The notes beneath the pieces were generated by a model, which made no database searches, had not been told where the DNA came from, and saw only the letters and a program-made list of their open reading frames with translations. The translations under genes and the position numbers were made by a program. A DNA stretch of 64,000 bases from Cyanobacteria bacterium P01_A01_bin.123 (GTDB taxonomy: Bacteria > Cyanobacteriota > Cyanobacteriia > Phormidesmidales > Phormidesmidaceae): NCBI GenBank assembly GCA_039815185.1, contig JBCBZT010000015.1, forward strand, positions 64,001 through 128,000, given 5' to 3'. This document shows, in pieces, positions 1 to 64,000 of this stretch. How positions within the stretch are numbered: position 1 is the first letter of the stretch; each line of letters begins with the position of its first letter.

Positions 1-993
1 GCCATTGGCATCAACCTCAAAACCCAACCGATGGGCGAGTCCGATCGATTACTCACGATTTTGACCCAAGAGCAGGGCTTAATTCGCGCGATCGCCCCCG
101 GTGCCCGCAAACATAAATCAAGCCTGTCAGGACGTAGTGGCCTATTTGTGATCAATGATTTGCTGATTGCCAAAGGCAAATCCCTCGGTAAGGTCACCCA
201 GGCCGAAACCCGCCAGTCTTTTCCTAAACTGAGCAGTGATTTAGCTAAGCTCACTGCCAGTCAGTATTTAGCCGAGTTAGTGCTGTGCCAAGCCCTCAGC
301 GATCAATCCCAGACCGATCTATTTAACTTGCTAATAGAGCATCTAGAACGGTTAGAGCGGGCGTCTAAAGCATCGGTATTAGCCTGTCTGGCCCATGCCA
401 CCTTTCATTTGCTGGCGCTGGCTGGGGTTGCGCCCCAGGTTCATCAGTGCTGTGTATCCCGCAGTCCACTGGTGCCCGATTTGAGCAATCCTGACTGGCG
501 CGTGGGCTTTAGCCTGGTGGCAGGGGGGACAGTACACCTAGCTGAACTGACTCGGCTGCATGCCTCTAACTCCGTTACAAACTCCGTCACAAAGGTTGAA
601 GCAGCATCGGCAGCTGACCAACCCATGTCATCAGGTTCTTCCCCTTTGACAGCCAATACAGCCCCTACTTCAGGAAAATCCTCAAAAGAGCTTGCCGTCC
701 ACGACGACACAGCCCGTTATGATACTGGAGGGGGATTTGTCGCCCGAGGCAGATCTGCCTCAGCACAGGTGTTTCAGTTGACTGCAACAGAGTTGGTGCT
801 CTTGCAGCAGTTAAATCAGGCTGACCTAATTGCCGCTCTGCCAATTACGGAGCCATCCCCAGCCCAGATTCAGATTGGTCCCCATCGCTACTGGTATCGG
901 ATAGAACGAATCCTCCGCCAATATGCTCAATATCAGTTTGATCGACCTATTCGGTCAGCGGCGCTAATTGATACTTGTTTTTCGCCCCCTTAG
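1..993 (+). CDS. recO: DNA repair protein RecO (5' end lies outside the window)
   Basis: The frame is open from base 1 (AIGINLKTQPMGESDRLLTILT...GARK). It has the RecO OB-fold start and the QCCVS zinc-finger region. Confidence 0.9.
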   Translation, partial: AIGINLKTQPMGESDRLLTILTQEQGLIRAIAPGARKHKSSLSGRSGLFVINDLLIAKGKSLGKVTQAETRQSFPKLSSDLAKLTASQYLAELVLCQALSDQSQTDLFNLLIEHLERLERASKASVLACLAHATFHLLALAGVAPQVHQCCVSRSPLVPDLSNPDWRVGFSLVAGGTVHLAELTRLHASNSVTNSVTKVEAASAADQPMSSGSSPLTANTAPTSGKSSKELAVHDDTARYDTGGGFVARGRSASAQVFQLTATELVLLQQLNQADLIAALPITEPSPAQIQIGPHRYWYRIERILRQYAQYQFDRPIRSAALIDTCFSPP

Positions 994-1018
994 ATGTCAG
1001 CCCAGCCAGCTAAGTTTT

Positions 1019-2524
1019 ATGCTTCGAGAGTTTGATGCCGATGCGGCTAACACAACAGAGAAGGCCCCATCGTCTTCCGGATCAGACCGCGCTCCGTTCT
1101 ATGGGGACGAGAGTCTTGAGACAGTCGGCACAACTCAGGCTCAAGTCAATCAATCTAAAACGCTAGGCGAAGCCAATCATCATCCGTCAACTGAAGCTAA
1201 GGAAGACGCTTCGTTTGAAGCCGCTTCAGAAGGCTTTTGGCCTGTCTTGCAGAATCGCAATTTTCTGACGCTGTGGCTAGGGCAGGTGTTTTCTCAACTG
1301 GCCGATAAGATTTATCTAGTGTTGATGATTGCTATCATCGCTAGCCAGTTTGAAGCACCAGGACAAACTATCAGCGGCTGGGTCTCGGCCATTATGATTG
1401 CGTTCACCATCCCGGCAGTCTTGTTTGGCTCTCTGGCTGGCGTGTATGTTGATCGCTGGGCCAAGAAACCGGTATTGGTCTTGACCAATCTGTTCAGGGG
1501 GGGGCTGGTGATTGCGATCCCCGTGCTGATTTGGGGGTTTCAAGATTGGGGAACCCTCCGGGGGTTGCCCATTAGTTTTTGTGCCTTGTTAGCAGTTACC
1601 TTTCTAGTCTCGACGCTGACCCAATTTTTTGCCCCGGCAGAGCAAGCCGTGATTCCGCTGATTGTCAAAAAGACCCATCTGCTATCGGCTAATTCTCTCT
1701 ACACCACGACGATGATGGCATCGGTGATTATTGGCTTTGCTGTGGGTGAGCCGCTACTGGAAGTGGCCGATCGGCTACTGGCTCCCCTTGATCAGGGTAG
1801 TGGTATTGGCAAAGACGTATTGGTGGGGATCGCTTATGCGATCGCTGGTTTGATTCTCCTGCTGATGCAAACTCAAGAACGTAGCCCAGCAACCGTGGAT
1901 GAGCATCCTCATCCCTGGCAAGATATCCGTGAGGGCTTGCGATACATCAAACATCATGCCCAAGTACGCAGTGCCTTAATTCAGCTTGTGATGTTGTTTT
2001 GTGTTTTTGCAGCTTTAGCGGTGCTAGCCGTACGCTTGGCTGAGGTGATTCCCACCCTGCGCTCATCCCAGTTTGGTTTCCTACTGGCCGCGGGCGGGGT
2101 CGGCATGGCTATCGGGGCAGTGCTAGTCGGACAGTTTGGCCAGCAGTTCCGTCGACTCCACTTAGGGACTGTCGGCTCGTTCGGCATGACTGGAGCTTTA
2201 GTCGGCCTTGCCTTTACGACCGAACAACTGTGGCTATGTTTGGGGCTCATTGGTTTGCTAGGGCTCTCCGCCGCCGTCGTCGGCATTCCAATGCAAACGA
2301 CGATTCAAGAAAAAACCCCAGAAGAGATGCGCGGCAAAGTTTTTGGTCTGCAAAATAATTTAGTCAATATCGCCCTCAGCTTACCTTTGGCCTTAACTGG
2401 GTTAGCTGAAACGGCCTTTGGATTAACCCCTGTTTTTCTAGGATTAGCGACCTTCGTTGCTGGAGGGGGGCTGTTGACCTGGTATGTTACCCATACAGGG
2501 GCTTCGGCCACCGATGCCCTGTAA
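1019..2524 (+). CDS. MFS transporter (H+ antiporter-like)
   Basis: About 12 hydrophobic segments, LWLGQVFSQLADK, motif A GVYVDRWAKK and MRGKVFG. The ATG at 1019 was chosen over the upstream alternative start at 968. Confidence 0.88.
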   Translation: MLREFDADAANTTEKAPSSSGSDRAPFYGDESLETVGTTQAQVNQSKTLGEANHHPSTEAKEDASFEAASEGFWPVLQNRNFLTLWLGQVFSQLADKIYLVLMIAIIASQFEAPGQTISGWVSAIMIAFTIPAVLFGSLAGVYVDRWAKKPVLVLTNLFRGGLVIAIPVLIWGFQDWGTLRGLPISFCALLAVTFLVSTLTQFFAPAEQAVIPLIVKKTHLLSANSLYTTTMMASVIIGFAVGEPLLEVADRLLAPLDQGSGIGKDVLVGIAYAIAGLILLLMQTQERSPATVDEHPHPWQDIREGLRYIKHHAQVRSALIQLVMLFCVFAALAVLAVRLAEVIPTLRSSQFGFLLAAGGVGMAIGAVLVGQFGQQFRRLHLGTVGSFGMTGALVGLAFTTEQLWLCLGLIGLLGLSAAVVGIPMQTTIQEKTPEEMRGKVFGLQNNLVNIALSLPLALTGLAETAFGLTPVFLGLATFVAGGGLLTWYVTHTGASATDAL

Positions 2525-2612
2525 TTTACTTAAACTTGTTAAATTCTTATCAAGTCATGACTTCATCAATTCATGGCTTGTTTTTAACAACCCTTTATAT
2601 TCGCTTAATTGA

Positions 2613-3761
2613 ATGCATATCGCGTGGCTTGGCAAGAAATCTCCATTCTGCGGCAATGTGACTTATGGACGAGAAATTACCAATGCTCTCCTCGACCGGG
2701 GGCATCGGGTAACGTTTCTCCATTTTGCTCAACCCGATGGCTTAGATGACCAACATCCTGAGTGTCAAGAGGTGTCACTGCCCTTCTTCTTCAAATCTCA
2801 AATTCTGACGATTCCCTCTTTTCGCACTGGCAAGTTGCTGGTAGAGACACTCCAGCGCTTGAAGCCAGATGTGGTTCATGCCTCCTTGACCCTTTCACCC
2901 TTGGATTTTCGGCTCCCCGAGATTTGCCAAGCTCTTGGTATTCCGCTGATTGCTACGTTTCATCCCGCCTTTGATCGCAAACGACGAAATTTATCATCGG
3001 GCACCCAGCATTTGACTTACCAATTTTATGCCCCGTGTTTAGCTCACTATGATCAAGTCATTGTATTTTCTCAGCTTCAGCGCGAGCTGTTGGTTAAACT
3101 CGGGGTACCTAACCAGACGGTGGTCGTGATTCCCAACGGGGTAGACATTCGCAAGTATTCCCCAGGGCCATCACCCATCAAAGCTGAATTCAACACCGAT
3201 CGCTTATTTGTTTATCAGGGCAGACTCTCGATTGAAAAAAATGTGGAGTCTCTACTACGCGGCTGGAAACACGCCAAGATGGGCAATCAATGCCGTTTGC
3301 TGATTGTGGGCAGTGGCCCCATAGAAGCCTCTCTGAAAGCGTTCTATGGTTCGGGAGATAACATTACCTGGTTGGGTTTCGTTGCCGATGAACAGCGACG
3401 GATTGAAATTTTGCGTGGCGCCGATGTGTTCATTTTGCCTTCCCTGGTTGAAGGGCTGTCGTTATCGCTACTAGAGAGCATGGCCTGTGGTACTGCCTGT
3501 GTCGCTACCGATGCTGGCGCTGATGGAGAGGTGCTTGAAGCCGGGGCCGGTATTGTCATTGATACTCACAAAGTTTCAATCCAGCTCCAGACCTTGTTAC
3601 CCGTCTTTCGCGACCATCCGGAGATGACGACTCTGTTGGGGCAAAAAGCGCGCCAGCGAGTCTTAGATCGATATACTTTGAGCACTAATATTAGCCAATT
3701 GGAAACGCTATACAGCAAGGCCTTAAGGGCTCCACGGTTATATGCTCGGCAGGGGGCTTAG
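2613..3761 (+). CDS. Glycosyltransferase family 4
   Basis: IPNGVD, GRLSIEKN and the EX7E motif EGLSLSLLE. Confidence 0.9.
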   Translation: MHIAWLGKKSPFCGNVTYGREITNALLDRGHRVTFLHFAQPDGLDDQHPECQEVSLPFFFKSQILTIPSFRTGKLLVETLQRLKPDVVHASLTLSPLDFRLPEICQALGIPLIATFHPAFDRKRRNLSSGTQHLTYQFYAPCLAHYDQVIVFSQLQRELLVKLGVPNQTVVVIPNGVDIRKYSPGPSPIKAEFNTDRLFVYQGRLSIEKNVESLLRGWKHAKMGNQCRLLIVGSGPIEASLKAFYGSGDNITWLGFVADEQRRIEILRGADVFILPSLVEGLSLSLLESMACGTACVATDAGADGEVLEAGAGIVIDTHKVSIQLQTLLPVFRDHPEMTTLLGQKARQRVLDRYTLSTNISQLETLYSKALRAPRLYARQGA

Positions 3762-3896
3762 GGCGTATGAATTTCAAGTGTGACTGTTCTGGTGCCCTCT
3801 AAGCAGCGTAAAGGATTTGAAAAGGAACAGTCCCTTACGCTTTGTAGATAATAGAGGGAGTCTGTGCAGCGTTTTCCCTAACCTGCTTGTTGATTT

Positions 3897-4781
3897 ATGC
3901 CGCCTCGCTTCATCACCACATCTCAAGAGGTTGAAGCCGTTTTTTCGGGGCCTCCCCTGATTACTACGGGGGGATTTCAGCATGGGTTGCACATTGATTG
4001 TCGTTGGGAACCTGCTTCGGAAGTTGAGGAAGTCGCGACTCCCTGGCATGTGGCTGTGGTGTTTACATCTCTGGCAGAACCAGCGGTGGCAGAACGTAAG
4101 CTGGATGGTCGAGTCAAGATTGAACAAGTTCACCCAGGCGATGTGATAATTGTGCCTGCCCATGTGGGACATGGGGCTAAATGGAATGCGTCGGGCGAGT
4201 TTATTTCTTTTGCGTTTGAGCCAACTGCTTTGGTACATGCCGTTGACCCAGCGATCGCGCCGAGTCAATTAACCCTGGTTCCTCAATTTGCGACTCAAGA
4301 TCTGCTGGTATTACAGCTAGGGCTGACGTTGAAGCGACTGTTGGCCAGCGGAGAGCCTATCGAGGGCCTCTACATGGAGAGCCTCACCCATACCTTAGCG
4401 GTTCATCTATGCCAACAACATGGCACCCGTCAGTTGCCCGCCAAAGCTTATACCGATGGCCTTTCCCAACATTGCCTGACTCAGCTGATGGATTATATCT
4501 ATGCTCATTTAGACAGCGATTTGAGCCTTAACCAACTGGCTCAACTTGCCGATATGAGTCCCCATTATTTCTCGCAGTTGTTCAAACAATCTACTGGACT
4601 CAGTCCACACCAATACATCATTCAATGCCGGATCAATCGGGCTAAAGCCCTGCTCAGCAATACCCAAAAGCCCATTGCTGAGATTGCCTATCAAGTCGGT
4701 TTTGCGAACCAAAGTCACCTCAACCGTCACTTCAAACGGACTGTGGGAGCAACGCCGCGTCAGTTTCGCGCTCAAGTCTGA
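3897..4781 (+). CDS. AraC-family transcriptional regulator
   Basis: C-terminal double HTH: LSLNQLAQLADMSPHYFSQLFKQSTG...IAYQVGFANQSHLNRHFKR. Confidence 0.93.
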   Translation: MPPRFITTSQEVEAVFSGPPLITTGGFQHGLHIDCRWEPASEVEEVATPWHVAVVFTSLAEPAVAERKLDGRVKIEQVHPGDVIIVPAHVGHGAKWNASGEFISFAFEPTALVHAVDPAIAPSQLTLVPQFATQDLLVLQLGLTLKRLLASGEPIEGLYMESLTHTLAVHLCQQHGTRQLPAKAYTDGLSQHCLTQLMDYIYAHLDSDLSLNQLAQLADMSPHYFSQLFKQSTGLSPHQYIIQCRINRAKALLSNTQKPIAEIAYQVGFANQSHLNRHFKRTVGATPRQFRAQV

Positions 4782-4911
4782 CATCGGCAATTTTGGATTT
4801 TGGGCCTCTGCAGTTCTAGTCCGGTTTGTACAAAATAACGGAGAAACCTACAAGACACTGGCGCTTTGAATTTTGATACTAGAAGCAATCTCATTGTATG
4901 GAGACGCTTCT

Positions 4912-6096
4912 ATGCCACAGATTGAGACTCGCACTGATCCGATGGTGATCAACTTTGGGCCTCACCATCCTGCCATGCACGGGTGCTTTCGCATCATGGT
5001 TACCCTGGATGGTGAAGATGTGGTGGATTGTGAACCCGTGATTGGCTATTTGCACCGGGGAATGGAAAAGATTGCGGAAAACCGCACCACCACTATGTAC
5101 ATTCCCTACGTCAGCCGTTGGGACTATTACGGTGGCATGTTCAATGAAGCGGTGACGGTGAATGCGGTGGAAAAGCTGGCCGATATTGAGGTGCCCAAGC
5201 GGGCCAGCTACATTCGCGTGATCATGTTGGAGCTCACTCGCATTACCAATCACCTGCTCTGGATGGGGCCATTTATCAGCGACCTGGGCAACCATGCGCT
5301 GTTTTTCTATACGCTGCGCGATCGCGAGATGATTCTCGACCTGTTTGAAGCCGTCACGGGCTATCGCATGGTCAACAACAACTATTTTCGAGTCGGGGGC
5401 GTGGCGGCAGACTTGACCTATGGCTGGGTCGATAAGTGCCAAGAGTTTTGTCAGTTAATGGCCACCAGCATTGATGAGTATGAACGATTGGTCAACAAAA
5501 ATCCCATTTTTCTGAGGCGGACTGAAGGGCTAGGTGTTTTGACCCGTGAAGACGCGATCAATTGGGGCTGCTCTGGGCCGATGTTGCGGGCCTCTGGGGT
5601 GAAGTGGGATCTGCGCAAAGTTGATCACTATGAATGCTACGACGACTTTGATTGGGACGTGCAGTGGGATACCGCAGGCGATTGTCTGGCCCGTTATAAA
5701 GTCCGGTTGGCAGAAATGCACGAGTCACTCAAAATTCTTCAGCAGGCCCTATCGGCCTTACCCGGCGGTCCTTGGGAAAATCTAGAAGCGAAGCGACTAA
5801 CAGAAGGTCCCAAGTCTATCTGGGACGACTTTGATTATCAGTTCATGGCCAAGAAAATCCCACCCACGTTCAAAATTCCTGCGGGTGAGCACTATGTTCG
5901 TGTTGAATCAGGGCGTGGAGAGTTGGGCATTTTTGTTCAGGGCAATGACAATAGCTTCCCCTGGCGCTGGAAAATTCGCCCGGCTGATTTCAACAATTTG
6001 CAGGTGCTGCCCCAGCTAATTAGGGGTCAGAAGGTGGCGGATATCTTCGTGATTCTGGGTAGCGTTGATGTTGTGATGGGATCTGTCGATCGATAG
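4912..6096 (+). CDS. ndhH: NDH-1 subunit H (49 kDa quinone-site subunit), divergent copy
   Basis: [23 protein letters not shown] and C-terminal MGSVDR. GGAG lies at 4900-4903 before the ATG at 4912. Confidence 0.92.
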
Positions 6097-6104
6097 GTAC
6101 TGGG

Positions 6105-6207
6105 CTAGAGACCGGGTTTCTAGTCACATCATTCCAGCTTAGAAACCCGGTATCTAAGCTGGTTTTTGCTTGAAATTCAGAAGCTTGACACTAGAAACCC
6201 GGTATCT
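6105..6207. repeat. Three copies of a short imperfect palindrome (AGAAACCCGGTWTCT type)
   Basis: CTAGAGACCGGGTTTCTAG (6105-6123), CCAGCTTAGAAACCCGGTATCTAAGCTGG (6134-6162) and CTAGAAACCCGGTATCT (6191-6207). Confidence 0.8.
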
Positions 6208-6247
6208 TGAAATGCCTTAAATTGTGAATAGCAGCGCTTGTCTGACT

Positions 6248-6526
6248 ATGGCTAAATCCCTAGATCCATTAAACGAAGACGCTTTAATCAAAGAAGTCTG
6301 TCGCCGCATCCGCGTTGCCAGAAGCTATTGGGATGCCCACAACAATCGGGCCTGTCGCAAGGAGCGAGAAAAAGCCTTGGCCCTCTACAACACCTTGACC
6401 AAGGCCCAGAAGGATAAAATCCCTCAAGTTTTGCGCGTCTGGCTACGCTATCGCAGCGAAAAATATTTTGGAGCCCATCGCACGCCACCAGGGAAAGGTA
6501 AGCGGCAGGCCAAGAAGAAGCGATGA
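6248..6526 (+). CDS. Small basic conserved cyanobacterial protein of unknown function
   Basis: 92-aa ORF EVCRRIRVARSYWDAHNN...LRVWLRYRSEKYFG; recalled as a conserved cyanobacterial family. Confidence 0.7.
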   Translation: MAKSLDPLNEDALIKEVCRRIRVARSYWDAHNNRACRKEREKALALYNTLTKAQKDKIPQVLRVWLRYRSEKYFGAHRTPPGKGKRQAKKKR

Positions 6527-6648
6527 TTGAGTACTCAAGGATTTTGGGGATGACGAGCAGATGATGAGTCTGGTTCATCAGAAATCTGCTTAGGCTAATG
6601 TGTATCACCTGATGAAAGGTCAATCGCCAACATCTCACTTCAGAAGTT

Positions 6649-6990
6649 ATGGCAAATTATGATCCTGACAGGCGTAAGGTTTTATCCGCATTGTGTCACG
6701 GAGCTTGCTTTTTCAGCTCCACAGTTTTTGCTGTCGGCATCCCAATCGTCATATTGGTGCTCACAGATGATCCGGTTGTGAAAGCCAATGCTAAAGAGGC
6801 ACTCAACTTTCAGATATCGATCTTCATTTGGGGAATTATTAGTATTTTACTCGCTATCCTTTTAATTGGATTCGTTATGTTCTTCATTCTTTTGATCTTT
6901 AGCTTTATAGCCCCAATCATCGCAATTGTGAGCGTTCTCAGCAATCCTGATCGGCGTTATAGATACGACGGTATTTTTCACTTTCTGTAG
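6649..6990 (+). CDS. DUF4870-type small membrane protein
   Basis: DPVVKANAKEALNF followed by hydrophobic helices and a C-terminal YRY. Confidence 0.8.
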   Translation: MANYDPDRRKVLSALCHGACFFSSTVFAVGIPIVILVLTDDPVVKANAKEALNFQISIFIWGIISILLAILLIGFVMFFILLIFSFIAPIIAIVSVLSNPDRRYRYDGIFHFL

Positions 6991-7169
6991 ATTAAAACAG
7001 TTGTGTGATGAGCGATGGAAAAGTTTTTTCGCGATCGCTTTTTGAAAGAATAAGATAAAGATAACTGATAGACAGCGATCGCAAATGCTATCCAGTATCA
7101 GCAAACGGAGTGACCGCCGATCTGATTTACAATTGTATCTTTAGTCTTTGAGAAACTCTAGGAGAGCTT

Positions 7170-7547
7170 ATGAGTTGGTCAGACTATGTATTCGATTCAG
7201 ATTATAAACAAAGACGAGACTTACTCAAGCAAAGAGATGAAATTGATTCTCTCAATAATTCGCTATACGCAAAATCCGATAAGCTGGCATTACGAATTAA
7301 GCAGCTAGAGCACGAAAATGCTGAAATTAAACTGGTTTGTCTGACGCTTCTACGTACGCTAATCAACCATGACCTGATTACTGAGGAAGGGTTTATTCAG
7401 TTATCTCAACAAGTTAATGCAGAAACTGATGTCCAGCGTAGACCGTCTGAGGTCAGAATTTTGCCTAAGCCAGAGCCGCCTCCAAAACAAGACATCAAGA
7501 TCGATTTTAGCTCTGCACGGCAGAAGCCTAAGAGCTTCGATCTGTAG
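7170..7547 (+). CDS. Hypothetical coiled-coil protein
   Basis: AGGAG upstream of the ATG; 125-aa ORF with a heptad-like N-terminus. Confidence 0.6.
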   Translation: MSWSDYVFDSDYKQRRDLLKQRDEIDSLNNSLYAKSDKLALRIKQLEHENAEIKLVCLTLLRTLINHDLITEEGFIQLSQQVNAETDVQRRPSEVRILPKPEPPPKQDIKIDFSSARQKPKSFDL

Positions 7548-7568
7548 CGTTAGTCTTTAAGGCTATTG

Positions 7569-7602
7569 TGTTGGGCTTCGCTTCACTTAACACCAATCTA
7601 CA
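7569..7602. repeat. Degenerate cyanobacterial REP-like short repeat
   Basis: TGTTGGGCTTCGCTTCACTTAACACCAATCTAC resembles the recalled GTTGGGTTTCG...ACCCAACCTAC type repeat; only one copy seen here. Confidence 0.35.
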
Positions 7603-7844
7603 AGAATTGGATAGCTTTATGGCTGGCAGAATTGCTCTTGATACATTTCAGTTTGATCCTGATGAGCCAAACATACCCCGTTTGTTTCGAGAGCAAACGG
7701 GGTATGGCAATCCCGATGTTGCCCTTGATGATGAATTGCTCGGAAGGTGATTTCCTAGTTGCGATCGCATCTGTAAAGACCAAAGATCCCAGGGTTTTAT
7801 GTGGCTATAACCAACGGTATTGGCTACATCGAAAACCCTGGGAT

Positions 7845-8414
7845 CTAAAACACCTGAGCAAAGTAGGTTAATCCTAAATGCAGGGCCGCGATCGTGCCAG
7901 ACACGGCAATCTCTCCCTGCAAAATCTTGGTATTGATTTGATCAACAGGCAACTTAACCAGGTCAATATCTTCGGTGACATCAAGCGCTTGTTCTCCCTG
8001 ATACTGCACGGGATAAGCCAAAAACATATGGATCCTATTGGTTTCTTTCACCGGGTTGTCATATAGCGTAGCGAGATGAATTAACGCTTCAGCACTGTAG
8101 CCCGTTTCCTCTTGCAGTTCCCGTAGCGCTGCCGTTTCAGCAGCTTCTTGTTGCGGATCAAAGGTTCCTGCTGGGAGTTCGAGCAGCACTTCCCCCGCCC
8201 CGTGGCGATATTGGTGGACAAAAATTACCTCTCGGTCAACCGTAATCGGCAGCACTAAAGCAACATCAGGGCGAACGCTGACGAAATAGTCGTCAATAAT
8301 TTCGCCATTGGGCAATCTGACTTCGTCTTGCCGCACTTTGTACCAGTGATGGTCGAATACGAGGCGCGATCGCAGCAATGTCCAACGTTTATCATCAGGG
8401 TTGGCAGTAGCCAT
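7845..8414 (-). CDS. NUDIX hydrolase (ADP-ribose pyrophosphatase-like)
   Basis: Nudix box ELPAGTFDPQQEAAETAALRELQEETGY. Confidence 0.92.
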   Translation of the reverse strand: MATANPDDKRWTLLRSRLVFDHHWYKVRQDEVRLPNGEIIDDYFVSVRPDVALVLPITVDREVIFVHQYRHGAGEVLLELPAGTFDPQQEAAETAALRELQEETGYSAEALIHLATLYDNPVKETNRIHMFLAYPVQYQGEQALDVTEDIDLVKLPVDQINTKILQGEIAVSGTIAALHLGLTYFAQVF

Positions 8415-8572
8415 AGGGTTATCCGCAGTCTGTTGTGCGTAAGTCTTCCGTTAAAGTAAGAGAGGGGCGTGATGGCGCTGAGATTTGCTTTGCAGTATCC
8501 TTCCAGGGGAGCAAGCCAGCTATCTGGAACAATCCGCGATTACCTTAGCAAAGGTCAGGTGTAAAACGAGCG

Positions 8573-9280
8573 ATGACAGAAGCCGCAGAACAAACAGGAA
8601 ATGTCTTATTAGTGGATGACGAGCCAGGGCTGCGGGAAGCCGTTCAGGCTTATTTGGAAGACAGCGGTTTTACGGTGCGGGTTGCCAGCAACGCCACAGA
8701 AGGTTGGGAACTGCTCCAGCAAGGCACCCCTGATGTGTTGATTTCAGACATTATGATGCCCCAGGTAGATGGGTATCAGTTTCTCCAGCAGGTGCGTGAA
8801 GATCCCCGGTTTAAATCATTGCCCGTGGTGTTTTTGACGGCGCGGGGCATGACCAGCGATCGCATCCAGGGCTACAACGCTGGTGTAGATCATTATCTGT
8901 CTAAACCCTTTGACCCCGAAGAATTGGTCGCCATTGTCACCAACTTGACCCAGCGCCGCACCGCTGCTGTTGCTAGCGGTGATGTCAACCCTGACATCGC
9001 GGCTATGGCGCGCCAAATCGAAGAAATTCGGGCCCTATTAACCCAGCGCGGCACCATTGCCCAAACCCCCGCCCCAATTCGCATTGATCTCACTCCCCGT
9101 GAACAAAGCGTGTTGGATTTGGTGGCCGAAGGGCTGATGAATAAAGAAATTGCCCGCCAGCTTGAAACCAGTGTTCGCAACGTCGAGAAATATGTCAGCC
9201 GCCTGTTTAGCAAAACTGGTACGAACAGCCGTACCGAACTCGTGCGCTACGCCCTAGAACATGGCTTGGTGACGACCTGA
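8573..9280 (+). CDS. ycf29: NarL/LuxR-type response regulator (Rre1/Ycf29)
   Basis: REC domain (LLVDDEPGLREAVQAYLEDSG, DIMMP) plus LuxR HTH (LTPREQSVL...RNVEKYVSRLFSKTGTNSRTELVRYAL). Confidence 0.85.
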   Translation: MTEAAEQTGNVLLVDDEPGLREAVQAYLEDSGFTVRVASNATEGWELLQQGTPDVLISDIMMPQVDGYQFLQQVREDPRFKSLPVVFLTARGMTSDRIQGYNAGVDHYLSKPFDPEELVAIVTNLTQRRTAAVASGDVNPDIAAMARQIEEIRALLTQRGTIAQTPAPIRIDLTPREQSVLDLVAEGLMNKEIARQLETSVRNVEKYVSRLFSKTGTNSRTELVRYALEHGLVTT

Positions 9281-9330
9281 ATCTAGTCACGACTTGAAAT
9301 TGGGTAAAGACTTGAAATTGAGAGACTACT

Positions 9331-9561
9331 ATGGCTTCTAATCCCCGTGAATCACTGAGTCTGGCCCACGGTGCGACAATTACTGTCACGCTCAACCCTG
9401 ACTTATTAGCTGAGGTTGATCAGTTGACCGACGATCGCGATCGCGCCATTGAAGATGCCCTCGAACTCTGGTGCCGCCAACAACATCAGGCTCGGCTGCA
9501 TCACTTGGCCGAAGTTCACCAGCAACGCCACAATGATGACGAAACAGGTTGGCTAGTGTAG
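9331..9561 (+). CDS. Small protein, possible ribbon-helix-helix fold
   Basis: ITVTLNPDLLAEVDQL..DRDRAIEDALELW follows the RHH strand-helix-helix pattern. Confidence 0.6.
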   Translation: MASNPRESLSLAHGATITVTLNPDLLAEVDQLTDDRDRAIEDALELWCRQQHQARLHHLAEVHQQRHNDDETGWLV

Positions 9562-9664
9562 CCGTAGTCACCAAGCTTTGTGCGCTACGGCAAGCCAGAT
9601 TGCTTAGATGCTGCTGAAGATTTCATCGCTACCCGGTGCATTGAGCAATCTGGCCAATGCCATA
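9559..9664 (+). mobile_element. ~105-bp dispersed two-hairpin repeat (MITE-like), copy 1
   Basis: TAGCCGTAGTCACCAAGCTTTGTGCGCTACGGCAAGCCAGATTGCTT...AGCAATCTGGCCA; similar to copies at 11.4, 19.7, 39.0 and 53.7 kb. Confidence 0.75.
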
Positions 9665-9831
9665 TCACCTGGCTCAATCCGGATGGGCTATCTGGCCTAA
9701 GAACTATTTATTTGGTTAGAGAATTGGCCTTTAGGCTAGCTTTGGCTTGCCCTGGCTAGGTAAACTTTTGAAAGCAGTGCAGCGTCGTTCTTAGCGTACA
9801 CAAACAGCATTAAATACACAGGATTATTACC

Positions 9832-11295
9832 ATGGCGGTAGCTCTTTCTCCGGCTTCTTTCATCGATAAGCCGATTAAGTTTGGCACAGACGGTTGGCGT
9901 GGCGTGATCGCAGCGGATTTCACCTTTGGGCGAGTGGCTCAGGTGGCAGGGGCAGCGGCTCAAGTGCTGAAGCAACAGTTTGCTGACACGGGGAGCAACA
10001 CTGTGATCGTGGGGTACGACCGACGGTTTTTGTCTCCCGAGTTTGCCCAGGTAGCCGCAGACGCGATCGCAGCGTTGGGCTTTACCGTTATGCTGTCGGC
10101 TTCCTATGCCCCGACCCCTGCCTTTAGCTGGGCTGCAAAAGCCAACAATGCTTTGGGAGCCATTGTGATCACCGCCAGCCATAACCCAGCAGCCTATTCG
10201 GGATTAAAGATTAAGGGAGCCTTCGGTGGGTCTGTCTCTCCAGATGTCACCAAATTGGTAGAAGCCCGCTTGGGGAAACCTGAACCAAAGGCAGCAACCC
10301 CAGGCGAAGTGACGCAGTTTGATCCCTGGCCTAGCTACTGTGGTGGTATTCAGGCCCAGGTTGATATTGAAGCGATTCGCACTGCCGTCGCTAATGGCAA
10401 GCTGACCGTATTTGCTGACGTCATGCACGGATCCGCAGCCAGTGGGGTAGAGCGGATTTTAGGTCTACCGATTCATGAACTGAATGGTGATGCTGATCCT
10501 CTGTTTGGTGGTGGTGCACCGGAACCACTCCCCAAGTATCTGGGGGAGAGTCTAGCCACGATCAAAGCCTACGAACCCGAAACCCCTGGAGGGCAAATTG
10601 TGGGTTTGGTGTTCGATGGCGACAGTGATCGGATTGCTGCCATTGATGGAGCAGGCAATTTCTTGAGTTCCCAAATTTTAATTCCCATTTTGATTGAGCA
10701 CCTTGCTGTTCGCCGGGGACTCAAAGGGGAAGTGATCAAAACCATTAGTGGCTCTAACTTAATGCCCGCAGTGGCCAAGCTTTTTGATCTATCTGTGTAC
10801 GAAACGCCTATTGGCTACAAGTACATTGCCGACCGTATGTTAGAGTCTCACGCGCTAATCGGCGGTGAAGAATCGGGCGGGGTAGGCTATGGTCACCATA
10901 TTCCAGAACGAGATGCGCTGCTGTCTGCGATGTATGTGCTAGAAGCCGTGGTTCTAGCCGGAGCAGACTTGAGCGATCTTTACAGCAAGCTGCAAACCGC
11001 TACCGGTTACTCCTCAGAGTACGACCGGATTGATTTGCCCCTAGCCAATATGGAGGTACGGGCCAAGCTACTGGCTCAACTTGAGCAAAATCGACCTCAA
11101 GCAGTGGCAGGTAAAGCGGTGAAAGATTGCCTTGCCATTGATGGCTACAAGTTCACCCTCGAAGACGGCAGTTGGCTGCTAATTCGCTTTAGCGGCACGG
11201 AACCCGTTCTCAGACTGTACTCTGAAGCGCAGACTTTAGAAGAAGTACACAAGCATTTAGCTTGGGCAAAAGACTGGGCCAACGCCATTGGCTAA
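9832..11295 (+). CDS. Phosphoglucomutase/phosphomannomutase family protein
   Basis: FGTDGWRG, catalytic TASHNP, metal loop FDGDSDR, GGEESGG and RFSGTEP. Confidence 0.95.
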   Translation: MAVALSPASFIDKPIKFGTDGWRGVIAADFTFGRVAQVAGAAAQVLKQQFADTGSNTVIVGYDRRFLSPEFAQVAADAIAALGFTVMLSASYAPTPAFSWAAKANNALGAIVITASHNPAAYSGLKIKGAFGGSVSPDVTKLVEARLGKPEPKAATPGEVTQFDPWPSYCGGIQAQVDIEAIRTAVANGKLTVFADVMHGSAASGVERILGLPIHELNGDADPLFGGGAPEPLPKYLGESLATIKAYEPETPGGQIVGLVFDGDSDRIAAIDGAGNFLSSQILIPILIEHLAVRRGLKGEVIKTISGSNLMPAVAKLFDLSVYETPIGYKYIADRMLESHALIGGEESGGVGYGHHIPERDALLSAMYVLEAVVLAGADLSDLYSKLQTATGYSSEYDRIDLPLANMEVRAKLLAQLEQNRPQAVAGKAVKDCLAIDGYKFTLEDGSWLLIRFSGTEPVLRLYSEAQTLEEVHKHLAWAKDWANAIG

Positions 11296-11352
11296 CGCCA
11301 AAGTGCCTTAGATAACCATCTCTTGGTTATGCCGTCGCTCTAATCAACGTCG

Positions 11353-11387
11353 AGGCCACCCAGTTTATTGCTGCTGGGTGGCTTTTT
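11353..11387 (+). terminator. Intrinsic terminator
   Basis: GCCACCCAG-loop-CTGGGTGGC followed by TTTTT. Confidence 0.75.
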
Positions 11388-11406
11388 GTCGTCGCGATCG
11401 CCAAAA

Positions 11407-11511
11407 TATAGCGCTGGCCAGATTGCTTAATGCACCGAGTACCGCTGGGATGCTCAGTACACAAGCAATCTGGTTCGCGGTAGCGCACAAAGCTTTGTGG
11501 CTACCGCTATA
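11407..11511 (-). mobile_element. ~105-bp MITE-like repeat, copy 2 (most complete, TATA at both ends)
   Basis: TATAGCGCTGGCCAGATTGCTT...AAGCAATCTGG..GTAGCGCACAAAGCTTTGTGGCTACCGCTATA. Confidence 0.8.
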
Positions 11512-12031
11512 AATGTGACCAAAATCACCTGCGAGCCCTATCTCAATTACGTCAAACCCTGCTGAAATATCACGTCAGTGTCAAAATCTCCATCACCCCA
11601 CAAAGCTGCTGTTTCGCCGATGATGAAACTAGTGGTAGCAAATTAATCGGCCTATTCCTCAGCAGCCACCATCACTATATTTCTGAATCGGAATAACCTA
11701 TTGAGATTTGCCTTACCTGGGCTGCAATCACAGCATACTGAACAATTAACAAGAATTTTTACTTCGCCATTCGTAATTGCACGGAGACGCTGTGCAGCTG
11801 GAGTTAACCCGTGAAATGTTCAACCCATGTGGCTTTGAGCCGTATGGGTTGAATTCAAGCTGAGAAGGGCGCTGATGAAGTGCTGCTCCATGTCAGGATT
11901 TTCCGCATTGTCTTAGCTAACCTAGATCGCCCAACATAGTCTTGACAGCAACTTTTCATAAAAAGTTCCTACTTGTCACGCTCTCGCGTTCACCCTATTT
12001 AACCGTTCGCCCCTTACCCTGAGAAATCGTT

Positions 12032-12223
12032 ATGCTGCATCGCCATCATCCCTGCTGCCGAAAACGTGTTGTCCGCAACAGTTTGCTTCTGTTCTTCCTT
12101 TGGATTACTGCGCTATGGACCCTTTACGACGTGCGGTACTCTAACATGGGCGGCACAGCCCAGTATCAAAAACTTCAGCGTTTAGCGTGGTACGGTGTGG
12201 TGCTGAAAGCAAATCAGCCCTAG
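12032..12223 (+). CDS. Hypothetical small membrane protein
   Basis: 63 aa with a basic N-terminus and one hydrophobic segment (LLLFFLWITALW). Confidence 0.4.
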   Translation: MLHRHHPCCRKRVVRNSLLLFFLWITALWTLYDVRYSNMGGTAQYQKLQRLAWYGVVLKANQP

Positions 12224-12314
12224 TTCTAGGTCAATCCCGTTATTCCAAATGCCTCGCGATCGCGTTTCAAAGCAGGCTAAACTGCCCAAGGAGCACCCTG
12301 CAGTTGAAACACCT

Positions 12315-13184
12315 ATGGCTTCTGGTTTGACTCGCACTCAACAGCACGCTTGCTTTGGCGGCACTGTTGAGTATTACACCCATCCTTCTAACGAATGCAG
12401 CTGCGATATGCAGTTTGCCGTTTTTGTGCCACCCCAAGCTAGCCATGGGCCTGTGCCCGTGGTCTACTACCTGTCTGGATTGACCTGCACCGAAGAAAAC
12501 TTTACGGCTAAAGCTGGAGCCCAGCGCACTGCCGCTGAACTTGGGTTGATGGTGGTCGCGCCCGATACCAGTCCGCGGGGTAAGGACGTACCCGACGACG
12601 CAGAGGCTTGGGACTTTGGCAAAGGGGCCGGATTTTATGTCGATGCCACCCAAGCGCCTTGGGATTCCAATTACCGCATGTACAGTTACATCACGGTAGA
12701 ACTGCCTGCTTTGATTCAGCAGCATTTTCCGGCTAGAGGCGATCGCCAGGGAATTTTTGGCCATTCCATGGGGGGGCATGGTGCCCTAGTTTGTGGCTTG
12801 CGCAACCCCGATAAATATCGCTCAATCTCAGCCTTTGCCCCGATTGCTGCTCCGATGCAGTGCCCTTGGGGCGAAAAAGCCTTTGAGGGATATCTCGGTA
12901 GCGATCGCGCCACTTGGTCAGCCTATGACGCTACTGAGCTCGTCAAACACCATGCCGATCCAACTCGCCCAATTTTGATCGACCAGGGCACTGCAGATAG
13001 CTTCCTAACTCAAAAGCAACTCCTCCCCGACGTGTTTGAAACCGCCTGCAAAGCCGCTGGACAACCCCTCACCCTCCGCATGCAGCCCGACTATGATCAC
13101 GGCTACTACTTTATGGCTACCTTCATGGCCGATCACCTGCACCACCACTTTGCCGCTTTAAGCCAGTCAGTTGTCAGCCAATAA
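12315..13184 (+). CDS. fghA: S-formylglutathione hydrolase
   Basis: YYLSGLTCTEENF, nucleophile GHSMGGHG and YDHGYYF. Confidence 0.95.
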   Translation: MASGLTRTQQHACFGGTVEYYTHPSNECSCDMQFAVFVPPQASHGPVPVVYYLSGLTCTEENFTAKAGAQRTAAELGLMVVAPDTSPRGKDVPDDAEAWDFGKGAGFYVDATQAPWDSNYRMYSYITVELPALIQQHFPARGDRQGIFGHSMGGHGALVCGLRNPDKYRSISAFAPIAAPMQCPWGEKAFEGYLGSDRATWSAYDATELVKHHADPTRPILIDQGTADSFLTQKQLLPDVFETACKAAGQPLTLRMQPDYDHGYYFMATFMADHLHHHFAALSQSVVSQ

Positions 13185-13238
13185 CCCCCTTGCTCCTGCT
13201 CCCCCCATCTTCCTAATCAATTTGCAACTCCATCCCAA

Positions 13239-13910
13239 CTATTTCCCCACCAGTTTGCCAGCCCCTGGCAACTCAGGGCGTAAATGCATCGGTAAGTGAA
13301 TGCAGTCATTGAATACTTCTACAAAGGGGCCGTAGCTGGCCATTGAGATTACGGTGAGGCCAGCGACAGGCATGGCCAGGCGATCGCGGTAACGCCCTGT
13401 ATCCACACCCAACAGTGTGCAGAGCATAATCCGCAATGTCGCTTTGTGGGACACAATCAGGACATTACCGGTCGGGTAACGATTTTCAATTTCGTCTAGG
13501 ACTGCTGAACTGCGGTGGGCTACCCGCACCCCCTTTTCACCAGCTGTGGGTGCATTCCACCCCGGATCGGCTAGCCAGCGCATGTAGTCGTCGTGGAATC
13601 GTTGATCCACGGTCGCAGGGGATAACCCTTCCCATTGACCAAAATCCAGTTCTCTGAGTCCGTCACGCTTTTGGATGTCTAGTCCCGATGTTGAAGCCAG
13701 GGATTCATAGAGGGGCTTGACCGTTGCGATCGCATGGCTAAGCGGGCTACAAAAAATTGCTGTCCAAGGCAATTGGTAATAGGCTTTGGCAAAGTGATCA
13801 GCCATTCCCTGTCCCCGAGTAGTCAGGGGCACCCCATCATGGCTGCAATAACAGCCTGTCCGGGAATATTCTGTTTCTCCGTTGCGCAACAGGTAAAGCT
13901 TTAAGCTCAT
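13239..13910 (-). CDS. Histidine phosphatase family protein, catalytic His replaced by Asn
   Basis: LLRNGET in place of RHG; SPL, RELDFGQWEG and VSHK are retained. Confidence 0.85.
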   Translation of the reverse strand: MSLKLYLLRNGETEYSRTGCYCSHDGVPLTTRGQGMADHFAKAYYQLPWTAIFCSPLSHAIATVKPLYESLASTSGLDIQKRDGLRELDFGQWEGLSPATVDQRFHDDYMRWLADPGWNAPTAGEKGVRVAHRSSAVLDEIENRYPTGNVLIVSHKATLRIMLCTLLGVDTGRYRDRLAMPVAGLTVISMASYGPFVEVFNDCIHLPMHLRPELPGAGKLVGK

Positions 13911-13923
13911 GGTGATGACTCAC

Positions 13924-14568
13924 TCAAGTACTCGGTAAGGCTCGCAATCGTTCCCCCAAGTGTGATCGATCGGCAATCCGGTGAAATCGTGGCCCCCGAG
14001 ATGCCAACTCTACAATGCTGACGGCGGCAACGGGCATATCCATGCGATCGCGATAGCGCCCCACATCAATGCCCAGCAGCAAAGACAACATAATGCGGAT
14101 AGTGGCCTTGTGGGACACAATCAACACGTTGCCATCGTCATAGGTTTGCTCGATGGTGTCGAGCACCTGCGACGCCCGTCGAGCAATATCCACCGCCCTT
14201 TCACCCCCAGTTGGTGCAGACCAGGCCGGATCAGTCAGCCAGCTTAAATAATCATCGTGAAATTGGATATCTACGACATCCGGGGGTAACCCTTCCCACT
14301 GGCCATACATGACCTCGCGCAACCCTGCTTGCAGCTGCATGTCCAATCCCACTTGTTGACAAAAGGGGGTGGCCGTTTCAATCGCCCGTCGCAGCGGACT
14401 CACATAGGCTGCTCGCCAAGGTAAATGGGCATAGGCATCCGCAAAAGCCTCTGACATTTGATGCCCCTCTACCGTTAAACCCGGATCATTTTCTGGGGTG
14501 CCGCAATAGCCCCCGGTCAAGCTGTAGGCCGTTTGACCATGGCGCAAAAAATAAAGAACGGCTCCCAT
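13924..14568 (-). CDS. Histidine phosphatase (phosphoglycerate mutase family)
   Basis: FLRHGQT, SPLRRA, REVMYGQWEG and VSHK. Confidence 0.92.
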   Translation of the reverse strand: MGAVLYFLRHGQTAYSLTGGYCGTPENDPGLTVEGHQMSEAFADAYAHLPWRAAYVSPLRRAIETATPFCQQVGLDMQLQAGLREVMYGQWEGLPPDVVDIQFHDDYLSWLTDPAWSAPTGGERAVDIARRASQVLDTIEQTYDDGNVLIVSHKATIRIMLSLLLGIDVGRYRDRMDMPVAAVSIVELASRGPRFHRIADRSHLGERLRALPST

Positions 14569-14759
14569 CGTGCAGCAACCTGAAATATAGGCACACTGCC
14601 AATCTACCCGATTAAACTGCGAAATGGGTTAAGGGTGAACCGATGAGGCGTTCATAATGCCTTGATTCGGGATTGGCGTGGCGTCTGCAACCCGTTCGAT
14701 CGCAACCAAAACATTGCGGAATTTAACCATCTGTCTTTGTATATTTTAGTGACTCTGTT

Positions 14760-15275
14760 TTGGAGAGCTTGCTTGTGAAGATTGTTCTGCGTTCTAATCG
14801 TCTGGCGCTGTTTGTATTGTTTGGTATGACGGTTTTAATTGGCTTTGAGGCTGCTACGGCTGCCGCTGCCTTAGCCCAGGGGCAAGACACCCAAGCTTGC
14901 CCTTACGAATGGCAAGCGCTGCAACCCTATGCTGAGGTGATTACCCAAAATGATCCGTTGTCGCTACGAGAAACCCCTGGTGGACGTATCATCGGTGTCA
15001 TCCCTAAAGGCTGGGCAGTGGTTACGCTGGCGCAGAGCTCAGACGGTCAATGGACGCGGGTGACCAATCAATATGGCTACATCGGTCGCTTCACGTTTGA
15101 CGACACTAACCTCGATAGCGCCTGGGTATCGACTCGCTATCTGCAAGATTTGGGTGAATTTTGCGAAAAGCCAATTTCGATGTTGCAGACATCATTGAGT
15201 GCTGCCAGCCAAGCTCAGCAATACGCGGTCAATGAAGATTGGCTACACTTGGGCGATCGCATTGCCCTCTCCTAG
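14760..15275 (+). CDS. Secreted SH3b-domain protein (start uncertain)
   Basis: Signal-like N-terminus, then PLSLRETPGGRIIGVIPKG...GQWTRV...WVSTRYL. Confidence 0.7.
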   Translation: MESLLVKIVLRSNRLALFVLFGMTVLIGFEAATAAAALAQGQDTQACPYEWQALQPYAEVITQNDPLSLRETPGGRIIGVIPKGWAVVTLAQSSDGQWTRVTNQYGYIGRFTFDDTNLDSAWVSTRYLQDLGEFCEKPISMLQTSLSAASQAQQYAVNEDWLHLGDRIALS

Positions 15276-15283
15276 CTGCAAGC

Positions 15284-16021
15284 TTAGAACAGCGATCGCA
15301 GATACTCGCGGCGCATCCGCGCGATCGCGCTAATTGAGATGCCCTTGGGGCACACCGCTTCACATTCACCGTGGTTTGAACAGTCGCCAAATCCCTCAGT
15401 GGCCATTTGCTCAGTCATCGCGACAACCCGTCGTTTGCGTTCTGGTTCACCCTGGGGCAGCAGTGACAGATGGGCAATTTTCGCTGCCGTAAACAGTGAG
15501 GCTGATGCATTGGGGCAGGCCGCAACGCAAGCACCACAGCCAATACAGGTGGCATAGTCAAAGGCGAGATCGGCATCAGCTTTAGCCACAGGTAGTGCAT
15601 TGGCCTCAGGGGCTGAGCCAGTTTTGATAGAGATGTAGCCTCCGGCAGTGATGATTCGATCGAAGGCAGCGCGATCGACCACAAGATCTTTAACCACAGG
15701 AAACGCCGCTGCCCGCCAAGGTTCCACTAACAGCGTATCGCCGTCTTGAAACGCACGCAGGTATAACTGACAGGCCGACGTTTGTTGTTGAGGCCCGTGG
15801 GCTTGACCATTGATCATCATGCCGCAGGAGCCGCAGATGCCTTCACGACAGTCGTGGTCAAACTCAATTGGCTCTTCACCCTGGTGGATCAACTGCTCGT
15901 TCAGCACATCTAGCAGTTCTAAAAATGACATGTCAGGTTGGGCATTGGGCACCGTGTAGTGCGCAAACTGTCCGGGCTGATCTGCCCCTGGCTGCCGCCA
16001 TACCTTCAAGTGGAGTTTCAT
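15284..16021 (-). CDS. sdhB: Succinate dehydrogenase/fumarate reductase iron-sulfur subunit
   Basis: [22 protein letters not shown] and [12 protein letters not shown] clusters. Confidence 0.93.
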
Positions 16022-16204
16022 CACAGGTGTTGTTGCCAATCCCAACCCATCATGGCTTAGCCTAACGCAAGGGGCTATTCTAATAGCCGGATTATAAGCA
16101 TCCCTTTGGGTTGGTGTATCCGCTCGTCTGAGTCTGGATAGACTAAACTCTGATTACTGTTAACGTACAGCGATCGCATCAACTGCACCCTTCGTTACCC
16201 CTAT

Positions 16205-17545
16205 ATGTCTCCAGTTATTCCCCTCCAGTTTGTCAACGCCGAAGATCTCAAACAACAACCCGATACTGTACGCCTTTGGGCCAGCACTGCTGGCTTCAAG
16301 GCTGACCCCGGCAGCCACTGCCTGGTGCCTGATAGTCAAGGTGCAATCGCAACTGTATTAGTTGGCACTCCTGCCGCATTGGATACTTGGACGTTAGGGA
16401 AACTAGCCCAAAGCTTGCCGCCCAATCGTTATACCTTAAGCGTAGATCTCGATGGCGAAACCGCTACCAAGTTGTGCCTCGGCTGGCAATTGGGGCAGTA
16501 TCGATTCACTAAGTATAAAAATGGCTCAAGTGCGTTACCAGAATTGGTATTTCCGGCTGGGGTAGACGATGCTTACGTTCAAGCCTCAGTAACCGCTACT
16601 ACCCTTGTCCGCGATCTGATCAATACGCCCGTCAATGACATGGGGCCAGACCAGCTCGAAGCTGCTGCCCAAACCCTGGCCCAGCAGTACCAAGCCGCTA
16701 TTCAGGTCACTGTGGACGAGGCACTCCTAGCCCAAAACTACCCGATGATTCACGCCGTAGGTCGCGCCAATGACCAACCCCCGCGCTTAATCGACCTGCT
16801 TTGGGGTGACCCCAATCACCCCAAAGTTACCCTAGTCGGCAAGGGGGTGTGCTTCGACACGGGCGGACTCAATATTAAGAACAGCAGCGGTATGAAGCTG
16901 ATGAAAAAAGATATGGGCGGAGCCGCTCAGGTCTTAGGCTTAGCCAGCTTAATCATGCAGATGCAGCTACCTGTACAGCTACGCGTGTTGATTCCCGCTG
17001 TAGAGAACAGCATTACGAATAATGCCATACGTCCCTCAGATATATTGCCGTCGCGTAAAGGCGTCACCATAGAAATTGGCAACACTGACGCCGAAGGCCG
17101 CTTGGTGTTAGCTGATGCCCTATGGGAAGCCGTGAGCGACCCCCCTGATCTGCTGATTGACTGTGCGACCCTGACAGGTGCTGCCCGTGTTGCCCTAGGC
17201 GCTGAACTCCCCGCCTTCTTCTGCAACCATGGGCCAACGGCTGAAGCCCTTAAAGCGGTTGGAGAGGCTTGCGACGATCCATTATGGCAACTGCCACTGC
17301 ACGCCCCTTATCGAGAAATGCTCTCAAGCAAAATCGCCGATCTCAATAATATTTCCAATACCTCCTACGGTGGCTCGATTACGGCAGCACTGTTCTTACA
17401 GGAATTTGTCAAACCAGACGTCCCCTGGATTCACATCGACTTCATGGCCTGGAACCTGCGTGCCCTGCCCGGACGTCCCGAAGGCGGTGATGCTATGGGT
17501 ATGCGGGCATTGTTTGCATTGATTCGAGATCAAGTAGTGGGTTAG
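16205..17545 (+). CDS. Leucyl aminopeptidase (M17)
   Basis: VGKGVCFDTGG, MKKDMGG and NTDAEGRL. Confidence 0.95.
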   Translation: MSPVIPLQFVNAEDLKQQPDTVRLWASTAGFKADPGSHCLVPDSQGAIATVLVGTPAALDTWTLGKLAQSLPPNRYTLSVDLDGETATKLCLGWQLGQYRFTKYKNGSSALPELVFPAGVDDAYVQASVTATTLVRDLINTPVNDMGPDQLEAAAQTLAQQYQAAIQVTVDEALLAQNYPMIHAVGRANDQPPRLIDLLWGDPNHPKVTLVGKGVCFDTGGLNIKNSSGMKLMKKDMGGAAQVLGLASLIMQMQLPVQLRVLIPAVENSITNNAIRPSDILPSRKGVTIEIGNTDAEGRLVLADALWEAVSDPPDLLIDCATLTGAARVALGAELPAFFCNHGPTAEALKAVGEACDDPLWQLPLHAPYREMLSSKIADLNNISNTSYGGSITAALFLQEFVKPDVPWIHIDFMAWNLRALPGRPEGGDAMGMRALFALIRDQVVG

Positions 17546-19665
17546 GACTCCTGCCCAAACCACTTTTGGTAAATTTCGTCATACTGTTCGGTTTCAAAAA
17601 GTTTTAGCAGGCTGGCGTTAATTACTTCTCGATAGTCGCTATCTTGGGCCATGGCAATGCCGTAGCTAAGTTCTTTGTGAAACACAGGGCCAACGACTTT
17701 GACTTTACCTTGACCGTCGTGGGCGGCATAGTGCTGAAGCACAGGGGCATCGTAGACTACAGCATCAAATTGGTTATCAATTAGCCCTTGAAACACTTCT
17801 TCTTGGGTCGCATAGTCGCGAAAAAACAGTCCGGGTTGGCGGGCTAAGTAGTCGGCAGCGGCGCTGTTGGCGATCGTGGCGATGCGTTTACCGGGTAAAT
17901 CTCCTGGGCCGCGAATGTTGCCTTGGAGTTCTTGCACGGTGAAGGAGCTGGCAATGGTCGCCGTGAAGTAAGCGAGCACAAAATAACCAAAAAACATCCA
18001 TAACAATCCAAAAACGCGGCCCAATGCCCGTTGGGGTACCTTGTCGCCATAGCCCACGGTGGTTACGGTTACCGCAGCCCACCAAAAGGCTTCCCAAATA
18101 CCGGATAGGTAACGGCTAGGAAACTGGGCATTGTGGCGATGTTCCGACAGCCATAAAATATGGGCCACCCCCAGCAAAATGAAGACTAAAATGCCGATCC
18201 CGTAATACAATCTGGGCGATCGCAGGACAGCAATCACCACACCAAAGACTTCGGTTAAGGCCGTATCACCCTGGCTAGAGACCAAAACCTGTAACCCCGA
18301 CTCAAAGAACGCATGGGAAAAATCTAGGGATTCTTCTCCATAGGAGGTAATGCCAATCCCTGCCACGGCTAGGTCGGCGGCCCCCCGCTCGACGTCGTCG
18401 AGCATTTTGGCCAGGGAGTTAACCCCCACAAGCTCATAGGTGATGTTGAGATCGGCCGCGATCGCTTTCCAGAGGTCAATACTAAAACCGCTGTAATCTT
18501 GACTTTGATAAGTGACAAAGGGCTCAAACTGCTTCGTCACAACCCTCAGGGTCTGACCTTCATAGGGGGAAGTTGTGGGTTCAGGGTCCGGAACTGCCGC
18601 AGACGAGGGAGGGCTGGTCTCGGCAATTTCCTGAGCAATCGCCAACCAAGGATCAACGCGATCGCGGTTAGCCGCAATCCACTGACGGGCATGGTCGCGA
18701 ATATCAGCTTTAGAATCTTCTCCTGAGAGCATTTTGGCGTTTTGGCTGGTGATCTCCGCTAGGGGAATTTCAATCTGTTCCAATAGCGCTCGCACTGCCG
18801 GGTTAGTCTGCAGGAAGGCACGATTAGCTACGGCTCGAATGTCGTTGGGCGGAAACCCCATGGCGCAGGGATCAGCCACACAACCCGGCACCCCTGGCAC
18901 GACCGTTTCACTCTCTAAAGATTTTTGAGCCACAGGCAGACTCGGAAAAGGCACCTCCAACCACACCACATCTTGCCCCGGCACCAGCTGACTAATAGTC
19001 CAGTTGGGTGTCCAGGAATAAAACAGCATGGATTCCCCCTGGCGATAGCGATCAATGGCGTTTTTTAGCATGGGGGTATAGTCGCCGTGGAGATGCTCAA
19101 CCGTTTCGGTTAACCCGTAGGCGTCCAAATGCTGATCGATGATCTCGGCGCAGCTCCAGTCCTGGTTGCAGCCGATTAGATCTGCCTTGCGATCGCCGTC
19201 ACGGTCAAACTGCTTGGCAATATCGGGATCAGCCAAATCCTCTAAATTGCGGATGTTGAACTGATCTGCTGTGGTCTTGTCGATTAAGTATCCCTGGAGT
19301 GCTCCCCCAGGAACCTCAAACCCCACCACCTCGACCTGATCCGCAATGTCATCGCGGTTGAGAAAGCTGTTATGAGATGGAAACCAGCCGTTGGCCCACA
19401 GATCGACCTCGCCTTCAGCAACAGCAGTGTAAAACGCTTCATTGTCTAAGGTGCGTGGTTCACTCACGCTGTAGCCCAACTCTTGCAGTAAGGCCCGAAA
19501 GATCTCTGTTTGAAACCAGCCCGTATCCCAAGTGGGTCTGGCAATGTTGATCGGGGATGCTGCCTTTACCTCAGATACTGCTGATAGGCTCAATAGCCAA
19601 GCCAGAGCCAAGCCCAACAACACCCATCCCAAAGCTTTGAATCGAGATCCCATGATCAACCACAT
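17542..19665 (-). CDS. Fusion: ProX-like glycine betaine-binding domain + GluR0-type ligand-gated K+ channel
   Basis: Signal peptide, then the ProX motifs WFPSH, LIGCNQDWSC and YSWTPNW, a Pro/Ser linker, the S1 lobe, a TM, the pore WWAAVTVTTVGYGD, a second TM, and the S2 lobe ending YQKWFG. Confidence 0.88.
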   Translation of the reverse strand: MWLIMGSRFKALGWVLLGLALAWLLSLSAVSEVKAASPINIARPTWDTGWFQTEIFRALLQELGYSVSEPRTLDNEAFYTAVAEGEVDLWANGWFPSHNSFLNRDDIADQVEVVGFEVPGGALQGYLIDKTTADQFNIRNLEDLADPDIAKQFDRDGDRKADLIGCNQDWSCAEIIDQHLDAYGLTETVEHLHGDYTPMLKNAIDRYRQGESMLFYSWTPNWTISQLVPGQDVVWLEVPFPSLPVAQKSLESETVVPGVPGCVADPCAMGFPPNDIRAVANRAFLQTNPAVRALLEQIEIPLAEITSQNAKMLSGEDSKADIRDHARQWIAANRDRVDPWLAIAQEIAETSPPSSAAVPDPEPTTSPYEGQTLRVVTKQFEPFVTYQSQDYSGFSIDLWKAIAADLNITYELVGVNSLAKMLDDVERGAADLAVAGIGITSYGEESLDFSHAFFESGLQVLVSSQGDTALTEVFGVVIAVLRSPRLYYGIGILVFILLGVAHILWLSEHRHNAQFPSRYLSGIWEAFWWAAVTVTTVGYGDKVPQRALGRVFGLLWMFFGYFVLAYFTATIASSFTVQELQGNIRGPGDLPGKRIATIANSAAADYLARQPGLFFRDYATQEEVFQGLIDNQFDAVVYDAPVLQHYAAHDGQGKVKVVGPVFHKELSYGIAMAQDSDYREVINASLLKLFETEQYDEIYQKWFGQES

Positions 19666-19689
19666 CCGATTTAAAAACTTGAGTTTTCG

Positions 19690-19792
19690 TAGCGCTAACT
19701 AGATTGCTGCATCCACCGAGGATCGCTAAAGGTCTTAGTCTACAAGCAATCTAGCTCGCAGTCGCGCACAAAGGTTGGTGGCGACTGCTATA
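19690..19792 (-). mobile_element. ~105-bp MITE-like repeat, copy 3 (diverged)
   Basis: TAGCGCTAACTAGATTGCT...AAGCAATCTAGCTCGCAGTCGCGCACAAAGGTTGGTGGCGACTGCTATA. Confidence 0.7.
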
Positions 19793-19838
19793 GCTTAAGG
19801 GAAAACGATAAATCTAGATGTCATCAAAACTATTTCAC

Positions 19839-19868
19839 AAAAAATAAACCCCCAGAGAAATCTGGGGG
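19839..19868 (-). terminator. Intrinsic terminator of the small upstream gene
   Basis: CCCCCAGA-GAAA-TCTGGGGG preceded on + by an A-rich run, which gives a U-tract on the - strand. Confidence 0.75.
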
Positions 19869-19897
19869 CAAAACACCAACCAAGTCTAGTTCAAAAC

Positions 19898-20053
19898 TCA
19901 AATATCATTAGCATTAATCCATTCCGAAAGGGGCTCACCATCAAATGGCTGAACGCCAATATTGGGATATTCATCATCAATTGGGCTAAAAATTCGACCA
20001 AAGCCCTCTGAAAGGTATCGTGCGACGCCATCTAGCATTTCGGCAATTTTCAT
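19898..20053 (-). CDS. atpT: 51-aa microprotein, probable AtpTheta (Norf1) ATP synthase inhibitor
   Basis: MKIAEMLDGVARYLSEGFGRIFSPIDDEYPNIGVQPFDGE; GAGG RBS and its own terminator. The family assignment rests on the recalled RIFxPxDDxYPxxGVQPF motif. Confidence 0.7.
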   Translation of the reverse strand: MKIAEMLDGVARYLSEGFGRIFSPIDDEYPNIGVQPFDGEPLSEWINANDI

Positions 20054-20487
20054 AACAGTTACCTCTTCTAGGTTGATGGAAATCAAGCGCCAAAAGCTGT
20101 CAAAAGCGATGCAAGTTTCAGAATCTTCCACAATTGGAAATCTTACCTTTCGACATCCATTGACTTCACCTAAATCCTAAGGCAATTTATCTTCTATGTT
20201 GGCTATAGCTAATATTCTTCACAGCTTAGGGGTAGCCGCAGCCTTTTTTAATGAAGAAAGATTTATTAGTTTAAATGATTATCACAGCGTAACCACGCCA
20301 TGCTTAACTCACGTTAATTCCAAAGTTATAGACGTAGTTTGAAGAGCCTATACTACAGAATAGATAACCCTACATCAATAAAGTTCCAGAGATTGTCATC
20401 ATGACTGATACAGTCTCTCCATTGGTGGTTTAGTCTGAGCTTGCCAAGCATAACCTTAGCTGTCATAAAAGGCGCTGGAGTTTTTCT

Positions 20488-21021
20488 ATGTTTAAAAAAA
20501 TATTGGTTGCTGTCGATGATTCCGAAATTACCCCCGATTTAGTCAGTCGCGCGATCGCATTAGCCAAAGCGACCCATGCCCATCTCAAATTTTTAACCGT
20601 ACTGTATCCGATCAGTGTCGGCTACCCAAACCCGATTGATCTGACTGTAGACGGTATACCCTCAACGGTCTCTACCGAAGCCTTTCAGCGCTACCTGGAC
20701 ACCTGGAAGCAAGCTCAAGCTGAATCCTTAAATCGGCTAGTCAATTGGGTTAAACAAGCTGAGACCGCCGGGGTTGAAGCCAGTTATGAACAAGAATTGG
20801 GAGAGCCGAGTCGGCTCATCTGTGACATTGCCGCCTATTGGCAAGCTGATGTTATTTTGATCGGGCGACGGGGTCGGGTTGGCATTAGCGAATTGCTGCT
20901 GGGCAGCGTCAGCAACGCCGTCATGCACCATGCCTCCTGCTCTGTGTTGACTATCCAAGGACACACCAGCCGCTCATCTCCCTCGACAGTCACTGCCGAA
21001 CAAACTGCAACTGTTGAGTGA
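20488..21021 (+). CDS. Universal stress protein
   Basis: MFKKILVAVD and GRRGRVGISELLLGSVSNAVMHHASCSVL. Confidence 0.93.
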   Translation: MFKKILVAVDDSEITPDLVSRAIALAKATHAHLKFLTVLYPISVGYPNPIDLTVDGIPSTVSTEAFQRYLDTWKQAQAESLNRLVNWVKQAETAGVEASYEQELGEPSRLICDIAAYWQADVILIGRRGRVGISELLLGSVSNAVMHHASCSVLTIQGHTSRSSPSTVTAEQTATVE

Positions 21022-21097
21022 GTCATTGGGTAGGTTAGGCTGGTCGGGGTATGGTTAATCTTTCTGATTCTTTTATTTACTGGAAAGTGCGGGTTTC

Positions 21098-22411
21098 ATG
21101 CGGCTACTTTGCATCAGTCATGGTTATGCAGAAGACAGGGCTGCACTGAAAGTTTTGGAAGCGCTGCGCCATCTGCCCCAAGCCCCTGAGCTTTTTGCCC
21201 TGCCTCTGGTTGGCTCGGGACAGGGCTACCTCAATGCAGGCATACCCGTAATTGGCCCAGCCCAGGATCTAGAGCCGGCTCGCCGAACCTATGCGAAAGG
21301 GGATGACCGTGGGCAAGCTCTGGGCCAGGGCTTCAGGAGTTTGCCAGGGCTTCTGGCTCAGTTTCAGGCCGTGAGGCAATGGGCTAAGACGGGACAAGGG
21401 ATTTTAGCGGTTGGCGGTTGGTTCCCATTAATGTTGGCTTGGGCCAGTGGTTTGCCCTACAGCGTTGTAGATACCACCAAATCAGACTATTGTTTTCGAG
21501 ATGAAGCCGGTAACTTATCTAAACGTCCTGGGGGCGCTAGGCTAGCGACCTGGGCCAAATCTGTTTACTTACCTTGGGAACGCTGGCTGCTGAGTCGGCC
21601 CCGTTGTCGGGGAGTTTTTGTCCGAGACGCGTTGACCGAAGCGGGGTTGAAGCGTTGGCCCATACCCGTGATGCATTTGGGGAACCCGGTCATGGATGGG
21701 TTGCAGCCCACCAGTAAAGGTTCGCTGGTGCCCATGGCCGCCTTGCCAGAAGAAAAGCAACTTTTGACCGGAGTCCTATTACCGGGGGAGCGATCGCCGG
21801 AGGTACAGCAAAACTGGAACCGCATTTTAGACGCCATTCAAGGGTTAATGCGGGGGAAAACCGAGCGGGTGCGACTGCTGGCGGCGATCGCCTCTGACCT
21901 CAATTTAACCCCGTTTCGAGAAGCTTTATTGAAGCGGGGGTGGCACCTGCACCCTTCCAATCTGCCCATTCCTGACAGCACGGGCATGGTGATGGCAACG
22001 GTACACCAAGTTGCCACCTACCCGACCTATACCTATGGCAAAGCTACCCTGGCGCTAGTGCAGAATGCTTTTCCAGACTGTTTGCACCAGGCCGACTTTG
22101 CGATTTCCATGGCTAGCACTGCCACCGAGCAATTCGTGGGTTTAGGTAAACCTGCCATTACCCTAGTGGGAGATGGCCCCCTTTTTACCTTGCCCTTTGC
22201 CCAGGCCCAGGCGCGGTTATTGGGCCCCTCAGTCATTTTGGTGAAGCAACCTGAGGAAGTCGGGCCTGCCATGCGATCGCTGCTGCAAGACCCCGATCAT
22301 CTACAAATGATTAGCGACAACGGTAAGCGGCGGTTGGGGCCCCCCGGTGCCACCTACCGCATTGCCCAGGCCTTGATGGAAAAAATGGGCTGGGCTGAGG
22401 CGTTAACTTAA
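21098..22411 (+). CDS. Lipid-A-disaccharide synthase-related protein (GT-B fold)
   Basis: MRLLCISHGYAED, LPLVGSG, GNPVMDGL and TATEQFVGLGKPAIT. Confidence 0.8.
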   Translation: MRLLCISHGYAEDRAALKVLEALRHLPQAPELFALPLVGSGQGYLNAGIPVIGPAQDLEPARRTYAKGDDRGQALGQGFRSLPGLLAQFQAVRQWAKTGQGILAVGGWFPLMLAWASGLPYSVVDTTKSDYCFRDEAGNLSKRPGGARLATWAKSVYLPWERWLLSRPRCRGVFVRDALTEAGLKRWPIPVMHLGNPVMDGLQPTSKGSLVPMAALPEEKQLLTGVLLPGERSPEVQQNWNRILDAIQGLMRGKTERVRLLAAIASDLNLTPFREALLKRGWHLHPSNLPIPDSTGMVMATVHQVATYPTYTYGKATLALVQNAFPDCLHQADFAISMASTATEQFVGLGKPAITLVGDGPLFTLPFAQAQARLLGPSVILVKQPEEVGPAMRSLLQDPDHLQMISDNGKRRLGPPGATYRIAQALMEKMGWAEALT

Positions 22412-22824
22412 AATCTTCTGCCAAAGCCAAAGGACGGATCGCCCATGGTGTCGTAGAAAGTCAAGCCCAAGGGTAAATTAACATCGCCGTTGTCGTCCAC
22501 CAAATTATCAATCAACGCGTCTAACTCTGGAGACCCCAAGGCATCCAGAATGTCAGGCTCCGTATCTGCTTCCCCTCGGATTGAACGGTTAATCTGACTC
22601 GCAACTGTAGTGGTCAAAGTGGCATCGGTTTCAATTTCCATTTCCCGCATTTCTAGGGGATACAGCACTGCTGCTGAGTTGGATTGTGGCTGCGTCGAAG
22701 TTTGGGGTGTATCGGCCCAAGCCGGAACCGCTATCCCCACGACTATACCCATCGCTAGGGTAGAACAGGTTGCAGCTACAGACGCCGTGATTGGAAATGC
22801 CGTCGAGGGGAATGCAAAGTTCAT
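22408..22824 (-). CDS. Hypothetical secreted protein
   Basis: Signal-peptide-like segment ending PAWA, an acidic body and a C-terminal Phe. Confidence 0.55.
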   Translation of the reverse strand: MNFAFPSTAFPITASVAATCSTLAMGIVVGIAVPAWADTPQTSTQPQSNSAAVLYPLEMREMEIETDATLTTTVASQINRSIRGEADTEPDILDALGSPELDALIDNLVDDNGDVNLPLGLTFYDTMGDPSFGFGRRF

Positions 22825-23294
22825 TAGGGTACTCCCTTACAGAATTGGCGTTAACACATGGATCTTTGATCGCGCGGGTAGTGCTGCCCGTTCACTCCTG
22901 TTTGGAAATCGAGTCAATGGATAATGAGACTCAATGGGTAAATGACTGTCTTATCTATTCGTACCCAGCTTCACCTAACACTCAACATTTCCTAGGCAAG
23001 TTGGCAAGAATCTTAATTGGCCTGGCAACATCCCAACATTCGCGTGGTCAGGCTTAAAACTTTATGTAAAACTTCAGGGCCTTATATCTCTGATGGCAAA
23101 ATTCAAGACTGAAAGCGGCATTTTATGCCCTTAGCTTAAGAAACATGGGGCTTAGCGAATATGCGATCGCTGCAAACGCATCAACTTGATTGTCCCTTGA
23201 CTAAACGCTGACTTTCATCCCCCATAGGTATGCATTCCTGTCTAGGGGGCTTCAATATATATTGAGAAACCTCAACCCTGTGTCACGGTGGTTT

Positions 23295-23309
23295 ATAACT
23301 TTTAGTTAT
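23295..23309 (+). promoter_or_regulatory. Candidate LysR-type (RbcR/CbbR) binding site upstream of rbcL
   Basis: Palindrome ATAAC-N5-GTTAT containing the T-N11-A LysR core, about 270 bp before rbcL. Confidence 0.5.
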
Positions 23310-23574
23310 GAATATATACAGATCTTCCAAAACCAGACTTATTAGTTAGCTGATAGTATTCTTAGTGCAGAAGGTACTGCATAGAGCTGAAGTTTAAGTG
23401 GGGCGGCTATTATAGGTTTTGCCCTGTTTTAAGTTGCCTATTTAAGGCCTGTTTGTTTCGAACACCTACCCAGCGCTTACCTCAGGTTTCCAGCCACATT
23501 TGGCCTGTTGAATTCCTTGGGTTGAGGTGTGGAGGGTTCGTGCGTGGTTTTGTTGGATTCACAGGAAGGGAGAT

Positions 23575-25005
23575 ATGTCTTACTCGCAGACATCGACTCA
23601 GTCAAAGGCTGGATATAATGCCGGGGTTCAGGATTACAAACTGACCTACTACACTCCGGATTACACACCTAAAGATACGGATATTTTGGCCGCATTCCGG
23701 ATGACCCCACAGCCAGGGGTACCGCCAGAAGAGTGTGCAGCAGCAGTTGCAGCAGAATCCTCCACAGGTACTTGGACCACCGTATGGACTGACCTTTTAA
23801 CCGATATGGATCGGTATAAGGGGCGTTGCTATGACATCGAGCCAGTGCCTGGCGAAGATAATCAATACATTTGCTACGTTGCCTATCCGTTGGATTTGTT
23901 TGAAGAAGGTTCAGTTACTAACTTATTAACCTCCTTAGTCGGCAACGTGTTTGGGTTTAAGGCCCTGCGCGCCCTGCGTCTAGAAGATTTGCGGATTCCG
24001 GTTGCTTACCTCAAGACGTTCCAGGGACCGCCCCACGGGATTCAAGTTGAGCGCGACAAGATCAACAAGTATGGCCGTCCCCTCCTGGGCTGCACCATTA
24101 AGCCCAAGTTGGGTCTGTCTGCTAAGAACTATGGCCGCGCGGTTTATGAGTGTCTGCGGGGCGGGTTGGACTTCACTAAGGATGACGAGAACATCAACTC
24201 CCAGCCTTTCCAGCGCTGGCGCGATCGCTTCTTGTTCGTTGCTGATGCCATCCATAAGTCTCAGGCAGAGACCGGCGAAATCAAAGGTCACTACTTAAAC
24301 GTGACTGCTGCCACCTGCGACGAAATGATGAAGCGGGCCGAGTTTGCCAAGGAACTCGAAATGCCCATTGTCATGCATGACTTCTTGACTGCGGGTTTCA
24401 CAGCGAACACCACCCTGTCTCACTGGTGCCGTGACAATGGTTTGCTGCTGCATATTCACCGTGCCATGCACGCAGTCATTGACCGTCAGAAGAACCACGG
24501 TATTCACTTCCGCGTTTTGGCTAAGTGCTTGCGCATGTCTGGGGGTGACCACATTCACACCGGTACTGTGGTGGGTAAGCTTGAAGGTGACCGGGCTGGC
24601 ACCTTAGGTTTTGTTGACCTCCTTCGCGAAAACTACATTGAGCAAGACAAGTCTCGTGGGGTTTACTTCACCCAAGACTGGGCTTCGATGGGCGGCGTCA
24701 TGGCTGTCGCTTCCGGTGGTATCCACGTCTGGCACATGCCTGCGTTGGTTGAAATCTTCGGCGATGACTCTGTTCTCCAATTTGGCGGTGGTACACTGGG
24801 TCACCCTTGGGGGAATGCACCGGGTGCAACCGCTAACCGCGTAGCTTTGGAAGCCTGTGTTCAGGCCCGTAACGAAGGTCGCAACCTGGCCCGTGAAGGT
24901 GGCGATATTATTCGTGAAGCCTGCAAGTGGTCTCCTGAGTTGGCGGCAGCTTGCGAACTTTGGAAAGAAATCAAGTTCGAATTCGAGACTGTGGACACGA
25001 TCTAA
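23575..25005 (+). CDS. rbcL: RuBisCO large subunit, form IB
   Basis: [11 protein letters not shown] active-site motif; AAGGGAG before the ATG at 23575. Confidence 0.99.
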
Positions 25006-25011
25006 TGCCCC

Positions 25012-25049
25012 TATTTGGGATGGCAGTCTTCAAATTGCCATCCCAAATA
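25012..25049 (+). other. Long stem-loop after rbcL (mRNA stabiliser/processing site)
   Basis: TATTTGGGATGGCA...TGCCATCCCAAATA forms a 14-bp perfect stem with no U-tract. Confidence 0.65.
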
Positions 25050-25180
25050 CTGGAGCTCACATTGCTTTTGTGCTGAGGTAATCTCCATTTACCGAATGTT
25101 ATCGGCAGTGTGCCTACAGCTACAAATAAGCGGTTGATATTCGCTTTAATGTCGGTTAATCCCTCATTGGAGAGTAACCT

Positions 25181-25594
25181 ATGGATCTCAAGCGAATTGC
25201 TAAAGATACGGCAAAGGTGCTAACGAGCTACTTAACCTATCAAGCGGTTCGCACGGTCATGATGCAGCTCCGGGAAACCAATGTTCCATTATCCTATCGG
25301 CTCAACGAGTTTGCGACTCGCGATAAGTTACAGGATGGTGAAGTTTTCCTCGAAGACTTGTTTCAAGAGCAGCCGGAATTGGCATTACGGGTCATGACGG
25401 TACGCCTTCATCTTGCGGAAGAAGTTGCAGAATTTCTCCCAGAGATGGTGACGACAGGGATTCAACAAGCCAATATGGAACACCAGAAAAAGCATTTAGA
25501 GCGAATTACCGGCATGTCTGTTCGGTCAACTGCAACGGAACCGTCGTCGGAACCCGATATCTCTAATCGAGAAGCGGACGATCCGTCGGATTGA
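25181..25594 (+). CDS. rbcX: RuBisCO assembly chaperone RbcX
   Basis: MDLKRIAKDTAKVLTSYLTYQAVR; located between rbcL and rbcS. Confidence 0.97.
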   Translation: MDLKRIAKDTAKVLTSYLTYQAVRTVMMQLRETNVPLSYRLNEFATRDKLQDGEVFLEDLFQEQPELALRVMTVRLHLAEEVAEFLPEMVTTGIQQANMEHQKKHLERITGMSVRSTATEPSSEPDISNREADDPSD

Positions 25595-25649
25595 CTCAAC
25601 TTTCTCTAGAAAGTTTCTCACTGTAAACTGACATCTTGCGAACGAAATT

Positions 25650-25997
25650 ATGAAAACTCTGCCAAAAGAGCGTCGTTACGAAACGCTGTCCTATTTGCCC
25701 CCGTTAACTGACGCCCAAATCGAAAGACAAATTCAGTACATTCTTGCCCAGGGTTATTTCCCAGCAATTGAGTTCAACGAAACATCTGATCCTGAAGTTT
25801 ATTATTGGACGATGTGGAAATTGCCGTTGTTCAACGTTAAAAGCACTCGCGAAGTTTTGGACGAAGTTCAAGCTTGCCGCTCTGAGTATCCCAATTGTTT
25901 TATTCGCGTTGTTGGGTTTGATAATGTTAAGCAGTGCCAAATCCTCAGTTTCATCGTGCACAAGCCTGGGTCTAGTAGCAGCGGTTATCGCTATTAA
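25650..25997 (+). CDS. rbcS: RuBisCO small subunit
   Basis: [19 protein letters not shown] and [10 protein letters not shown]. Confidence 0.98.
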
Positions 25998-26071
25998 ATC
26001 TTGTCAAAGTCAATGTGTGAGCAACTCACGCGAACGCTTTTGTTGAGCGGTTAGTACGAATGACTAGTGCT

Positions 26072-26100
26072 AAAGGGTGAACTTTGGTTCACCCTTTTTT
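26072..26100 (+). terminator. rbcLXS terminator
   Basis: AAAGGGTGAAC-TTTG-GTTCACCCTTTTTT. Confidence 0.85.
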
Positions 26101-26339
26101 ATGCGAGAGTTTCCTCTTGTAGTGTATTAATATATCTACCTGCTTTTTTAGAACCGTCATGACCTATAGTCGATAATCGCGACAGAGAACATCTCGGACG
26201 GGATATCGCGCGGAGCAAACGAATATTAAGCAACAGGCCCATTGATCATGGTAACTACTTTGATATAAAAGGTATTGCTAAGAAAATAGCTTGTGAAATC
26301 ATTCAATATTAACCCGTTGCTACAAATGGATTGGTGGCT

Positions 26340-27116
26340 ATGGCGCGATCGCATGTTTTATTTTCTCTGCTGTTGTCGCCCTCATTTATGTTGATTGGGT
26401 GTCAACCCCCCGCGCTCGTCGCCATCACATCACGACCCTTAGGCATCTCCTTTGAGGCAGCATTGCTCAAGGTGCCTGACACCTTTTACCCCACCCCTTC
26501 TGCCGAAGACAAAGCTAGAGCAGCCGCTTTGCGTGCTGAGGGTATTGCGCTGCGTAATCAGGGCCAGCGTGAGGCGGCGATCGCCACCCTACAAGAATCG
26601 GTAACGCTTGACTCTGAAGCCCTGGATGGATACGTCATTTTAGGTTGGACTCAACATTTAGCCGCTCAGCGCGAGGCTGCCGCTGCTACCCTACTTAAAG
26701 CCCTGAATCGAGATGCCAATCACGTCCCGGCCTTGAATGCCCTAGGCATTGTTTACTTAGTCGATGGTCAGCTTGAGGCTGCGGTCGAAACCCACCAACA
26801 AGCCCAAACGCTCACCCCAGACAACGAAATCGCAGCCTACAATCTCAGCCTGGCCTACCAGCGCTTACAAACCCTCGACCAAGCCATTGAACAGGCCAAT
26901 CGAGCTACCCAGCTGGAACCCAATAACCCTCATCCCTGGGTGGCTTTAGCGATCGCGTATTACAGCAACAACAACATCGACCAAGCCCGGCAAGCCTATG
27001 GTCAAGCCCTACGGTTAGATGGTCGCTATGGCGATCGCAGCTTTTTAAGCCATCTTGAACAAGCTGGATTTAGTCCAGAACAAATTGAACTGACTTATGA
27101 AGTTGCTGGACTGTAA
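26340..27116 (+). CDS. TPR-repeat protein (possible lipoprotein)
   Basis: Repeated TPR helices (ALNALGIVY, AYNLSLAY, PWVALAIAY) and a lipobox-like LIGC. Confidence 0.85.
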   Translation: MARSHVLFSLLLSPSFMLIGCQPPALVAITSRPLGISFEAALLKVPDTFYPTPSAEDKARAAALRAEGIALRNQGQREAAIATLQESVTLDSEALDGYVILGWTQHLAAQREAAAATLLKALNRDANHVPALNALGIVYLVDGQLEAAVETHQQAQTLTPDNEIAAYNLSLAYQRLQTLDQAIEQANRATQLEPNNPHPWVALAIAYYSNNNIDQARQAYGQALRLDGRYGDRSFLSHLEQAGFSPEQIELTYEVAGL

Positions 27117-27244
27117 CCCTACTCCTCCTGATTCGACCTTTATTCCTTTATTTCCAAAAACTTTATCCTCTGACGCTCTCCCGAACTTAAGTTTTTTATC
27201 CTAGGAGGTAATAATTAAGTGGAAAGTGAAGTCTTCATATCTAT

Positions 27245-30200
27245 ATGCACCTTCGTTCTACGGCGCTCACTCCAGTCGAACTCAAGTTTTCAATTGTTCA
27301 GGATCTCTTTGTAGTTTCGCCTGATACGTCGGTGATGACGGCGATCGCTGAAATGAGTCGCGTTCACCCAGGAGCATCAGACTGCCCCCCCGCTGAAACA
27401 GCAGATGGGCAACGGGAAGGCCTTCATCGAGAAACGCAGGCAAGCTGTGTAGTAGTAGCGACCAACGAGCAGTTCATGGGGCTGCTAACGGAGCGAGAGT
27501 TACTCTGCTTAAGTGTCCAGCATTCGACTCTTGAGCACTTGTTACTCAGAGAGGTCGTTGTACCGCCAGCCGTCATTTTGCGTGAGTCTGACTTTACGAC
27601 TGTCTCATCTGCCCTTGACTTGCTTGAGCAATATCCGATTCATCATTTACCCATTGTCAACGACCAGGGGCAGTTGGTGGGCGTGGTGACCTGTGCAAGC
27701 TTACGCCAAACGGTACTGACTCACCAATTAAATCGATCGCAACATCACGAAGCTGTGATCGCCGAAGTGGCCCTGCGAATTCGGCAGCACGTTGGGTTAG
27801 ATACCATTTCAACCGCCATCGTGCAGGAGGTGCAAAAGGTTCTAGGCGCAGATCGAGTCATTGTCTATCGATTCAACCCTGATATGAGCGGCACGATTGT
27901 TGCTGAAGCTATCGTGCCCCCATGGACACCTTGCCTAGATGTTCAGATCATTGACACCTGTTTTCAAGACAATCTGGGTGGGGCCTACCAACAGGGCCGA
28001 GTCTCGACCATCTCAGATATCTATGCTGCCAACCTGACAGACTGCCATTTGCAAATGCTGGCCCAGTTTCAGGTACGGGCCAACCTCGTGGTGCCGATTT
28101 TGTTGCCGGAGGCTGAGACCCAACCGCTTTGGGGCCTGTTGATTGTACATCAGTGCATTGGCCCCCGACAGTGGGCGGTGAGAGAGATTCGCCTGCTTCA
28201 ACAGCTATCGGTACAGTTGGCCATTGCCCTACAGCAGGCTGAACTCTATCAATCGCTGCAAACGCTCAATGCCTCCCTAGAGGAGAAAGTTGAGGCTCGC
28301 ACCCAAGCCCTGCATGCCCTAGCTAAACGGGAGCGAATACTGGCTGACACGGCAACCCGTATTCGCTCCTCACTCGAACTTCAGGTGATTATGGAGACGA
28401 CGGTGCAGGAAATTCACTCCCTTCTCAAGTGCGATCGCGTCAACATTTGGCAATTTGAAGCTGACTGGCAGCTACGGGTGGTGGCTGAGTCCACCGACTC
28501 CATAATGTCTCTGTTGGGTGAAAGGGTTCAAGATACCTGCCTGCAAGACTACAACGAAGTTTACCGTCAGGGGCGGGTCCGCGTTGTGCCAGATATCTAC
28601 GCCACAGAAATGTCGGACTGTCACCGGGAGCTGCTAATCCGTCTCCAAACCCGGGCCAAAATTTTGGTGCCGCTTCTATGTGGGGATCAGCTGTGGGGGG
28701 TGCTGAATGTGAGTGAAAGTCAATCTGCCCGTGATTGGCAACCAGAAGAAATAGATCTACTAAAAGCGTTATCGGTGCAGCTCGCGATCGCGCTGCAACA
28801 AGCCACGATCCACCAGCAGTTACAGGAAGAACTGGAGATTCGACGGCAGACCGAAGCGCGTTTGCTAAAGAGCGAAGCCCACCATCGAGCTTTAGTCAGT
28901 GCGTTGCCTGACTTAATTATGCGTATGAACCGCGAAGGCATCTATCTGGAGTGCAGAGCCAATCCTAACTTTCAGGTCGTGGGCGATCGAGTGGAAATGA
29001 TCGGAGCTCATGTATCAAACATTCTGCCGCCTGAAGCTGCGCAAAAACGCTTAGCGTCTATCCAGCTAGCGCTGCAAACTAATGCTGTCCAGATTTACGA
29101 ACACGGCCTTTTAATTGATGGCAGAACCCAAACCGAAGAGATTCGGGTCATCCCCTACGACAAGGACGAAGTATTGCTGCTAGTGCGCGACATTAGCGAT
29201 CGCAAGCGGGCTGAGCGCCAATTGCAAGATCTGATTGCGGGGACAGCCGCTACTACAGGCCAAAACTTCTTTCCGGCGTTAGTGAGTCACCTCGCAACAG
29301 CCCTAGAGGTTACCTATGTCTCAGTCACTCAACAGGTTGAGGGGCAACTCCAAACCTTAGCCGTTTGGGTCAACGGTGGCTTGCAGCCTGATTTTTCATA
29401 CCAACTCGCAAAAACGCCCTGCGAACAGACCCTGCGAAACGGCAAGTTTTATTGCGAATCCTCGCTCCAGCAGCGCTTCCCTGAAAATACAGATTTGGTT
29501 GCGTTGGGGGCCGAGAGCTATTTGGGCATTGCCTTGTGCAATAACCAAGGCCAAGCTATTGGTAGCCTATGCATTCTTGATCAAAAACCGATTCAAGATC
29601 CAACATGGGCAGAAGAAATTCTACGCGTATTTGCAGCCCGCGCTGCCGCTGAACTAGAACGCCAACGGGCCAGTATCCTACTAGAGCAGCTCAATCAAGA
29701 TCTCGAAGCCAAAGTTGAAGCCCGCACGGTTGCCTTGCAGATTAGCGGAGCTCAGATGCGCGCCATGATCTCAGCCGTCCCCGACTTACTTTTGCGAGTC
29801 AGACCCGATGGCACCTGTTTGGAATACCGTGCTTCCCATAGTCGGTTCGGTGACTTTCTGCCCATTGAGCGGTATATCTCAGAGGTTTTACCCCCCGCAT
29901 TATTGCAGCAGCAACTGGACAGGGTTAAGCAAGCGATCGCGACCGATACGCTGCAAGTCTATGAACATCAAGTTGAGATAGGGGGTTGCCTAGTTTACGA
30001 AGAGATTCGGATTAGCAAAATCAGCCCAGACGAAGCCTTGGTCATTGTGCGAGATATTACCGATCGCAAACAGGCTGAGACTGCCCTATCTGAATCTGAA
30101 CAGTTCATTCAAACAGTGCTTAATACTATCCCCATCCCTGTATTTTGGAAAAACCGAAACTCCGTCTTTTTGGGCTGTAATCAGCAATTTGTCAGTGCTA

Positions 30201-32464
30201 TGGGGGTGCAATCTGCAACTGAGCTGCTCGGTAAAACAGATTTTGACTTTCCAGCCACCCAAGCGAAAGCCAATGACTACCGGGCCGATGATCGGTGGGT
30301 GATGGAAGCGGGCAATGCCAAATTTGGCATTCAAGAAACGCTAATGCGCTCCAACGGTGAACAGCGGTGGCTTGAAACTCACAAGGCCCCTTTACGAGAC
30401 TGGACGGGCGACATTGTTGGGGTCGTTGGGATGTTTCAAGATATCACTGCCCGTAAAGAAGCCGAATCAGCCCTCCAAGCCAGTGAAAGCCGCTATCGAG
30501 CAATTTTTGATCAGGTTGCCGTGGGCATTAACCAGGCTGATCCTTCAGGGCGATTTATCGCGGCCAATCAAGCCTTTTGTGACATGTTGGGCTACACCGA
30601 AGCAGAGCTCTTCCAATTGACCTACTGGAACCTCACCCATCCCGAGGATATCGAGAAGAACAAAGTCACATACGAGCAACTCCTTGCGGGACAAATTCCC
30701 TTTCGCTTATATGAAAAACGCTATCGCCACAAAAAAGGACATTACCTCTGGGTGGAAATTGCCATTTCTATCCTGCGCGATCTGGATGGTCGAATGCTTT
30801 CAGATGTTGCGGTAGTGGTGGACATCGATGATCGCAAGCAAGCCGAGCAAGCGCTAATTCAAGCCAAAGACGCGGCCGAAGCTGCTGCCCGCGCCAAAAG
30901 CATCTTTTTGGCGACGATGAGCCATGAAATCCGTACGCCGATGAATGGCGTTATCGGCATGTTAAACCTCCTGAAGGGGACGAAATTGAACCCTTATCAG
31001 AAGATACAAGCCAACATTGCCCAATCTAGTGCTGAATCACTCCTGACCTTAATCAACGATATTCTTGATTTCTCTAAGGTTGATGCTGGCAAGCTGGATC
31101 TGGATATCTTGGAGTTTGATTTGTGTCAGCAAATGGGAGAGTTTGCTCAAGCTATGGCCTTAAAGGCTCAGGAAAAAGGCTTAGAACTTGTGATAGATCT
31201 GCGTGGCATTAAGCACGCTAGGGTCAAGGGTGATCCGATGCGTTTGCGACAAGTCTTCACTAACCTGGTTGGTAATGCCATCAAATTTACGGAGCAGGGG
31301 GAAATCGTTATTCGGTGTTGCCTCGAAGCAGAAGACGCGGCGCTGGTTTTGAAGGGATCAGTCAAAGATACTGGCATTGGCATTGCGCGGGATAAACTCG
31401 CGGATTTATTTACCCCCTTTTGCCAGGTCGATGCCAGCACAACCCGTAAGTATGGTGGCACGGGGTTAGGCCTGGCCATTACCCAAAAGCTTTGTACCTT
31501 GATGGGGGGCACCATTCAGGTGCAAAGTGAACGAGGCAAGGGCAGCAATTTTGAATTTTCCCTCAAATTAGAGCCTGGTGAACCACCTCAACTGGGTTTG
31601 CCCCATAGAGATTTTCGCTCTCTAAAGGCGCTGATTGTCGATGACAATGCCACCAACCGGGCAATCTTAATCGGCCAGTTGATGAGCTGGGGGATGACTG
31701 TGGTCGCGGCATCAGACGGATACGATGCCTTAACCCTCTGCGAAACTCAAGTGAAGCGACAGGATGAAGCCTGCCAGCAACCCTTTGACATCATTTTGAT
31801 AGATGCAGATATGCCGGGAATGGATGGGGTCGAGTTAGCTCGATACCTCAACTGTGATCCGCGTTTTCAAGCCATCCCTCGAGTGATCATGACCCCGATG
31901 GGTGCCTATGGTGACGCCCGTCGATTTGCTGAACTTGGCTTCAGCGACTACTGCACAAAGCCCATCATTCCTTCAGACTTATTACAGATGCTGACGAGAG
32001 TCATGCAGCCGGAGACAAGTGCTACAAGTCCCGAGACGTCTGAACAGGAAATGCCCAGTCTTCACAACTGGCCCGACCATGCTCGGTTGCTCGTGGTCGA
32101 AGACAATCGGGTCAATCAGATGGTCATCAAGGGGTTGCTCAGAAAACTTAGATTGGAAGCTGATCTGGCCGTAAATGGGCTAGAAGCGCTCCGGATGCTC
32201 AAAGCGGCTTCCCATCATCACCCTTACACATTGGTGTTTATGGACTGCCTGATGCCAGACATGGATGGGTATGAGGCCAGTCGCCAAATTAGGGCTGCCG
32301 TAGCGGGTGACCATAATCAAGCAATTCCGATTGTTGCGATGACGGCCAATGCCATGATGGGCGACCGAGAAAAATGTTTGGCAGCGGGCATGAATGATTA
32401 CTTATCCAAACCCATGGATCCAAGTACCCTCGTTGAAATTCTGGAAAGATGGTTAATGAAATAA
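27245..32464 (+). CDS. Hybrid sensor kinase: CBS pair - CBCR GAF - CBCR GAF - PAS - GAF - PAS x3 - HisKA/HATPase - REC - REC
   Basis: HHLPIVN (CBS), DTCF...DCH and DTCL...DCH (GAFs), FLATMSHEIRTPMNG, GGTGLGL and two receiver domains. Confidence 0.93.
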   Translation: MHLRSTALTPVELKFSIVQDLFVVSPDTSVMTAIAEMSRVHPGASDCPPAETADGQREGLHRETQASCVVVATNEQFMGLLTERELLCLSVQHSTLEHLLLREVVVPPAVILRESDFTTVSSALDLLEQYPIHHLPIVNDQGQLVGVVTCASLRQTVLTHQLNRSQHHEAVIAEVALRIRQHVGLDTISTAIVQEVQKVLGADRVIVYRFNPDMSGTIVAEAIVPPWTPCLDVQIIDTCFQDNLGGAYQQGRVSTISDIYAANLTDCHLQMLAQFQVRANLVVPILLPEAETQPLWGLLIVHQCIGPRQWAVREIRLLQQLSVQLAIALQQAELYQSLQTLNASLEEKVEARTQALHALAKRERILADTATRIRSSLELQVIMETTVQEIHSLLKCDRVNIWQFEADWQLRVVAESTDSIMSLLGERVQDTCLQDYNEVYRQGRVRVVPDIYATEMSDCHRELLIRLQTRAKILVPLLCGDQLWGVLNVSESQSARDWQPEEIDLLKALSVQLAIALQQATIHQQLQEELEIRRQTEARLLKSEAHHRALVSALPDLIMRMNREGIYLECRANPNFQVVGDRVEMIGAHVSNILPPEAAQKRLASIQLALQTNAVQIYEHGLLIDGRTQTEEIRVIPYDKDEVLLLVRDISDRKRAERQLQDLIAGTAATTGQNFFPALVSHLATALEVTYVSVTQQVEGQLQTLAVWVNGGLQPDFSYQLAKTPCEQTLRNGKFYCESSLQQRFPENTDLVALGAESYLGIALCNNQGQAIGSLCILDQKPIQDPTWAEEILRVFAARAAAELERQRASILLEQLNQDLEAKVEARTVALQISGAQMRAMISAVPDLLLRVRPDGTCLEYRASHSRFGDFLPIERYISEVLPPALLQQQLDRVKQAIATDTLQVYEHQVEIGGCLVYEEIRISKISPDEALVIVRDITDRKQAETALSESEQFIQTVLNTIPIPVFWKNRNSVFLGCNQQFVSAMGVQSATELLGKTDFDFPATQAKANDYRADDRWVMEAGNAKFGIQETLMRSNGEQRWLETHKAPLRDWTGDIVGVVGMFQDITARKEAESALQASESRYRAIFDQVAVGINQADPSGRFIAANQAFCDMLGYTEAELFQLTYWNLTHPEDIEKNKVTYEQLLAGQIPFRLYEKRYRHKKGHYLWVEIAISILRDLDGRMLSDVAVVVDIDDRKQAEQALIQAKDAAEAAARAKSIFLATMSHEIRTPMNGVIGMLNLLKGTKLNPYQKIQANIAQSSAESLLTLINDILDFSKVDAGKLDLDILEFDLCQQMGEFAQAMALKAQEKGLELVIDLRGIKHARVKGDPMRLRQVFTNLVGNAIKFTEQGEIVIRCCLEAEDAALVLKGSVKDTGIGIARDKLADLFTPFCQVDASTTRKYGGTGLGLAITQKLCTLMGGTIQVQSERGKGSNFEFSLKLEPGEPPQLGLPHRDFRSLKALIVDDNATNRAILIGQLMSWGMTVVAASDGYDALTLCETQVKRQDEACQQPFDIILIDADMPGMDGVELARYLNCDPRFQAIPRVIMTPMGAYGDARRFAELGFSDYCTKPIIPSDLLQMLTRVMQPETSATSPETSEQEMPSLHNWPDHARLLVVEDNRVNQMVIKGLLRKLRLEADLAVNGLEALRMLKAASHHHPYTLVFMDCLMPDMDGYEASRQIRAAVAGDHNQAIPIVAMTANAMMGDREKCLAAGMNDYLSKPMDPSTLVEILERWLMK

Positions 32465-32575
32465 GTCACTCGGGTTCCCCTTATGTTGAAGGCGGCCCAC
32501 ACGTTAAGTTGACGAACTCGAAGACGCTGTCTTTGGGCTCAGTGGGGTCGAAGGCGATTGGATAAACAATTTCAC

Positions 32576-35500
32576 TTAAACCAAAGCGGGTTCGGGCATG
32601 GCGTTTTGCAATGCACCGAGCCAATCAATCAGACTCTCTAACTGCTTTTCAGGTTTGAGTACACCCAACCCCCGCACCGTCACTTTGCTAGGGGAATAGA
32701 CAAAGCGGCTTTGCAAGTGGCCGGGGAGTTTTTCAGCTAGCAACTTCCAGGCAGGGCCTTCCATTGGGGTTTCTAGCACCACATGCTGTTTGCCTTCGGG
32801 TTTGATGCGGGAGAAGCCGATCTGCTTAGCAATTTGCTTGAGGACTAAAATCCGCACGAGTTGCTCGGTGGCATGGGGGATGGGGCCGTAGCGATCGCTC
32901 AAATCGGCCACAATCTGCATCAACTCTCGCCGACTAGAGGCCGCTGCCATAGATCGGTAGGCGCTCATCTTTTGATCGAGATCAGGGACGTAATCGGTCG
33001 GAATGAATGCCGTTAGGCTGAGATCGACCTGGGTATCGTCCACCTTCGGAATTTCTTGGCCGCGAATTTCCGCGATCGCTTCTTCCAGCATGTCCATATA
33101 TAAATCAAAGCCAATGGCGTCCATTTGGCCAGACTGTTCAGCCCCCAGCAAATTGCCGACGCCGCGAATTTCCATATCCCGCATGGCCAGTTGATAACCC
33201 GAGCCGAGCTGAGCAAATTCTTGAATTGCCCGCAGCCGGGCTCTAGCTTTGTCGGTCAGCTGGCTTTGCCGGGGGTAAAACAGCCAGGCGTGGGCTTGAA
33301 TTCCGGCTCGACCGACTCGACCCCGCAGTTGGTAAAGTTGGGACAGGCCAAAGCGATGGGCATCTTCAATCAAAATCGTGTTGACGCGGGGAATATCTAA
33401 CCCCGACTCGATAATGGTGGTGCAGACTAAGATGTCGGCGTCGCCGTTGCTAAAAGTGAGCATGGTAGCTTCTAGCTCGCCTTCTTGCATTTGACCGTGG
33501 GCGATCGCCAGTCTTACCCCTGGCAGCATCTCTCGCAGACGGCCTGAAATTTCTTCGATGCCTTCTACCCGGGGCACGACATAAAAGATTTGCCCGCCCC
33601 GATCCAGTTCTTGGCGAATAGCTGAGCGCACTGTTTCGGGGTTGTAAGGAGACAAGTGGGTTTTAATCGGACGACGAGATGGCGGTGGTGTGGTGATTAA
33701 GCTCATTTCCCGTACGCCGGACAACGCCATGTACAACGTCCGAGGAATCGGGGTGGCGCTGAGGGTCAGTACGTCCACCTGGGTTTTCAGCGCTTTGATT
33801 CTTTCTTTTTGATTGACGCCAAAGCGCTGTTCTTCGTCGACCACCAGCAACCCCAAGTCTTTGAACTTGACGGCCTTGCCGAGTAGCTGGTGGGTACCTA
33901 CCACGATATCTAACTCGCCAGTGGCTAAGCGCTGCAAAATGTCCTTCCGTTCATTGGCAGTGCGGAAGCGGTTTAATAACCCCACCTGAATGGGGTATGG
34001 GGCAAAGCGTTCTTTTAGGGTGTGGTAATGCTGCTGGGTTAAAATCGTAGTGGGGGCTAGCAAGGCGGTTTGCTTGCCCGCTGTAATTGCTTTGAAAATG
34101 GCGCGGATGGCCACTTCAGTTTTGCCAAAGCCCACATCACCGCACACCAGCCGATCCATTGGACGGTGGCTTTCCATATCCCGCTTGACATCTTGGGTGG
34201 CCTTGAGTTGATCGGGGGTGGGCTGGTAGGGAAAGGAGTCTTCCATTTCTTGTTGCCAGGGCATGTCCAGGGGAAAGGTGTGACCTTCCAACTGCGATCG
34301 CTGGGCGTAGAGTTTGAGCAGATCCACCGCCACTTTTTTGATCGCCTTGCGGACTTTCCCCTTGGTTTTTTCCCAAGCTTTGCCCGACATTTTGTTGAGT
34401 TCTGGCTTGCTGCCCGCGGCCACGCGGTAACGAGACAGGGAGCCGACTTGATCCGCCGCGACTCGCAGCAAGCCGTCGGCGTATTGAATCACCAGATATT
34501 CCCGCGTTTCGTTATTCAGCGTCAGGCTTTCGAGCTTTAGAAAGCGACCGATGCCGTGGTTGCGGTGCACCACATAATCCCCTGGCTGCATTTTGTTGGG
34601 GTCGACCTGTTTAGAGGTGGCCCGCCGTCGCTTGCGCACGTACCCCGGTGTCGCTAGGGAATGCTGGCCAAAGAATTCACGATCAGTGACCACCACCAGT
34701 CGGAAGGTGGGCAAAATGAACCCTTCGAGTTCTGCTAGCCCGGAATATTTCACCGCTACGGGGACCCGCTGCCCCTGGAGTTTGTCGATCGCGGGGTAAT
34801 CGCGGGGATTGGGGACAAACTGGGCTGGGCAATCGTGTTCTTGCAGCAGGGCAACGGAGCGGGAGGGTTGGGCTGAGACTAACCAGGTCGAAAAGCTGCG
34901 ATCGCGCTCGGCCTTGATAATGTCAGCTAGCTTGCCAAACTGATGGGGAATGGTGGGAACGGGGCGACTGGCAAGATTCAGGCCAGTGTTTTCTTCGGCG
35001 ATTTCAGAGAGGAAAATTCGCTGGAAGCAGTCAATGTCGGTGAGGGCGTCTTCGAAGGGGTGGTGGAGTTGAGGGAGTAAAGCCGGATGGGATGATGAGG
35101 AAATCGGGGAGGGGGTACTTTGCCAGAGATCCTGGACATGTTCAAACCAGCGATCGCTGTGGGCTTTGCACTGTTCGACTTCATCGACGGCTATTAGGGT
35201 GGTATCTGGCAGGTAGTCGAGCAGGGAGGCGGGGGTGGGGAAGGCATAGCCCAGGAAACGCTTAAGACCTTCAAGCGACTGGCCGTTGTCGAGGGCTTCT
35301 TGTTCCTCGTCGTTTAAAAGTTGACTCAGTAAGGCCTGATCGCGCAATTGATCGACGATGATTGGGTTGTAATGGGTGGCAGTGAGCACCAGTTGGTCGA
35401 TGGGGTCGAGGGAGCGCTGGTTAGCAGGGTCGAATTCTCGCAGACGTTCGAGTTCGTCGCCAAACAGTTCTACCCGTACGGGGAGTTCTGCTGCCACGGG

Positions 35501-36103
35501 ATACACGTCAATGATGTCACCCCGCTGGCTCCACTGGCCTTCAGTTTCCACCGTGGACACTTTTTCATAGCCCAAACGGGCCAATCTTTCAGACAGATGC
35601 TTGAGATTAAGCTCCATGCCCAGGGTGAGGGTAATGCAATAGCGCTGGAAGTGCTCGACGGGGGGTAAGTGGGGTTGTAAGGCGCGTTCCGTTGCAACCA
35701 CCGCTAAGGTTTGTGCACCCTTGCCGTGACTGCCCTGGCGGTTCCCCTCTGAACCACTACCCAACCCTTTGACGAGATCAGCAAGCACCTGGAGCTGCCC
35801 CCAGATCATCTCCGACTCTTGATCAAACGGATCATAGGGGGATGATTCGGAGGTGGGATAAAAATACACTGTTCCCCAGCCCATGGCTTCGAGTTGGGTG
35901 GCCCAGCGTCCGGCTTCTTCGAGGGTGGCTGTGATCACAACCAGGGGCTTTTGTTGGGTCTGCGCTAGGGCAGAGGTGACCAAGCCTTTGGGTAACCGGG
36001 CTACGCCGTTGAGGGTGAGATACTGCTGGGTTTCCAGCTTGGTGGTCAGCTCTTGAGCCAGGGGCAATCGTCCAAGGGCACGGATAACGGAAGAAAACGC
36101 CAT
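32576..36103 (-). CDS. mfd: Transcription-repair coupling factor
   Basis: CarD-like domain, [26 protein letters not shown] and the TRCF C-terminus. Confidence 0.97.
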
Positions 36104-36542
36104 GGGAACTTAACAAAAATGCGATCGCAGAGAAGACAAAAACAACGAAATATCCCGTCCGTCAATTAATTGACCCACAACAATTCTGAGCCGTTAACTT
36201 GGATGGGATGACATCAGGGTTCGTATTTTAATCATTGTAAAGGTGATACCCCACATCCGATTTGAAAACTTGGGTTCTAGCTTAGCGAAAACTGTGGATC
36301 TGGATGTGGCCAGGGTTTAGAAAGGCTTCAAGGGGATTGCTAAATCCAAAATTAAAGAGGCGCTGTTAAACAACACCTCTGACATCCCTTGATTGATTCT
36401 GACGAGTGGGTTCAGCCATGGGGGGAGGCTGGATAGTCTAGTTCAGGGTCAAAGCAGGTTTCCTCAGAACCTGACCTGACCTCGTAACCACGGAATTCCC
36501 TGAGATTCAGGTTTTGCTTAGCACTAAGGCTTTGTTGCTCAC

Positions 36543-36692
36543 CTAGGTTCCCGTTTGCTCTCGTCGTTGCAGTGCATCAAGCATTTGCTGGCGAACAGCC
36601 TTAGCCCAAAGACTAAACTCATTCGTCTCCCAACTAAAAACTGTCTTAGCTTGATTGGGCTGCCTTTGCTGACTCTGGTTATTCATCGTCAT
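36543..36692 (-). CDS. 49-aa microprotein not in the ORF track
   Basis: Hand translation gives MTMNNQSQQRQPNQAKTVFSWETNEFSLWAKAVRQQMLDALQRREQTGT*; GAGGG lies about 8 nt before the ATG. Confidence 0.65.
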   Translation of the reverse strand: MTMNNQSQQRQPNQAKTVFSWETNEFSLWAKAVRQQMLDALQRREQTGT

Positions 36693-36974
36693 AATTTTTC
36701 CCTCGAAGCTATAGTCCTAGCCTGACAAAAATCTAATCTATCCACTACTGCCTTTATGCATAGGTTTAGAAACAATCGGGTCTAGGCTTGGCTGTCTCTA
36801 TCCATAGTTTGTGCGGCGTTTAGTTTGAGCCGAGAAAGCTAGATAGAAGCCTAGAAAAATCAGAATCCAGCATTCAGCAGAAAGCCATTCTGATGCCTGA
36901 CGCCTGTGTGCTGCCTTGGGGATAATGACCCGCTTCAAGCCGATGCCCAAGTTTCGGCTTGGACTTGGTTTAAG

Positions 36975-37562
36975 ATGGCAAGTATGACAGGTGAACTCGA
37001 TTACTCTTTACCCCCAGCCATCCGCCGAATTTCCAGCGCCTTTCGTCGGGTTGGATGGATTAGCTTTTGGACCCAGGCCGTATTAGCGATTGTGTCCAGC
37101 TTGGTGCTGCTGTTTGCGGTAGCTAGCCTAAGTGTGCGTGCTGGTGGGCAAAATAATCCGGGTACGGGCGCTGGCTTAGTGTTTGCGGTAGCTGGGCTGG
37201 TGACGTTATACATTGGCGCTTATTGGGCCTATCGCTACACTCGTTTGGGCAAACAGTTGCGGACGGGCAACCCAGACAGCCGCCCCAAGCCTAAAGATGC
37301 GGTACAAGCGCTGCGGGTGGGGTTAATGATTAGCCTTACGGGTATGCTGTTAACCTTGCTGGGGGGGCAGGCCATCATTGGCACGTTGTTGGCCAAGTCG
37401 TTATCGACGCAAGGTACATTTTTGCTGGGTGCCGGTAATGTGACACAGTTTGTTCAGCCCCTCGATATTTTTATTGTGCAGGCCAACACGAATACAATTG
37501 CCGCCCATTTCGTGGCCATTGTGGCATCGCTTTGGCTCTCTCGTTCGGTGAATCGCCAGTAG
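36975..37562 (+). CDS. DUF3611 family membrane protein (Tic21/PIC1-like)
   Basis: RRVGWISFWTQAVL and PLDIFIVQANTNTIAAHF; four TM segments. Confidence 0.82.
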   Translation: MASMTGELDYSLPPAIRRISSAFRRVGWISFWTQAVLAIVSSLVLLFAVASLSVRAGGQNNPGTGAGLVFAVAGLVTLYIGAYWAYRYTRLGKQLRTGNPDSRPKPKDAVQALRVGLMISLTGMLLTLLGGQAIIGTLLAKSLSTQGTFLLGAGNVTQFVQPLDIFIVQANTNTIAAHFVAIVASLWLSRSVNRQ

Positions 37563-37701
37563 GGTAATGGGGTATGCCATGCCCCTAAAGTAAGCCTTGA
37601 ATCTACAACGGGGTTTACACTGCATTGAGCAAATCAGATAACCCTCGATTCTGTTAGACAATAGCGTCAAAAACTCGCTGATTACTAAATCAATTTTCAC
37701 C

Positions 37702-38871
37702 ATGACTTCAACCCTTTCAAATGCCTCACCTGCTATCGACGACACCCACGGCATCAAACTGCAACCGCTGAATGTGCCTAACCGCTTGCTGCTGGGGCCG
37801 GGGCCATCCAATGCCCATCCAAAAGTGATTGCCGCCATGCATCACCAACCCGTGGGTCACCTTGACCCGGCTTACCTGCAGATGATGGATGAGGTGCAAG
37901 AACTGCTGCGCTACACCTGGCAAACCAGCAATCCGCTGACCATTGCGGTAGCGGGTACGGGCACCGCAGCCATGGAGGCTACCCTAGCCAATGCGGTTGA
38001 ACCTGGGGATGTGGTGTTGGTTGGGGTAAAGGGCTACTTTGGTCATCGCCTAGTGGACATGGCTGCACGCTACGGTGCAGACGTGCGTACCCTAACGCAA
38101 ACCTGGGGCAATCCCTTTAGCCTGGAGGAACTGCGGACTGCGATGGAGACCCATCATCCTAAGATTTTGGCTTTGGTCCATGCAGAAACTTCCACTGGCG
38201 TTCGTCAACCCTTAGAGGGTGTCGGTGAGCTATGCCGTGAATTTGACTGTTTGCTAGTGCTTGATACCGTGACTAGCTTGGGTGGGGTGCCCGTCTTTTT
38301 AGATCAGTGGGGCGTAGATTTAGCCTATAGCTGTAGTCAAAAAGGGTTGAGCTGTGCGCCGGGGATTTCCCCGTTTACCATGAGCCAGCGAGCGATGGAG
38401 AAGCTCAATAATCGCCCTAACCCTGTACCCAACTGGTATTTGGACATGAAGCTGTTGGCAAAATATTGGGGCCGCGATCGCGTCTATCACCACACGGCCC
38501 CGGTCAACCTCACCTATGCGCTACGCGAAGCGCTACGGCTGTTGGTGGAAGAGGGGCTAGCGGCTCGCTGGCAACGGCATCAGCAGAACGCCGAGAAACT
38601 CTGGAGCGGCCTAGAGGACTTGGGCCTCGCTTGCCACGTCGCCAAAGAATTTCGGCTGCCAACCTTAACCACGGTGCGGGTGCCTGAAGGTATCGACGCT
38701 AAAGCCTTTGGTCGCAAAATGCTGCAAGACCACAATATTGAAATTGGGGGTGGTCTGGGTGAACTGGGGGGTAAAGTTTGGCGGATTGGCTTAATGGGTC
38801 ATAACAGCAATCCCGAAAACGTAGACACCCTGCTAGAAGCGATGCAGCGCACCCTCTCGGCAATGAGGTAA
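37702..38871 (+). CDS. Alanine/serine-glyoxylate aminotransferase (class V PLP)
   Basis: LLGPGPSN, HAETSTG and the PLP lysine in SCSQKGL. Confidence 0.94.
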   Translation: MTSTLSNASPAIDDTHGIKLQPLNVPNRLLLGPGPSNAHPKVIAAMHHQPVGHLDPAYLQMMDEVQELLRYTWQTSNPLTIAVAGTGTAAMEATLANAVEPGDVVLVGVKGYFGHRLVDMAARYGADVRTLTQTWGNPFSLEELRTAMETHHPKILALVHAETSTGVRQPLEGVGELCREFDCLLVLDTVTSLGGVPVFLDQWGVDLAYSCSQKGLSCAPGISPFTMSQRAMEKLNNRPNPVPNWYLDMKLLAKYWGRDRVYHHTAPVNLTYALREALRLLVEEGLAARWQRHQQNAEKLWSGLEDLGLACHVAKEFRLPTLTTVRVPEGIDAKAFGRKMLQDHNIEIGGGLGELGGKVWRIGLMGHNSNPENVDTLLEAMQRTLSAMR

Positions 38872-38994
38872 ACAGCGTTTTGGGGCATTGAGTGACTTGC
38901 CCGTCGTCGAATAACTTCAGACCATAAGGAATTGTGAGGGGATATAGCAGTGCTATGTCCCCTTATGTTGTTTATGCAGGGAGTTGGCGTTGTG

Positions 38995-39097
38995 TAGCGG
39001 TGGCCACAAAGCTTTGGGCGCTACGGCGAGCCAGATTTCTTGTGGACTCAGCATCCTGACGATACTGGGTGCATTAAGCAATCTGGCCAGCGTTATA
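38995..39097 (+). mobile_element. ~105-bp MITE-like repeat, copy 4
   Basis: TAGCGGTGGCCACAAAGCTTTGGGCGCTACGGCGAGCCAGATT...AAGCAATCTGGCCAGCGTTATA. Confidence 0.8.
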
Positions 39098-39190
39098 AAC
39101 CTGACTGCCCGGAGAAAGCAGGTTCATGTTTGTCTGACCCCTTTTCTCTGCCCACAAGCTACGGTTTTCCTTGATAATGACAAAGTGTAA

Positions 39191-40390
39191 ATGACAGGAA
39201 CAGTCAGTATGGAGCTAGTGCTGAGTTGGGGAATTGCCCAGGGGTTATGGGCGATCGCGTCTATTGTGTTAGTCGAAATTGTGCGGGATGTGTATCATGT
39301 CACCAGTCATTATTGGGCACCCTTAAAGGCGCTACACAACTGGCATCATAAGGCTTATAAACGCGACTTTACACCCGTCTCCCCGCAGCTCTATGCCAAG
39401 GCTCAGCTTTACAATGATGTGCCGGAATCGTTAGTGATGATGGCCTCAGTGGCTGCGATCGCGCTGTTGACACCCTATAGTGGCTTTTGGTTAGGATTTG
39501 CCTATGCGGCGGGGCATCTCATGACCGCGATCGCCCGCTCGCAGCGTTGGCTGTTGGTCAGCGATTTGACCCATGAACCGGGGGCTCTAACCCAACCTCC
39601 CAGCAACTGGCTTGTGAATCGCACTTACCACTGGCGACACCACTTCGATGAAACCACGGCTTACTATGGCGGTAGTCTGACGTTGATTGACAAAATTTTG
39701 GGTACTGCTGTTTCACTCAAAGGTAAAACGGTTGCCATTACTGGGGCTTCGGGCACCATGGGGCGATCGCTGATCGCTGCCCTAGCGAAACAAGGGGCTA
39801 AACCCATTGCCCTGACCACTTCTGCTGCGGCTCAATTTGATCCGGCGGTGACGGTGATTCCCTGGCAACCGGGAAATGAGGCCGAACTCAAGGCAAAACT
39901 GAATAGGGTTGATATTTTGGTGATTAACCACGGTATTAACGTGCATGGTGAGAGAACATCTGCGGCGATCGCGCGATCGCTTGAAGTCAATAGTCTCTCA
40001 GCATTGCGTCTAATAGATATGTTCACAGAGACCGTCGAAACCTCGGCCCAAAAAGCAATTAAAGAAATTTGGGTCAATACCTCAGAAGCCGAAGTCAACC
40101 CTGCCTTTAGCCCCCTCTATGAAACATCTAAACGGCTATTGGGCGATTTGGTTACCTTACGCCGCCTAGACGCACCCTGTGTCATTCGCAAAGTGGTGTT
40201 GGGGCCCTTTAAGAGCAATCTCAACCCGGTTGGCGTGATGTCTGCGGATTGGGTCGCTTGGGCAGTCGTGGCCTTGGCCAAGCGCAATGTGCGCAATATT
40301 ATCGTGACGATCAACCCGCTGACCTATCTTTTCTTCCCCATTAAGGAGTTCAGCCAGTCTCTATATTTCCGACTATTTTCAAAGGCTTAA
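39191..40390 (+). CDS. mgdE: Bifunctional sterol-desaturase/SDR protein, probable monoglucosyldiacylglycerol epimerase
   Basis: His-box domain (HNWHH, YHWRHHF) fused to a Rossmann fold (TGASGTMG, YETSK), which is the MgdE architecture. Confidence 0.78.
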   Translation: MTGTVSMELVLSWGIAQGLWAIASIVLVEIVRDVYHVTSHYWAPLKALHNWHHKAYKRDFTPVSPQLYAKAQLYNDVPESLVMMASVAAIALLTPYSGFWLGFAYAAGHLMTAIARSQRWLLVSDLTHEPGALTQPPSNWLVNRTYHWRHHFDETTAYYGGSLTLIDKILGTAVSLKGKTVAITGASGTMGRSLIAALAKQGAKPIALTTSAAAQFDPAVTVIPWQPGNEAELKAKLNRVDILVINHGINVHGERTSAAIARSLEVNSLSALRLIDMFTETVETSAQKAIKEIWVNTSEAEVNPAFSPLYETSKRLLGDLVTLRRLDAPCVIRKVVLGPFKSNLNPVGVMSADWVAWAVVALAKRNVRNIIVTINPLTYLFFPIKEFSQSLYFRLFSKA

Positions 40391-40418
40391 GACAGACAGG
40401 GGGCCGGGATCAAGAGAG

Positions 40419-40790
40419 ATGCCAATTATTGCCATCGAGCATGTTCAGCTAGCGATGCCACCGGGTTTAGAACAAATGGCACGAGAGTTTTATAGCGGGC
40501 TGTTGGGTGTTCCTGAAGTGCCAAAGCCGCCTGAACTGGCAAAGCGTGGTGGCGTCTGGTTTGAACGAGCGTCACTCAAAATTCATTTGGGGGTTGAGAT
40601 CGACTTTCGCCCAGCGCGTAAGGCCCACCCCGCATTTCTAGTCACGGATTTGAAGGGACTTGTTTCTCGCTTGAGAGCACATGGTGTAGATGTTATCGAT
40701 GACGATTTACTAGAAGGTTACTTTCGGGTGTACGTATCTGATCCCTTCGGCAATCGCATTGAACTGATGGAACCCCTTAGCGGGGGTTGA
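40419..40790 (+). CDS. VOC/glyoxalase family protein
   Basis: IEHVQL, AREFYSGLLG, HPAF and DPFGNRIEL. Confidence 0.9.
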   Translation: MPIIAIEHVQLAMPPGLEQMAREFYSGLLGVPEVPKPPELAKRGGVWFERASLKIHLGVEIDFRPARKAHPAFLVTDLKGLVSRLRAHGVDVIDDDLLEGYFRVYVSDPFGNRIELMEPLSGG

Positions 40791-40804
40791 TGCAACCATT
40801 CATT

Positions 40805-40843
40805 TTGCAGGCCCCATTGCTGCTTAAGGAATGGGGCCTGCAA
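40805..40843. terminator. Hairpin between convergent genes (likely bidirectional terminator)
   Basis: TTGCAGGCCCCATT...AATGGGGCCTGCAA. Confidence 0.65.
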
Positions 40844-40880
40844 TCCAAAAATTACTTTAGGCAATGTGACGGGGTCAACC

Positions 40881-41786
40881 TTACAGTAATCCCTGCTCCT
40901 CTAGAAATTCGCGAGCCACTTCATCCGGTTCACGACCATTGCCAGCCACCTCCCAATTGAGGGTGCTCATGGTTTCATCGTCAAGGAGGACTGTGACGCT
41001 GTTCAGCACCTCAGCAATTTCAGGGTTAGCATCTAGCGTTTCCTGACGAATAAAGGGTGCAACTGGATAGGGAGGCCAGAATTTCTGGTCGTCTTCGAGC
41101 ACCAACAGGTCAAACGCGGCAATTTGGCCGTCGGTGCCATAGCCCGTGGTGACATCGATATCGCCAGTATCCAGACCGCTGTAAAGTAGACCGGGGTCTA
41201 GAGACTTAACCTCAGCAAAGTCAAAACCGCCATAGGTTTCTTTGAGCGCAGGTAACCCATCGCTACGGTCGGCAAATTCTAAGTCAGTGCCAAAAATTAG
41301 ACCACTGGCGTTTGCAGAAATATCACTAACGGTAGTTACCCCCAATTCATTGGCGCGATCTTTGGTCATCACCAGCGCATAAGTATTGTTGAAAGAGGTC
41401 GGATCTAGCAAAACAACGCTGAACTGCTCGACATAGTCAGCTTTGACCTTGTCATACACATCCATCGTAGACATTGCCGGATCATAGGTTTGTTCTAGAT
41501 GTACCAGTAAGGCCGTGCCAGTATATTCAGGATACAGGTCGATTTCACCCGCAATTAGGGCTGCATGGTTTTCGCTAGTGCCGCCAAGGGCATTGTAATC
41601 AGCGTTGTAGCCCGCGTTGTCGAGCACCATTTCAAACATGTGGCCTAGCAGATACTGCTCGGTAAATTCTTTTGAGCCAATTTTGATCTCAGGACCATCT
41701 GATGAGGAACCCCCGCTACAAGCAGATAGAGCCACCGTCAACAGAAGAGCTGTGCTGGTTAGAAGGGTTCGTCTTTGAAACTGCAT
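40881..41786 (-). CDS. Osmoprotectant (betaine/choline) ABC substrate-binding lipoprotein
   Basis: Lipobox LSAC, GSKEFTEQ, YPEYTGT, FNNTYAL and FWPPY (OpuBC/OsmF type). Confidence 0.92.
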   Translation of the reverse strand: MQFQRRTLLTSTALLLTVALSACSGGSSSDGPEIKIGSKEFTEQYLLGHMFEMVLDNAGYNADYNALGGTSENHAALIAGEIDLYPEYTGTALLVHLEQTYDPAMSTMDVYDKVKADYVEQFSVVLLDPTSFNNTYALVMTKDRANELGVTTVSDISANASGLIFGTDLEFADRSDGLPALKETYGGFDFAEVKSLDPGLLYSGLDTGDIDVTTGYGTDGQIAAFDLLVLEDDQKFWPPYPVAPFIRQETLDANPEIAEVLNSVTVLLDDETMSTLNWEVAGNGREPDEVAREFLEEQGLL

Positions 41787-41841
41787 AATCGATGCCTCTT
41801 GAAAAATAGTTTATGGATAGGGAGGGGACAGGGATGGGGGA

Positions 41842-42936
41842 TTAAGGTGCCGCTGCTGTCCGCAATTTTGCAACATTTGCAGTAGCGCGGAAATGATAGT
41901 AACTGATGATCAGTTCAATACCCGTAATCACTGCGATACTCAGAACTGCCCCAATTAACCAAACAAGGCCTAATGAAGGCGTTTGCTGAATCTTTGTGGT
42001 TAGCCCAAACACCAGCCAAACAAAAGCTGCCGCAGCTGTGCCAAAAGTGATCAGTGTAATCGGCCAAGCGTTGCCACTTTCCCCTCGACGGGGCCACAGC
42101 GTGGCTACTAAGCCCAGCACCAGAACTGGGAGCCCTATAGTCCGATACTCAGCGTGTAGTCCGGTGAGCACGACTGGGTCACTGCCAGCGACAGCCTGGG
42201 TTTCCCAGGGGAGGAGGACGCCAAATAACAGCGGCATTGCTGCTACAACGCATAGTAAGCCAATTAGGCCACCGGCCTTGCGCTGAGAGGTACCAATCTT
42301 TAAACCCTTGGGAGTCACCCAAGTCTCTAGCCGACCAAAGGCTTCTTCAAAGTAGAAAGCTAAGATTGTTGCTGGAATGGCCCCCAGCAGCATCACGTGG
42401 TCACGGTTGAGCTGATGGCCTCGTAAAATCAAGTCGCCCAGCCCACCAGCCCCAATAAATCCGCCAAAGGTGGTGCTGGCGACAATGACCACGGCTGAGG
42501 TGCGAATGCCCGCCATAATCACCGCGATCGCGACTGGCAGCTCTACCTTAAATAAGACCTCAATGTCGCGCATGCCCATGCCTCGGGCCGCTTCTTTCAT
42601 ATTGGCATCAACTTGCTCAATGCCGATCAGGGTGTTGATCAACACTGGCAGCGTGCCGATAAACGTCAGCGCCAAAATGGTGGGTGGGCGACCAATGCCT
42701 AGCAGCGGCAAGGCTAGCGCCAGCACCGCCAAAGTGGGAAACGTATTGCCAATTTTGCCCGCGTTGAGCAAAAACTTTCGCAACCAGCCTACCCGCGACC
42801 CCAGAATGCCAAATAAGACGCCCAGGGTCACCGCGATCGCCAGTGCTGTAAAGGTAATTTGCAAATGCTGACTTAGGGCAGTCGTAAAGTCTTGAGAGCG
42901 TTCGATGAAATACGCCCACATGTCTTGAAATAGCAT
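41842..42936 (-). CDS. Osmoprotectant ABC permease with extra C-terminal membrane domain
   Basis: EAA motif KEAARGMGM and GAGGLG, followed by a hydrophobic extension. Confidence 0.88.
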   Translation of the reverse strand: MLFQDMWAYFIERSQDFTTALSQHLQITFTALAIAVTLGVLFGILGSRVGWLRKFLLNAGKIGNTFPTLAVLALALPLLGIGRPPTILALTFIGTLPVLINTLIGIEQVDANMKEAARGMGMRDIEVLFKVELPVAIAVIMAGIRTSAVVIVASTTFGGFIGAGGLGDLILRGHQLNRDHVMLLGAIPATILAFYFEEAFGRLETWVTPKGLKIGTSQRKAGGLIGLLCVVAAMPLLFGVLLPWETQAVAGSDPVVLTGLHAEYRTIGLPVLVLGLVATLWPRRGESGNAWPITLITFGTAAAAFVWLVFGLTTKIQQTPSLGLVWLIGAVLSIAVITGIELIISYYHFRATANVAKLRTAAAP

Positions 42937-42982
42937 CCAACCCCCAATAGAAATTCCAGTCAAAATTGCGATAGATGAATGC

Positions 42983-43672
42983 CTACCCTTGGGTGGCACC
43001 CGGCAAAGACCGCTCAATCTTGCCAATGACAAAGTCAAAAAACACAGCTAGCAACGCTGCCCCGAGTGCCCCAGCCACCACTTTGTCGTTACGTCCGCCG
43101 CCTGCCGCAATCCCTTCAAAAATCAGCTTGCCAAGGCTGCTGGCCCCAAAATAAGAGGCCAGGGTGGCGAGACTGATGGTGGAGACCACGGCAATGCGAA
43201 TACCGGCAAAGATGACCGGCAGTGCTAATGGTAATTCCACTTGCAGCAAAATGCTCCGCTGGGTCATGCCCATCCCCCGCGCTGCTTCGATAATGGCCGG
43301 ATCAACGCCGTCGATGCCCACTGCCGTATTGCGAATGATTGCCAGTAGGGAATAAACGGTGAGGGCGATAACGGCTGGCGTAAAGCCAATCCCCACGATG
43401 GGAATCATCAACCCAAACATCGCCAAACTGGGTACGGTGTAGAGCATCCCTGCCAGCTTGATCACGGGGTCATAGAGCAGCCGCAGGCGGGTAATCAGCA
43501 CCCCTAGCGGCAGGCTAATCAGCACTGAAAAAAACAGGGTCACAAACGTAATGAGCAGATGACCCCATAAAAATTCCAGCACCCGATCTGGGCGACCGAC
43601 CCCTGGCAAATAGTACAGGACACCGTCCTTCAAGCTGATCAGGAATTCCCCTAGATTGGTAATAAAATCCAT
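42983..43672 (-). CDS. Osmoprotectant ABC permease
   Basis: YTVPSLA, IEAARGMGM and VELPLALPVIFAGIR. Confidence 0.9.
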   Translation of the reverse strand: MDFITNLGEFLISLKDGVLYYLPGVGRPDRVLEFLWGHLLITFVTLFFSVLISLPLGVLITRLRLLYDPVIKLAGMLYTVPSLAMFGLMIPIVGIGFTPAVIALTVYSLLAIIRNTAVGIDGVDPAIIEAARGMGMTQRSILLQVELPLALPVIFAGIRIAVVSTISLATLASYFGASSLGKLIFEGIAAGGGRNDKVVAGALGAALLAVFFDFVIGKIERSLPGATQG

Positions 43673-43682
43673 GCTGCTCCTC

Positions 43683-44810
43683 CTAGCGTCCCGTTGGCAT
43701 CGGTTGGGTTTCAGCAATTAATGCCTGGGCATTTTCAACGGTGACCAGACCGAGCAATCGCTGGTGGGGATCAACCACAGGTAGGTAGCGAATGCCGTAG
43801 CTCAGCATCATGGAGAAAGCATCTTTCATAGTGGCTTCTGCTTCGGTGGTAGAAACCAGATGATGCAGCATTGCCTTAGCCTGCTTGCCAGGATGGGTTT
43901 GGGCCTCTTCGAGCCCCACATACCCAGCCAGTCGGTTGGTCTCGTCTGTAATGAACAGGCTATCGACATTATGCGATCGCATTTTGGCTGCCAAATCTGC
44001 CCCACTGTCATTGACGTTGCCCAACAGTGGCGCTTGCTGCATGACCTCACCCACGCGGACTAGGGTTAGCCGCTTGAGACCACGGTCTGCGCCAACAAAG
44101 TCGGCGACAAAGTCATCCGCAGGTCTGGACAGAATATTGGCTGGGGTATCGAGCTGGGCTAGCACTCCCCCAACCTGCAAAATGCAAACGAGCGTCCCCA
44201 TTTTGAGCGCCTCGTCAATATCGTGGGTGACAAACATGATGGTCTTCTTGAGCTGTTTTTGCAGTCGCAAAAACTCATTTTGTAGGCGATCGCGCGTAAT
44301 CGGATCAATCGCCCCAAAGGGTTCATCCATCAGCATGACGGGCGGATCTGCTGCCAATGCCCGTGCCACCCCGACCCGCTGCCGCTGCCCCCCGGATAGC
44401 TGCTTGGGATAGCGATCCCGAAACTGAGCCGGATCCAGCCCCACAATGTCTAGCAGCTCATCGGCCCGTCGATCAATTTTGGCTTTGTTCCAGCCGAGGA
44501 GTTTGGGTACCACGGCAATATTGTCGCGGATGGTGAAGTGAGGGAACAGGCCAATTTGCTGAATGACGTAACCGATACTGCGTCGGAGTTCGACCTGATT
44601 TTGCTTGAGCACATTGCGCCCGCCTACAAAAATCTCACCGCTGGTGGGCTCGATCAGGCGGTTGACCATTTTCATCGTGGTGGTCTTGCCACAACCAGAC
44701 GGCCCAATCACCACGCAGGTCTCACCTTCCGGCACAGACATGGTTAAGTGGCTGACCGAAGGCTGGCTAGCCCCAGCGTAAACCTTAACCACATCATTAA
44801 ACTGAATCAT
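43683..44810 (-). CDS. Osmoprotectant ABC ATPase with CBS pair
   Basis: GPSGCGKTT, LSGGQRQR and MDEPFGAID, with a C-terminal CBS pair. Confidence 0.93.
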   Translation of the reverse strand: MIQFNDVVKVYAGASQPSVSHLTMSVPEGETCVVIGPSGCGKTTTMKMVNRLIEPTSGEIFVGGRNVLKQNQVELRRSIGYVIQQIGLFPHFTIRDNIAVVPKLLGWNKAKIDRRADELLDIVGLDPAQFRDRYPKQLSGGQRQRVGVARALAADPPVMLMDEPFGAIDPITRDRLQNEFLRLQKQLKKTIMFVTHDIDEALKMGTLVCILQVGGVLAQLDTPANILSRPADDFVADFVGADRGLKRLTLVRVGEVMQQAPLLGNVNDSGADLAAKMRSHNVDSLFITDETNRLAGYVGLEEAQTHPGKQAKAMLHHLVSTTEAEATMKDAFSMMLSYGIRYLPVVDPHQRLLGLVTVENAQALIAETQPMPTGR

Positions 44811-44995
44811 CGGGATCAAAATGAATTTCCTCTGTTAGCAACAGGGAGTAGGGCATGACGCTGATACAGCGTCAATGCTTCACAGGAAAACGGTATTTTT
44901 TTGTCCCAGGTTCTACTCCAAGGAATATTGTTTCCAACATTCCAGCAATTTATCGCTGTTTCCAGCATTCTTAGAGATTGGTTAACAACCCTCTG

Positions 44996-45011
44996 TGTAA
45001 ATTCTTTTACA
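44996..45011. promoter_or_regulatory. Candidate NtcA site
   Basis: TGTA-AATTCTTT-TACA matches TGTA-N8-TACA. Confidence 0.45.
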
Positions 45012-45284
45012 CATTTCTCTCATGGTCTAACCTTGAACACTGAATGATAGGCATACAGCGACAACATCGACATAACAACCGTTAGTTTAACACTCAACCT
45101 CTGTAGCAACGGTTTCATGCAGACGATATACAGTTATTTTCGGGGTGTGAAGACATATTTGTAACCATCTGTATCAATACATTACAGCTATACTGATGAA
45201 TTTCTATCACAATGACTACATTGTCAGAGGTTGATTGTTATTTTAGAGCGCTGCTTACTAAAACCCATAGGCTTAATAGGGTAC

Positions 45285-45312
45285 TTGACACTGATTGGAG
45301 AATTGCTTTAAT
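45285..45312 (+). promoter_or_regulatory. Candidate sigma70 promoter of the thr leader/thrS transcript
   Basis: Perfect TTGACA (45285-45290), then TGC-TTTAAT (45304-45312) with a 16-bp spacer. Confidence 0.45.
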
Positions 45313-45343
45313 AGAAATGTGCCGGAGCAAATCTTTTCTGACT

Positions 45344-45406
45344 ATGAACACAGCAACTACCCTGACTACCACTACCCCCTCAACTATTTCCCTAGGAGGG
45401 TTGTAA
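45344..45406 (+). CDS. Threonine-rich leader peptide 1 (MNTATTLTTTTPSTISLGGL)
   Basis: 8 of 20 codons are Thr, including an ACT ACC ACT ACC run; the ORF overlaps the attenuator pairing segments. Confidence 0.85.
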   Translation: MNTATTLTTTTPSTISLGGL

Positions 45407-45439
45407 GGCGCTGTACTGAAATTTAGTCTTACTACTTTA

Positions 45440-45476
45440 ATTGCCCTCCAGATATTCTCTGGGGGGCAATGTTTTT
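45440..45476 (+). terminator. Attenuator terminator 1
   Basis: ATTGCCCTCCAGA-TATTC-TCTGGGGGGCAAT then GTTTTT. The 5' arm CCCTCC can alternatively pair with GGAGGG at 45395-45400. Confidence 0.85.
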
Positions 45477-45526
45477 CTAGCTTTTGTATTTAAGACAGGT
45501 TAACCAGAATGCTTATTTTTCTGACA

Positions 45527-45586
45527 ATGCCGTTTGCAATGAACACGACTACCACTACCCCCTCGATCACGCCTGGAGGGACGTGA
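45527..45586 (+). CDS. Threonine-rich leader peptide 2 (MPFAMNTTTTTPSITPGGT; alternative ATG at 45539)
   Basis: Five consecutive Thr codons (ACG ACT ACC ACT ACC); homologous to leader 1. Confidence 0.85.
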   Translation: MPFAMNTTTTTPSITPGGT

Positions 45587-45614
45587 CGATTGATGGCGCC
45601 TGTCACGCATTTGT

Positions 45615-45643
45615 CCCTCCTGGCCTGGCTTGGAGGGTTTTTT
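45615..45643 (+). terminator. Attenuator terminator 2
   Basis: CCCTCC-TGGCCTGGCTT-GGAGGG-TTTTTT; competes with the antiterminator GGAGGGAC:GTCCCTCC. Confidence 0.85.
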
Positions 45644-45794
45644 ATTGCCTTGAAAACTTAGCCACATTCAGATCTGTAACGCTCCTGAGCTAAAAGCTCA
45701 AGCGTTTTCCCGGGTTGGAACGCGGCGTTTTGCGCGCCAATTCAAGGTTGCAAATCAGATGGGGTTTATAACTCAAACCAAAGGAGCATTGACA

Positions 45795-47021
45795 ATGGCG
45801 GATCACCGTGAACTTGCAAAAGATATGGATTTGTTTCATTTTGAGGCGCATAGTCCAGGCATGGTGTTTTGGCACCCACTGGGACTTCGGCTCTTTCGCA
45901 GCCTGGAAGACTTTATGAGACAGGTTTATCAAACCTATGGTTTTGAGGAAGTGCGATCGCCCATTGCCCTCAATCGATCACTATGGGAACGCTCCGGGCA
46001 TTGGGAAAAATTTCGACAGGGAATGTTTGTCGTCGGCAGTGTAACCGCAGATGAAAATGATGCCTCAGACCTATCTGTTCTCAATCCCGACTATGCGTTG
46101 AAGCCCATGTCTTGTCCGGCCCATATTGCCATTTATCAGTCTCGCAAACGCAGCTATCGGGAAAATCCGATGCGATTAATGGAGTTTGGTATCTGCCATC
46201 GTAATGAATTGTCCGGCACATTATCGGGATGTATGCGGCTGCGGCAATTTGTCCAGGATGATGCCCATATTTTCTGTTGTGAATCTGATGTGCAGCAGGA
46301 AATTAGCAGTTTTCTCAAGATGGTGCAGCAAGTTTATGCGGCCTTTGGTTATGAGCAATTTTCTCTGCAAATTTCCCTTAGACCAGAGCAGCGGCTTGGT
46401 GCCGATTCTCTTTGGGATAGCGCTGAATCGCTGTTAATCAAAGCCGTTGAATCTCTGGGGTACCGCTATCAATTAGCCGCCAACGAAGGGGCATTCTACG
46501 GGCCTAAGCTGGAAATTAGTTTGCAAGATCAGCTGGGGCGATCGTGGCAGTGTGGCACATTTCAAGTTGATTTCAACCTGCCTCAAATGTTTGAACTTGC
46601 TTTTGTGAATGAACTGGGGCAATTAGAGCGTCCCGTCATGTTGCACCAAGCTGTTCTGGGATCGCTGGAGCGCTGGATCGGCATTTTGTTAGAGCACCAC
46701 GGCGGTATCCTTCCAGTGTGGATTGCTCCTGTACAGGTTGCGATCGCGTCGATTTCCAATAAATCAGCCGACTGGGCAGAAATAATTTTTGCTCGGCTTC
46801 AGCAGCTAGGGGTAAGGGTGGAGCTGCATAACCAAGATCGCACCATCAGTAAGAAAATTCGTGAACTGTCCAAATGCAGAATTCCCTTAATTGCGGTGGT
46901 CGGTGAGCAAGAAGCTAGAGATCAAAGGCTAAATCTTCGACGTTTAGGAACCTCAGAACAACAAGACATGAATCTAGCTGAGTTTGAGCAAAAGTTAGCC
47001 GTGCTCTCCAAACCCGCTTGA
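45795..47021 (+). CDS. thrS: Threonyl-tRNA synthetase, short form (catalytic + anticodon-binding domains only)
   Basis: Starts at DHRELAKDMDLF; contains SGHW, LKPMSCPAH, QDDAH, GAFYGPK, WQCGTFQVDF and GSLERW; AAGGAG RBS at 45781. Confidence 0.95.
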   Translation: MADHRELAKDMDLFHFEAHSPGMVFWHPLGLRLFRSLEDFMRQVYQTYGFEEVRSPIALNRSLWERSGHWEKFRQGMFVVGSVTADENDASDLSVLNPDYALKPMSCPAHIAIYQSRKRSYRENPMRLMEFGICHRNELSGTLSGCMRLRQFVQDDAHIFCCESDVQQEISSFLKMVQQVYAAFGYEQFSLQISLRPEQRLGADSLWDSAESLLIKAVESLGYRYQLAANEGAFYGPKLEISLQDQLGRSWQCGTFQVDFNLPQMFELAFVNELGQLERPVMLHQAVLGSLERWIGILLEHHGGILPVWIAPVQVAIASISNKSADWAEIIFARLQQLGVRVELHNQDRTISKKIRELSKCRIPLIAVVGEQEARDQRLNLRRLGTSEQQDMNLAEFEQKLAVLSKPA

Positions 47022-47077
47022 GTTTCTTTGCCCAGATGATGAACTTAAAGCGGGAAATCATTGCTAAATGAGAACTC

Positions 47078-47115
47078 AGAAGTCAGATCTAGTCTCATAC
47101 TGACTTCTAGGTTTT
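47078..47115 (+). terminator. Possible thrS terminator
   Basis: AGAAGTCAG...CTGACTTCT stem followed by AGGTTTT. Confidence 0.4.
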
Positions 47116-47227
47116 GACATCTAGATTCCTTTACTATCAGGCCTTGCTGGCTTAAATTAGACGCCGAAGGGAGTGATCTCTGGGGTTGGGCAACGCAGCT
47201 GAGTGAGCCAGACGTAAGGGAGGAGGC

Positions 47228-47830
47228 ATGGACGTCCGCATTTGTTTTATTGGGGATTCCTTTGTGAACGGGACAGGGGATCCGACCTATTTAGGCTGGA
47301 CAGGGCGCGTGTGTGCTGAGGTGGCGCAACAGGGCCATGCGGTTACCGCTTACAACCTAGGTATCCGTCGAGAAACCAGCCTGCAAATTGAGCAGCGCTG
47401 GCCCCAAGAAGTGGTGTGTCGTTTACCCAATGACTGTCAGGGGCGCTTGGTATTTTCCTTTGGGGCAAACGATATGACTGTAGAACAGGGCAGTAATCGA
47501 GTCGATCTGGCAACATCGATTGCTGCCGCCCGACGCCTATTGCAGGCAGCATCCCGCCAGTATCCGGTGCTGATGGTGGGGCCACCTGCGATCGCCGTCA
47601 ATCCTGCCCATACGGATCGAATTACCCACCTTTCAGCTCAGTATGGAGACCTGTGCCACAGCTTAGGCGTTCCCTACTTAGAGACTTGTCGACTGACTGC
47701 CCAATCAGTTCTTTGGTCTGCAGAAGTGCAGGCCGGAGATGGCGCCCATCCCGGTGCTGGAGGATATGGCGAACTGGCAACCCTGGTGAGCAATTGGTCA
47801 GCTTGGCGCGACTGGTTTGATATCGATTAA
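47228..47830 (+). CDS. SGNH/GDSL hydrolase
   Basis: FIGDSF, NLGIR, FGAND and DGAHP. Confidence 0.92.
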   Translation: MDVRICFIGDSFVNGTGDPTYLGWTGRVCAEVAQQGHAVTAYNLGIRRETSLQIEQRWPQEVVCRLPNDCQGRLVFSFGANDMTVEQGSNRVDLATSIAAARRLLQAASRQYPVLMVGPPAIAVNPAHTDRITHLSAQYGDLCHSLGVPYLETCRLTAQSVLWSAEVQAGDGAHPGAGGYGELATLVSNWSAWRDWFDID

Positions 47831-47844
47831 CCCTTGGAAATGTC

Positions 47845-48594
47845 ATGTATCTGTCGTTGTTGACCATTTATCGAAATCGTCCCAACCATTTGCAAACGTT
47901 GTTGCGTTGGTGGGGTGGATTGCGGCCTGCTAATGGAGAGACGGCGTCAACGCAGCTCACGGATACTGAACTGATGGTAATCGAAGTCAATGAGAACCCC
48001 ACTCCAGGTTTAGCCGAATGGGTGGATCAAAAGCATGCCCGTTATATGCATTTGGCTTGCGGAGGCCCTTTGCATAAAACCCGGGGTTTAAATTTGGGGT
48101 TGCAATTATCCCAGGGACAATTCGTCGCACCGCTGGATGTGGACTTGCAACCCTGGCGGCAAACTTTAGGGGATCATTTGACCCTGGCGCGTAGTTCACC
48201 CCATCTTCTAGTCACTGGGTATCGATTAATGCTGCCGATCGAAACTGCTGTACCTGAGGTGCGGTTAGAGCTGGTTGAACGGGCTGCGATCGCCCCTGAA
48301 GACCAACCCACTGCCCTCCGCAAGCACCTATTGCAGGGTGAAAAATTTGGCGTTATGCCGTTTTTTGAACGCCAGCGCTTATTAGATATCGACGGTTGGG
48401 ATGAAGCCTTTGTCGGCTGGGGAGCTGAAGATCAAGATGTGATCGAGCGCTACTTGGGCGATGGTCGCCACCTGTGTCGTTGTCCCCACCTGGTGTATTT
48501 GCACTGGCATCATCCGGTCGATGAGCAGTGGCAATCCGCTGCGATCGTTGAGGCGAATCGGCAACATTACTACACGAAGAGAACCAGCCCCTAA
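47845..48594 (+). CDS. Glycosyltransferase (GT-A fold, GT2/GT7-like)
   Basis: YRNR, DXD (LDVD) and GWDEAFVGWGAEDQD. Confidence 0.85.
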   Translation: MYLSLLTIYRNRPNHLQTLLRWWGGLRPANGETASTQLTDTELMVIEVNENPTPGLAEWVDQKHARYMHLACGGPLHKTRGLNLGLQLSQGQFVAPLDVDLQPWRQTLGDHLTLARSSPHLLVTGYRLMLPIETAVPEVRLELVERAAIAPEDQPTALRKHLLQGEKFGVMPFFERQRLLDIDGWDEAFVGWGAEDQDVIERYLGDGRHLCRCPHLVYLHWHHPVDEQWQSAAIVEANRQHYYTKRTSP

Positions 48595-49370
48595 AATTGG
48601 CGACGAGAAAACACAAATACTGTAATTGCTAATAGCAAAATCGTGTAGAGTACTGCATAGCCCGCATGCCCCACCATCTCTAGGGGAGAGGGCAACAGTT
48701 CCATGCCGTAGATGGCTTCGTTGCGAAAGTTGAGCCGCTCTAGGTCAGGCAAAATCAAATACAGGCCGTTGGTGATGCGTTGCACCCCTGGATTTTCGCT
48801 CAATTGCCCTAGGGCGACTAAATCTTGAGTCAGATGGCCCATCAAATAGACCGCAAAGGTCATCAGCGTTGCCAACAGTGAACTGGTAAACACCCCAAAT
48901 AAAATGGCTACGGCGGTCAACAACACCATCTCAATAAATGTGAACAGCACCGCCAAAAGCACACTTGTTATGGGAAAAGGAATTTGATTGAAGGCCAACA
49001 CCCCCAGCAAGATTGCGGTTAATGCCGTAATCAGCACGGCTAACACCAGCCCCAATCCCAAATGCTTGCCCACAATAAATTCGGTGCGGCTCACAGGTTT
49101 AGCAATCAGCACCAGCACCGTGCGTTTTTCGATTTCTTTATTAATCAATCCGGTGCCGACAAACACCGCCACCAGCAACCCAAACAGACTCACCCCGGCC
49201 AAGCCCAGATCGAGGGTAATTTTGTCCTCTGCCCCAGCAGACACTTCTGGCAACATCGCCGCTGCTGCAACCAGCAATACTGCAAAGACCAGCACTAGAT
49301 ACAAAATGCGATCGCGAATCACCTCCAAAAAAACATTGCTCGCAATCACCCAAATTCTAGAGAGCTTCAT
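48591..49370 (-). CDS. fraE: ABC-2 type permease, FraE
   Basis: KEIEKRT...KPVSRTEFIVGKHLG; third gene of the fraC operon. Confidence 0.78.
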   Translation of the reverse strand: MKLSRIWVIASNVFLEVIRDRILYLVLVFAVLLVAAAAMLPEVSAGAEDKITLDLGLAGVSLFGLLVAVFVGTGLINKEIEKRTVLVLIAKPVSRTEFIVGKHLGLGLVLAVLITALTAILLGVLAFNQIPFPITSVLLAVLFTFIEMVLLTAVAILFGVFTSSLLATLMTFAVYLMGHLTQDLVALGQLSENPGVQRITNGLYLILPDLERLNFRNEAIYGMELLPSPLEMVGHAGYAVLYTILLLAITVFVFSRRQF

Positions 49371-49462
49371 AACACACGCTACCGATGACCCAGCCTTATC
49401 CCTAATACCTTACCCCTAACGAAATCCGATGTCTCCAACGGCATTATTCCTGCATCGTGGCC

Positions 49463-50647
49463 TTAAACCCTGGGTACGCCCCAGTGAGACTCGGTTTGCA
49501 AGGCACAATCCACGGCTCCAAAAACGGCAGTTGTGGGTTGTTGATCGGCTGCAGGGGGTTGCACTGCCCCATTCGGTACCTGGGGGGCTACGGTTTGCCG
49601 CCGGGGTTGCAGCCGACAAGATTTTTCTAGGAAGTAGCCATTAGATTCTGAGGTGGGTCCCGTCCATACAGCCCTCAAACGCAGATCATAGCCATCTCCA
49701 GCGGCCAAAGGAACGGCCTGGAGTCGCCAATAGTTTTGTTCTGCTGCGGCTTGAAGGGAGGCTTTAGCCTGTCGCTCTAGGGGAATCATTTGCTCGTTTA
49801 GATTGAGCAACCAACGTTCGACCCGAGGCCAGGGTACGTCGTTGAGTTGATTACTGAGGGAGGCTTCGGCTGCTGTCAGCAGGGGCACCCCCTGGGAAAG
49901 ATGCACCTGATTGGTTGGGATTTCATAGACAAACTCGCTTTGCTCAAAACTATCGGCCATCAGACTAGGGTAGTCTCGCAACCAACGCTGGATGCGAAAG
50001 TGAAACTGCATCCAGCCGCTTAGCAACAGGCTAAACATAAACAGCAACACCAATTGCTGACGCACAGCAGGATTCGGACGTTTGAAAGTCATGTTCCAGT
50101 TGACCACGTTAGGAATAATTGCGATCGCCGCCGCTGCCAATGGCCAAGCCACCAGGGCTGGAGCAAAGTCTGACTCGACGTTCCAGGGGCTAAATACAAA
50201 CCAGCACAAAATGGCGCTACTGATCCAGGGGCTCAAGGGTAGACCAAACAGGTTGAGTTGATTTTCATGGCAACCCCAACCCACGCCAATGGTGAGAAAA
50301 ATCCAGCTCAAGGTGCTGAGTAAGTTAACGGTGATTGAGCTAGCCTCTACATAATTTGCTAAGAGCGAAGTCACCCAAGAAAATAGGCTGAGCAGCAGCA
50401 CCGTTTTCCAAGAATAGTATTGTTCCGGCGACAAAAATATTAGTGCCCCCCAACCACCGCCAATGGTTGTCAGCAGCCAACTGACTGAAATCAATAGGTC
50501 AAAGCTGCTTTCGTCTATTTCGACGCCGAGACGCTGGGCCACAAACAACCCTACCCAGCCAAAGATACCCAACCAAAAGAAACTCTGCCAGCATAAAGGC
50601 CGGTGGGGTTTGAGACTTTGGCCAAACTGATTGAGGCTTTGCAACAT
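49463..50647 (-). CDS. fraD: Septal junction protein FraD (DUF5357)
   Basis: N-terminal TM segments, WMQFHFRIQRWLRDYPSL, VPWPRVERWL and two C-terminal Cys; lies between fraC and fraE. Confidence 0.8.
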   Translation of the reverse strand: MLQSLNQFGQSLKPHRPLCWQSFFWLGIFGWVGLFVAQRLGVEIDESSFDLLISVSWLLTTIGGGWGALIFLSPEQYYSWKTVLLLSLFSWVTSLLANYVEASSITVNLLSTLSWIFLTIGVGWGCHENQLNLFGLPLSPWISSAILCWFVFSPWNVESDFAPALVAWPLAAAAIAIIPNVVNWNMTFKRPNPAVRQQLVLLFMFSLLLSGWMQFHFRIQRWLRDYPSLMADSFEQSEFVYEIPTNQVHLSQGVPLLTAAEASLSNQLNDVPWPRVERWLLNLNEQMIPLERQAKASLQAAAEQNYWRLQAVPLAAGDGYDLRLRAVWTGPTSESNGYFLEKSCRLQPRRQTVAPQVPNGAVQPPAADQQPTTAVFGAVDCALQTESHWGVPRV

Positions 50648-50712
50648 CAGGCTGAGTTAATCAAGGGTGAAGCAACTGAGATGCCCATCGAGTCGATAAG
50701 CGGGGGGCGGCC

Positions 50713-51273
50713 TTAAAACCTGACAATAGCCGCACGAATCAATAGCAAAATCAAAATAGCGCTGAAACTCAACGCGTTGGCTTGAAGGACAGCCATGGCT
50801 TGGCGGGAAGGGGCAGCGATCGCCAGGCCGCCCCGCCTCGCCCGATCGTATTTTTGCTGTCGCGTCAAGGTTTGTGAAGTTTGTTTGGGCTGCTGCGGTT
50901 GTTGAACCCCTAATAACCACTGCAACCCTTCTAACCCCTTCATCTTGATAAAAAATGTGATAAAAAATGCCAGAACAGCAGCCATCAACAGAAAAACAAT
51001 AATTCTGGTGTCCCACGTGTCGCCAAAAAAGCGATCAAACAGGACATAGCTGATCACCTGTTGCTTGAATGCATCCGACAACAGCGGTTCGATGCCCAGC
51101 ACCGCAAACCAGCCTAAACTTGCCGTAAATAAGTTAACTGTTGCCGCATATTCAATGCTGGTCTTAAATGGCTGCCGCAACCACTGCCGCAGTACCGCTG
51201 CTTCCAACGCGATCGCGACCAGCAAAAATAAACATTGAAACGCGATCGCCCTTAGGGGCAAAATAGGCTCCAT
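50713..51273 (-). CDS. fraC: Filament integrity protein FraC
   Basis: LPLRAIAFQCLFLLVAIALEA...AVLQANALSFSAIL. Confidence 0.85.
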   Translation of the reverse strand: MEPILPLRAIAFQCLFLLVAIALEAAVLRQWLRQPFKTSIEYAATVNLFTASLGWFAVLGIEPLLSDAFKQQVISYVLFDRFFGDTWDTRIIVFLLMAAVLAFFITFFIKMKGLEGLQWLLGVQQPQQPKQTSQTLTRQQKYDRARRGGLAIAAPSRQAMAVLQANALSFSAILILLLIRAAIVRF

Positions 51274-51358
51274 ACCCTCACTAAACCACTGGTGTCAACG
51301 AGTAGCGCAAAAGAACTGTACAAGCGTATCTCGTCTGACCGATTTTGGGTCAGTTTTG

Positions 51359-51895
51359 TTAACGATTTTGTTGGTTTAACAGGACATCGAGTTGCCGTTG
51401 TTGATCGATTGATAGCGCAGTATAGAAGCTGTCAAAAGCTGGACGCACATCCCCAAACACCGTATTAGCAGCGACGGCTAACGCTTGATACTGAGCCAGC
51501 TTTTCGGGTGCGGTTGGCATTTGTTCTGAGGCAGTCAAGTCGGCACATAGCGGGTTGAAAGACTCATTAGCGCTGACGGTGAGCGTATCCTTCACTGTAC
51601 TCAGCAAGGCATTCTGGTTGGCCTCAAGGTCAAGCCGCAGTTCTAAAAATCGGGCACCCGCCTCAATGTATTCGTCCCGACGGCAATTGCACAAAAAATC
51701 AATGCCGCTGCGATCATTCCCCGATCTGTCCGTTTGCTTCAAACCCAGTTGATTGAGATCGACGTCTTGGAACCTTGACAAGCGCTCAGCCGAGGCACTG
51801 GCATTTAGCGTTGGTTTTGCCACAACCCAACCCAGCATGGCCATTAACCCAGCATTAACCAGTAAAGAAAGTTTGAAAGTAAGGCTGCGCTTCAT
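51359..51895 (-). CDS. Exported helical protein, Spy/CpxP (LTXXQ)-like
   Basis: N-terminal anchor and C-terminal FYTALSIDQQRQLD. Confidence 0.6.
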   Translation of the reverse strand: MKRSLTFKLSLLVNAGLMAMLGWVVAKPTLNASASAERLSRFQDVDLNQLGLKQTDRSGNDRSGIDFLCNCRRDEYIEAGARFLELRLDLEANQNALLSTVKDTLTVSANESFNPLCADLTASEQMPTAPEKLAQYQALAVAANTVFGDVRPAFDSFYTALSIDQQRQLDVLLNQQNR

Positions 51896-52095
51896 CCGAC
51901 CAGTTGAGTAGAGATATCGTCTGGAACTTTAGTCTATGCCAGTTAAATTTTAGTTCCTGCGATCGATCGCGCCAGCCAGGCTTGGTACTGATCCTGAAAA
52001 TCGTCGGCAGTTTTGCTTCCCAGGGGCTCATCTTCTACTAAACTGCACTCGTTATATTGTTGAGCGTTGGACAACCCACGGGTGGAAAAAAGCTT

Positions 52096-53679
52096 ATGAC
52101 TGCTGCACTTTGGCAACGGTACCTGGACTGGCTGTACTACCACGAAGGACTCGGTTTCTACGTCGATATCAGTCGGATGCGGTTTGGCGATGAATTTGTC
52201 GGCCACATGGAGCCCCGCTTCCAAAAAGCTTTTGAAGACATGGAGGCGTTAGAAGCAGGCGCGATCGCTAACCCAGACGAAAACCGAATGGTAGGCCACT
52301 ATTGGCTGCGCGACGCTGACCTAGCGCCTAATCCAGCCCTAAAACAAGACATCGTTGAAACCCTAGTGCAAATTGAAGACTTTGCCAGTAAGGTTCGCAC
52401 AGGCGTCATCCATCCTCCCAATCACGACAAATTCACCGATGTCCTTTCCATCGGTATTGGTGGGTCGGCCCTCGGCCCCCAGTTTGTCGCCCAAGCCCTC
52501 GGCCCCGACTTTCCACCGCTAGACGTCCACTTCATCGACAATACCGACCCTGAAGGCATCGATCGCACCTTGGCCAAGCTTGATGAGCGCCTCGCAAGTA
52601 CCTTGGTAATTGTCATTTCCAAATCCGGCGGTACCCCCGAAACCCGGAACGGCATGATTGAAGTCAAAGACCGCTTTGCCAAGAAGGGTTTAGACTTTCC
52701 CAAACAAGCTGTCGCCACTACAGGGGTGGGTAGCAATCTGCAAAAGCTAGCCCTGAGTGAAGGCTGGATTGGCACCTTTCCCATGCACGACTGGGTGGGG
52801 GGACGCACCTCAGAACTCTCAGCCGTCGGTCTATTGCCCGCCGCCCTACAAGGCATTGATATTCGCTCTATCTTGGGTGGTGCTAAAGAAATGGACGCCG
52901 CCACCCGTGTCCATGATTTAAAGATGAATCCCGCTGCGCTGCTGGCCCTAGCCTGGTACCACGCGGGCAACGGTAAGGGGGAAAAAGACATGGTGGTATT
53001 GCCCTACAAAGACAGCCTGCTATTGTTTAGCCGCTACCTGCAACAACTGGTCATGGAGTCCTTGGGTAAGGAACGGGATCTCGATGGCAAGTTGGTGTAT
53101 CAAGGCATTGCTGTTTACGGCAACAAAGGTTCCACCGATCAACACGCCTACGTGCAACAGTTGCGCGACGGGGTACCCAGCTTTTTCGTGACCTTCATTG
53201 AAGTCCTGGAAGACCGCACGGGCGAATCGGTTCAGGTTGAGCCAGGGGTTACCTCTGGCGACTATCTCTCGGGTCTGCTGCAAGGCACCCGCCAAGCGCT
53301 GTTTGACAACAACCGCGAATCAATCACGGTTACCATTCCCCAGGTGAATGCCCACATCATCGGGGCATTGATTGCCCTGTATGAACGGGCTGTAGGGCTG
53401 TATGCATCGCTGGTAAATATCAACGCTTATCACCAACCAGGGGTCGAAGCCGGTAAAAAAGCAGCGGCTGGGGTGCTAAAAATTCAGCTACAGCTCATTC
53501 AAACCCTACAACAGGCCGAGGCCCCCATGACCTTGTCTGCCCTGGCAGAGAAAATGGGTGCTATGGACGATGTCGAAACGATTTACAAAATCGTGCGCCA
53601 CCTCCACGCTAATCAGCGGGGGTTGGCCATTAATGGTGATCCCGGAAATCCTTTAGAGTTGATGATCACGGTCTTATAG
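52096..53679 (+). CDS. pgi: Glucose-6-phosphate isomerase
   Basis: [36 protein letters not shown] and HQPGVEAGK. Confidence 0.97.
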
Positions 53680-53728
53680 CTGTAGCCACTTTGTGCGCTA
53701 CGGCGAGCCAGATTGCTTGTGTGCTGAG
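53675..53728 (+). mobile_element. Truncated copy 5 of the MITE-like repeat
   Basis: TATAGCTGTAGCCACTTTGTGCGCTACGGCGAGCCAGATTGCTTGTGTGCTGAG; overlaps the pgi stop codon. Confidence 0.75.
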
Positions 53729-53763
53729 AGGTTGCTTTAAAAGTATCGATGGTTACTTGAGTC

Positions 53764-54080
53764 GCCCCCCTGCTCCTCAATTCTGGATAGGGCTGATTCT
53801 TTAGCCGAAAGATATGTCTGAGGGAAAGCTACTGTCAAAGGCGTTAAAGGTTCTTGAGGCCCCCAAACCCCGAAATTTGGGGGCTTTGAGTCTTGTTCCC
53901 TCCAGGCTTGGGGGGCTAGAGGGGCCTAGATAACCTTTGAATTCCTTGACAGAAAATGCTACTAGAATTTTCTTCTGTAAGAGAATCATCCCTACCAATT
54001 CTGGGGGGTCTGAATTTCGAAACCCCCCAGACTATAGCCTTCCAGGCATACCAGTAAGGGGGCTTAAAGCCCTCCGGGCA
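53764..54080. repeat. Cluster of C-run/G-run palindromic short repeats
   Basis: GCCCCCAAACCCCGAAATTTGGGGGC, CCCTCCAGGCTTGGGGGG and TCTGGGGGGT...ACCCCCCAGA. Confidence 0.6.
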
Positions 54081-54129
54081 CACATGAAAAGGAGGCAAAT
54101 GCAGCACGTTTGGGACTTCTCAAACAACC

Positions 54130-55899
54130 TCAAAATTTCCAGGGCCAATTTAATCCGTTTTCTGCTAGATGAGTAGCTGCATCGGCTTCTATTGGTTTTG
54201 AAAACAAGAAGCCTTGACCAAAATCACATTTCATTTGTTTTAGGCATGCCAAATGATATGCCTTCTCAATCCCTTCAGCAACAACATCAACGCCAAGACT
54301 GTGGGCTAGACTAATAATTGACTGTGTTATGTTCAAGCTCGTATTTTCATTAGATATATCTATATTAGAAACAAAAGATCGATCGATCTTCAGCGTATCA
54401 ATCGGAAATCGATTTAGATAGCTGAGTGAAGAGTATCCTGTGCCAAAGTCATCAATAACGAGGGGTACACCAATCTCCCTCAACTGATTGAAAATTTTAA
54501 TTGTGTGCTGGCTATTTTGCATCGCAATACTTTCCGTGATTTCAAGCTTTAGCTCACCCGATTTGATGCCAAATTTTCGCAGTATTCTTTTGATGTTTTG
54601 GATTAAATGAGTATCAGACAATTGTTTCGCAGACATATTGACGTTGACGTATAAAATAGGCTGAATATCAACGTTTTCTCTCCATAGGTCAATCTGTCGA
54701 CAGGCTTCATGGATTGTCCATATACCAATTTTATAAATCAGATCTGTCTCCTCTGAGATCGGAATAAAAATATCAGGGCTAAGTAGGCCACGCTCTGGAT
54801 GATTCCATCGGATTAGCGCTTCAAAGCCAACGATACTCTTTTCTGCGAGTGATAAGATTGGCTGGTAATAGAGTTGGAGCTGTTGGTTCTCAATGGCTTT
54901 TCTCAGATCCCCATCCAGTTTTAGGAGGCTACTGGCCCGTTGATGCATCTTTTCATCGAAGACAACAAATCTTGCTTTGCCTGTTTTTTTGGCGTTATAC
55001 ATTGCTGTATCTGCATCTCTAAGGATCTCCTCTACGGTGCGATACTGTAAATGGGTTGAGGCGATGCCAATGCTAATGCTGGGGTAAACTTCTTGATTTT
55101 CGAGCTGTAACGGCCTTGCAATATATTCTTGGAGACGTTTTGCGATTGCTTTAGCTTCCTCTAAATTATCGATGTCATCTAGTAATATCCCAAACTCATC
55201 GCCACCCAATCGGGCAACCATATCACCAGACCGTAGACAAGCTGTAAACCTGGCTGCTAAGTGAATTAAGAACTGGTCACCGGCTAGATGCCCCAAGCTG
55301 TCATTAATCATCTTAAATCGATCAACATCAATAAAAAGGATTGAAAATTGGTGATCTTTTGAGATTTGTTCTTTGAATTCTAAAGATTTACGCACTCTGG
55401 CTAAGAAGGCACTTCTATTCGGCAGGCCGGTTAAATCATCTGATTGCGGTTTTTGAATTCTAGATCTAAGTGTTTTTTCCTCTATTTCGCTATCCAGTAG
55501 TCTCATTCCTTGTTTATCTTTGCCTGAAAAAAATAAAATAACGTTTCTGATAGAATCTTCGAATGCTTTGCTAGACGCCAGATCACCTTGATATTCTAGG
55601 AAAATAGCGTGGACATCTCGACAAAACGTGATCACATCATATTGATTGAGTTCATGCAAAAGCACTTTCTGGCCATTCACGATCAAGCCATTTGTACTGG
55701 TGCGTCCTTTAAAGTCGCCATCAATAATCCAAAACTTACTGTTTAGAAAATATACAGATGCATGACATCTTGAAATGCCTCTATTGGCCAAGAAGATATC
55801 ATCATGGGAGCGGCGCCCGATTGTGTAAATCTTCTTTGTCAGAACCTCTACAAAAATATTTTCTTCTTCTCTGAATAGTAAAAACCTTTTTGACTCCAT
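54130..55899 (-). CDS. FHA-GGDEF-EAL c-di-GMP enzyme
   Basis: FHA (IGR, ISRCHA, STNG), RSGD-x5-GGDEF, FEALIRW and DDFGTGYSSL. Confidence 0.93.
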   Translation of the reverse strand: MESKRFLLFREEENIFVEVLTKKIYTIGRRSHDDIFLANRGISRCHASVYFLNSKFWIIDGDFKGRTSTNGLIVNGQKVLLHELNQYDVITFCRDVHAIFLEYQGDLASSKAFEDSIRNVILFFSGKDKQGMRLLDSEIEEKTLRSRIQKPQSDDLTGLPNRSAFLARVRKSLEFKEQISKDHQFSILFIDVDRFKMINDSLGHLAGDQFLIHLAARFTACLRSGDMVARLGGDEFGILLDDIDNLEEAKAIAKRLQEYIARPLQLENQEVYPSISIGIASTHLQYRTVEEILRDADTAMYNAKKTGKARFVVFDEKMHQRASSLLKLDGDLRKAIENQQLQLYYQPILSLAEKSIVGFEALIRWNHPERGLLSPDIFIPISEETDLIYKIGIWTIHEACRQIDLWRENVDIQPILYVNVNMSAKQLSDTHLIQNIKRILRKFGIKSGELKLEITESIAMQNSQHTIKIFNQLREIGVPLVIDDFGTGYSSLSYLNRFPIDTLKIDRSFVSNIDISNENTSLNITQSIISLAHSLGVDVVAEGIEKAYHLACLKQMKCDFGQGFLFSKPIEADAATHLAENGLNWPWKF

Positions 55900-56145
55900 T
55901 ACCTTCCTTTAAAGCCTTGCTTAGATCTTGACTTGATTCAAATAAGTTTTTCAATTAAAGTTTTTTATCCTCTGACCTCATTCAAATCTATGGTTTTCTA
56001 ACCTAAACGCTCAAGTCTTCAAATCAGAGGCAGTTTGTCGGTCGACTTTTTCATCTGTTGATGCGACTATTCTTCCCAGAGAAAGTGCATTCAGAACTGG
56101 ATAGATGGAATTCTCGATTGATTTTGATGGAAGTCTGGCTTTGTC

Positions 56146-56177
56146 CGGAAGCATCGAAGTCGGGAAGCATCGAAGCT
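56146..56177. repeat. Short direct duplication
   Basis: GGAAGCATCGAAG occurs twice at 16-bp spacing. Confidence 0.6.
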
Positions 56178-56247
56178 AGATATTTTGTGGTGGGCGATCG
56201 CTGATATGACAGATCGACCCGTACTTAGGCATCCGTGACCCGTATCA

Positions 56248-57111
56248 CTAGTATTTCGGGCGTGTTGCCCATCGGGCCAAGAGGCTAGTGATGAATATCA
56301 ACAATACTAAGATAAGCGCGCCCACCCAGGCTAGTTCTTGTTGGGATTCAAAGGGGGCGATCGCGAAGTTATAAATCAGCACCGATAGGGTAGGGGTGGG
56401 GTCGAATAACCCGGTGGGAAAGAAGGATGAATTAAGGGCCGTAAACAGCAGCGGAGCAGTTTCGCCAGCAGCGCGTGCGATCGCCAGTAAAATGCCCGTT
56501 ACGATCCCCGGCAAAGCCGCCGGCAGAACCAACCGCAACGCTGTTTGAGTCGGGGATAAACCAATGCTAGCAGCGGCCCAGCGCAAATCTGGGGACACAA
56601 ACTGGAGCGCTGCATCGGTCGTTCTAACCATAATTGGCAGCATGAGTACTGCCAATGCCAATGCCCCAGCCACGGCTGAAAACCCCAGAATGCCAGTCAC
56701 CACCAAAAGACCATAGGCAAACACCCCGGCCATGATGGCGGGAACACCGCTGAGCACGTTGGTGGCAAATCGGATGCTGCGCTGGAGACCCGAGTGGGGG
56801 CAAAATTCTGCGATGTAAAGGCCTGCCAATACGCTAAGGGGAACCGCGATCGCCGTGGCCAGCCCCACAACTAGCAATGTCCCCAAGATGGCATTGCCAA
56901 TGCCGCCCCCGGTCACCCCTGGTGCCGGGGGCAGCTGGGTCAACGCCGCCCAATCTAAACGCCGAAATCCGCGAATTGCCAGGTAACCCAGGATTGACCC
57001 CAGGGGTAGCAGGCTAATCAGCGTCAAGACCGCCACTAAGGCCGTCATCGCAGTGTTAAACCATCGGCGCGAGAATTGGAGGCGCATCGGATCGAAGTTT
57101 TCCCCCCTCAA
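56248..57111 (-). CDS. pstA: Phosphate ABC permease PstA
   Basis: GGGIGNAILGT and IARAAGETAPLLFT. Confidence 0.93.
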   Translation of the reverse strand: MRGENFDPMRLQFSRRWFNTAMTALVAVLTLISLLPLGSILGYLAIRGFRRLDWAALTQLPPAPGVTGGGIGNAILGTLLVVGLATAIAVPLSVLAGLYIAEFCPHSGLQRSIRFATNVLSGVPAIMAGVFAYGLLVVTGILGFSAVAGALALAVLMLPIMVRTTDAALQFVSPDLRWAAASIGLSPTQTALRLVLPAALPGIVTGILLAIARAAGETAPLLFTALNSSFFPTGLFDPTPTLSVLIYNFAIAPFESQQELAWVGALILVLLIFITSLLARWATRPKY

Positions 57112-58079
57112 TGGGACTGGAATGGGCGAGTTACCCGATAGACAATCCCCTCAGCTAAGGCGTTAACCAGCAGCGTAATGCCCAATAGTGCCAACGCGGC
57201 ATACATCAACGCTGAAATTTGCATGCCTTTGGCAGCGGCAAATTGGTTAGCAAGGAGGGAGGCAATAGTGTTAGCGGGGGCCAATAGGGACGGGCTGATT
57301 TGGTTGACATTGCCGATGAGCATGGTGACGGCCATGGTTTCGCCCAGGGCGCGACCCAGGGCTAACATGATGCCACCCGCAATGCCCGGTGAAGCCGCAG
57401 GTAAGAACACTCGGGCGATCGCATCCCAACGGGTTGCACCCAATGCCATGGCCGCAAAGCGGAGGTCGATGGGCAAGGCCATTAAGGAATCTCGAGCGAT
57501 CGCGGTGATGATCGGCAGCACCATGATCGCCAGCACTAGGACTGCAGGCAACAGCCCTAGCCCCAAAGGCGGGGTGCTAAACAGCGGTACCCAACCCCAC
57601 TGTTGATATAGCCAACGGGTCAGCGGTTGCAGCAGCGGCACCAAAACGACAATACCCCACAGGCCATACACCACGCTGGGGATAGCGGCTAACAGTTCGA
57701 CCAAAATTCCCAGCACTGACCGAATCTGAGACGGCAGTAGATCTTCGCTCAGAAAAATCGCAGTGCCCACGCCTAAGGGGACAGCGATGAATAACGCTAG
57801 CACTGAGCTGATCACCGTACCCCAGATTAGGGCTAAGGCCCCGTAGGTTTCTCTCCCTTCAACGGCGTTCCAAGTGGTAGCCGTAAAAAATGCCAGCCCA
57901 TAGGTGCGGATGGCAGGTAGGGCAGCGTAGGTAATCATCCCGGCGATCGCCAGCAATAGAATCAGGATAAACAACGCTGCGATCGCGGTCAGTTGAACAA
58001 TCCCCCATTCCACGCTTTTTTCCCATGCAGATCGGGCTTTAGAGGGAGGCGATGCAGGTGGGGGGGCTAGGATGGTCAT
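57108..58079 (-). CDS. pstC: Phosphate ABC permease PstC
   Basis: VELLAAIPSVVYGLWG and LGRALGETMAV. Confidence 0.94.
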   Translation of the reverse strand: MTILAPPPASPPSKARSAWEKSVEWGIVQLTAIAALFILILLLAIAGMITYAALPAIRTYGLAFFTATTWNAVEGRETYGALALIWGTVISSVLALFIAVPLGVGTAIFLSEDLLPSQIRSVLGILVELLAAIPSVVYGLWGIVVLVPLLQPLTRWLYQQWGWVPLFSTPPLGLGLLPAVLVLAIMVLPIITAIARDSLMALPIDLRFAAMALGATRWDAIARVFLPAASPGIAGGIMLALGRALGETMAVTMLIGNVNQISPSLLAPANTIASLLANQFAAAKGMQISALMYAALALLGITLLVNALAEGIVYRVTRPFQSH

Positions 58080-58167
58080 AACGGTGGGGTGTAAACCATA
58101 TTCGATGGGAGAATTTGGGTTTTAGAGGCCGCTTTAAAAGTGGTTGGCTGTGCCATTAAGCACTGCA

Positions 58168-58269
58168 TGATCCCCCCTTACCCCCTTAAGCCCTCTGGGC
58201 AGGCGACGCCAAGAAAAAAGGGGGGAACAGCCTCTTAGTCCCCCTTTTTAAGGGGAATTTAGGGGGATC
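58168..58269. repeat. Cyanobacterial CCCCC/GGGGG palindromic repeat between pstS and pstC
   Basis: GATCCCCCCTTACCCCCTTAA...TTAAGGGGAATTTAGGGGGATC. Confidence 0.7.
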
Positions 58270-58376
58270 GCAAGCGTTTTGCCACCAAAATCAAGACCTT
58301 TAAGGCATCCTCCTAGCTCAGGGAGCCAAGGATAGCCAAAACTTAAAGATGCGATCGCCCCTTATTTTGCCATCCT

Positions 58377-59465
58377 TTAGGTCTGAATCTTCTCAATGGC
58401 GGCCATCACCTGTTGGGCGACAGTTTCCGGCAGCGGCACATAGCCTAATTCCGCACTCACTTTTTGCCCCTCAGTGAGGCACCACTGTAATACTGAACGA
58501 ATAGTCTCTGCCTTGGTGGCGTCCTCATAGGTTTGATAGACCAAAATCCAGCTATACGTGGCAATCGGGTATGACTCGGCCCCTTCTGGATCCGGGGCAA
58601 AGGCCCGCAGGTTTTCCGGAAACACTACCGTACTCAATGCTTTGGCCGCAGACTCTACCCCTGGCAACACATATTGCCCTGCTTGGTTTTCCAGTGCTGC
58701 CATCGTCATATTCAGCTGTTGGGCATAGGCATATTCCACATAGCCGATGGCCCCCTCTGCCTGCTGAATTTGGGCACTCACCCCGGCGTTAGCCTTAACC
58801 GCAACCCCGGTGGGCCACGGCACACTCAGGCCAGAACCGATATCACTCTCCCAAGCGGGACTGATGGCGCTGAGGTGGCTCGTTACCGCCGCTGTGGTGC
58901 CGCTGCCGTCGGCACGGTGCACCAAAATAATCGGCAAATCCGGCAGCGTCAGATCAGGGTTAGCCTCAGCAATCTTGGGATCAGTCCAGGTGGTAATTGC
59001 GCCGGAGAAAATCTCAGGATAGACGCTACGGGGCAGCTTTAAGCCGCTTTCGATGCCCGGTAAGTTGTAGGCGATCGCTACGCTGCCCGCCGTGATGGGC
59101 AGCAGAATCACACCCTGACTCACCTGGGTGATCTCGTCATCGGTCATGGCGATGTCGCTGGCCCCAAAGTCGATGGTTCCGGCGATCATCTGCTGGATGC
59201 CCACCTCACTGCCCGTCGGCTGATAGTTGATTTGAACGTTGGAATGGATTTGGTTGTATTCCTCAAACCAACGCTGGTAGATGAAGAAGGGAAAAGATGC
59301 CCCGGTGCCGTTGAGCAAGATTGGAGCTGTGCTGGTCTCGGCGGACGTGGTTTGCGGGTCGGTTGATTCTGACGTTGGGGACTGCGGTTGGCAGGCGATG
59401 ATCCCCAGGGCGATCGCCAGGGCAATTCCCAAAAATCTGCTAAAGAAGCCGCGTCGGTTAAGCAT
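58377..59465 (-). CDS. pstS: Phosphate-binding lipoprotein PstS
   Basis: Lipobox IIAC, GTGASFP, DFGASD, HRADGSGTT and IGYVEY. Confidence 0.95.
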   Translation of the reverse strand: MLNRRGFFSRFLGIALAIALGIIACQPQSPTSESTDPQTTSAETSTAPILLNGTGASFPFFIYQRWFEEYNQIHSNVQINYQPTGSEVGIQQMIAGTIDFGASDIAMTDDEITQVSQGVILLPITAGSVAIAYNLPGIESGLKLPRSVYPEIFSGAITTWTDPKIAEANPDLTLPDLPIILVHRADGSGTTAAVTSHLSAISPAWESDIGSGLSVPWPTGVAVKANAGVSAQIQQAEGAIGYVEYAYAQQLNMTMAALENQAGQYVLPGVESAAKALSTVVFPENLRAFAPDPEGAESYPIATYSWILVYQTYEDATKAETIRSVLQWCLTEGQKVSAELGYVPLPETVAQQVMAAIEKIQT

Positions 59466-59519
59466 CGTGGAGAGTTTGACTGGATTTGAGCGAGTTAAAT
59501 AAGGGTTTAGGCGCGATCG

Positions 59520-60740
59520 CTAAGGGGCACATTTTTCTACACCTAGCCGTTGTTCACAGATTGCTTTTTCTGACGGATCTAAGTCCTCCCAGGCGATGTC
59601 GCGCCGCACCACCATGCCGTTGTGACCCACCAAAAATCTCGGCAACTGCTCATTTTCAATCAACTGCAACGTCTGCATGTCGTAGGTGGTATAGGTGGTC
59701 AACTCGGGCGTATCGAAGTTGATATCTACCAGGGTTAAGGCTTTCCACGGGGGCAAGCTGCTGTCAATTAACGGCCTTGGCCCCGATCCCAAAATGCCCG
59801 TGTGCAGAAGCTGTAAGTCTCCCCGATGGGCCGGATAGTAGGCATGGTGATGGCCGCTAATATACGTATGCACGTCATACTTTTCCAGCATGGCTCGCAA
59901 CTGGTCAGGATTCGCCATTACCTCCGCCGGATCGTTGCGGCCGACCGCCACGGCATATAGCGGGAGATGCCCCAAGAGCACACGCATTTTCGCCTGCTGA
60001 GCCGCTTCACTGGCTAGCGCTTGCTCGATCCAGGCTAGTTTTTCGGCGGGAATTTTATCGGATGACCCATCCCAAGCTAAAAAGAAAATGTCTTCATGCT
60101 CAAAGGTGTAATAGAAGGGGAATTCATAGCGATCGACAAATTGAACACCAGGGTCGTGATCTGGGTTGTCCCAATAAGCTTTAGTGATGTCTCGTTCCGT
60201 TTGAAAGAGAAACTGTCCGTTTAGCCCCAATGCACCCGAGGCATCATGGTTGCCCACTGTAAATCCATAGGGCAACTCCATTTCCCGTAGGCGGGATGCG
60301 ACATGCTGGTCGAAGCCGTCCCACATTTCTTGCATGCGTTGTTCGGTTAGGGTCAGGTCTTGTCCGGCCACCATATCCCCGCTACACACCACCATGTCGG
60401 GCTGCCAAAACGGGATTAAGGTCATGGCTTTGTCAATCTCTGGGTCGTAGTCGATGGAACCATAGGGGCCATTGAGATCGCTAATTACCATCAAGCGCAC
60501 ATCGCCGTGGGGCGGTTCGTATAGGCCATCAGCGCCTAAGCTATCGATGATGGCTTGGGTTTCTGGGGGGAGCGGTGTAGGGGCTGGGGTTTCTTCCTGG
60601 ACGGCCGATGGCTCAGGGTCTATTTGCACTTGATCTGGGTTCGATTCAGGCACTGGGGATTGAGGTGCTTGCTGGGAGCAGGACAGACTAAAGCTGAGGA
60701 TGAGTCCAGCCAGGAAGAGTAAAACGCGTCGCCAACCCAT
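59520..60740 (-). CDS. Lipoprotein metallophosphoesterase (calcineurin-like)
   Basis: Lipobox SLSC, SDLN, GDMV, GNHD, GHLP and GHHH. Confidence 0.88.
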   Translation of the reverse strand: MGWRRVLLFLAGLILSFSLSCSQQAPQSPVPESNPDQVQIDPEPSAVQEETPAPTPLPPETQAIIDSLGADGLYEPPHGDVRLMVISDLNGPYGSIDYDPEIDKAMTLIPFWQPDMVVCSGDMVAGQDLTLTEQRMQEMWDGFDQHVASRLREMELPYGFTVGNHDASGALGLNGQFLFQTERDITKAYWDNPDHDPGVQFVDRYEFPFYYTFEHEDIFFLAWDGSSDKIPAEKLAWIEQALASEAAQQAKMRVLLGHLPLYAVAVGRNDPAEVMANPDQLRAMLEKYDVHTYISGHHHAYYPAHRGDLQLLHTGILGSGPRPLIDSSLPPWKALTLVDINFDTPELTTYTTYDMQTLQLIENEQLPRFLVGHNGMVVRRDIAWEDLDPSEKAICEQRLGVEKCAP

Positions 60741-60881
60741 AGCTCAGGTGCTCCAGGAAAACTACACAGATAACCATAGTGGATACTGCGCGATTTGTAG
60801 TGCAGTGCCCAGTGAAAATTCTTGACCCAGCCTGGATGATCAATCGTGGCGATCGCCTTTAGCCGGGGTTATGTTAAAGCA

Positions 60882-61667
60882 ATGATCGATAAAAACAAAG
60901 AAATTTATACCACCGCCAGCGTTGTGTGGCACTATAAGCAACTCAGTCGGCTACAACCTGCTGAAAAGACAATTCTTGCGCGCTTCCAAGACCGATTGCC
61001 AACTATGAAAATGTTAGATATTGGCATTGGAGGAGGGCGCACAACGCAACACTTCGCGCCACTGGCTGCAGAATATACGGGTATAGATTACTCTACTGAG
61101 ATGATTGCAGCGTGTCAGCAGAGGTTTTTACACGCTCGTCAGTGTATGTCCCTAGAAGTTGGTGATGCCAGAAATCTGAGTCAGTTTTCAGATGATGCCT
61201 TTGATTTTATTTTGTTCAGCTTTAATGGGATTGACTCCGTTTCCCATACTGATCGATTACAAGTTTTTCAAGAGATACAGCGAATCGGTAAACCTGGCAG
61301 TTACTTTTTCTTTTCTAGCCATAATCTCCAAGGCATTGCTAGAGAGTTTGAGTATAAGCGGCAAATCAGTCTGAATCCGCTCAAAACCTATGCCAATCTT
61401 GTCATGTCAACACTGCTGAAGCTATTTAACGCGTCGATCACCCGCGATCAGCTTAGAACGGCTGATTATCTGATTCTCAAAGACGAAGCCCATAACTTTC
61501 GTCTCCAGACCTACTATATTCGACCCAAAGCGCAGATTAAACAATTAGCACCTCACTTCAATGATATTGAAATTTATTCGTGGAAGCGTGGCCTGAGAAT
61601 CTTAGACCCCTGTGAGCTATCTGCCAATTCTGAAATGTGGCTTTATTATCTTTGTGTAATTGATTAA
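60882..61667 (+). CDS. Class I SAM-dependent methyltransferase
   Basis: MLDIGIGGGRT, GIDYS, GDAR and FDFILFSFNGID. Confidence 0.9.
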   Translation: MIDKNKEIYTTASVVWHYKQLSRLQPAEKTILARFQDRLPTMKMLDIGIGGGRTTQHFAPLAAEYTGIDYSTEMIAACQQRFLHARQCMSLEVGDARNLSQFSDDAFDFILFSFNGIDSVSHTDRLQVFQEIQRIGKPGSYFFFSSHNLQGIAREFEYKRQISLNPLKTYANLVMSTLLKLFNASITRDQLRTADYLILKDEAHNFRLQTYYIRPKAQIKQLAPHFNDIEIYSWKRGLRILDPCELSANSEMWLYYLCVID

Positions 61668-61690
61668 GGGACAATCCCTCACCCCACCAG

Positions 61691-61732
61691 CCTGCCTGAC
61701 TTGGGCTGCCTGACTTGGCCTGCCTGGCTTGG
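61691..61732. repeat. 14-bp tandem repeat x3
   Basis: CCTGCCTGACTTGG / GCTGCCTGACTTGG / CCTGCCTGGCTTGG, between convergent genes. Confidence 0.8.
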
Positions 61733-61737
61733 GAGAA

Positions 61738-61956
61738 TTAGCCTTGCAACTGTTGAAAAGCGAGCTGAATTGTAGCCTTGGCATAGCGATCATGATTGTC
61801 TTCAGCTTTATTGCGCTCATATTGCAGGGCCATTGTCGCCACTCCCGCCCAGATCAAGGTAATCCCTCCCCAGAGGGCAAGATCCTTTAAGGTTAGCTGC
61901 GATAGCGATCGCAAGACTCTTTTGGGGATAGACCGCTTTTTTCTTCGATAGCTCAT
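61738..61956 (-). CDS. Hypothetical small single-TM protein
   Basis: Basic N-terminus MSYRRKKR and one hydrophobic segment. Confidence 0.5.
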   Translation of the reverse strand: MSYRRKKRSIPKRVLRSLSQLTLKDLALWGGITLIWAGVATMALQYERNKAEDNHDRYAKATIQLAFQQLQG

Positions 61957-62109
61957 TGTGAATAGTGATGTCTCATAAGGGGCTTTGTGACTCATTTTGC
62001 GTACCGAGCCATAGTCCCTCGGGACACCTGGGGCATCATTCACAGAACACTTATAGAACTGGGTGCTTCATGAAGGCGTTACAGATTGCCAAAAAGCTGC
62101 TCAACCATT

Positions 62110-62196
62110 AAATAACCCCGGCATTGTTGCCGGGGCGGTTTAGATAGAAGGATTATAGAGTTTTAAGTTTAAGGAGATGATGTTTCGCATCTGTTG
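62110..62196 (-). ncRNA. Candidate ~85-nt small RNA
   Basis: On the - strand: a TAGATT -10 box (62207-62202), an anti-SD-like CATCTCCTT, and the terminator CCCCGGCA-ACAA-TGCCGGGG-TTATTT. Confidence 0.5.
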
Positions 62197-62509
62197 TTAT
62201 TAATCTACGGGATAGCTCGTAAATCCGGAATAAATCATCCATAAAGTTTGTGATAAGTCCCGAAAATACCTCATTGTTGTAGATCACTGAGTCCTTGGCC
62301 TAAGGGATGGGAAAAGCATTGCAGCCGTTTATCTAACCTTTCACGATGGGAAAATAGGTGACGTTTGTCACCTGCTAACTGTAAGCACATGTGGCTAACA
62401 TAAGTTTTGGCAGGAACTTCAAGCCTTTAGGGATCCGCCAAACGCCACTGTCGAAGCTAACCCGGCCTGTCATTCGTTGTGTCTTTATAGATCGTTAGCA
62501 TCTACTGCT

Positions 62510-63703
62510 ATGCAGCTTTTCCGGCGATGTCCCATCCGTTTTTCTTTGCGTATCCTGCATGTGTTGGCATGGGGTGTCTTGAGTTTATCAGCCGCTTGTT
62601 CGAGCTTTTCGAGGGCTCAGGGTGAGTCCACGCCTACCTCAGAAGCAACGATGCCAGTATCGACGGTGGTCGCTCTGGGTCGCCTTGCCCCAGAAGGCGA
62701 AGTCATCAAGCTCTCGGTGCCCAATGCAGCAGATAGCCGCGTCAACCAGATTTTGGTAGCAGAGGGAGATTACGTAGAAGCGGGCCAGGTGATTGCTGTA
62801 TTGCAGGGGTTTGAGCGTCGGCAGCGGGATTTGGATGAAGCCCGGAAAACGGTTGAATTTTTCCAAGCCAAGCTCGATCAACTCAAGGCCGGGAGCGGCG
62901 GAGATGCGGAGGTCGCTGCCCAGGAAGCGACTGTTGCTCGTCTTCAGGCCCAGTTAAGGACTGAACAGCTAGAGCGGGAAGCGGCGATCGCCAGTGCAGA
63001 GGCCGAACTCCGACAGGCTCAACAAACCCACAGCCGCAATCTGGGCTTGTCAGAGGCTGGGGTGATTGCTCAGCAAGATCTAGATATTTCTCTGCAAACC
63101 CTGGAGACAGCCCAAGCGACTTTGGCTCAACGGCAAGCTCAACTGGCGAATACGGTGCAAACCGTTGAACAACAAATTGCCCAAGAGCGCAATAATCTGG
63201 TGCGGCTACGGGAGGTTCGCCCAGTCGATTTGCGGGTTGCCCAAGCTGAGCTAGATCGGGCGCAGATTGCGGTGGAACAACGCCGGGCAGATCTAGAAGA
63301 TACCCAGGTAAGGGTGCCGATTGCGGGACAAATTTTGCGCCTTAACACCCGCGTCGGAGAACAGGTCAATACTCAGGAGGGCATTGTCGAACTGGGTCGT
63401 ACTGAGCAAATGTATGCGATCGCAGAGGTGTATGAAACCGATATTACCCATGTGCGCGTGGGGCAAACGGCGACCATCACCAGCGAGTATGGTGGCTTTC
63501 AGGATGACGTCCGCGGCACGGTGGATCATGTCGGCTTACAGATTGGCAACCGTCAGCTCTCTGGCGGCTCCTCAGACCCCACCCAAGACGAGAACACCCG
63601 CGTTGTCGAAGTCAAAATCCGCATTACCCCTGAGGATAGCCAAAAGGTCACTAGCCTGACCAATATGCAAGTGCGCGTTGCGATTGATGTGTCTTCTCCA
63701 TAG
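62510..63703 (+). CDS. DevB-like ABC exporter membrane fusion protein (HlyD family)
   Basis: VALGRLAPEGEVIKLS, a coiled coil, AEVYETDI and RVVEVKI. Confidence 0.9.
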   Translation: MQLFRRCPIRFSLRILHVLAWGVLSLSAACSSFSRAQGESTPTSEATMPVSTVVALGRLAPEGEVIKLSVPNAADSRVNQILVAEGDYVEAGQVIAVLQGFERRQRDLDEARKTVEFFQAKLDQLKAGSGGDAEVAAQEATVARLQAQLRTEQLEREAAIASAEAELRQAQQTHSRNLGLSEAGVIAQQDLDISLQTLETAQATLAQRQAQLANTVQTVEQQIAQERNNLVRLREVRPVDLRVAQAELDRAQIAVEQRRADLEDTQVRVPIAGQILRLNTRVGEQVNTQEGIVELGRTEQMYAIAEVYETDITHVRVGQTATITSEYGGFQDDVRGTVDHVGLQIGNRQLSGGSSDPTQDENTRVVEVKIRITPEDSQKVTSLTNMQVRVAIDVSSP

Positions 63704-63706
63704 CCG

Positions 63707-64000
63707 ATGAAACTCCCGTTGCTTCAGCCCCTACTCGATCGCTTCCGTTACAACCGTCCCTTGGGATGGGCGCAACTGTCCCACCAAAAGACCCGCTTAA
63801 TTGTGGCGCTGACCGGGGTGGCGTTTTCCAACATTCTCATCTTTACCCAGTTAGGCTTGCGGGCGCTGCTGTTTGAAGGCATTACCCTACTCCCAGAAGC
63901 CCTCGATGGTGACCTATTCATGATGTCGGCCTTCGCTCCGACCATTGACTTCGGTTCTTTCCCTCGGGTGTATCTCTATCAAGCTGATGCGGTTGAGGGC
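63707..64000 (+). CDS. DevC-like ABC exporter permease (runs off the window)
   Basis: Hand translation gives MKLPLLQ...PLGWAQLSHQKTRLIVALTGVAFSNILIFTQLG. Confidence 0.85.
   Translation, partial: MKLPLLQPLLDRFRYNRPLGWAQLSHQKTRLIVALTGVAFSNILIFTQLGLRALLFEGITLLPEALDGDLFMMSAFAPTIDFGSFPRVYLYQADAVEG

Follow-up and report, generated by a model that had tools for sequence, protein, structure and literature searches.

The closest described channels are GluR0 of Synechocystis (slr1257; 1ii5/1iit), the protein represented by 2pyy, and Group 1 of Ger et al. 2010 (PMC2950845), all of which share the S1-M1-pore-M2-S2 arrangement, a K+ filter and an S2 aspartate, and are devoid of M4. An arginine in S1 is totally conserved in the prokaryotic receptors of that study. 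Reviews (PMC11479355) describe GluR0 as having no N-terminal domain. The eukaryotic iGluRs (AMPA, NMDA, delta and plant GLR) show two tandem extracellular clamshells above an inverted K+-channel-like pore; their outer domain is of the LIVBP/ANF_receptor type, and M4 is present. According to a preprint (bioRxiv 10.1101/2021.01.27.428399), the GluR0 pore can be gated by an engineered ectoine-binding protein; in this EhuB-GluR0 chimera, EhuB replaces the clamshell. Betaine is also the ligand of nematode channels such as DEG-3/DES-2, which are pentameric Cys-loop proteins of animals, with an unrelated fold. In other membrane receptors such as LuxP-LuxQ, TorT-TorS and MBP-Tar, a liganded periplasmic binding protein docks on the receptor and acts as a switch; in these systems the binding protein is free and the output is that of a kinase or a chemoreceptor.

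In the 64-kb window, i.e., the whole stretch of 64,000 nucleotides that was analysed, one ORF of 707 aa (17542..19665, minus strand) encodes a GluR0-type K+ channel fused to ProX. Compared with GluR0, this protein has an additional ProX domain of 310 residues and a fusion-specific helix motif, and the S1 arginine is replaced by glycine. As in the eukaryotic iGluRs, two clamshells precede the pore in tandem, but the outer one is a class II ProX that is predicted to lie on the lip of the inner clamshell, and neither M4 nor a tail is found. The EhuB-GluR0 chimera likewise places the pore under a compatible-solute binding protein; nevertheless, the chimera is artificial, whereas in this natural fusion ProX precedes a clamshell that has been retained. 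In contrast with LuxP, TorT and MBP, the binding protein is tethered and the proposed output is a channel. The features that are new here are Gly443 in the inner clamshell and the predicted docking of ProX on the fusion-specific helix motif. A literature search returned no paper on this family, and the terms betaine, ProX and OpuAC are absent from the four text supplements of PMC2950845.

Architecture of the fused protein and its ProX domain

All the parts of the gene are on the minus strand. The public gene call (P0002) starts four codons later, at the second Met, and gives a protein of 703 aa. The hydrophobic leader (residues 1-35; 19561..19665), with a helix at 2-28 in the AlphaFold2 model, is likely a Sec signal peptide, as judged by eye. 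It is followed by the ProX/OpuAC domain of the betaine-binding type (residues 36-348; 18622..19560) and by a flexible P/S/T-rich linker of low pLDDT (residues 349-369; 18559..18621). The S1 half of the inner ligand-binding clamshell (residues 370-466; 18268..18558) was defined from profile and PDB matches, and the M1 transmembrane helix (residues 484-508; 18142..18216) and the pore helix with the selectivity filter TVGYGD (residues 519-541; 18043..18111) from profile matches and the model. The inner helix M2, equivalent to M3 of eukaryotic iGluRs, carries the gate-like motif YFTATIA (residues 547-582; 17920..18027, from the model), and the S2 half, with the conserved Asp639 (residues 583-706; 17548..17919), is supported by all three. 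The protein ends after S2, and M4 is absent from both the sequence and the model. The AlphaFold2 model has a pLDDT of 86 and a pTM of 0.71, and its best structural match is 1r9l, followed by LBD-TMD structures of AMPA and NMDA receptors.

The outer domain matches Pfam OpuAC over residues 38-331 (E 8e-51) and the NCBIfam ProX equivalog NF008334 with 366 bits, versus a cut-off of 215. Its best PDB match is E. coli ProX (1r9l, E 2e-68), with 41% identity over 291 residues. In this alignment, W94, W170, W218 and H98 correspond to W86, W161, W209 and H90 of the E. coli ProX precursor, and the pair C166/C172 is also aligned; these residues are in the motifs NGWFPSH (92-98), GCNQDWSC (165-172) and YSWTPNW (216-222). 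We assume that the cage tryptophans, the histidine and the cysteine pair have the roles they have in 1r9l. A fourth tryptophan, W46, has a Trp counterpart in the alignment with OpuAC-type proteins. All four tryptophans and H98 are invariant among the close fused homologues (117 of 117); of the 12 distant fused representatives, five have an incomplete three-Trp cage. From these residues, a betaine, either glycine betaine or proline betaine, is the likely ligand of the domain. W46 and the C262-C267 loop distinguish the subfamily of this domain from E. coli ProX and are shared with stand-alone relatives; the loop was considered as a fusion-specific trait and was rejected, since it is found in 83 of 86 of these relatives. 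Unlike the stand-alone ProX of ProU importers, which is free or anchored to a lipid, the domain is joined to a channel and has no adjacent proV/proW.

The channel half matches SBP_bac_3 (375-705) and Ion_trans_2 (520-575), as well as Lig_chan and Lig_chan-Glu_bd; its best PDB match is 2pyy, the ligand core of a bacterial GluR0 homologue (E 3e-42). Profiles, PDB matches and model agree in placing S1 and S2 at both sides of M1, the pore loop and M2, as in GluR0, with TVGYGD at 536-541. All of the 119 best homologues (self excluded) share the domain layout. The linker is poorly conserved (13% mean identity among homologues), and the spacing from W340 to R374 varies from 29 to 43 residues across 119 proteins.

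Given this common layout, and since the whole gene is in one piece on contigs of two further runs (X2 and X5, from two studies), an assembly artefact was ruled out as the origin of the fusion. The frame stays open in strains with a divergence of up to about 3% (90 of 2701 bases differ), and the sole indel within the gene is in-frame; in X5 it is an insertion of 9 bases in the linker. A scan for promoters and terminators around the gene gave signals no higher than those of shuffled sequence, and an Rfam search upstream of it gave no match.

A previous sequence-only reading had proposed ProX, a linker and the S1-M1-TVGYGD-M2-S2 layout in one ORF. Pfam, NCBIfam and PDB matches bear this out, with OpuAC, SBP_bac_3 and Ion_trans_2 in one frame and the layout shared by the best homologues. 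Its assignment to the GluR0-type channels stands for layout and filter and needs qualifying for the amino-acid site, where Gly443 replaces arginine; neither this change nor W46 had been noticed.

The inner clamshell and the predicted docking of ProX

Gly443 (codon 18337..18339) aligns with the arginine of 2pyy and GlnH, so that the S1 arginine characteristic of the GluR0 type is missing. A sequencing error was discarded, since Gly is present in 22 homologues and the only change in this codon in X5 is silent, at the third position. Among 119 homologues, position 443 is Arg in 94, Gly in 22 and Ala in 3, and the 27 aligned non-cyanobacterial fusion loci all retain the arginine. The clade without arginine, which encloses five arginine-bearing rows, keeps the filter, the gate, the cage and the docking motif intact, and TVGYG is found in 119 of 119 homologues. 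The alpha-amino group is the partner of the S2 aspartate, Asp639, which 118 of 119 homologues retain. Position 438, which we take to be that of the amino-binding Ser/Thr from the residue roles presumed for GluR0, is Gly in 86 of 119. A four-residue amino-acid signature is complete in 98 of 126 unfused channels, 3 of 13 fused representatives and 31 of 119 close fused homologues; the Gly443 protein has one of the four residues. Judged by its residues, the inner clamshell with Gly443 is not a normal GluR0 amino-acid site. Since 93 of the 119 close homologues keep both the S1 arginine and the S2 aspartate, the main agonist of most fused channels may still be an amino acid.

The complex of residues 36-350 and 368-706 was predicted with single copies and without ligand, from an alignment of fused proteins. 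It scored 0.72, versus 0.00 for the best of three controls; two halves of one chain tend to pass such a prediction, and in its calibration, 116 of 157 solved complexes and 2 of 215 mismatched pairs attained the score mark. The runs share at least 91% of contacts, with a partner pLDDT of at least 88. Being that of a monomer, the predicted interface does not bear on its accessibility within a tetramer, nor on ligand dependence or the sign of the effect on the pore. ProX is placed across the lip of the inner clamshell, on the helix 414-429 (18379..18426), and its predicted contact residues (47-50, 72 and 312-322 in one group, 156 and 192-202 in the other) adjoin the cage Trp46. By the domain borders of ProX, these two groups would be on opposite lobes. 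At the clamshell side, the predicted interface has 17 residues, including seven of the nine fusion-specific clamshell positions, and interface residues are strongly conserved. No solved ProX-clamshell complex is present among PDB matches obtained by sequence or by model structure.

The core motif of the helix (A419/K420/D423/R427) was found in 127 of the 131 fused channels and in a single one of the 126 unfused channels, or, in a like-for-like comparison at 50% clustering, in 9 of 13 versus 1 of 126; the fused proteins form one clade, and therefore these counts are not independent draws. This enrichment is likewise not independent of the complex prediction, as the alignment of fused proteins was used to obtain it. 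The docking motif is lost in 3 of the 13 fused representatives, and it is missing from all five named channels that lack ProX and branch within the fused clade. The sole unfused channel with the motif, P0151, is preceded at a distance of 9 bases by an OpuAC gene and a BCCT. It was considered as a natural two-gene form with a free binding protein, and discarded: the protein lacks a leader and begins with the final helix of ProX, and it shares the reading frame of the gene before it, which indicates a split fusion. A scan of metagenome contigs with P0151 gave 54 loci, of which none was of the two-gene form, 46 were one-frame fusions, one was split by a stop codon and seven were cut by the contig end.

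Distribution of the fusion and its betaine context

The fusion is found in four phyla and probably arose once; in the tree, 43 fused ProX rows form one branch within a stand-alone ProX subfamily. This branching, and the absence of an ANF_receptor match in the protein, uphold the earlier proposal of an origin independent of the eukaryotic N-terminal domain. Among the best 150 representatives, OpuAC was the only additional N-terminal domain in the 16 longer matches to GluR0-like channels. In the family of the host, 13 of 140 genomes carry the fusion. Broken copies, split or frameshifted, also occur (L015, L061, L063, L092 and P0151).

A BCCT betaine transporter is present within 6 kb at 22 of the 28 non-cyanobacterial fusion loci, in three phyla, and at none of the 23 cyanobacterial ones, many of which are on short contigs. 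Within the 64-kb window no BCCT is beside the gene; its neighbours are an M17 peptidase and Usp, and no proV/proW adjoin it. A betaine-type ABC operon with its own binding protein is located 21 kb away (40881-44819), and the Osm-type binding protein of this genome was found by profile search, having been missed by tblastn with the ProX domain. In the family of the host, BCCT is present in 11 of 13 fusion-bearing genomes versus 39 of 127 others, a comparison in which only two genera are involved; 12 Desulfobacterota fusion loci carry a separate OpuAC-type binding protein. The neighbours of the relatives and the BCCT cluster of this genome point to betaine uptake and catabolism as much as to salt acclimation. 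The sequence-only reading had linked the protein to betaine, which the gene neighbours back, and specifically to salt acclimation, which stays as one option beside a role in uptake and catabolism.

Proposed control of the pore and its significance

We lean towards the view that this channel is of the GluR0 type, with the K+ filter intact, and that its tethered, likely betaine-binding ProX docks on the clamshell lip and thereby gates or co-gates the pore. Betaine binding would close ProX; closed ProX, with both lobes on the helix 414-429, would stabilise closure of the inner clamshell, and this closure would pull the M2-S2 linker to open a pore formed, as in GluR0, by a tetramer. Relatives with the arginine may use an amino acid as co-agonist, which may have become dispensable in the Gly443 lineage. 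The K+ flux, with its direction set by the membrane potential, could serve as an electrical signal or for ion balance alongside betaine uptake. In a bolder version, which is possible but less likely than not, betaine-loaded ProX would itself be the agonist, a protein that clamps the inner clamshell after the latter stopped sensing amino acids. The "two-layer iGluR" proposed earlier thus keeps its second clamshell and loses the ATD-like layer on top, ProX being predicted across the lip of the inner one; a tethered binding protein, rather than an ATD-like scaffold, is the best reading.

It seems unlikely that the true agonist is an amino acid or other small ligand bound in the inner clamshell, with ProX doing no more than tuning gating or desensitisation, as does the modulatory N-terminal domain of NMDA receptors. 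This would agree with the frequent S1 arginine (94 of 119, and 27 of 27 aligned non-cyanobacterial loci), the near-invariant Asp639 and the five arginine-bearing rows within the arginine-less clade; nevertheless, the arginine is absent here and in 25 of 119 homologues with filter, gate and cage still intact, and position 438 is mostly Gly. ProX could also be a permanently docked cap or brake that, when empty, keeps the channel shut or open, the ligand freeing ProX or being irrelevant. The confident interface predicted without ligand and the strong conservation of its residues fit with this idea, but an invariant cage of four Trp, with His98, would be superfluous in a pure scaffold, and contacts on both lobes at the cleft mouth are the geometry expected to sense closure; we find it quite improbable.

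Very little credence is given to a role of the channel in anchoring the binding protein to the membrane, where it would supply a neighbouring transporter (BCCT or ABC), with both halves acting independently. The BCCT neighbours at 22 of 28 loci and the co-occurrence in the family of the host, limited to two genera, would favour it; against it, the 12 Desulfobacterota loci and the ABC operon of this genome already have separate binding proteins, and a clamshell helix is predicted to occupy the cleft face of ProX. It is scarcely credible that, in this lineage of cyanobacteria, the gene is a relic in decay, with an inner clamshell that has ceased to gate: the lost arginine, the presence of the gene in only 13 of 140 family genomes and the broken copies would suit decay, yet the frame remains open in strains up to about 3% divergent, with only an in-frame indel, and the arginine-less clade has kept filter, gate, cage and docking motif.

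Returning to control of the pore by docked ProX, the loss of the arginine, together with ProX being predicted on the sensor of the channel, makes it likely that betaine rather than glutamate controls K+ flow. If betaine-loaded ProX is indeed the agonist, it would represent the first ion channel gated by betaine in prokaryotes and a second independent origin of the two-clamshell receptor, with the sensing role passed on, in a single lineage, from the inner domain to the outer one. In reviews (PMC11479355), the N-terminal domain is treated as a eukaryotic addition; how iGluRs gained a second clamshell, and what its first role was, is the question that the ProX-fused family addresses. It does so as a small model from bacteria, in which the outer domain differs and the predicted interface is defined; since the arginine, the motif and the domain are each present in some natural variants and absent from others, the coupling is directly testable. 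The family may also offer a scaffold for channel sensors gated by binding proteins, and it would provide marine bacteria with a ligand-gated K+ conductance tied to betaine.

The fusion gene and its domains

The ProX-channel fusion is encoded by a single open frame of 707 codons on the minus strand (window 17542-19665), in a cyanobacterial contig of even GC content (about 0.51). Pfam places OpuAC (38-331) first, followed by SBP_bac_3, Lig_chan-Glu_bd, Lig_chan and Ion_trans_2. With 366 bits, the N-terminal domain lies above the curated cut-off for ProX (215), and the top PDB sequence matches are 1r9l, which is E. coli ProX, and 2pyy, the ligand core of a bacterial iGluR. An AlphaFold2 model built with 125 sequences (pLDDT 86, pTM 0.71) shows a leader helix, ProX, a disordered linker, S1, M1, a pore helix, M2 and S2. 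It lacks an M4 helix, and Foldseek retrieved with it 1r9l and next AMPA and NMDA receptor structures. All these approaches agree with the sequence-only reading, which had proposed a ProX domain on top of a GluR0-type channel and whose motifs (NGWFPSH, GCNQDWSC, YSWTPNW and the K+ filter TVGYGD) were all located where it had placed them. Its claim that the outer domain is independent of the LIVBP-type domain of eukaryotic receptors also holds: the two are unrelated, and the protein has no Pfam match to ANF_receptor.

The stop of the fusion gene overlaps that of a convergent M17 aminopeptidase gene (window 17528-17546), and a contig from another run (X2) has a 19-base duplication at this place. 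Directly upstream of the gene (window 19690-19795) lies a dispersed MITE- or REP-like repeat of about 105 bases, with approximately 110 genome copies of 70-80% identity, which folds into two hairpins (z -2.8) and gave no match in Rfam; the first start codon is overlapped by a shorter repeat, which has about 18 copies. Frames recognised by eye as rbcL, rbcX and rbcS-like are found 4-6 kb away.

Distribution and origin of the fusion

The fusion is real and conserved. The homologue search gave 819 matches out of 8000 scored candidates, and the 120 best, this protein included, have an identical domain set; the gene is also in one piece on contigs from two other runs, which belong to two studies, so that an assembly artefact is ruled out. 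One spanning contig shows 90 differences in 2701 bases; its lone indel inside the gene adds 9 bases to the linker and keeps the frame. The doubt raised earlier, that the fusion could be an artefact or missing in relatives, was thus settled by the common layout of the best 119 homologues. Of 67 genome loci, 51 carry the fusion, ten ProX only, five the channel only and one a cut fragment; 28 of the 51, including two split copies, belong to Desulfobacterota, Chloroflexota and Acidimicrobiales, and 23, including one frameshifted copy, to cyanobacteria. Within the window's own family it is present in 13 of 140 genomes, confined to two genera. Fused proteins are named simply ProX in databases, and no paper on a ProX-GluR0 fusion was found in CC-licensed PMC and bioRxiv full text, so it is apparently undescribed in print.

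A FastTree built from 183 rows of the channel part puts all 52 fused rows in a single branch of 62 rows (local support 97), the other ten being unfused; the fused/unfused label needs five changes, at least three of them forced by starred branches. In the ProX-part tree (89 rows, sampling half of the stand-alone rows and one in five of the close fused ones), the 43 fused rows make up one whole side of a branch with support 90, lying within a stand-alone ProX subfamily. A single fusion followed by some losses is the simplest reading of these trees, which are quick, have long branches and are not a test of the fusion history. Five ProX-less channels from Coleofasciculus, Geitlerinema and Phormidium (L038, L042, L060, L064 and L065) are nested in the fused clade, all without the docking motif described below, and are likely secondary losses.

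Other arrangements were also seen. Three Chloroflexaceae loci (L035, L041, L062) encode two or three tandem ProX domains per protein, and the gene at L041 adjoins proV/proW-like genes. The 1008-residue homologue P0170 joins two ProX domains to a channel, and directly behind it lies a 689-residue paralogue, probably P0145, with one ProX; a gene for a cNMP-binding protein precedes the pair. P0170 and P0145 have SREGWG where the K+ filter is expected and miss the S2 aspartate; these paralogues may possibly form a heteromeric, non-K+ channel.

The two clamshells and their predicted contact

In the outer clamshell, W94, W170, W218, H98 and C166/C172 match E. coli ProX in the alignment (41% identity); in 1r9l these residues provide the cage and the carboxylate site. 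There is also a fourth tryptophan, W46, which matches one in OpuAC proteins and is invariant in 117/117 fused and 86/86 stand-alone relatives. Cages of this sort are described in PMC6207618 as binding fully methylated head groups. Against a conserved cage counts its incompleteness in 5 of 12 distant fused representatives. OpuAC domains also occur on eukaryotic 7tm_3 receptors, according to PMC3971589, and betaine-gated channels are on record in nematodes.

The inner clamshell departs from its family. Ger et al. 2010 (PMC2950845) found two residues totally conserved in prokaryotic iGluRs, an arginine in S1 and an aspartate in S2; in this protein the arginine position is occupied by Gly443. Since the GluR0-type family has this arginine and lacks an N-terminal domain, the fusion protein is a variant rather than a plain member, although its channel probably works in the GluR0 manner. 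Position 443 is Arg in 94, Gly in 22 and Ala in three of the best 119 homologues, and none of the 27 aligned loci from outside the cyanobacteria lacks Arg there. In the tree, the rows without Arg lie within a 19-row cyanobacterial branch, whose mixture of 14 Arg-less and five Arg-bearing rows would fit either one loss with regain or repeated losses equally. The complete amino-acid signature (S/T438, R443, S/T602, D/E639) is found in 98/126 unfused representatives, 3/13 fused representatives and 31/119 close fused homologues, and Asp639 is its sole survivor here. Nevertheless, the fused family overall has not abandoned amino acids, since 93 of the 119 keep both Arg and Asp and position 602 presumably may act through its backbone.

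Two-chain folding of residues 36-350 with 368-706 scored 0.72, the best of three controls reaching 0.00; the score mark is reached by 116/157 solved complexes and 2/215 mismatched pairs, a calibration only roughly valid with our own alignment, and pairs cut from a single chain are apt to reach it. At least 91% of the contacts recur between runs, partner pLDDT is at least 88, and no like complex was found among PDB sequence or Foldseek matches. The prediction supports, but does not show, that ProX docks on the inner clamshell. The predicted interface comprises clamshell residues 379, 386-389, 414-429 and 600, and ProX residues 47-50, 72, 312-322 and 156, 192-202, which by the ProX domain borders belong to both lobes at the cleft mouth. 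In the model these contacts lie beside Trp46, an arrangement that would suit a partner sensing closure.

Nine of 212 clamshell positions are fusion-specific, and the 17-residue interface includes seven of these (on the ProX side, 4/13 versus 24/308); this enrichment is not an independent test, because it uses the same alignment as the prediction and because the fused proteins are closely related members of one clade. The core of the docking motif (A419/K420/D423/R427, within the helix 414-429) is complete in 127/131 fused and 1/126 unfused channels, or 9/13 versus 1/126 at equal clustering. P0151, the one unfused carrier among the 126, was rejected as such, being the tail of a split fusion that adjoins a BCCT gene. 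The fused representatives P0122, P0123 and P0125 and the metagenome locus L115, which are kin, lack the motif and have the complete amino-acid signature.

The betaine link and the proposed gating

A BCCT gene lies within 6 kb of the fusion in 22 of 28 non-cyanobacterial loci (all 22 confirmed by Pfam), and four of the remaining six sit at contig ends; it is also found at 17/54 metagenome loci (4-kb flanks) and at none of 23 cyanobacterial loci. Recurrent neighbours, at two or three loci each, are proline dehydrogenase and enzymes of the mandelate-racemase and ornithine-cyclodeaminase families; glycine-cleavage genes occur nearby in Acidimicrobiales. A separate OpuAC-type binding protein recurs beside the fusion at 12 Desulfobacterota loci. 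These form runs of BCCT, binding protein and fusion (L007-L011, L014, L015, L017, L028, L063, L066, L067) with no ABC permease or ATPase within them, which raises the possibility of a binding-protein-assisted BCCT.

A single BCCT gene occurs in this genome, on a contig other than that of the fusion; its product is 63-65% identical to the Chloroflexota neighbours. Around it, within G000:C94:46588-57421 (locus L077), lie a Rieske oxygenase, dimethylglycine-dehydrogenase-like and sarcosine-oxidase-like flavoproteins, serine dehydratase, EamA and a GntR regulator; of the metabolic genes and BCCT only serine dehydratase and BCCT pass fitting cut-offs, and the gene content suggests a likely cyanobacterial catabolic cluster for betaine or an N-methylated amino acid. 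BCCT is present in 50/140 family genomes, in 11/13 with the fusion versus 39/127 others, the fusion carriers coming from two genera only. The window also holds a complete Osm/OpuC-type (betaine-type) ABC importer (40881-44819, minus strand; ATPase, two permeases and an OsmF-like binding lipoprotein), and the genome two full ggpS copies above cut-off (G000:C115:50818-52275 and C113:36511-37971), one of which may be foreign because contamination is 5.99%. Of the proposed coupling of betaine sensing to salt acclimation, the betaine half stands, resting on BCCT and catabolic neighbours, but the neighbourhoods, the BCCT cluster, ggpS, the ABC operon and the BCCT co-occurrence do not single out salt acclimation over nutrient use.

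Several explanations can be weighed against these data. An amino acid could be the agonist and ProX a modulator; Arg and Asp persist in most close homologues, this protein keeps Asp639 alone of the signature, and we consider this rather unlikely. ProX as a ligand-independent cap or brake is less probable again. That the channel anchors a transporter's binding protein is more improbable still. Least credible is a decaying relic.

As the likeliest reading we lean, somewhat guardedly, towards a betaine-responsive channel. Betaine binding would close the tethered ProX; docked on the lip of the inner clamshell, ProX would favour its closure, and this would open the K+ pore, whether betaine suffices or an amino acid acts as co-agonist. 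We infer these steps from betaine binding to K+ current, while the betaine link of the fusion itself is well supported.

Follow-up and report, generated by a model that had tools for sequence, protein, structure and literature searches.

A gene for a short threonyl-tRNA synthetase (ThrRS) in Cyanobacteria bacterium P01_A01_bin.123 is preceded by two threonine-rich leader units and, judging from the sequence of the locus and its homologues, is very probably controlled by tandem ribosome-mediated attenuation, which would let a backup ThrRS be made once Thr-tRNA becomes limiting. The locus lies within a 64,000-nt stretch of DNA, here called the window, and we propose that it forms a self-contained cassette in which one promoter, two serial ribosome-mediated transcription attenuators and an accessory ThrRS would act together. 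Tandem attenuation responding to Thr-tRNA had been put forward in a preliminary description of the same DNA, and the comparative evidence supports it through a conserved reading frame, Thr codons, stop position, competing helices, U-tracts and promoter box.

Organisation of the locus

The features of the locus are collected in Table 1. The two leader ORFs, with eight and seven Thr residues, translate just as first described, and the units that contain them are homologous, aligning as a 48-nt direct repeat of 75% identity with a spacing of 183 nt. They share an identical stretch of 18 nt, longer than at any other of 34 two-unit loci, for which local conversion or slippage may be responsible. 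A clear Shine-Dalgarno sequence is not seen for leader 1, and the start of leader ORF 2 is ambiguous in this genome, further in-frame ATGs being present at 45509 and 45539. In both units GGAGGG begins 9 nt ahead of the stop codon and CCCTCC lies 31–40 nt past it. The U-tailed terminators are likewise where they had been placed: the stem of terminator 1 (45440–45470) has 13 bp and a folding energy of −22.8 kcal/mol and is followed by GTTTTT, and that of terminator 2 (45615–45637) folds with −14.1 kcal/mol and is followed by six T.

Table 1. Features of the short thrS locus, in positions of the 64,000-nt window.
Feature	Position	Strand	Basis or remark
Putative promoter −35 box TTGACA	45285..45290	+	conserved before unit 1
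Putative (extended) −10 region	45304..45314	+	seen in sequence; register uncertain (16- or 18-nt spacer)
Leader ORF 1, 20 aa, 8 Thr, ending Gly-Gly-Leu-stop	45344..45406	+	translation of window DNA
Unit 1 segment 2 GGAGGG, antiterminator 5′ arm	45395..45400	+	pairs with 45444–45449
Unit 1 inner antiterminator helix, opening at the stop codon	45403..45432	+	folding
Intrinsic terminator 1 and U-tract	45440..45476	+	segment 3 CCCTCC at 45444–45449
Leader ORF 2, 19 aa, 7 Thr, ending Pro-Gly-Gly-Thr-stop	45527..45586	+	translation of window DNA
Unit 2 protector hairpin, TCACG-CC pairing across Gly-Gly-Thr-stop codons	45567..45586	+	alignment
Unit 2 antiterminator, GGAGGGAC with GTCCCTCC plus inner helix	45575..45620	+	folding
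Intrinsic terminator 2 and U-tract	45615..45643	+	folding; consensus stem in 30 sequences
Dispersed small repeat element stretching the spacer	45650..45770	+	partial copies on ~20 other contigs
Shine-Dalgarno-like AAAGGAG for thrS	45780..45786	+	seen in sequence
Short threonyl-tRNA synthetase, 408 aa, 6 Thr	45795..47021	+	TIGR00418, Pfam

A TTGACA box stands 109–151 nt ahead of the unit-1 stop codon in 36/37 loci and is found between terminator 1 and thrS in only 4/34, a distribution that fits a single transcript. The putative −10 region varies more across loci than the −35 box, and a consensus promoter scan did not call the TTGACA promoter at 45285. From the leader-2 stop to the thrS start the distance is 211 nt here, compared with a typical 92–104 nt; the repeat element that stretches this spacer is outside the conserved device. 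An AGGAG-like motif precedes the thrS start in the homologues that were read.

Conservation of the leader units

The preliminary description had suggested that Thr-rich ORFs be sought upstream of short-thrS homologues, and they were found there. Twenty-four other genomes were chosen on the short ThrRS protein alone and their leaders were then scored; the loci are related to each other, so that the counts are not independent, and unit 1 is present in all 24 genomes and both units in 21. The latter count includes, entered by hand, unit 2 of locus L107, which has a shorter Thr run. One locus (L094) has a single leader with two terminators, and in two others (L108 and L109) unit 2 has decayed. As a control we used 80 full-length proteobacterial thrS loci among the matches listed, 71 of them with at least 400 nt upstream; none of the 80 has a Thr-rich ORF ending in Gly-Gly-x ahead of the gene, and five have any small ORF with four Thr in eight codons.

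The reverse test gave a consistent picture. A DNA pattern made from unit 2 had 38 metagenome matches, 12 of which are Thr-leader units of the same type, each lying between an upstream unit 1 and the start of a thrS, two of them truncated, and the remaining 26 look like chance. An RNA model of unit 2 matched only the window's two units in this genome, with 150 of 1397 candidates scored, and across 150 genomes, with few candidates scored in each, it matched in six, five of them at short-thrS loci; the sixth match is weak (E 0.003) and has no thrS.

An in-frame start codon is present in all 55 units compared, as ATG in 28 of 29 non-redundant unit-1 leaders (GTG in the remaining one) and as ATG in all 26 unit-2 leaders. 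In the frame defined by the stop codon, Thr accounts for 183/319 codons (57%) in unit-1 leaders and 182/286 (64%) in unit-2 leaders, with eight near-redundant metagenome loci left out, and in the other frames the best residue reaches only 37–40%. All four Thr codons are used, the first two positions being held and the third varying most. From these patterns the leaders look translated. GGAG begins 9 nt ahead of the stop codon in 69/71 units, and one residue follows Gly-Gly in nearly all of them, the peptide N-termini varying freely. Every unit (55/55) has as its nearest neighbour a unit of its own type from another genome, and the duplication is therefore old.

Competing structures in the leader

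The claimed antiterminators fold as given, with −18.0 kcal/mol in unit 1 (z −1.7; 11/200 shuffles as good) and −21.4 kcal/mol in unit 2 (z −3.6; 0/200 shuffles as good). Nascent-RNA switch models were made for 70 units (37 unit-1 and 33 unit-2, one duplicate unit being dropped), in line with the ribosome-masked folding that the preliminary description had proposed. When a stalled ribosome masks the Thr codons, the antiterminator is present on the nascent RNA in 70/70 models; when the ribosome is at the stop codon, the antiterminator forms in none of the 70 and the terminator in all of them. With the full terminator present, the terminator wins at equilibrium despite stalling in 32/37 unit-1 and 20/33 unit-2 models, and the switch must therefore be kinetic, requiring a kinetic trap; the estimated barriers are small, with medians of 5.5 kcal/mol for unit 1 and 9.0 kcal/mol for unit 2, that of the window's unit 1 being 5.3 kcal/mol. 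Equilibrium folding was considered as evidence against unit 1 and rejected, because E. coli thrL, which behaves alike in the same kind of model, also has its terminator favoured at equilibrium, at 16/17 ribosome positions.

In the models the tuning of these old duplicates differs: in unit 1 terminator (−20.5) and antiterminator (−19.8) are in balance, whereas unit 2 leans to the antiterminator (terminator −15.1 versus −20.3). With no ribosome on the leader, 17/37 unit-1 and 30/33 unit-2 nascent models still contain the antiterminator, the protector blocking it in 20/37 and 3/33, respectively; in these models the protector is weak and variable, unlike that of E. coli thr. In unit 1 it consists of Thr codons paired in varying registers with the Gly-Gly-x-stop region, and in unit 2 of a short TCACG-CC hairpin that covers the stop codon (92% of cells paired, versus 18–43% when slid). 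The CCCTC segment that had been named as the partner of GAGGG cannot be upheld as a conserved element, being present in 3/71 units, two of these in this genome.

Covariation, also suggested earlier as a check, is found in one of the helices. Alignments A1 and A2 took 32/37 unit-1 and 30/34 unit-2 sequences. Terminator 1 covaries, with 32 two-sided changes versus 13.6 ± 2.7 in shuffles (0/500), and is 94% paired versus 50–69% when slid, its structure being derived from the same alignment. The GGAGGG:CCCTCC core of the unit-1 antiterminator is paired in 99.5% of cells over 32 sequences and, being nearly invariant, yields no covariation; the unit-2 protector shows one-sided changes only, no better than shuffles. 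The inner helix had been thought to be under selection for structure, which is modestly supported by a 5-bp partner opening at the unit-1 stop in 32/37 sequences (a count without shuffle control), with TAA/TAG-type and TGA-type leaders using different partners; its column-wise covariation does not beat shuffles, and its energy z medians are −0.5 and −0.9 versus −0.2 for the control. Terminator hairpins are found in all units, at least five T being present in 65/70 tails and, for unit 2, within a 9-nt tail in 31/33.

We suggest the following course of events. When Thr-tRNA is plentiful, a ribosome would get to the stop codon of each leader and cover GGAGGG, CCCTCC would enter the terminator, and transcription would stop near 45475 or 45643. 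A shortage of Thr-tRNA would instead stall the ribosome on the Thr run, and GGAGGG would capture CCCTCC before the 3′ arm of the terminator is made. The polymerase would have to pass both units before reaching thrS, and the effects of the two would be expected to multiply. The product, Thr-poor and without an editing domain, should be makeable under the inducing condition and would bring tRNA-Thr charging back up where the housekeeping enzyme no longer suffices. Of the ‘tight double gate’ envisaged in the preliminary description, the arrangement in series stands; its tightness would be an expectation, given that the tuning of the units differs and that 3/25 genomes have a single intact unit.

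A short, threonine-poor synthetase

The short ThrRS scores 456.9 bits against TIGR00418 (cut-off 383.65), in a match that begins at profile position 169. Its Pfam domains are the catalytic tRNA-synt_2b and the anticodon-binding HGTP only; the N1/N2 editing domains are absent, no N-terminal Pfam domain is found, and the frame is open for just 47 codons upstream. The start of the protein coincides with that of E. coli catalytic-fragment constructs. Equivalents of the zinc ligands Cys334, His385 and His511, and of the motif 2/3, ATP and anticodon residues Arg363, Arg520, Arg583, Glu600 and Arg609, are intact, and we infer that the enzyme is active.

With 6 Thr in 408 residues (1.47%), the protein is poorer in Thr than any of the 2295 ORFs of this genome that start with Met and span at least 350 aa, whose median is 5.8% with spurious ORFs included. 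The median of its clade is also 1.47% (n = 120), versus 3.85% in canonical catalytic cores (n = 82), and the local full-length paralogues contain 4.1–4.6%. No residue is depleted as strongly as Thr, and none is enriched as strongly as Ser (1.8-fold); at 10 of the 12 columns in which the canonical enzyme is rich in Thr, other residues have taken its place, and the equivalent of the near-invariant Thr482 is kept. Since it is Thr-poor, this ThrRS can be made when Thr-tRNA is scarce, and the leader and the protein are independent signatures of the same condition.

In Anabaena, ThrRS is duplicated as T1 and T2, of which T2 is accessory and editing-defective and may rely on trans-editing by T1, according to the available part of PMC4787780. 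Three further full-length thrS genes are present in the genome studied here, one T1-like and two T2-like by insertions and identities, with labels taken from that source. The preliminary description had missed that the thrS of this locus is an accessory, Thr-depleted paralogue standing beside them. Identity of the short ThrRS to either local type is ~41%. Its clade has a support of 100 in a FastTree tree of 53 rows, apart from local T1 and T2, and groups with six other short ThrRS representatives holding 1–12 Thr (support 97), a grouping that composition and long branches could be inflating. The enzyme resembles T2 as a cyanobacterial accessory ThrRS without editing of its own, but T2 is full length and Zur-controlled, whereas the short enzyme falls in a separate clade, has lost the editing domains, and has as its best Zur box a candidate with five mismatches. 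Lacking an editing domain, the predicted short ThrRS would be expected to let some Ser-tRNA-Thr go free, unless T1 provides editing in trans as reported for T2; such release would be a reason to keep the enzyme tightly off, hence two terminators.

Distribution and genomic context

The clade holds at least 120 listed proteins at 62–99% identity, and its named members are cyanobacterial. The short ThrRS is patchy, occurring in 14/401 genomes of the class sample and 7/36 of its own family. Another thrS is kept in 23/24 carriers, the exception being an 83% complete genome, and the short enzyme is thus accessory. Three copies, all with both leader units, are on conjugative Acaryochloris marina plasmids. 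A cultured carrier is A. marina MBIC11017, on plasmid pREB2, where the gene stands among zigA, cobW, Fur-family, metallothionein, cysS and folE genes; the −35 box of this carrier differs.

No conserved neighbours, trans-editing factor, modifying enzymes or biosynthetic cluster were seen in the 90 ORFs that we compared around the gene in 16 genomes, and an all-against-all comparison of the flanks revealed no shared genes. Mutual exclusion of the short ThrRS with T2 was considered and is not seen, T2 co-occurring at the background rate (3/14 carriers and 19/99 genomes of the same families). No Rho was found above the cut-off in this genome.

Relation to known systems

At gathering level, Rfam gave no match for the window leader, and weaker matches (anti-hemB, PyrR) were set aside as generic terminators. 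RF00506 (Thr_leader) had no match on four cyanobacterial loci, the E. coli positive control scoring 122 bits, and the T-box model had none at E up to 10 in 44800–45850. In silico the locus nonetheless has the parts of a classical attenuator, namely a cognate-codon leader, an intrinsic terminator and an exclusive antiterminator that is free on stalling and masked when the ribosome is at the stop codon. E. coli thrL is similar in its Thr-codon leader ending in Gly codons and its competing antiterminator and U-tailed terminator; the present locus differs from it in having two units, a weak protector, mainly Thr instead of Thr and Ile codons, and a synthetase instead of biosynthesis genes.

Leader-peptide control of synthetase genes is known from E. 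coli pheM-pheST, an auxiliary ThrRS behind tandem T-boxes from Bacillus subtilis thrZ, and attenuator control of a further synthetase gene from Streptomyces trpRS1. By analogy of function, thrZ is probably the closest counterpart, as an auxiliary ThrRS silent behind several serial terminators that respond to the same signal; T-boxes, however, bind uncharged tRNA directly, whereas the sensor proposed here is the translating ribosome, and ThrZ is full length. The auxiliary TrpRS1 of Streptomyces is indolmycin-resistant and induced, in the portion of PMC9437257 available, and offers a parallel to the role proposed here, inhibition of the housekeeping enzyme calling up a spare synthetase; it has a single attenuator and demonstrated inhibitor resistance, whereas for the short ThrRS resistance is hypothesised. 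In S. lividans, leader peptides precede the synthetase genes in thrL-thrS, leuL-leuS, trpL-trpS and alaL-alaS, and these leaders share with pheM and the present locus a cognate-codon leader upstream of an aminoacyl-tRNA synthetase gene. The S. lividans leaders and pheM are single units, however, unrelated in sequence, and S. lividans thrL has two Thr and, in the accessible text of PMC8079986, from which these leaders are taken, no clear intrinsic terminator. The mgtCBR leader of Salmonella also carries two leader ORFs in one mRNA leader, but its tandem attenuators sense two signals, ATP and Pro-tRNA (PMC3641672, in part), whereas both units here are read as sensing Thr-tRNA, each with its own intrinsic terminator.

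Alternative explanations

Several other readings of the leader have to be weighed. That low-complexity ACC/ACT repeats merely happen to lie beside ordinary terminators would accord with the 33 Met-started small ORFs having five Thr in eight codons in this genome, the window's two included, but the recurrence of the leaders in 24/24 protein-selected genomes, their fixed spacing and the restriction of RNA-model matches to the window's two units in this genome refute chance, to which we give practically no weight. It is very unlikely that the hairpins instead control translation or RNA stability, or that the units mainly yield small RNAs or peptides such as double-glycine precursors. CCCTCC does resemble an anti-Shine-Dalgarno sequence and the leaders do end in Gly-Gly, but the U-tracts of 65/70 units speak for termination, and peptide precursors are hard to reconcile with a single residue past Gly-Gly, N-termini free to vary and the lack of conserved modifying enzymes nearby. 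Scarcely more promising is a device that senses ribosome speed or coupling in general, its Thr runs serving mainly as an RNA pairing strand: ACY codons pair with the Gly-Gly region, and unit 2 reads through by default without a ribosome in 30/33 nascent models, yet the use of all four Thr codons, with the first two positions fixed and the third variable, and the identity of the regulated gene, a ThrRS that itself avoids Thr, speak against it.

Within the preferred reading, tandem attenuation by Thr-tRNA, the question is what would lower charging. A refinement, which we hold to be quite possible though somewhat short of an even chance, is that the attenuators exist chiefly for resistance: by depressing charging, an inhibitor would itself turn on an auxiliary ThrRS that is insensitive to it. 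The patchy and mobile occurrence of the gene, on conjugative plasmids and without shared neighbours, is in keeping with this, as are the substitutions of the clade: at the positions adjoining two zinc ligands (Asn333 and Arg512) all 120 members differ from all 82 canonical enzymes, Gly463 (E. coli numbering) is Ser or Ala in 23/120 versus 0/82, and Gly308 is Arg or Lys in 49/120 versus 0/82. Changes at Gly463 are tied to obafluorin and borrelidin insensitivity in the part of PMC11252418 available, and the equivalent of Gly308 is placed in the borrelidin pocket in that of PMC4389257. Against it, the window enzyme is canonical at Gly463, where ObaO/BorO-type enzymes are substituted, and at Gly308, His309, Tyr462 and Leu489, and no biosynthetic cluster is evident among the neighbouring ORFs. 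A backup for zinc limitation, in which loss of zinc would make the housekeeping T1 dissociate, so that uncharged tRNA-Thr accumulates and opens the attenuators with no need of Zur, seems to us rather unlikely. The available sections of PMC4787780 report that T1 dissociates in low zinc and that without T2 charged tRNA-Thr drops 5-fold with tRNA-Glu little changed. The pREB2 gene lies within an island of zinc genes, and Zur-like boxes occur upstream in 3/41 loci, two of them independent; but the window has no such box, its best candidate showing five mismatches to the consensus, and the Zur boxes overall give no support. Among the neighbours in 16 other genomes no zinc-homeostasis genes were recognised, the enzyme retains its three zinc ligands, T2 co-occurrence is at background, and two T2-like genes are already present in this genome. 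As the natural trigger, a ThrRS-specific inhibitor has a sizeable but less than even likelihood, loss of zinc or metal from the housekeeping enzyme and Thr shortage or general stress are each a minor possibility, and some other trigger is improbable. A phototroph that makes its own Thr would gain little from an extra synthetase in starvation, so that failure of the housekeeping enzyme would be the likelier cause.

Significance

As a class of mechanism, the proposed attenuation is classical. What is unusual is to meet it in this phylum, in a tandem arrangement, and ahead of a ThrRS that is poor in Thr and has no editing domains. The earlier claim that no such attenuator had been described in cyanobacteria holds for the literature searched, and the accessible part of PMC4833913 (2016) describes reliable data on attenuation in cyanobacteria as lacking. 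Nor did we find a description of the leader or of the short ThrRS clade in the mainly open-access literature searched; the words ‘cyanobacteria’ and ‘thrS’ do not occur in PMC2965389.

In its most far-reaching form, which we regard as doubtful, the hypothesis would be that the locus is a mobile ‘rescue synthetase’ cassette, an editing-less, Thr-poor ThrRS with a remodelled zinc/Thr pocket and a two-stage ribosome sensor opening at the collapse of tRNA-Thr charging. It would either evade an undescribed ThrRS-targeting natural product of cyanobacterial habitats or accept serine to keep ribosomes moving, would be one member of a broader, as yet undescribed family of short ThrRSs that are poor in Thr, and would be direct proof of functional transcription-translation coupling in Rho-less cyanobacteria.

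Two serial ribosome attenuators responding to the same signal would be the ribosome-based counterpart of tandem T-boxes. A leader-peptide attenuator needs the ribosome to keep pace with RNA polymerase, and the element could therefore serve as it stands to report on transcription-translation coupling in cyanobacteria, of which this genome shows no Rho above the cut-off. A Thr-poor ThrRS extends to a synthetase the avoidance of the cognate amino acid described for biosynthetic enzymes in the available text of PMC4209129, and may point to an undescribed inhibitor of ThrRS.

Genomic setting of the cassette

In the window, roughly 460 nt of AT-rich intergenic DNA separates the cassette (putative promoter, two threonine-codon leader units and the short thrS) from the divergent osmoprotectant transporter operon. 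The spacer between the second terminator and the gene is occupied by a dispersed repeat, partial copies of which lie on about 20 other contigs, and comparison of flanks across loci showed no conservation of the GDSL-lipase gene at 47228 as a neighbour of thrS.

Features flanking the cassette, and the T2-type thrS genes of the same genome
Feature	Location	Strand	Remarks
Osmoprotectant ABC transporter operon (betaine/proline/choline-type)	window 40881-44819	minus	divergent from cassette
Dispersed repeat, ~120 nt	window 45650-45770		between terminator 2 and thrS ribosome-binding site
Strong inverted repeat	window 47070-47110		3' of thrS; without clear U-tract
T2-type thrS, first copy	G000:C40:1-1805		closely similar to second copy
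T2-type thrS, second copy	G000:C24:11598-13469		closely similar to first copy

Neighbours differ elsewhere. On plasmid pREB2 of Acaryochloris marina, the cassette is divergent to a second cysS and lies inside a zinc-homeostasis gene cluster; in the A. marina plasmid copies (L162-L165), leader 1 starts with GTG and the TTGACA box is displaced. In one genome (L168:6797-7961), genes for a HipA-like kinase and a DUF3037 protein immediately precede the cassette in the same orientation. Synthetases are targets of HipA-type kinases.

Related synthetases and look-alikes

Further short ThrRS representatives (P0129, P0132, P0191, P0224, P0238 and P0270) carry 0-5 threonines in the core. P0224 and P0270, each with none, were placed in separate parts of the FastTree tree, which suggests that threonine-free short ThrRSs originated more than once. 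The pair of full-length, T2-type thrS genes could be a real duplication or an effect of contamination, estimated at 6%; upstream of the C24 copy are two Zur-like boxes.

An unrelated GC-rich genome (L131:1440-1640, reverse strand) has a tRNA-like gene followed by three threonine codons, CCCCTC and the Gly-Gly-Thr-stop motif that also ends leader 2 in the window. A full-length thrS-like gene lies downstream of this stretch, and the resemblance may be due to chance.

Variant leader arrangements

At L094:1297-1480, a single leader is followed by two terminator hairpins, each with CCCTCC, giving a one-leader, two-terminator variant. The tandem leaders are intact at L117 and L123, and the thrS behind them ends after a few to ~33 codons, which would fit either a dispensable gene being lost or breaks in the assembly. 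At L108 and L109 (~1260-1500), unit 1 is intact and unit 2 has decayed, and these loci provide a natural comparison for the single-unit state.

Follow-up and report, generated by a model that had tools for sequence, protein, structure and literature searches.

The 64,000-nucleotide stretch of cyanobacterial DNA analyzed here (the window) carries on its forward strand, at positions 45795 to 47021, a gene for a short threonyl-tRNA synthetase (ThrRS) that we call T3 and that consists of a class IIa catalytic domain with a zinc site and an anticodon-binding domain. The 408-residue product begins M-A-D-H-R and contains the Pfam domains PF00587 and PF03129 and nothing else, the latter being the anticodon-binding domain at the C terminus (residues 314 to 401). 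NCBIfam TIGR00418 matches it with 455 bits (cut-off, 384) and aligns over profile positions 171 to 561 of 565 only. In alignment, residue 2 pairs with residue 242 of Escherichia coli ThrRS, where the engineered delta-N construct starts, and what is missing is an N-terminal region of about 190 to 220 residues that contains the editing domain. T3 is intact, with both the catalytic and the anticodon-binding domain present.

The initial annotation, made from the sequence alone, had described a 408-residue protein that opens at the DHR motif behind a strong ribosome-binding site, with no N-terminal coding region in front of it, and this description is borne out. A Shine-Dalgarno-like AAAGGAG (45780 to 45786, forward strand) lies 8 nt 5' of the ATG, and an AGGA/GGAG-type site precedes the start in the other full-start T3 loci compared. 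Of 37 aligned homologues, at least 90% share Met1. The frame 5' of the start stays open for 47 codons only (an alternative ATG at 45759 would give a product of 420 residues), and a tblastn search of the contig with the N-terminal region of T1, one of the genome's long ThrRSs, gave no match. That annotation had also reported both the TGS and the editing domain absent. The editing domain is indeed missing, as PF07973 was found neither in the protein nor in the DNA upstream (Pfam, tblastn), but absence of TGS is no distinguishing feature, because Pfam finds none in the long T1 and T2 products of the same genome either. The predicted structure superimposes on the E. coli ThrRS core with a TM score of 0.79; AlphaFold confidence falls below 50 at residues 75 to 105 and 134 to 150, which makes the model of little use for judging the active site.

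T3 had been proposed to be a second, auxiliary ThrRS, and the host genome (8.09 Mb in 133 contigs, with an estimated contamination of 5.99%) holds three more thrS copies, all with an editing domain, which makes T3 auxiliary and not the sole thrS. One copy (C115, 601 residues) is T1-like, and another (C24, 622 residues) is T2-like with Zur-like boxes upstream, both labels being putative and drawn from our tree and from PMC4787780; the third (C40) lies at a contig edge in DNA that is 84 to 87% identical to the C24 region. A long thrS (open frame of at least 606 residues) was present in all 17 other T3 carriers checked, 6 of which have two other thrS genes besides T3. The initial annotation had recommended a search for full-length thrS, which yielded these three copies, and for a free-standing editing domain, of which the tRNA_SAD type was not found: in the host genome, PF07973 matches only one 891-residue ORF, the size of an AlaRS, and the three long thrS copies. 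Matches to PF04073 (a YbaK-like ORF, a 616-residue ORF, and a tRNA_edit-CDPS fusion) were also considered, and none is linked to the T3 gene.

The best 120 protein-search matches to T3 are 62 to 99% identical to it and mostly 390 to 455 residues long, and all named ones among them are cyanobacterial. Within the class, the gene was found in 16 of 401 genomes, the host included (four candidates per genome scored), and of 120 matching plasmid records, three Acaryochloris marina plasmids also carry it. A profile search led to the short protein P0123, whose relatives are ThrRSs of about 395 residues from Vibrio, Photobacterium, Xenorhabdus, Marinomonas, Hahella, and Gynuella; short ThrRSs of this type turned up in 2 of the 401 genomes scanned from a single gammaproteobacterial order. 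In a 47-row IQ-TREE phylogeny under a mixture model, which is unrooted and so silent on the direction of any transfer, T3, the gammaproteobacterial short ThrRSs, and one unassigned short protein group together (support, 99/93) apart from T1 and T2. Forcing T3 into one clade with T1 and T2 is rejected (24 rows, LG+G4; p-AU, 8.9e-16), and the parallel that had been drawn with T2-type enzymes such as thrS2 does not survive this placement and the lack of a Zur-like box (see below). A pattern-based scan of genome contigs was over-general and supplied an outgroup only, 80 loci among the matches listed being proteobacterial thrS of 42 to 48% identity. Judged by these comparisons, T3 is not a T1/T2-type ThrRS but belongs to a sporadic cyanobacterial clade related to the short gammaproteobacterial enzymes. 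Its neighbors here encode an OpuAC-type ABC transporter, a GDSL hydrolase, and a glycosyltransferase, and neighborhoods vary by locus: the most widespread neighbor family occurs at 4 of 37 loci, and across these 37 we found no conserved operon or partner gene and no nearby tRNA gene (the neighbor scans exclude L128, L135, L127, two L139 ORFs, one T3 fragment, and ORFs above 900 residues). T3 loci and proteins are related to each other, so that the counts given here and below are not independent.

Residues are given in E. coli numbering from a pairwise alignment in which T3 positions are offset by 240 before, and by 227 after, a 13-residue insertion. The three zinc ligands, whose retention had been noted, are C107, H158, and H284 (C334, H385, and H511) and are invariant in all 120 clade members; R136 and R293 of T3 (R363 and R520) are the motif 2 and motif 3 arginines of the class IIa core, and these two as well as D383, Q381, Y462, and Q484 are all present and are invariant or nearly so in the 120 clade proteins. 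The atypical motifs near conserved ones that the initial annotation had pointed out are real, but they are fixed across the clade (N333S, L373C, and R512Q in 120 of 120 proteins and G378Q in 119) and thus represent clade signatures, not decay. N333S is shared with 68 of 69 gammaproteobacterial short ThrRSs and R512Q with all 69, neither occurring in any of 91 full-length ThrRSs; G378Q, Y290F, and F521W are likewise common to the two short clades. N333 and R512 adjoin the zinc ligands C334 and H511. Serine at position 333 was also seen in a eukaryote-like protein, P0269. The acidic insertion mentioned in the same annotation amounts to 13 residues relative to E. coli and varies in length and sequence among homologues.

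That T3 is a decaying remnant or a paralogue that charges nothing strikes us as very improbable. In its favor, 6 of 39 T3 loci are interrupted or truncated (L094, L103, L112, L115, L116, and L126; some may be assembly errors), and there are changes at motif 2 and at positions 575 and 577 of the anticodon domain. This copy, however, is intact, and the ten gene pairs that include it have dN/dS values of 0.056 to 0.122, from which the gene is judged to be under purifying selection (six other T3 pairs gave 0.06 to 0.22 and one nearly identical pair 1.0). The substrate residues are kept in 114 to 118 of about 118 clade rows, as are the equivalents of R583, E600, and R609, which we take to have roles in the anticodon-binding domain. 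Moreover, a regulatory region that senses threonine, as the one described below would, has a point only if the gene product replenishes Thr-tRNA.

An observation absent from the initial annotation is that T3 is strongly depleted in threonine. It contains 6 threonines in 408 residues compared with 16 to 18 in the matched cores and 29 to 35 in the whole T1 and T2 proteins of the same genome, and only 1 of 2,863 ORFs in the genome (mechanically called, at least 300 residues) is lower. Threonine averages 1.49% in the T3 clade (118 rows) versus 4.24% in cyanobacterial full-length ThrRSs (11 rows), and 2.53% in gammaproteobacterial short ThrRSs (68 rows) versus 3.82% in proteobacterial full-length ones (79 rows); proteins below 340 or 380 residues were left out of these counts and of the tree mapping of position 463. 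Other short ThrRSs have 0 to 4 threonines in five cases and 8 to 21 in several others, so that threonine poverty is not general to short ThrRSs. The usually conserved threonines at positions 295, 380, and 422 are replaced in T3, T482 is kept, and serines number 31 (16 to 17 in the T1 and T2 cores). A low cognate bias is described for amino acid biosynthetic pathways in the accessible text of PMC4209129, and the depletion in T3 matches that pattern.

Upstream of T3, on the same strand, a predicted promoter is followed by two tandem units, each composed of a threonine-codon leader, an antiterminator, and an intrinsic terminator; the attenuators that the initial annotation had assumed here are therefore real and, moreover, conserved. 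The promoter, of the sigma70 type (45285 to 45312), has TTGACA at 45285 to 45290, a 16-nt spacing, and an extended -10 element, TGn-TTTAAT, at 45304 to 45312; a standard promoter scan omitted it because its -10 hexamer has T at position 2. In 22 of 24 T3 loci, TTGACA occupies the equivalent position, and a relaxed -35/-10 pattern is found in 14 of the 24. Leader ORF 1 (45344 to 45406), which is conserved across loci, has 20 codons, 8 of them for threonine, and includes GGAGGG as Gly-Gly codons at 45395 to 45400, the 5' arm of the antiterminator. It precedes intrinsic terminator 1 (45440 to 45476), a 13-bp stem at 45440 to 45470 (-21.7 kcal/mol) with a T tract, whose CCCTCC (45444 to 45449) can alternatively pair with the GGAGGG of the leader. 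Leader ORF 2 (45509 to 45586) may start at ATG 45509, 45527, or 45539 (25, 19, or 15 codons), has 7 to 8 threonines, including a run of five, and carries its GGAGGG at 45575 to 45580 (alignment of 23 loci); intrinsic terminator 2 (45615 to 45643) consists of a stem at 45615 to 45637 (-13.4 kcal/mol) and six T residues. Both leaders thus end in a Gly-Gly GGAGGG complementary to a CCCTCC in the 5' arm of the terminator 40 to 49 nt downstream, and with 8 of 20 codons in leader 1 and 7 of 15 in leader 2, threonine takes up 15 codons in 35. The two units align locally with a score of 71.5 (best of 300 shuffles, 53) and so probably arose by duplication.

A threonine-rich leader is conserved at all 36 T3 loci with an intact start, 32 of which have two units and 4 one under a strict pattern (L112, L115, and L116, where the gene start is missing or displaced, are excluded). 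Both gammaproteobacterial short-ThrRS loci examined have one such unit each. Among the 79,879 small ORFs of the host genome, six combine a run of a single amino acid with a terminator, and the sole two threonine cases are the T3 leaders. The leader threonine codons are mixed across loci (230 ACC, 162 ACT, 46 ACG, and 42 ACA), a mixture that fits selection on the amino acid rather than on a DNA repeat. Compensatory changes are found in terminator 1: across 23 loci, 81% of the cells are paired, with 14 double changes versus 5.8 in shuffles and none of 500 shuffles as high. The six GGAGGG:CCCTCC pairs of the antiterminator hold in 21 to 23 of the 23 loci and, being almost invariant, give no covariation signal there. 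Rfam, which includes the T-box and Thr_leader families, has no match at gathering score within the window.

The RNA switch was modeled by folding with an assumed ribosome footprint as a mask. For unit 2, the antiterminator is favored in the model with the ribosome at four of the five codons of the run (0.79 to 1.00; 0.38 at the fifth), and the terminator at 0.99 to 1.00 once the ribosome is beyond the run. For unit 1, terminator 1 wins at equilibrium for every ribosome position and the antiterminator forms only in nascent RNA that is without the terminator 3' arm, so that this unit would have to work kinetically. Untranslated, unit 2 folds as the antiterminator and would therefore leak if leader 2 were poorly translated; neither leader ORF has a strong Shine-Dalgarno site.

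Taken together, T3 and its upstream region very likely form a rescue cassette, complete in itself, that answers a lack of charged tRNA-Thr, and, on the strength of its sequence features, T3 is probably made only when charged tRNA-Thr runs short. What we infer about the expression, activity, and trans editing of T3 is as follows. Transcription would start at the promoter about 480 nt upstream of the gene. With plentiful Thr-tRNA, ribosomes would cross the threonine-rich leaders and cover GGAGGG, the terminators would form, and two units in series would hold T3 expression close to zero and give a steep induction. At low Thr-tRNA, a ribosome would stall on the threonine run, GGAGGG would pair with the CCCTCC of the terminator, and RNA polymerase would read through. 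T3 can be built under such a shortage because it needs 6 threonines rather than 29 to 35: loss of the N-terminal region would have removed 11 to 19 and the core would have lost about 10 to 12 more. The enzyme would then charge tRNA-Thr without posttransfer editing, proofreading presumably being left in trans to the resident full-length ThrRSs, and restored charging would close the switch again. The threonine-sensing regulator and the threonine-poor composition point independently to a protein built for expression when Thr-tRNA is scarce.

The composition also bears on a different reading, that T3 is a starvation enzyme that mistranslates on purpose, loading serine onto tRNA-Thr to keep ribosomes moving, with the threonine-poor T3 itself hardly damaged by Thr-to-Ser errors. 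Serine misincorporation by T3 is plausible given its lack of an editing domain and the lack of a free-standing tRNA_SAD protein in the genome, and the depletion of threonine and the enrichment of serine (31 residues versus 16 to 17 in the T1 and T2 cores) fit as well; an attenuator blind to the difference between Ser-tRNA-Thr and Thr-tRNA-Thr could even let mischarging close the loop. Deliberate mistranslation nevertheless seems unlikely, as cyanobacteria make their own threonine and full-length editing ThrRSs, which can edit in trans, accompany T3 in all 17 carriers checked. ThrRS active sites do accept serine, according to the available part of PMC4787780, but loss of an editing domain can also go with higher specificity, as the accessible portion of PMC11415595 has it, and N333S and R512Q beside the zinc ligands might raise the specificity of T3.

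The switch is blind to the cause of Thr-tRNA scarcity. Among candidate triggers of the rescue cassette, failure of T1 through an inhibitor leads, if only tentatively and short of even odds; threonine starvation comes close behind, zinc or oxidative loss of T1 is rather unlikely, and any other trigger is improbable. Considered jointly, an inhibitor and metal loss as causes of T1 failure are somewhat more likely than plain starvation.

A narrower form of the rescue reading makes T3 a dedicated resistance copy against a natural ThrRS inhibitor (borrelidin, obafluorin, or another), with the attenuators sensing the inhibitor, which we hold to be possible, if short of an even chance. Spread of the gene is sporadic and mobile (16 of 401 genomes, three Acaryochloris plasmids, no neighbor family at more than 4 of 37 loci), and an inhibited T1 would keep its editing domain, so that T3 could do without one. 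The change G463S/A makes E. coli ThrRS resistant to both obafluorin and borrelidin (PMC11252418, available text), and 23 of 120 short proteins from cyanobacteria have it, as against none of 91 full-length ones; on the tree it is present in 22 of 116 relatives and needs seven changes, three of them forced by starred branches. L489F (13 rows) appears only together with G463S/A. Yet the T3 studied here retains G463 (its G236), F461, L489, and H309, G463S/A is absent from all 69 gammaproteobacterial short proteins, and the literature consulted names none of the family-wide changes N333S, G378Q, and R512Q as an inhibitor contact. None of the four BorO-type residues is found in this T3 either: the fourth-site positions (Y334, H488, Y515, and T516 of Streptomyces parvulus) are K72, F234, N261, and L262, residues also seen in full-length enzymes, in a mapping from human to E. 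coli numbers that is partly inferred. A polyketide synthase or nonribosomal peptide synthetase gene was found among none of the 161 neighbors scanned, and no biosynthetic cluster was seen near this T3. ObaO of Pseudomonas fluorescens and BorO of S. parvulus are, like T3, second ThrRSs beside a housekeeping one, and the G463S/A of ObaO recurs in part of the T3 clade; they differ, however, in being enzymes by which producer strains resist their own inhibitor through defined substitutions, none of which this T3 has, and the resistance of ObaO or BorO type suggested in the initial annotation is unsupported for this copy.

Alternatively, T3 could be a low-zinc substitute that keeps or binds zinc better than T1 and senses Thr-tRNA in place of Zur, an explanation that we regard as rather improbable. 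Anabaena T1 falls apart without zinc (available text of PMC4787780), and the two strictest changes of the family, N333S and R512Q, flank zinc ligands C334 and H511. On plasmid pREB2, T3 stands among cysS, folE, dihydroorotase, cobW, M23 peptidases, and a MetE fragment, on pREC2 it is near a Fur-family regulator, a metal-binding protein, an M28 peptidase, and dnaG, and in L113 cobW adjoins it; we take these neighbors to be zinc enzymes typical of low-zinc islands. Against this, no cobW or Fur-family neighbor was found at the 13 genome loci scanned, all three zinc ligands are kept, and T3 coexists with other thrS copies, including a T2-type gene here and two further copies in 6 of 17 carriers. 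A Zur-like box (up to 2 mismatches to the consensus, 800 nt upstream) turned up at just 1 of 36 loci, and at the present locus the best match within 800 nt has 5 mismatches; the host's own T2 gene has Zur-like boxes with 2 mismatches. Zur control of this T3 is accordingly unsupported.

The boldest reading, which we consider unlikely, joins these strands: T3 would be a regulated mistranslation or bypass device, stripped of threonine, re-tuned in its zinc pocket (N333S, R512Q), and governed by a double ribosome-stalling sensor, and it would keep ribosomes at work through a collapse of Thr-tRNA, either loading serine or escaping some ThrRS inhibitor of microbial mats; its control region would be the first working cyanobacterial leader-peptide attenuator, imported with the gene as one cassette.

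Among known systems, the closest in function to the rescue cassette are Bacillus subtilis thrZ and Anabaena T2, in regulation the E. coli thr and pheST attenuators, and in build delta-N ThrRS and MST1. The thrZ gene has three tandem T-boxes, elements that bind uncharged tRNA directly, and its product is full length; its tandem antitermination units resemble the T3 pair, whose leaders would instead be read by the ribosome and have no Rfam match in the window. As is proposed for T3, thrZ is a normally silent second ThrRS gene, induced by threonine starvation or low ThrS (PMC3315439, accessible part). In Anabaena PCC 7120, T2 (thrS2) is poor in editing and apo-T1 edits for it in trans, according to the available text of PMC4787780; it is, like T3, an extra cyanobacterial ThrRS with a stress role and weak or absent editing, and reliance on T1 for proofreading, shown for T2, is here proposed for T3. 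Anabaena T2, though, is full length with a damaged editing domain, Zur repressed, and related to T1, whereas T3 is without an editing domain, from another clade, under attenuator control, and threonine poor, and its host has a T2-type gene (C24) as well. The E. coli thrL and pheST attenuators likewise combine a leader of cognate codons with an antiterminator and an intrinsic terminator that exclude each other; T3 differs in its tandem units, cyanobacterial host, and auxiliary-synthetase target and in matching no Rfam Thr_leader. Delta-N ThrRS is a laboratory construct, yeast mitochondrial MST1 a sole organellar enzyme, and Aeropyrum ThrRS-1 an archaeal protein with a separate editing partner, and unlike what is proposed for T3, none is an inducible bacterial spare. 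All three share the two-domain build and fold of T3 (PDB accession numbers 1EVK, 3UGQ, and 3A31, respectively).

Each part of T3 has a precedent, and it is the combination and the host group that appear undescribed in the searchable literature. Attenuators have reportedly been predicted before thrS in some noncyanobacterial taxa (Lopatovskaya et al., 2010), and Streptomyces trpRS1 is said to be induced by ribosome-mediated attenuation. According to PMC4833913, reliable data on attenuation in cyanobacteria were lacking as of 2016, and in the accessible part of a 2026 ribosome-profiling preprint on Synechocystis (bioRxiv 10.64898/2025.12.20.695498) the only possible attenuator peptide precedes aroQ. 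For A. marina MBIC11017 and Scytonema hofmanni PCC 7110, the available part of PMC4787780 gives counts only, two ThrRS genes each. Neither a description of the T3 family nor a demonstrated cyanobacterial leader-peptide attenuator was found in the literature searched, outside which most subscription papers fall.

The T3 leaders offer a conserved, tandem, and easily tested case of predicted attenuation in cyanobacteria, and T3 is also present in the cultured strains Acaryochloris marina MBIC11017 and Scytonema hofmannii PCC 7110. In this family, a naturally editing-less bacterial ThrRS that is depleted in its cognate amino acid persists alongside one that edits, and repeated G463S/A changes in part of the family are a hint that cyanobacteria meet ThrRS inhibitors in nature. 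With this family, one could ask directly whether stressed cells give up fidelity in order to keep translating.

Threonine stripping is more extreme in other lineages than in T3, the short, editing-less cyanobacterial ThrRS, because five ThrRSs of ~400 aa that lie outside both the cyanobacterial T3 clade and the related short gammaproteobacterial ThrRSs have only 0 to 4 Thr residues (P0130 and P0142, 4 each; P0242 and P0253, 1 each; P0224, 0).

Elsewhere in the genome to which the window belongs, two regions carrying a thrS of T2 type, a full-length cyanobacterial form, lie on contigs C24 and C40 and share 84 to 90% DNA identity over ~5 kb; the island was either genuinely duplicated, or one copy comes from contamination (estimated at 5.99% for this genome). 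A further contig, C124, carries a 397-aa open reading frame (L148:778-1968, minus strand) in which an aminoacyl-tRNA editing domain (YbaK-like, PF04073) is joined to a cyclodipeptide synthase domain (PF16715), each exceeding its Pfam cut-off; that a tRNA-dependent synthase should itself carry a deacylase domain seems unusual.

In the window, genes for an OpuAC-type (glycine betaine/osmoprotectant) ABC transporter (40881-44819, minus strand) point away from the T3 promoter across an AT-rich gap of ~460 nt, and this adjoining arrangement is not kept at T3 loci elsewhere. In one genome (L131:7792-8959), T3 is immediately preceded by a gene pair encoding a HipA-like kinase and a DUF3037 protein. 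Several copies of T3 are interrupted: the one at L126:2604-4034 is split by an IS605/TnpB-type open reading frame, the one in L112 is broken into three pieces, and those in L094 and L103 contain premature stops. On plasmid pREB2 of Acaryochloris marina (L155, NC_009927, 106457-125677), T3 is clustered with cysS, folE, dihydroorotase, and cobW, together with a DUF1636 protein, M23 peptidases, and a MetE fragment, and this cluster looks like a plasmid-borne low-zinc island.
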